Below are positions 1 through 15,689 of a stretch of DNA of 15,689 nucleotides, one piece after another; position 1 is the first letter of the stretch, and every line of letters starts with the position of its first letter. This DNA comes from Chthoniobacteraceae bacterium (GTDB taxonomy: Bacteria; Verrucomicrobiota; Verrucomicrobiia; Chthoniobacterales; Chthoniobacteraceae). Both the position numbers and the translations under genes were made by a program. The notes below the pieces were generated by a model that was not told the DNA's origin, did not search any database, and worked only from the letters and a program-made list of their open reading frames with translations. The stretch spans positions 1 through 15,689 of the forward strand of contig JANNXQ010000167.1 of NCBI GenBank assembly GCA_031409655.1, read 5' to 3'.

Positions 1-2
1 CC

Positions 3-1454
3 ATCGGTACCGACGCGGGCGGACTTCACGGCGAGTGTCTGGCGCGCCTGGCGCAGTTGGTTTTGCACGACGGCGTAGCCGGGACGCATCGCCTCCAGGT
101 GATCCGCCGCCGACGCGTAGCGCCCAAACTCGATCTTCGTCCGCGCCGCGAGACCCTTCGCCATCGACGCCTCCACCGGACGGTCGAACGAAACGACCGT
201 TTCCGTAGCGCTCACCGGCCACGCGAGCAGCGGCTGCGGCGCGGCGGTGTCACGGTAGCTGATCTTGAACACGCGACCCGCGCCGTTCGGACCGTTGCCC
301 CAATCGGGCCGGCCCGTGTGGCAGCAGATGACGAGATCGCCCTGCGGCGAGATCGCGCAATCCACCACGAGCAGGTTCATCGTCGCGAAGAGTTCGCTGC
401 GCGCCACGTAACCAGCGGCGGTCTTCGCGAGCGCTGTGCGCCAAAGCTTGCCGCGCGATTCGCCGGTGACGATCGCGTCGTCCTCCCAGAACGCCGGCCC
501 GAAACGTCCGCGTCCGGTCGTGGGCGTGTTGAAGCGGAAACCGCATGTGCTCTGATGCTGCGGGCCGTAATCAAACACGCTCGGTTCATCCACCACGTTG
601 GGCAGCCATTTCGGATGACGCGGCGGGAAGCCGTAGTGGCGGCCCGCTTGGATGTGCAGCAACTCGTCGAACGGATTTCCATTAGGCGACCACGTTGCTC
701 CCTCTTGATCGGTTCCGAACAGATCACCGTGCCGGTTCCATTGCAGCGACATGATGTAGCGCAGACCGGAGGCGAGCTGCTCAACCTTGCCATCGGGCGT
801 GAGCCGCAGCAGACAGCCGTGCCGGCGCGCAGTCGTGTAATGCGCCACGCCTTGCTTGTCGTGGACGTAGCCATTGTCGTGCGCGGCGTTGCCCATCGTC
901 ACATACCAAGCGCGGTCGGGACCGTAGGCCAGCGCGAGCGACGTATCCACGCGGCGATGATGCAGCAGCGGATCGGCCTCGATGGCGGGATCCACGAAAC
1001 CCTTCACCACCGTCTCGCGCTTGTCGGGCACACCGTCGCCGTTGGTGTCACGAAAGCGAACGATCTCGCCGCCGAGCAACGCGTGCGGATCGCCATCCTT
1101 CACCACCATGCCGAGCACATAGTTCGCGCTCGTCTCCGACCAGAACGTGTCCACCTTGTCCTCCAAACCATCGCCATCCGTATCGCGCAGCAAATGGAAC
1201 CGCCCGTCGTAGCCGCCGGCGAACAATCGTCCATCGGGCGCATACTCGACGTTGTTGAGGCTCGTGAGTTTCACCGGCAGCTCGCGCACGGTGAAGCCGG
1301 GCCGGAGCATCTGCGGGGCTGCGGCCTTGGAGGGTGGAAACGGCGGCTCCGGTTGTTTGTCCGGCACGGGTGGAATGGACGGCTCGACGGCGAGGGCGCA
1401 CGCATGGAAGCAAAGGAACGCGGCGAGGATGAGGAAGCGGGGGGGGATTTTCAC
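3..1454 (-). CDS. Secreted beta-propeller protein (glucose/sorbosone-dehydrogenase-like; resembles the N-terminal part of PVC-type heme-binding CxxCH proteins); partial, runs off the left edge
   Basis: Not in the ORF track; translated by hand from GTG at 1454: MKIPPRFLILAAFLCFHACALAVEPSIPPVPDKQPEPPFPP...PGFTVRELPVKLTSLNNVEYAPDGRLFAGGYDGRFHLLRDTDGDGLEDKV...FRDTNGDGVPDKRE...GLRYIMSLQWNRHGDLFGTDQEGATWSPNGNPFDELLHIQAGRHYGFP. Signal-peptide-like N-terminus, Pro-rich linker, two DxDGDG/DxNGDG motifs. No stop found to the window edge. No CxxCH is visible within the window. Confidence 0.8.
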   Translation of the reverse strand, partial: MKIPPRFLILAAFLCFHACALAVEPSIPPVPDKQPEPPFPPSKAAAPQMLRPGFTVRELPVKLTSLNNVEYAPDGRLFAGGYDGRFHLLRDTDGDGLEDKVDTFWSETSANYVLGMVVKDGDPHALLGGEIVRFRDTNGDGVPDKRETVVKGFVDPAIEADPLLHHRRVDTSLALAYGPDRAWYVTMGNAAHDNGYVHDKQGVAHYTTARRHGCLLRLTPDGKVEQLASGLRYIMSLQWNRHGDLFGTDQEGATWSPNGNPFDELLHIQAGRHYGFPPRHPKWLPNVVDEPSVFDYGPQHQSTCGFRFNTPTTGRGRFGPAFWEDDAIVTGESRGKLWRTALAKTAAGYVARSELFATMNLLVVDCAISPQGDLVICCHTGRPDWGNGPNGAGRVFKISYRDTAAPQPLLAWPVSATETVVSFDRPVEASMAKGLAARTKIEFGRYASAADHLEAMRPGYAVVQNQLRQARQTLAVKSARVGTD

Positions 1455-1483
1455 GGGGTGAGGGTTGGGGAAATTCTTTGGAG

Positions 1484-2743
1484 TCAGGCCAGGTTGCCAT
1501 CGGCATCGAAGGACATGTCGGACGGGTCGCTGAGCGCGCTGAGTTCGGGGCGGGTGCGCACTTCCATCCAGAGCGGCTCGGAGATTTCCATTTCCGAAAG
1601 CGAGAGGGTGTCGGCGATGCGGACGATTCTCGCGGCGCGCGGATCGGGCAGCGGGAGCGAGGCGAGCATGCGCTCGAGGGCTTCGCGGTCGGTGTCGAAG
1701 GCGATGGGGATTTTTGCGCCCTGCGGGGTGAGGGCGGTCAGGCAGTTGATGCTCGTGACGCGCGGGTCCATCTCGCGGACGAGCCGCGTGGTGGTGGCGT
1801 CGGCCAGGCCGATGCCGATGGCATTCCCGTGCGTCTCCGGGGTGAGGCCGCGGATGAAGATGCGGCGGATGAAAGGCGCAGGCCGATCGCCGCGCATGGG
1901 CAGGCTGTCGTAGCCGTGGATGCTGCGGTTGATGACGTTCGGATCGAGGCCGGCACCGCTGATGTTTTTGCCGATGCGATCGACGATGAGCAGGTCGATC
2001 TCGTCAAAGGGCAGGAGCGGCATGAGCGCGCGGGCTTCGACGAGCAGGGCGTCCTCGGCGGTCTCCATTTCCTCGCGCGGGATGGCGACGAGCCGGGCGG
2101 TGTCGTGGAATTGATTTTCGAGGATGGCGAGGCCGCCGAGCACGGGCGCATTTTGCAGGAGCACGGCGGCCATGCCGCGGATCACGCGCTCGTAGCCGAG
2201 TTGCGTCGCGGCGAGGTGCATCGCGGTCGCGCCCGCGCGCTTACCGAGGCCGATGACGCACATCTTCAAAAGGCCGCTGCCGAGCGTGCCGGCGAAATCG
2301 GTGTGCGGCTTGATGCGATTGACGAGCACGATGCCATCGGCGGCGAGCGCTTCAGTGCTGCAAAAGACGGGCACGCCATCCGCCGAACGTCCAACTTCCC
2401 GGACCTCGAGCGAGTCGCGGATGGGCACGCCCATCGCCTCCTCGGTGATGCCGTAGCTGGCGAGCACTGCGCGCTGGCCTTCGGGTGTCGCGCCGCCGTG
2501 GCTGCCCATCGCGGGGATGAGGAACGGCTGCGCGCCCGCCGCGCGGAGTTGCGCGAGCACCGCGCCGACGATCTCGGGGAGATGGCTGATCCCACGACTG
2601 CCCACTCCGACCGCGATGCGCGCGCCGGAAGGCACGCGCGCGCGCAATTTTCTAAACGCAGTGTCAAGCGTGGCGCGGATGTCGAGCGGCGGCGTCTCGG
2701 GGAAGTGCTGCCGGATGCGGAGGATGCGCGGGAGGGAACTCAT
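1484..2743 (-). CDS. Lactate racemase (LarA)/DUF2088-DUF362-like domain protein
   Basis: 419-aa ORF with motifs IAVGVGSRGI, PAMGSHGGATPEGQ, NRIKPHTDF, SGLLKMCVIGLGK, GKNISGAGLDPNVI and GNAIGIGLAD, typical of the LarA-N-like family. Substrate unknown. Confidence 0.8.
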   Translation of the reverse strand: MSSLPRILRIRQHFPETPPLDIRATLDTAFRKLRARVPSGARIAVGVGSRGISHLPEIVGAVLAQLRAAGAQPFLIPAMGSHGGATPEGQRAVLASYGITEEAMGVPIRDSLEVREVGRSADGVPVFCSTEALAADGIVLVNRIKPHTDFAGTLGSGLLKMCVIGLGKRAGATAMHLAATQLGYERVIRGMAAVLLQNAPVLGGLAILENQFHDTARLVAIPREEMETAEDALLVEARALMPLLPFDEIDLLIVDRIGKNISGAGLDPNVINRSIHGYDSLPMRGDRPAPFIRRIFIRGLTPETHGNAIGIGLADATTTRLVREMDPRVTSINCLTALTPQGAKIPIAFDTDREALERMLASLPLPDPRAARIVRIADTLSLSEMEISEPLWMEVRTRPELSALSDPSDMSFDADGNLA

Positions 2744-2773
2744 GGCGCGAGCATGACGGATCGAAGGCCGGAA

Positions 2774-4693
2774 TCACTCCCTCATTCCATCCCCCGCCCC
2801 GAGCGCCACGACTTTGCGCAGCGCGCCGACGGTGAAGACGAGGGGATACATCCGCTCGTAGTACCAGAGCTTCGCAAAGTAGAAGCCGATCGGCGCCGGA
2901 TCGCGCCACGCGCCGGACTCGACGCGCGCCACGAGCCACGCCACGCCGCGCTCGACGGCGCGCAACTGCGCAGTGCCCGCGAGCGCTTCGAGCACGAGCG
3001 CCGTCTCCTCGACGGACGATGGGCCGCCCGCTCCGCCGCTCCAGCCGCCGTCGGCATTCTGCATCGCCGCGAGCCGCTCTTCCGCGCGGCTGCGCATCGC
3101 TTCCGCGACGGCGTAACCGCGCCCGATGAGTTCGCGCAGCGCGGTGAGCACGAGCGCGGTGCCGTAGGTGAAATTTTCGTCGTCGGGCGAATGCTCGTTT
3201 CCGAACCAGAGCGGGAGCCAGGTGCCATCCGCGCGCTGACATTTCTCCAGGAAGGCAAGGCCGCGAGTGAGGGCGCGCCCCACGCGCGGCTGCAAATCTT
3301 TCGGGAGATGAACGTGCCACGCGCTCCACGCCCGGAGCGTGTGCGCGGTGAGATCGGGGCTGCTGCGATCGAAAGGGAGCGCGCCCCAACCGCGGCAGAA
3401 AGTCGGGATGCCACCGTCGCGATTTTGCAGGCCGAGCAGCCACTGCACTCCGGCGATCCCGGCGGCGAGGGTCTCGGGATTCACCGCGCCGAGATCGAGC
3501 AACGCGAGCAATGCGCCCGGCGTGTCATCGGCATCAGGGACACCGCCGGGGAGATCCGTCCACGCCCAGCCGCCCGGCGCGGCGTGAGTGTACGGATGCT
3601 CCTCGCGATACTGCTGGCCGAGCAGCCACTCGCGGAGCGTGAGCCGCTGCTCCGGCGTGAGGGCATGGCGCGGGAGGGCCTTGATCGCGAGCGTCGTCAC
3701 CCAGGTCGCGAGATTGGTGTCGATGGCCCAGCTCCCATCCGGCTGCACCGAGGCGCGCAAAAACTCCGCGCCCTTTCGCGCCACGGGATGCTCCGCGAGG
3801 CCCATCGAAGCGAGGCCCATGGTGACGAAGCTCGTGAGCGGGGTGGCTTCGAGGAAGCCGCCATTCGGGGGCTGGATGGATTCGAGCACGCGCAAGGTCC
3901 GCGCTTTGGTCATGACGCGAACCACTCGCGCGATCGGATTCCGCGATGGCCGGTGATGGTGAATCGTCTGTCCGATCGCGATGAGCGCCGGCAGCGCGTA
4001 GCTGACCACCGGCAATTGCAGGGCGCCGAAAAGCTGGTGCGGCAATGCGGCCAACTCGAAAGGCAGCGGCATCACGTGCTCCCAGCCGGTGCGTCCACTC
4101 AGCGCCAGCGTCATGAGGATGGGGACGGAAAAGGTGCGGTCCTGCCCGTAACGCGCGGCGATCGCGGCGGGGAGGTTCCGGGGAGCGCGCCCGTCCCGGG
4201 CGCTGGTCGCGGCGTCCCGCCGCGACGGACTTTCCGGAACGCTCATCGTCCGAATCGCGTCCCCTGAACTCGTACGCGCATCGAAAGTCCGTGCCGGCGG
4301 GACGCCGGCACCAGCGCCCGGGACGGGCGCGCTCCCCGCACTCGCCACCGCGAGCCAGCTCTCCGCACGCGCAACCACCACGCGATATTCCGCATCCGCA
4401 TGTGCCGCACCGAAGGCCGCCCAGCATAGCGCGGTGGTGCTGATGTTTGATCGGCTCTTCACCGTGTCGCCCCAGCCACCATCGGCATTCGCATTCTCCG
4501 CGAGCCAGCGCAGTCCGCCGGCGATCAAGTGCTGATCCCCTTGTCGCGCCACCTGGGCCAGCGCCACCACCGCGGTCGCCGTCGAGAGCGCACTGGCCGA
4601 GAGCTGGCCGCTCCAGTGCCCGTGCGGATTCAGCTCCGCGAACAGCACCTCCGTGGCGACGCCCAGCGCGCGCTCGATCCGCGCACCGCTCAC
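2774..4693 (-). CDS. shc: Squalene-hopene cyclase-like class II terpene cyclase (639 aa) with an in-frame palindromic insert
   Basis: C-terminal part of ORF 2774..5899. Start placed at GTG 4693, overlapping the upstream TGA (GTGA). Catalytic DXDD motif in GGWAWTDLPGGVPDADDTPG; QW-type repeats (NANADGGWG, QNRDGG, QRADGTW, QNADGGW); PIGFYFAKLWYYE near the C-terminus. The actual cyclization product cannot be read from sequence. Confidence 0.85.
   Translation of the reverse strand: MSGARIERALGVATEVLFAELNPHGHWSGQLSASALSTATAVVALAQVARQGDQHLIAGGLRWLAENANADGGWGDTVKSRSNISTTALCWAAFGAAHADAEYRVVVARAESWLAVASAGSAPVPGAGAGVPPARTFDARTSSGDAIRTMSVPESPSRRDAATSARDGRAPRNLPAAIAARYGQDRTFSVPILMTLALSGRTGWEHVMPLPFELAALPHQLFGALQLPVVSYALPALIAIGQTIHHHRPSRNPIARVVRVMTKARTLRVLESIQPPNGGFLEATPLTSFVTMGLASMGLAEHPVARKGAEFLRASVQPDGSWAIDTNLATWVTTLAIKALPRHALTPEQRLTLREWLLGQQYREEHPYTHAAPGGWAWTDLPGGVPDADDTPGALLALLDLGAVNPETLAAGIAGVQWLLGLQNRDGGIPTFCRGWGALPFDRSSPDLTAHTLRAWSAWHVHLPKDLQPRVGRALTRGLAFLEKCQRADGTWLPLWFGNEHSPDDENFTYGTALVLTALRELIGRGYAVAEAMRSRAEERLAAMQNADGGWSGGAGGPSSVEETALVLEALAGTAQLRAVERGVAWLVARVESGAWRDPAPIGFYFAKLWYYERMYPLVFTVGALRKVVALGAGDGMRE
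4179..4338. repeat. REP doublet/REPIN-like palindromic element inside the cyclase CDS
   Basis: Arms 4179-4234 and 4283-4338 are 56-bp inverted repeats (52/56 matches) around a 48-bp spacer. Each arm starts GGGAG and has two small hairpins with TCC loops. Confidence 0.9.
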
Positions 4694-5103
4694 GCCAGCT
4701 TGTCCTGCTCGCGCGTGCGCTTCGGCAGGATCGCGCAAGCCTCTTTGCACCCAAAGATGCGGCTGAAATAAAGCCGATGCCGGCTCACGAACGCATAGAC
4801 GACCTCCGCAATCTGAATGACCCCCGGAATCCACAGGAAAAGCGCCACCGGCACGAGCAGCGGGAGCCGCATCCCGACAAAGCGAATCGCCCGCGCTCCG
4901 CGATGCACCTTCCGCTCCGGCGTCACGCAATGGATCGCCTCGAGCAAATCCTCCCGCGTGAGCTGCGGCGCGATCTCTTTTGCATGGGGATCGGAGAGGG
5001 GCACGAGCGCGAGTGCGTGCAGCCAATCCAGCCAGCTCAGCACCTTCATCTGAAAAGTGCAGAGCGGACATTCGTCGTCGTAGAGGACGGTGTGTTTCGT
5101 CAC
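4690..5103 (-). CDS. DCC1-like thiol-disulfide oxidoreductase (DUF393)
   Basis: 137 aa; N-terminal VLYDDECPLCT (DxxCxxC) and C-terminal Y.FVSRHR motifs typical of the family. Confidence 0.88.
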   Translation of the reverse strand: MTKHTVLYDDECPLCTFQMKVLSWLDWLHALALVPLSDPHAKEIAPQLTREDLLEAIHCVTPERKVHRGARAIRFVGMRLPLLVPVALFLWIPGVIQIAEVVYAFVSRHRLYFSRIFGCKEACAILPKRTREQDKLA

Positions 5104-5112
5104 AGGCGGAAG

Positions 5113-6015
5113 CTAGATGCTGAGATGTCCGAGCGCCAGCAGGCCGTAGAAGGTGTACTCGGCGTCGAGGTGATCGTCCGCCCAGTGGCCGTGGAAGCCG
5201 CCTTCGGCGCTCCAGAGCGTGTCGATGAAATCCAGGCAGCGCTCGCGGATGGGCGCGGGGACTTCGCGTTCGAGGCAGGCGAGGGCGTGCAGGGTGGTGG
5301 CGGTGGAGAGGAGGTCGGGCAGCGGGGCGCTGGGCATCGCGCGGAAGCCGCCGTCGGGGTGCGACTGCGCGAGGAGCCAGTCGCCGACGATGGCATTCAC
5401 AGGGACGCCGAGTTGGTGGAGCAGGGTGACGGCGGCGGCGGTGGCATTGGTCGAGCCGATCCGGAGGGCGCGGGCGTTGGCCCAGGCACCGTCGGGGGTT
5501 TCGAGAAACTTCAGGCATTGCACCATGCGCAGCGGCTCGGGCATGGCGCGCTGCAAATCCTGATAGGCACCGAGGGCGACGAAGCAGCCGTAGGCATTCC
5601 CGTGCTCTGCGCCGAGGTCGGCATCGTAGCCGCCGTCGCGAGAGCGGTGCGCTTCGATCCGCGCCAGGAGTGCGTCGGCAAGACCGGCGGGCATTTTCTC
5701 GAGGCCCACCGCGGCCCAGCACCGCGCCAGCGCGCCGAGATGCACGAAGTCGAGACCCGCGCCGTCGCCGAAGCCGCGCAGCCACCGGTGGGAAGTTGAG
5801 AGTTGAGCGTTGAGAGTTGAGAGATCGGCGGACAGCGCCTGCAGACCCGCGAGGGCGAAGATGGTGTAGTACAGGTCGGCCTTGCCTTCGCGGTCGCACC
5901 CTGCACCGGCGGTCGTGAATTGCTGCGCGAAAAACTCCCGGACCAGACCGGCCGATTCCCCGAGCTGCGTTGGCGCGACGCGCGCCACCTGGAGCATCTG
6001 GAGACGCAGGCTCAC
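5113..6015 (-). CDS. Prenyltransferase/squalene oxidase repeat protein (single alpha/alpha barrel, GGTase-beta-like), 300 aa
   Basis: C-terminal part of ORF 5113..6501. Likely start GTG 6015 (MSLRLQMLQVARVAP). Repeats DLYYTIFAL, SRDGGY, TPDGAW, HPDGGF, SAEGGF and DAEYTFYGLLAL. The upstream extension to 6501 crosses the REP element and the divergent gene, so it is not credible. Confidence 0.82.
   Translation of the reverse strand: MSLRLQMLQVARVAPTQLGESAGLVREFFAQQFTTAGAGCDREGKADLYYTIFALAGLQALSADLSTLNAQLSTSHRWLRGFGDGAGLDFVHLGALARCWAAVGLEKMPAGLADALLARIEAHRSRDGGYDADLGAEHGNAYGCFVALGAYQDLQRAMPEPLRMVQCLKFLETPDGAWANARALRIGSTNATAAAVTLLHQLGVPVNAIVGDWLLAQSHPDGGFRAMPSAPLPDLLSTATTLHALACLEREVPAPIRERCLDFIDTLWSAEGGFHGHWADDHLDAEYTFYGLLALGHLSI
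5794..5823. repeat. Heptamer tandem repeat (AGTTGAG)x4.3, i.e. (CTCTCAA)n on the coding strand, in frame in CDS 5113..6015
   Basis: AGTTGAG AGTTGAG CGTTGAG AGTTGAG AG = 30 bp. Encodes LSTLNAQLST (residues 65-74) with A/T-ending codons (TCA, ACT, CAA) atypical for this gene. Confidence 0.9.
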
Positions 6016-6069
6016 GCGTGAGCGGGCGGGTTTGGGAGGTCTTTCATCTCGGAAAAAAATTGCGGCGCG

Positions 6070-6098
6070 ACCGTAGGGCTCGCGCGGGCGAGCGGCAA
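6070..6098 (-). promoter_or_regulatory. Putative sigma70-type promoter for the terpene cyclase block
   Basis: Minus strand reads TTGCCG (6098-6093), 17 bp, TACGGT (6075-6070), about 55 bp upstream of GTG 6015. The spacer holds the palindrome GCTCGC-N4-GCGAGC (6078-6093). Motif match only. Confidence 0.45.
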
Positions 6099-6102
6099 GT
6101 CG

Positions 6103-6227
6103 CTGGGAGCGCCGCCGTCCCGTGCGGCATCCTGACTCACGCGCAGCGCCACTTCCCGATGTGGATCGAGCGGAATGGCGCGGCGCGCGGCGGGGCACGA
6201 TGCCGCACGGGACGGCGGCGCTCCCAG
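6103..6227. repeat. Intergenic REP doublet/REPIN-like element
   Basis: Perfect 29-bp inverted repeat CTGGGAGCGCCGCCGTCCCGTGCGGCATC (6103-6131 / 6199-6227) with a 67-bp spacer. GGAG tag followed by a bulged hairpin with a TCC loop, the same architecture as the 4179-4338 element. Confidence 0.9.
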
Positions 6228-6274
6228 GGCTCCCACTAGCGACGAGCCCGAGGATGCTGTTGAATAGCCGCCAC

Positions 6275-7363
6275 ATGAGCGCTCCTTCCGATTCGCCAGT
6301 CCCCCGCGGACGCGGCGCGGCGATCAATCCGCCGAATCGCTTTACCGCGACGCACACGGAGCCCGACTTTGAGCAGGTCGAATATGACGAGGATTTCCTC
6401 GAAGCCGTCGCGCATCCGAAGACCGAGTATCTGCGCGACGCGGCGCAATCCATCGTCACCTCCAACGACAGCCCGGATATTCCGTTCCGTTTCAGCATCA
6501 ATCCGTATCGCGGTTGCGCCCACGGTTGCGGCTACTGCTACGCGCGGCCCACGCACGAGTATCTCGGGCTGAGCGGCGGGCTGGATTTTGAAACGAAGAT
6601 CTTCGTGAAGGAGGACGCCCCCGCGCTGCTGCGCGATTTCCTGGCGCGTCCGCAGTGGACGCCGGAGCCCATCGTGATGTCGGGCGTCACCGATCCCTAT
6701 CAGCCAGCGGAGCGTGAATATCGGATCACGCGCGGATGTCTGGAGGTGATGCTGGAAGCGCGGCAGCCCGTGGGGCTCATCACGAAAAATGCGTTGATCG
6801 TCCGCGACCTCGATCTGCTGCGCGAGCTGGCGGCTTTGCGGCTCGTGCATGCGGCCGTGTCGATCACCACGCTCGACGCTGGCCTCGCCCGCGAACTCGA
6901 ACCGCGTACCAGTTCGCCGCAAGGGAGGCTCCGCGCCGTCCGCGCGCTCGCGGACGCTGGAGTACCGGTCCGCGTGATGACCGCGCCGATCATCCCCGGA
7001 CTGAACGACAGCGAGGTCCCCGCGCTCCTCGCCGCCGCCGCCGCCGCAGGCGCCACCACCGCGGGTTACACCATGCTCCGCCTGCCCTGGTCGGTGCGCC
7101 CCGTTTTCCTCGACTGGCTGAGTCGCGTGCGCCCGCTGGCTCGGGAGAAAGTGGAGCACCTCATCCGCGACGTGCGCGGCGGTGAACTCAACTCCACCGC
7201 CTGGCGCGAGCGGATGCGCGGCACTGGCGTCCTCGCGGATCAGATCGCGCAACTCTTCCGCGTTTGCCGCCGCCGGAGCGGGCTCGATGGCGCGATGCCC
7301 GACTACGATCTTACGCTCTTCCGCCGTCCGCAGCCGGCGCGCGGGCAGATGCGACTCTTGTAG
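6275..7363 (+). CDS. PA0069-family radical SAM protein (spore photoproduct lyase-like superfamily)
   Basis: Start moved to ATG 6275 (MSAPSDSPVPRGRGAAINPPNRF). Motifs SINPYRGCAHGCGYCYARPTHEYLG (CxxxCxxC), GLDFETKI, SGVTDPYQP, LEPRT and the C-terminal GQMRLL-type tail. Confidence 0.9.
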   Translation: MSAPSDSPVPRGRGAAINPPNRFTATHTEPDFEQVEYDEDFLEAVAHPKTEYLRDAAQSIVTSNDSPDIPFRFSINPYRGCAHGCGYCYARPTHEYLGLSGGLDFETKIFVKEDAPALLRDFLARPQWTPEPIVMSGVTDPYQPAEREYRITRGCLEVMLEARQPVGLITKNALIVRDLDLLRELAALRLVHAAVSITTLDAGLARELEPRTSSPQGRLRAVRALADAGVPVRVMTAPIIPGLNDSEVPALLAAAAAAGATTAGYTMLRLPWSVRPVFLDWLSRVRPLAREKVEHLIRDVRGGELNSTAWRERMRGTGVLADQIAQLFRVCRRRSGLDGAMPDYDLTLFRRPQPARGQMRLL

Positions 7364-7438
7364 CCAGAAGTTTTCGCGCGGAGTGTAATTCCACGGCGCT
7401 TCCTTTTTCGTGCAGCGTGGCTACGCTGCCCTTCCGCC

Positions 7439-10423
7439 TTGAGCACATCCACCTCAGTCTCCACGTCGAAAAGAGGAGCCGCGCCAGCCGCCGATGCTCC
7501 TCGTGGGAGTCGTCCGTTCCGTCGTTTTCGGCTGCTGGTCTTGCTGCCGATCGTCGCCGGCATCGCGCTCTTTGAGCCACATACGTACCGCTTTCTCCTC
7601 GGCCAGGCGCTGCGGCTGGAGACGTGGCGGCGGGGCGGAAAGATCCAGATCCAGAGGATCGAAGGGAACATCCTCCAGCCGGTGACTTTGGTCGGCCTGC
7701 ACTGGCAAAGCGCGAATCACGATGGCGCCATCACTCGGATCGAGGTGAAGGAGACGACGGCGGAGTTTGCCTGGCGCAGTCTTCTGAAACGCGGCTCGGC
7801 GCGCTGGCTCGAGCGGCTCACTTTTGACGGGGTGACGGGTAAGATGACGGTCCCGCTGGTGGCGCAACCGGACGCTGGTGGCTGGCAATTCCAGCGCCTG
7901 TTTCCGCAGACGCCGCTCGGTCCCGCACCGGGACGGATCGAGGCGCGGGAGGTGGATTTTGTGCTCGAGACGAATGGCGACTACGTGCGCCTGCAGCATG
8001 GCCGGATCACCCTCAGCGAAACGGAGCCGGGCGTCTTTGCCGCCGGCCAACTGGTGATCAAGCAGCCGTGGCTCCATCGCACTTTCCGCGATCTGCACGG
8101 CACCACCAAGATCGGCGGAGTGGAGGTGGAAATCGCGGATGTCGAACTCGAGCCGGGAGTCCGAGTGGAGCGCGTCGCGGCGAAAATCGACGACCTCGCG
8201 CGGGGCAATTTGAACGCGGTCGGTCAGCTCGCCGCCTTCGATGGCACGGTGCGTTTCGAAGCCCAGGCGCTCTCCGGGGCCCGCCCCCTCGCCGCGGAGA
8301 TCACGGTGCCGCTGGTCCAGGTGAATGTGGCCAAGCTCGCCGCTTTCCTCGCGCTGCCAAATGCCGCCGGCGGCACGATCAAGGAGGGGAAATTCACTTT
8401 CCGCGGCTCGCCGCATCGGCTCTCCTCCGCCACCGCTTCGCTGCGGATCAATGCCACCCATTTTCAATGGGACGCCCGCCAGTGGGACTCACTGGTCCTC
8501 GGGGCGACGCTGATGAATTCGCGGATCGAAGTGCCGCAGCTCTCGCTCTTGCAAGGGCGCAACCGGCTCGATCTCAACGGCGAATTCGCGCTCCCGGAAT
8601 CCGGGCAGCAGTGGTGGCAGTCCACTTTCGATGCGCGCATCAAGGCGAAGATCGACAACCTCACGGATCTCTCCGCGCTCATCCTGCCGGAATTTCGCTA
8701 CGCCGCGGGGCAGGTGACGATTGACGGTTCGGTGCGCGGGCGGGCTGAAAAATTTGACGGCCAGCTCATCGTCACGGGCGCACAGCTCCGTTGGCGGAGC
8801 GCGCCGATCGAGGAACTGCACGCCGCGCTCCAGCTCAATGGCAACGAGCTGCACGTCTCGAATCTCTCGGTTTTCAACGCGGGCGATTTTGTCCGCGGCC
8901 ACGGCGTGGTGAACATCCTCGGGCCCACCCAATACTGGGGCGAACTCCACGCGGCGGTGCAGGATCTCGCCAAGTATGCCGCGATCCTCCAGCCGCCGAT
9001 CATGCCCGAGCCGATGGCCGGTGGCGCGACGCTCGAGTGGAATGGCGAGGGCTCCGCGAAGGGGCACACGGGTTCCTTCCTCGCGCGGCTGAACAAGCTG
9101 CGTTCCCTCGGCGCGAGCGCGGCCCTGCTTCACCCGATCAATGCGAACCTCGAGGGCACCTACTCCCCAGGACGAATGCTCTTCAGTCAGTTCGCGCTCT
9201 CCGACGACGAGTCGTCCTTCTCCGCGAATGTGGCGGTCGGCGACAAGGCGCTGAGCCTGCGCGCGATCAAGCTTCGGCATAAACAGAACCTCTGGCTGAA
9301 AGGCGACGCCGTGCTGCCCTTCGACCTCTGGCGGGCGTGGCCAAATACTTCGCTGGCCGGCCTGCTCGATGACACGACACCTGTCTCCGTCCAGCTCACC
9401 GCCTACAATCTCGGCCTCCGCGAAGCCTCCGCGCTGACAGGTTGGAATTTTCCGATCGATGGCGTGGTCGCCGGCAAGTTCAGCGCCGAGGGCAAACTCG
9501 GCGCGCTGAAAACCACCGGCAACCTGACGCTCACGGCCGGTCGCATCCCGCTCGGCTGGGGTGGCACGGCGCTCTCGGCGGTGGAAGGTGCGGTCACTTT
9601 CCAGGAGCAGAGCATGACGCTGGAAAAGCTCACTGGACGGCATCCGGCGGGCGACTTCCAGGCGTCGGGCATGATCAGCTTTGCCGACGTGCGCGATCCC
9701 GTGCTCAAGCTCACGCTGGCGGCGGATCGACTGAACTTCCGCCTCTTTGCCGGGGCGGAACTCGCCCTCGCGCTGCGTTGCGCGATCGGAGGTCCGACGA
9801 GTGCGGCGGTGGTGCAGGGCACGGCGCAACCGCTGGCGCTCTCCGTCGGCGAGGTGCCGGATCTCGGTTCTTTGTGGAATGACGCGAGCTTGCTGCCACC
9901 GCTGCATCCGCCGATCACTGCGCCGTTGCCAGGATGGAAGCTCGACCTCATCTGCGCGACTGCGGACCCGCTCGCGTTGCAAAAAAATCCCGGGCGCGTG
10001 GTCCTCACGGGTCACATCGGCGGCAGCGTCAATTCGCCTGATTGGATCGGCGACGTTTCTTTCTTCGAGACCACCGCGACCGTCGGTCGCCTTCCGCTGC
10101 TGGTTCCGGAAGCGACGCTCCAGTTTCGGCCGGGGCAGTTGCGGAATCCGACCCTCGCGCTCACCGCCGACGGCGCGGTCTATGGCGAACCTTTCACCGC
10201 GCACTTCCACGGGCCGCTCTCGCTGCTCGTGCGCGACACGGTTTGCGCGCCGCCGCTCGATGACGCCGCGATCCGCGACTTTCTCAAGGGGGCCGGAGCG
10301 GCCCATGCGGACGGCGCGCGCTTCTCGCTCCAGGTGCCGCCGATTCTCACGGGCGGCGCCGAGGTTTTCAATTGGCCGGCCATCGTGGATGAAGCGCCCG
10401 CTCCCGGCGGAGCTCTCCAGTGA
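7439..10423 (+). CDS. AsmA/TamB-like large periplasmic beta-taco protein with N-terminal membrane anchor
   Basis: 994 aa from a TTG start. Basic stretch then hydrophobic segment (RRFRLLVLLPIVAGIALF), followed by long Gly-rich amphipathic beta-strand repeats (e.g. GNLTLTAGRI, GDFQASGMI, NPTLALTA). Family assignment is by overall pattern only. Confidence 0.65.
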   Translation: MSTSTSVSTSKRGAAPAADAPRGSRPFRRFRLLVLLPIVAGIALFEPHTYRFLLGQALRLETWRRGGKIQIQRIEGNILQPVTLVGLHWQSANHDGAITRIEVKETTAEFAWRSLLKRGSARWLERLTFDGVTGKMTVPLVAQPDAGGWQFQRLFPQTPLGPAPGRIEAREVDFVLETNGDYVRLQHGRITLSETEPGVFAAGQLVIKQPWLHRTFRDLHGTTKIGGVEVEIADVELEPGVRVERVAAKIDDLARGNLNAVGQLAAFDGTVRFEAQALSGARPLAAEITVPLVQVNVAKLAAFLALPNAAGGTIKEGKFTFRGSPHRLSSATASLRINATHFQWDARQWDSLVLGATLMNSRIEVPQLSLLQGRNRLDLNGEFALPESGQQWWQSTFDARIKAKIDNLTDLSALILPEFRYAAGQVTIDGSVRGRAEKFDGQLIVTGAQLRWRSAPIEELHAALQLNGNELHVSNLSVFNAGDFVRGHGVVNILGPTQYWGELHAAVQDLAKYAAILQPPIMPEPMAGGATLEWNGEGSAKGHTGSFLARLNKLRSLGASAALLHPINANLEGTYSPGRMLFSQFALSDDESSFSANVAVGDKALSLRAIKLRHKQNLWLKGDAVLPFDLWRAWPNTSLAGLLDDTTPVSVQLTAYNLGLREASALTGWNFPIDGVVAGKFSAEGKLGALKTTGNLTLTAGRIPLGWGGTALSAVEGAVTFQEQSMTLEKLTGRHPAGDFQASGMISFADVRDPVLKLTLAADRLNFRLFAGAELALALRCAIGGPTSAAVVQGTAQPLALSVGEVPDLGSLWNDASLLPPLHPPITAPLPGWKLDLICATADPLALQKNPGRVVLTGHIGGSVNSPDWIGDVSFFETTATVGRLPLLVPEATLQFRPGQLRNPTLALTADGAVYGEPFTAHFHGPLSLLVRDTVCAPPLDDAAIRDFLKGAGAAHADGARFSLQVPPILTGGAEVFNWPAIVDEAPAPGGALQ

Positions 10424-11574
10424 GCGAGCGGAGCGGCCCTCGCCGGGCGATCACCGGCCTCTATATCGGGCGCTGGTTCGGGATCGAATTTTACCTGCAC
10501 TACAGTTGGTTCCTGCTCGCGACGCTCGTCACCTACGAGTTGGCGACGGGATTTTTTCCGCTGGAAATCGGCGGGTTCGATCGGCGCGTCTATTTCGAAA
10601 TGGGTGCGGTCGCGGCGGCGCTTTTTTTCCTGAGCATCCTGCTCCATGAACTCGGGCACAGCATCGTGAGCCAGCGTTGCGGCATCCCGGTGCCGCGGAT
10701 CACGCTGCTCTTCATCGGTGGCGTCGCGGAGATTTCGCGCGAGCCGGACGACGCGAAGAGTGAGTTGAAGATCGCGCTCGGTGGCCCGGCGGTGAGTCTC
10801 ATTCTGGTCGTCGTCTTCGGTCTGCTCGCCCGGCTCTGCGAGGCCCGCGGCTGGCTCGGTGCCCATGTCGTGGCGGACTGGCTTTCGAAGACCAATCTCG
10901 CGCTGGTCATCTTCAACATGTTCCCTGGCTACCCGCTGGATGGCGGTCGCGTCCTGCGGGCGCTGCTCTGGGCGCGCACGAAGCGGCTGCGCTGGGCGAC
11001 CTTCGTGACCTCGCGGATTGGGATCGGGTTCAGTTGGGGGCTGCTCACGCTCGGGCTCTATCTGCTGATCATCGAGAAACAGTGGAACGCCTTCGTCCTC
11101 GTGATCATCGCGATCTTCCTGAAAGGCGCCGCCGAAAGTGGCTACAATGCGGCCGTCCAGCGCGAGGTGCTCGCCGGGGTGCGGGTGCGCGACTTCATGA
11201 CCGCGAATCCCGCGACGCTTCCCGATACGCTTCCGCTGAACCTCGCGGTGGACGACTACTTCCTCGCGCACCATCACAAGGCGTATCCGGTGTGTTCGTC
11301 CGACGGAGAATTTCGCGGCCTGCTGCGCGTGGATCGACTGAAGAGTGTGCCGCGCGAAAAGTGGCCCTACACGACGACTGGCGATGCCGTCGCGGAGGCC
11401 GGGACGGATTCCCTTTCCATCGAAGCCAGCGCGTCCGCCGCCCGCGCCATGCGACTCCTACTCGCCGCCGGCACCAGTCGGCTGGCGGTGGTGGAAGACG
11501 GCAAGGTCATCGGCATGGTCACGCGGCGGGACATCGCGGGATTCATCGACATCCACACGGAGCTGGAAGCCTAG
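10420..11574 (+). CDS. Site-2 protease (peptidase M50) with C-terminal CBS pair
   Basis: HELGH zinc motif, LLFIGGVA, IALGGPAVS and NMFPGYPLDGGRVL; several TM segments; CBS motifs VRDFMT and LAVVEDGKVIGMVTRRDI. GTGA overlap with the upstream gene. Confidence 0.92.
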   Translation: MSERSGPRRAITGLYIGRWFGIEFYLHYSWFLLATLVTYELATGFFPLEIGGFDRRVYFEMGAVAAALFFLSILLHELGHSIVSQRCGIPVPRITLLFIGGVAEISREPDDAKSELKIALGGPAVSLILVVVFGLLARLCEARGWLGAHVVADWLSKTNLALVIFNMFPGYPLDGGRVLRALLWARTKRLRWATFVTSRIGIGFSWGLLTLGLYLLIIEKQWNAFVLVIIAIFLKGAAESGYNAAVQREVLAGVRVRDFMTANPATLPDTLPLNLAVDDYFLAHHHKAYPVCSSDGEFRGLLRVDRLKSVPREKWPYTTTGDAVAEAGTDSLSIEASASAARAMRLLLAAGTSRLAVVEDGKVIGMVTRRDIAGFIDIHTELEA

Positions 11575-11581
11575 GGCAGCG

Positions 11582-12205
11582 TCACCGCGTAAACTCGAGC
11601 ACCCCGAAGCGCTGCGGGACATGGAACTGGCGCAGGCCGGTGGGCGACCACGCGGTGAGTTCGCGCTCCCGGTTTTCGGGGCGGTCGATGCGGCAGAAAT
11701 TGACCCGCCACTTCGTGCCCGCGCGCGGCGCTTCGGCGATGAGGCTGGCGAAGGGGATCGAGAACTCGGCGGTCCAGCCGTCCGCCGTCCGCCGGACCAC
11801 GGTGCGCAGACCTTCGCAATCCCACGCAAAGTCTTTCGCATAACCGCTCCGGTTTTTCCGACACGCGAGATCGACCACCGTCCCGAGTGGATTCACCTCG
11901 ATCTCAAAGTAACTCTCCGCATCGCCGACCGGGTCGAGAAACACCTCCACGACCTCCTCCTCCCAGAGCGGCCCATCGCGCTCGGTGATCGTCGCCCAGG
12001 GATTGGGATCGCAGGCCTGAAGCAGGACGCGGAGTTCTTGCCCGTCCCATGCCAGCCGCGCCGCAGTGGCCTGCTCGGGTGCCGCGCCCGTGGCGACGTC
12101 GCAGAAAAGCACGGGCGAAATCCCGCTCCAGAAGTCATCCTCCGCGTCCGCCGTGAGGTCGCGCAGTCTCGCTGGCGCGCAAAGCAGCGTTGGGAGCGGC
12201 TTCAA
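11582..12205 (-). CDS. Carbohydrate-binding family 9-like (CBM9/DOMON-like) protein
   Basis: Motifs ARLAWD, RDGPLWEEEVVEVFLDP, YFEIEVNPLGTVVD, WTAEFSIPF, WRVNFCRID, AWSPT and FHVPQRFG. TTG start is uncertain; no signal peptide seen. Confidence 0.82.
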   Translation of the reverse strand: MKPLPTLLCAPARLRDLTADAEDDFWSGISPVLFCDVATGAAPEQATAARLAWDGQELRVLLQACDPNPWATITERDGPLWEEEVVEVFLDPVGDAESYFEIEVNPLGTVVDLACRKNRSGYAKDFAWDCEGLRTVVRRTADGWTAEFSIPFASLIAEAPRAGTKWRVNFCRIDRPENRERELTAWSPTGLRQFHVPQRFGVLEFTR

Positions 12206-12225
12206 ATCCGAAAGCCAGCGGCGCC

Positions 12226-12741
12226 TTACAGCGGCGACTTCATCGCCAGGACCTGCGACAAAGCGAAGCCAAAGGCGAGCAGCGCGACGACGGAAAACGC
12301 AATGATCGCCATGCCGACCGGATTCGACTTCTTCTTCCGCGATTGGAAGGGCGAGGCATTGGCAAAGTTCGACGGGCGGGCGCTCGAGGCCGCGGGGCGT
12401 GCCGTCACCACTTCCTCCGCCGGCAGCGGTTGGGCGGCGGCGGCGTTCTCGGAGACATAGACGGTCTCGACGTGGCCAAAGCGGATCAGGTCACCGTCCT
12501 GCAGCGGACGTTCGGTATCCGGCGCGAGATCCTCGCCATTCACTCGGGTGCCATTCGTGGAGCCGATGTCCACGAGCACGTAATCGTGGCCGCGGAGCGT
12601 CAGCACCGCGTGGCGGCTCGAGACGGAGGCGTCTTCGATTTGCAGCATGTTCTCCTCGACGCGCCCGACTGTGATTTCGTTTTCGCCGAGTTCGTGGGTC
12701 GTCTCGGGGCCGTCGGGGAGGGATACCTGAAGCTTGGGCAT
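12226..12741 (-). CDS. FHA-domain protein with C-terminal transmembrane anchor
   Basis: Start ATG 12741 (MPKLQVSLPDG). FHA signature residues in VGR, VSSRHA, DIGSTNGTRVNG and LQDGDLIRFG; Ala/Pro/Ser linker; RKKK followed by a hydrophobic helix. Confidence 0.88.
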   Translation of the reverse strand: MPKLQVSLPDGPETTHELGENEITVGRVEENMLQIEDASVSSRHAVLTLRGHDYVLVDIGSTNGTRVNGEDLAPDTERPLQDGDLIRFGHVETVYVSENAAAAQPLPAEEVVTARPAASSARPSNFANASPFQSRKKKSNPVGMAIIAFSVVALLAFGFALSQVLAMKSPL

Positions 12742-12763
12742 GGTCGGGGGAAATTGGCAGAGG

Positions 12764-13933
12764 CTAGCGCGCTTCGTCAATGAGCTTGGCAAAGCCCTCG
12801 AAGAAATGCGTCGCGTCGTTCGGGCCCGGTGCGGCTTCGGGATGATACTGCACGCTGAAGATCGGCAGCGACTTGTGCGCGAGACCCTCGACGGTCTGAT
12901 CGTTGAGATTGAGATGCGTGACCTCCACGTCGGACGGGAGCGAATCCGGATCGACCGCGAAGCCGTGATTTTGCGAAGTAATCTCGACCTTGCCGGAGCG
13001 CAGATCCTTCACTGGCTGATTTCCCCCACGGTGTCCGAACTTCAGCTTGAAGGTCTTTCCGCCGAACGCGTAGCCGAGCATCTGGTGCCCGAGGCAGATG
13101 CCGAAGATGGGGGTGCGGCCCATGAGCCCGCGGATATTTTCGTGGACGTAGGTGAGGGCTCCGGGATCGCCGGGCCCGTTTGAGAGGAAGACCCCGTCCG
13201 GCTTCAGTGCGAGCACGTCCGCGGCGCTGGTGTCTGCGGGGACGACCTGAACCTGGAAGCCCTGCTGCCGGAGCCGCCGGAGAATGTTCAGCTTCATCCC
13301 GAAATCGTACGCGACGATCCGGTACCGTACCGCCGGCAGCTTCTCGAACATCTCACCGTTTTCCAGCGTCGCGACCTGCGCTCCGTCGCCCTTCACGATC
13401 GTCCATTTTCGCGAGAGTTTATCCTCTGGATCCCAGGCGAAAGCCGCGGCCGGCGTGACCTCGCGGACGAAATCCGAACCGGCCATCGGCGGTGCCGCCT
13501 GGGCACGGGCCACGGCCTCCTCCGGCGTGATGGGATCGCTGGTCAGGCAGCCCTGCATGGCGCCGCGCGAGCGAAGGTGCTTCGTCAGCGCGCGGGTGTC
13601 GATCCCCTGGATGCCGGGGATCTGCCACTTTTTCAAATACCCATCGAGATCGCCATGCGAGCGCCAGTTGCTCGCGATCGCGCTCAATTCCTCAATGACA
13701 AACCCGCGCACGTGGACCGCGCTGCTTTCGTCATCGAGCGCATTCACGCCGTAGTTCCCGATCTGCGGGCAGGTCATGGCGACGATCTGGCCGCGATAGG
13801 AGGGATCCGTGAGCACCTCCTGATAGCCGGTCATCGAAGTATTGAAGCAGACCTCGCCGACCGAAGAAGTCGGCGCGCCAAAGGCTTCGCCGGTAAAGGT
13901 TCGTCCGTCTTCGAGTGCTAAAATGGCGCGCAT
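12764..13933 (-). CDS. carA: Carbamoyl-phosphate synthase small subunit
   Basis: MRAILALEDG, GEVCFNTSMTGYQEVLTDPSYRGQI, GIDTRALT, FLSNGPGDP, FGICLGHQ, FGHRGGNQPV, TSQNHGFAVD, SVQYHPEAAPGP. Confidence 0.97.
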   Translation of the reverse strand: MRAILALEDGRTFTGEAFGAPTSSVGEVCFNTSMTGYQEVLTDPSYRGQIVAMTCPQIGNYGVNALDDESSAVHVRGFVIEELSAIASNWRSHGDLDGYLKKWQIPGIQGIDTRALTKHLRSRGAMQGCLTSDPITPEEAVARAQAAPPMAGSDFVREVTPAAAFAWDPEDKLSRKWTIVKGDGAQVATLENGEMFEKLPAVRYRIVAYDFGMKLNILRRLRQQGFQVQVVPADTSAADVLALKPDGVFLSNGPGDPGALTYVHENIRGLMGRTPIFGICLGHQMLGYAFGGKTFKLKFGHRGGNQPVKDLRSGKVEITSQNHGFAVDPDSLPSDVEVTHLNLNDQTVEGLAHKSLPIFSVQYHPEAAPGPNDATHFFEGFAKLIDEAR

Positions 13934-13944
13934 GGTGGGCGGGG

Positions 13945-13973
13945 AAGATGCGCGATTCCGCCGCGCGGTCGAA
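13945..13973 (-). promoter_or_regulatory. Possible sigma70-type promoter of carA with a very short leader
   Basis: Minus strand TTCGAC (13973-13968), 17 bp, CATCTT (13950-13945), 11 nt before ATG 13933. Weak motif match only. Confidence 0.3.
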
Positions 13974-14003
13974 AGCAAAATCAGCGCTGCTGCGCGGCAA
14001 AGG

Positions 14004-14921
14004 CTAACGACGCGGTGGGAAGCGCAGCTCGCGGGTGCCGCAGAGGCGCTTGCTGAGGTCGATGGGGTCGCCGAGGTCCACCTCGGTGGGATCGACCTGA
14101 TAGTTCCAGACCGCGAACCACGTCAGATCCGCGGCCCCGTAGAGCGTGGAGAAGGCACCATCGACGGCGTCGAGGCCGCTGGAGATGCGGATGCGGCCGA
14201 TGCGCGAGACATTAAAACGCGCGTCAAAATTCAGCCAGTGGCCGCCGATGTAAGCCTGGAAGTAGGCGTGAAAATCCATGGGTACCCCGGAATCCAGGCA
14301 GCCAACATCGGGGACGTGGCCGGTGACGTAGCGGGCGGGGAGATTGAAGGTGCGGCAGAGGGCGATGGCGAGGTGGGCGAAGTCGCGGCAGACGCCGTAG
14401 CCTTGGGCGATGACGTCGCTGGCGGCAGTGGTGGGGCTGCCGGAGCCCCAGCGGTATTCGATGTTCCGATGGACCCAAGTGCAGATGGCCTGGACCCGCT
14501 GGAGTCCGTGCGGCACCTGGCCAAATTTTTCAAAGGCGAAGTCGCGGAGCTTGTCCGAATCGCAGTAGCGGCTGGGAAGGGTGTAGCGGAGCAGGGGAAA
14601 AGGCAGCTCGGCGATGGGGGTCGGCGCGTCGAGGGCACCGGTATTTTCCGGCACGGACGGGACGGCGATGAAGGCGTCGTGGCGGACGCGCATTTCGCCC
14701 GCGGGCAGGACGAAGCGTTGCACGAGATTGCCGTGCGTGTCTTCGCGTTCCTCCATGGGCACCTGCGGCTGGAAGGTGAGGAGTTCCTTGGCGATGTGCT
14801 GGTTGGCATCGAGCCGCGGCCGGATGAGGAGCGTGATGGGCGTGGGCTGCGCGGCCTGATAGACGAACTCGAGTCCGACGCGGATGGTGAGATCGAGGTG
14901 GAGCGGTTCGGCGGCGATCAT
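14004..14921 (-). CDS. Transglutaminase-like family protein
   Basis: Start ATG 14921 overlaps the upstream stop (ATGA). Motifs YTLPSRYCDSD, GYGVCRDFAHLAIALCR (catalytic Cys), PARYVTG, MDFHAYF (His), W..FDA (Asp) and GLDAVDGA. Confidence 0.9.
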   Translation of the reverse strand: MIAAEPLHLDLTIRVGLEFVYQAAQPTPITLLIRPRLDANQHIAKELLTFQPQVPMEEREDTHGNLVQRFVLPAGEMRVRHDAFIAVPSVPENTGALDAPTPIAELPFPLLRYTLPSRYCDSDKLRDFAFEKFGQVPHGLQRVQAICTWVHRNIEYRWGSGSPTTAASDVIAQGYGVCRDFAHLAIALCRTFNLPARYVTGHVPDVGCLDSGVPMDFHAYFQAYIGGHWLNFDARFNVSRIGRIRISSGLDAVDGAFSTLYGAADLTWFAVWNYQVDPTEVDLGDPIDLSKRLCGTRELRFPPRR

Positions 14922-15541
14922 GAGTGGAGTTGGGCGAAGAAGTCCTCGAAGAGGGGCGTGTAGAGCGAATCGCGTTCGGGGTGATATTGGACGCCCACGC
15001 CCCACGGATAATCCGCGAGACGCACCTGCTCGATGATGCCATCGCCGGCGTGCCAGGCTTCCACGATGAGAGCGTCGGCGACGCGATCGAGCGCCTGGTG
15101 GTGCGAGCTGTTCACCAGGGCAAAGCGGTGCCGCGCGCTAGCGTCGAAGCGCAGGGGCTGGACGTTTGCGCTCTTCATCTCGGGCGCGTCGTGGCCGGGA
15201 ATATCGAGGTGGAGCGAGCCGCCGAGCGCGAGGTTCAGCACTTGCACGCCTTTGCAGATGCAGAAGACGGGCCGGCGGCGCTGAAGGGCGTGGCGGAGGG
15301 CCTCAAATTCCCAGGCGTCGCGATTCGGCTGGGCGTCGCGGATCTGGAGGAGATCGGTGGGCGGGTCGGGGTGAAATTCGGCGGCCACATCGGGGCCGCC
15401 GGTGAGCAGGAGGCCATCGATGGCGTCGGGATCGACGGCGTCACGGCGGGCATTGATGACGTGGAGATCGGGGTGCGGAGCGAAGAAGCGCGCAAAGTGC
15501 GGCTCATCACTTTCACGGATCCAACTCGCGAGGCGCGGCAT
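14918..15541 (-). CDS. Gamma-glutamyl-gamma-aminobutyrate hydrolase family (peptidase C26, class I glutamine amidotransferase fold)
   Basis: DGLLLTGGPDV, RDAWE, FCICKGVQVLNLALGGSL (nucleophile Cys), VNSSHHQA, DGIIE and GVQYHPE (His-Pro-Glu). Confidence 0.88.
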   Translation of the reverse strand: MPRLASWIRESDEPHFARFFAPHPDLHVINARRDAVDPDAIDGLLLTGGPDVAAEFHPDPPTDLLQIRDAQPNRDAWEFEALRHALQRRRPVFCICKGVQVLNLALGGSLHLDIPGHDAPEMKSANVQPLRFDASARHRFALVNSSHHQALDRVADALIVEAWHAGDGIIEQVRLADYPWGVGVQYHPERDSLYTPLFEDFFAQLHS

Positions 15542-15589
15542 GACGGGAAGAACTGCCGAAACGGCGCAGGCGACAAGCGCAATTTCCGC

Positions 15590-15617
15590 CGCTGGGAGCG
15601 CCGCCCTGCCCGGCGGC
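15590..15617 (+). repeat. Left arm of a third GGAG-tagged REP-like element at the window end
   Basis: CGCTGGGAGCGCCGCC (15590-15605) is identical to 6101-6116 and continues into the hairpin GCCGCC-N6-GGCGGC. No right arm is readable. Confidence 0.6.
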
Positions 15618-15652
15618 CAAGCGGTTGAGGGCGGGCCGGGCGCCGTTTTGTT

Positions 15653-15689
15653 GGGGGGGGGGGGCGGCGGGGGGGGGTTGGGGGGCGGG
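15653..15689. other. Low-complexity poly-G tail, probably a sequencing or assembly artifact
   Basis: Nearly pure G runs at the extreme end of the window, just after a GC-rich hairpin. Confidence 0.7.

Follow-up and report, generated by a model that had tools for sequence, protein, structure and literature searches.

A REPIN in frame within a squalene-hopene-cyclase-like gene of a Chthoniobacteraceae bacterium, at a loop that is likely a reusable repeat slot

Introduction

How does a long palindromic repeat come to lie in frame inside an enzyme gene, and what becomes of it there? The question is raised by a 15,689-nucleotide contig of a Chthoniobacteraceae bacterium (JANNXQ010000167.1, assembly GCA_031409655.1; the contig is hereafter the window and its assembly the source genome, G000), in which a squalene-hopene-cyclase (SHC)-like gene contains a large inverted repeat within its open frame. 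The classic in-frame palindromic inserts are the Rickettsia palindromic elements (RPEs), as described in the accessible part of PMC10969869. An earlier note on this DNA read the repeat as an RPE-like case and implied that such inserts are rare outside Rickettsia. In the accessible portion of the survey of Di Nocera et al. 2013 (PMC3733652), however, intragenic GTAG repeats are most numerous in the verrucomicrobium Opitutus terrae, where they fill 70 table rows and include dimers of up to about 50 aa. Given these published in-frame REPs, the main novelty claim of the note is weaker than stated, and finding one REPIN in frame in a gene of a verrucomicrobium adds no new kind. Less expected is the turnover of the loop that holds it: at least seven repeat types among close orthologs, with arms that track the REP variant of each genome, in a gene under purifying selection.

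Results

A REPIN inside an SHC-like cyclase gene

The repeat lies in frame in the cyclase gene, at the residues that the earlier note had quoted (Table 1). It is the longest inverted repeat in the window, with arms of 56 nt (4179-4234 and 4283-4338) that are 93% complementary and 48 nt apart; an arm profile built genome-wide extends it slightly on both sides. The predicted fold has an energy of -99.5 kcal/mol (z -12.1), which none of 200 shuffles equalled. A search of the window against Rfam gave no match. Arm 2 shares 52 of its 58 letters with an arm of a RAYT transposase cassette nested in recG of a same-genus relative, G001. The repeat is thus a REPIN: a pair of REP arms, each 58 nt long and tagged with GGAG, stand in inverted orientation around a spacer and together make a hairpin, and each arm has two hairpins of its own rather than the single one that had been assumed.

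Table 1. Positions of the cyclase gene and of the parts of its REPIN in the window.
Feature	Position	Strand	Description
SHC-like type II terpene cyclase gene (predicted)	2774..4693	-	639 aa, open frame; GTG start inferred from homologs
DADD (DXDD) acid motif	3524..3535	-	residues 387-390
REPIN	4177..4340		164 nt by genome-wide arm profile; encodes residues 119-172 on the - strand
Arm 1	4177..4234	+	GGAG tag 4182-4185; hairpin 1 at 4187-4203, hairpin 2 at 4206-4226
Spacer	4235..4282		48 nt; by inspection unlike the spacers of other genomic copies
Arm 2	4283..4340	-	GGAG tag at 4335-4332

As a check for misassembly, independent contigs from two runs (X1 and X2, which belong to one study that is possibly the window's own source) were compared with the locus. 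They match the gene-into-arm, spacer-plus-arm and arm-into-gene segments with zero differences within the element, and none of the contigs listed spans the whole of it. Misassembly is also made less likely by other proteins that have inserts of this family in the same loop. A scan of metagenomes for the junctions gave only 3 loci. At window position 4427 the letter is T here and G in all four runs compared, a synonymous difference in the cyclase.

The host protein scores above the cut-offs of both Pfam cyclase domains, SQHop_cyclase_N and SQHop_cyclase_C (PF13249 and PF13243). Its acid motif aligns with PDVDDT of the Alicyclobacillus acidocaldarius SHC and is intact, D387, D389 and D390 being invariant among 30 homologs. 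The predicted model superposes on the A. acidocaldarius structure (2sqc) along its whole length (Z 34.9, rmsd 3.0, 534 residues), and the two proteins have in common the DXDD motif and QW-type repeats; the model has the two alpha-barrel domains which, with DXDD, are typical of the type II terpene cyclase superfamily. Unlike the A. acidocaldarius enzyme, to which it is 24% identical, the protein falls far under the NCBIfam SHC cut-off (TIGR01507, 87.5 against 431.1), as do two insert-free homologs (92.6 and 112), and the source genome encodes a separate, canonical SHC on contig C127 (679.8 bits). Because the score stays this low whether the insert is present or absent, and the genome has a canonical SHC besides, we regard the cyclase as a non-canonical SHC-like paralog, and the name of membrane-lipid enzyme given to it earlier was overstated. 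Sequence and model together predict a divergent type II terpene cyclase.

Modelling gives residues 122-168 a pLDDT below 50, a value partly expected where few alignment rows carry the residues, and places them between helices 104-119 and 174-182. The prediction for the insert is thus a disordered loop within the part of the enzyme that is N-terminal and non-catalytic, in keeping with the added loop that had been proposed. Downstream of the loop, dN/dS is 0.12-0.18 against two same-genus orthologs; it is 0.12-0.20 over all pairs with an insert-bearing gene and 0.13-0.25 between empty ones. With values so similar in both classes, the cyclase gene is not decaying. The closest homologs carry the names Chthoniobacter or Chthoniobacteraceae, and 115 genomes of the family have the gene.

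The gene stands in a minus-strand run (1484-6015) with a prenyltransferase-barrel protein, a DCC1-like oxidoreductase and a nickel pincer isomerase (group 22, 483.6 against a threshold of 400), an uncharacterised terpenoid-like cluster that is found in many genomes of the family. A short run of heptamers of the gagagtt type at 5799-5823 is in frame in the 5113-6015 gene of this cluster, where it encodes STLNAQLSTSH; repeats of this kind occupy the cyclase loop in some relatives. Between a prenyltransferase-like gene and a radical SAM gene the window has a second REPIN, at 6103-6227, with 32-nt arms (97% complementary) of another GGAG family, which has about 110 loci in the genome and just 2 matches in coding frames, both short and weak.

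The loop across orthologs

Compared with an empty ortholog of the same genus, the insert adds a net 51 codons (anchor distance 110 vs 59). In the best 120 of 7779 homologs, a sample biased towards the query's own insert, the loop is short in 39, matches one or both arm peptides in 21, is long with other content in 46 and intermediate in 13, and one sequence has no anchor. Within the genus, G001 has a short loop, G002 keeps one arm, and G003 starts another variant at the end of its contig.

At the DNA level we sampled 80 named loci and 43 chosen ones, the latter being all matches of one genus, loci with split matches and some others. The loop holds at least seven types of tagged palindrome, at least six of them distinct from the source REPIN family, as well as paired heptamer repeats. 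The occupant in P0085 encodes the peptide GTGVPPV. On a 73-row tree built without the loop, which excludes 10 near-duplicates and the rows outside one clade of a 206-row tree save for 6 outgroup rows, the loop states are interleaved, and neighbours on short branches differ in state: P0005 has the source REPIN family, P0039 is empty and P0025 has another family. The AU test rejects a single clade for all 25 carriers (p-AU 0.0008), and likewise for the 14 with a spacer in common (p-AU 1e-25); these tests were run after inspection of the tree, which is unrooted and makes gain indistinguishable from loss, and proteins from metagenomes may be chimeras joined at the repeat. A similar exchange is seen in a CusA-type pump, 92% identical between the source genome and G001, whose loop contains another repeat family in G001. 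Since orthologs are empty, eroded or filled by other families and the gene is conserved, the cyclase loop is likely a reusable landing site for repeats, rewritten while the enzyme gene stays conserved. The single insertion event pictured in the earlier note gives way to a loop that was probably filled, emptied and refilled by several families.

The spacer and the arms behave differently. Between orthologs the arms differ at about 15% of sites and the spacer at about 41%. In orthologs with a common spacer, the spacer differences are spread over the first, second and third codon positions, from which the encoded peptide looks neutral; the one measurable pair gives a spacer pN/pS of 1.09, vs 0.12-0.25 in the gene. 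Changes in the arms hit both sides of each stem and both arms together, and the loop arms agree with the commonest variant in their own genome. When compared with the arm of the resident RAYT, the loop arm is identical in 4 of 11 genomes (G090, G012, G118 and G099), agrees at family level alone in three (G002, G003 and G089) and shows no match in four (the source genome, G102, G103 and G132). Sliding identity shows no recombination peak around the loop, and horizontal spread of the shared-spacer allele, which we considered, is unsupported in the absence of such a peak.

The REPIN family in the source genome

The arm profile finds 77 arms at 43 loci of the source genome, arranged as 34 inverted pairs and 9 single arms, which bears out the prediction of a GGAG-tagged REPIN with many genomic copies. 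All share one plan, in which two hairpins come after a tag that reads GGAG or GTAG. The tag is of the GTAG type, its four letters being G in 72, G in 65 or T in 10, A in 75 and G in 71 of the 77 arms. Each of 16 stem pairs is retained in 67 to 77 of the arms, in several different base-pair combinations, which amounts to covariation. Total lengths cluster at 161-168 and 206-210 nt and spacer lengths at about 45-52 and 90-91 nt, and the spacer sequence varies from copy to copy. Like REPINs elsewhere, the family is made up of many dispersed and chiefly extragenic copies, most of them doublets with preferred spacing.

By inspection, no common direct repeat flanks the 34 pairs, as a target-site duplication left by a MITE of a DDE-type IS would, and the copy in the pump gene shows a net loss of target. 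The arm edge expected for a cut between C and T, namely C or CT, is present in only 41 of the 77 arms; the trinucleotides listed at the edge are ACT (13), GCT (9), CTT (4), CCT (3) and TCT (1), with C before T in 28.

Under a strict rule only 4 of the 43 loci are internal to coding frames, whereas 136 of 300 random windows satisfy the rule; copies in coding sequence are therefore both few and depleted. Their in-frame hosts are the SHC-like cyclase, an AcrB/CusA-type pump and two DUF7133/cytochrome c proteins, and among the four the second arm is read in three different frames. The RPE-like reading therefore holds as to a palindrome in frame in several unrelated genes; it fails as to a conserved peptide, given these three frames and a spacer pN/pS of about 1. 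Beyond the four there are one ambiguous locus and about four in possible N-terminal extensions.

Several copies have a peculiar setting. Those at L200, L201, L202 and L203 follow a possible start codon, precede a stretch that resembles a signal peptide, and may be translated N-terminal inserts. At L199 (G000:C47:13743-13905) the copy is degenerate and coincides with what looks like a change of frame in a large protein of Gln/Gly repeats, and a 330-nt copy (G000:C256:34133-34462) has a spacer that seemingly holds a nested repeat of another family.

RAYT transposases nested in other genes

Of the RAYT with the same REP that had been predicted, one part stood: it is found in relatives. In the source assembly, which is 94.9% complete, no RAYT with the source REPIN arms was found; none of its 13 Y1 matches has such arms at a distance of 4 kb or less, nothing is inserted in its recG, and the closest RAYT that it does have (52%) lies in alaS and is flanked by other arms.

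In G001, a RAYT (NF047646, 80.4 against a cut-off of 80) is nested in frame in recG and flanked by source-type arms (51-52 of 58 letters), which are read there in the same G-S-A-P-V frame as in the cyclase insert. A-type arms also flank RAYTs in G009, G012 and others. With the G001 RAYT as query, 57 of the 151 genomes of the family give matches at E<=1e-25, almost always within an open frame of more than 500 aa, and the hosts seen are RecG, AlaRS, ThrRS and an MmeI-type enzyme. The Y..NP motif is present in 29 of 30 RAYT sequences, and HVH was read directly in some. In one genus the source or sister arm type occupies the loop in 5 of 14 genomes with the nested RAYT clan and in none of 10 without it, a small comparison of related, hand-picked genomes that is to be taken as a hint only.

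In G012 the orthologous cyclase gene runs into an arm with an antisense RAYT directly behind it (C96 end, L071:2248-2697; L004). This RAYT has one TAA stop and is 77.5% identical to the recG RAYT of the same genome, and another G012 contig (C64) begins in the same arm with a REPIN. The join may be a real allele or an assembly chimera.

Other nested RAYTs were noticed in passing. L037 of the source genome (G000:C138:15761-16249) has double-hairpin GGAG arms and is in frame in an alanyl-tRNA synthetase, and at L034 (G000:C102:35377-35604), L070, L078 and L081 a RAYT lies within a 1150-1440-aa sugar kinase/UDPGP-like protein. In relatives (L079:17-4048, L080, L082 and L076), RAYT domains are in frame in CarB-like and ClpB-like proteins or precede a RecF-like protein, host names that were assigned by reading the sequences.

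Discussion

The comparisons below refer to the accessible parts of the papers cited. As in O. terrae, a member of the same phylum, tagged palindromes and their dimers lie in conserved genes and are translated, there as 7-50 aa (PMC3733652), and the GTAG-19 peptide of O. terrae, GTGVPPV, is that of the P0085 occupant of the cyclase loop. Unlike those repeats, each arm of the source REPIN is a GGAG-tagged double hairpin of 58 nt, and the arm peptide is absent from the 70 O. terrae rows; the O. terrae inserts are mostly at differing sites, and the accessible text of that paper describes neither a loop refilled by several families nor a gene-nested RAYT. With the REPIN-RAYT system of Pseudomonas (PMC3116915, Bertels & Rainey 2011) the element has in common an inverted REP doublet which with its spacer forms a hairpin, and a cognate RAYT flanked by REPs. 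Both have preferred spacings, 71 and 110 bp in Pseudomonas and totals of about 162-166 and 206-207 bp here; and in Pseudomonas the sites are extragenic and the RAYT genes free-standing (PMC3116915; 10.1101/2024.10.14.618302), whereas in the present system repeats fill a loop of a protein-coding gene and RAYTs lie in frame inside recG, alaS or thrS. Like an RPE, the element is a palindromic repeat of about 150 bp that is in frame in unrelated genes and adds about 50 aa (PMC10969869, PMC3733652). RPEs have a conserved peptide, and the CGTC type is without a dedicated transposase (PMC10969869, PMC3733652); here, unlike in RPEs, the peptide encoded by the spacer looks neutral, the arms carry a GGAG/GTAG tag and relatives have a RAYT that matches. 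Our literature searches brought up no description of several REP families refilling one coding loop, nor of RAYTs that sit inside recG or other genes; long fusion-like RAYT proteins were discarded in PMC6006769, as its accessible part states, and the words 'fused', 'fusion' and 'Verrucomicrobi' are absent from 10.1101/119735.

We think it probable that the REPIN in the predicted disordered loop of the cyclase is a neutral translated passenger which was inserted by a RAYT and is periodically rewritten, and that the RAYT clan responsible sits in frame in recG and other housekeeping genes. RAYTs other than that of the source family cut single-stranded REP DNA at tag-guided sites (PMC8266576, accessible part). 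A RAYT of the present clan would similarly recognise the tagged hairpins on single-stranded DNA and paste REPINs, a few flanking codons often being lost in the process. Most genic insertions would be purged, and those that keep the frame in a loop of about 10 codons would survive. Once occupied, the loop would be cut again, lose sequence between its arms, or be overwritten by whichever REP variant is active in that lineage at the time, and the 54-residue peptide would be produced without a function of its own. Extragenic REPINs at conserved sites 'may be overwritten' as RAYTs change, according to the accessible part of the REPORTH preprint (10.1101/2024.10.14.618302), and the rewriting of the cyclase loop looks like a coding counterpart of this process.

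Several observations speak against this explanation: the source assembly yielded no RAYT with these arms, the loop arm equals that of a resident RAYT in only 4 of 11 genomes, the edge expected for a cut between C and T is seen in only 41 of 77 arms, and one spacer allele occurs in two clades, among empty loops, without a recombination peak. The same allele, with its third-codon-like divergence, is what we would expect if one old insertion had been inherited and eroded, its arms homogenised by ordinary gene conversion without a RAYT and the other families having arrived once each. Many loops have scars that suit such a history (P0017, P0038, P0045, P0053, P0068 and P0072), and the SAPREL of the G001 loop could be a deletion between two arm ends. 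We nevertheless consider inheritance of this kind unlikely, for the spacers and left junctions of P0001, P0002, P0006, P0023 and P0052 look mutually unrelated, a conserved short loop of the WLEKARGAxAL type is nested among the filled alleles, and different families are found in proteins whose fork is just 0.04-0.07 changes per column away.

It is more doubtful still that the hairpin is retained for a function in mRNA or DNA, such as stability, pausing or operon regulation, with the loop position selected for it. Unrelated families do recur at this loop, and arms that diverge so much less than the spacer would suit a selected hairpin, but rewriting would equally give arm conservation; moreover, 39 of the best 120 homologs have no insert, many occupants are half-elements unable to form the long hairpin, and the occupants vary in sequence and fold. 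We hold it to be highly improbable that the gene is disabled by its insert, or that the insert arose when the assembly was joined through a repeat. The cyclase is a paralog and may be dispensable, this arm is where the G012 and G003 assemblies break off, and no single listed contig crosses the element; against this, contigs span the junctions in two runs, 21 of the best 120 homologs carry same-family inserts at the same loop, and dN/dS in pairs with an insert-bearing gene is no higher than between empty ones.

A wider reading of the preferred explanation, that of a RAYT-inserted and periodically rewritten passenger, is that the REPIN-RAYT system has moved into the proteome, with RAYTs translated inside housekeeping genes and tolerant loops cycling between empty, REPIN and whole-cassette states and being overwritten when the resident RAYT changes. 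We offer it tentatively, as a possibility that falls somewhat short of probable. If it were true, the antisense RAYT pseudogene behind the arm in the G012 cyclase would be a snapshot of the cycle.

Inserts of this kind mislead protein alignments and break assemblies. If the passenger explanation is correct, REPIN overwriting, so far suggested at extragenic sites, would become traceable at a site that has a built-in clock in its host codons as well as polarity, and the cyclase loop would provide a defined substrate for asking whether the gene-nested RAYTs of this family are active.
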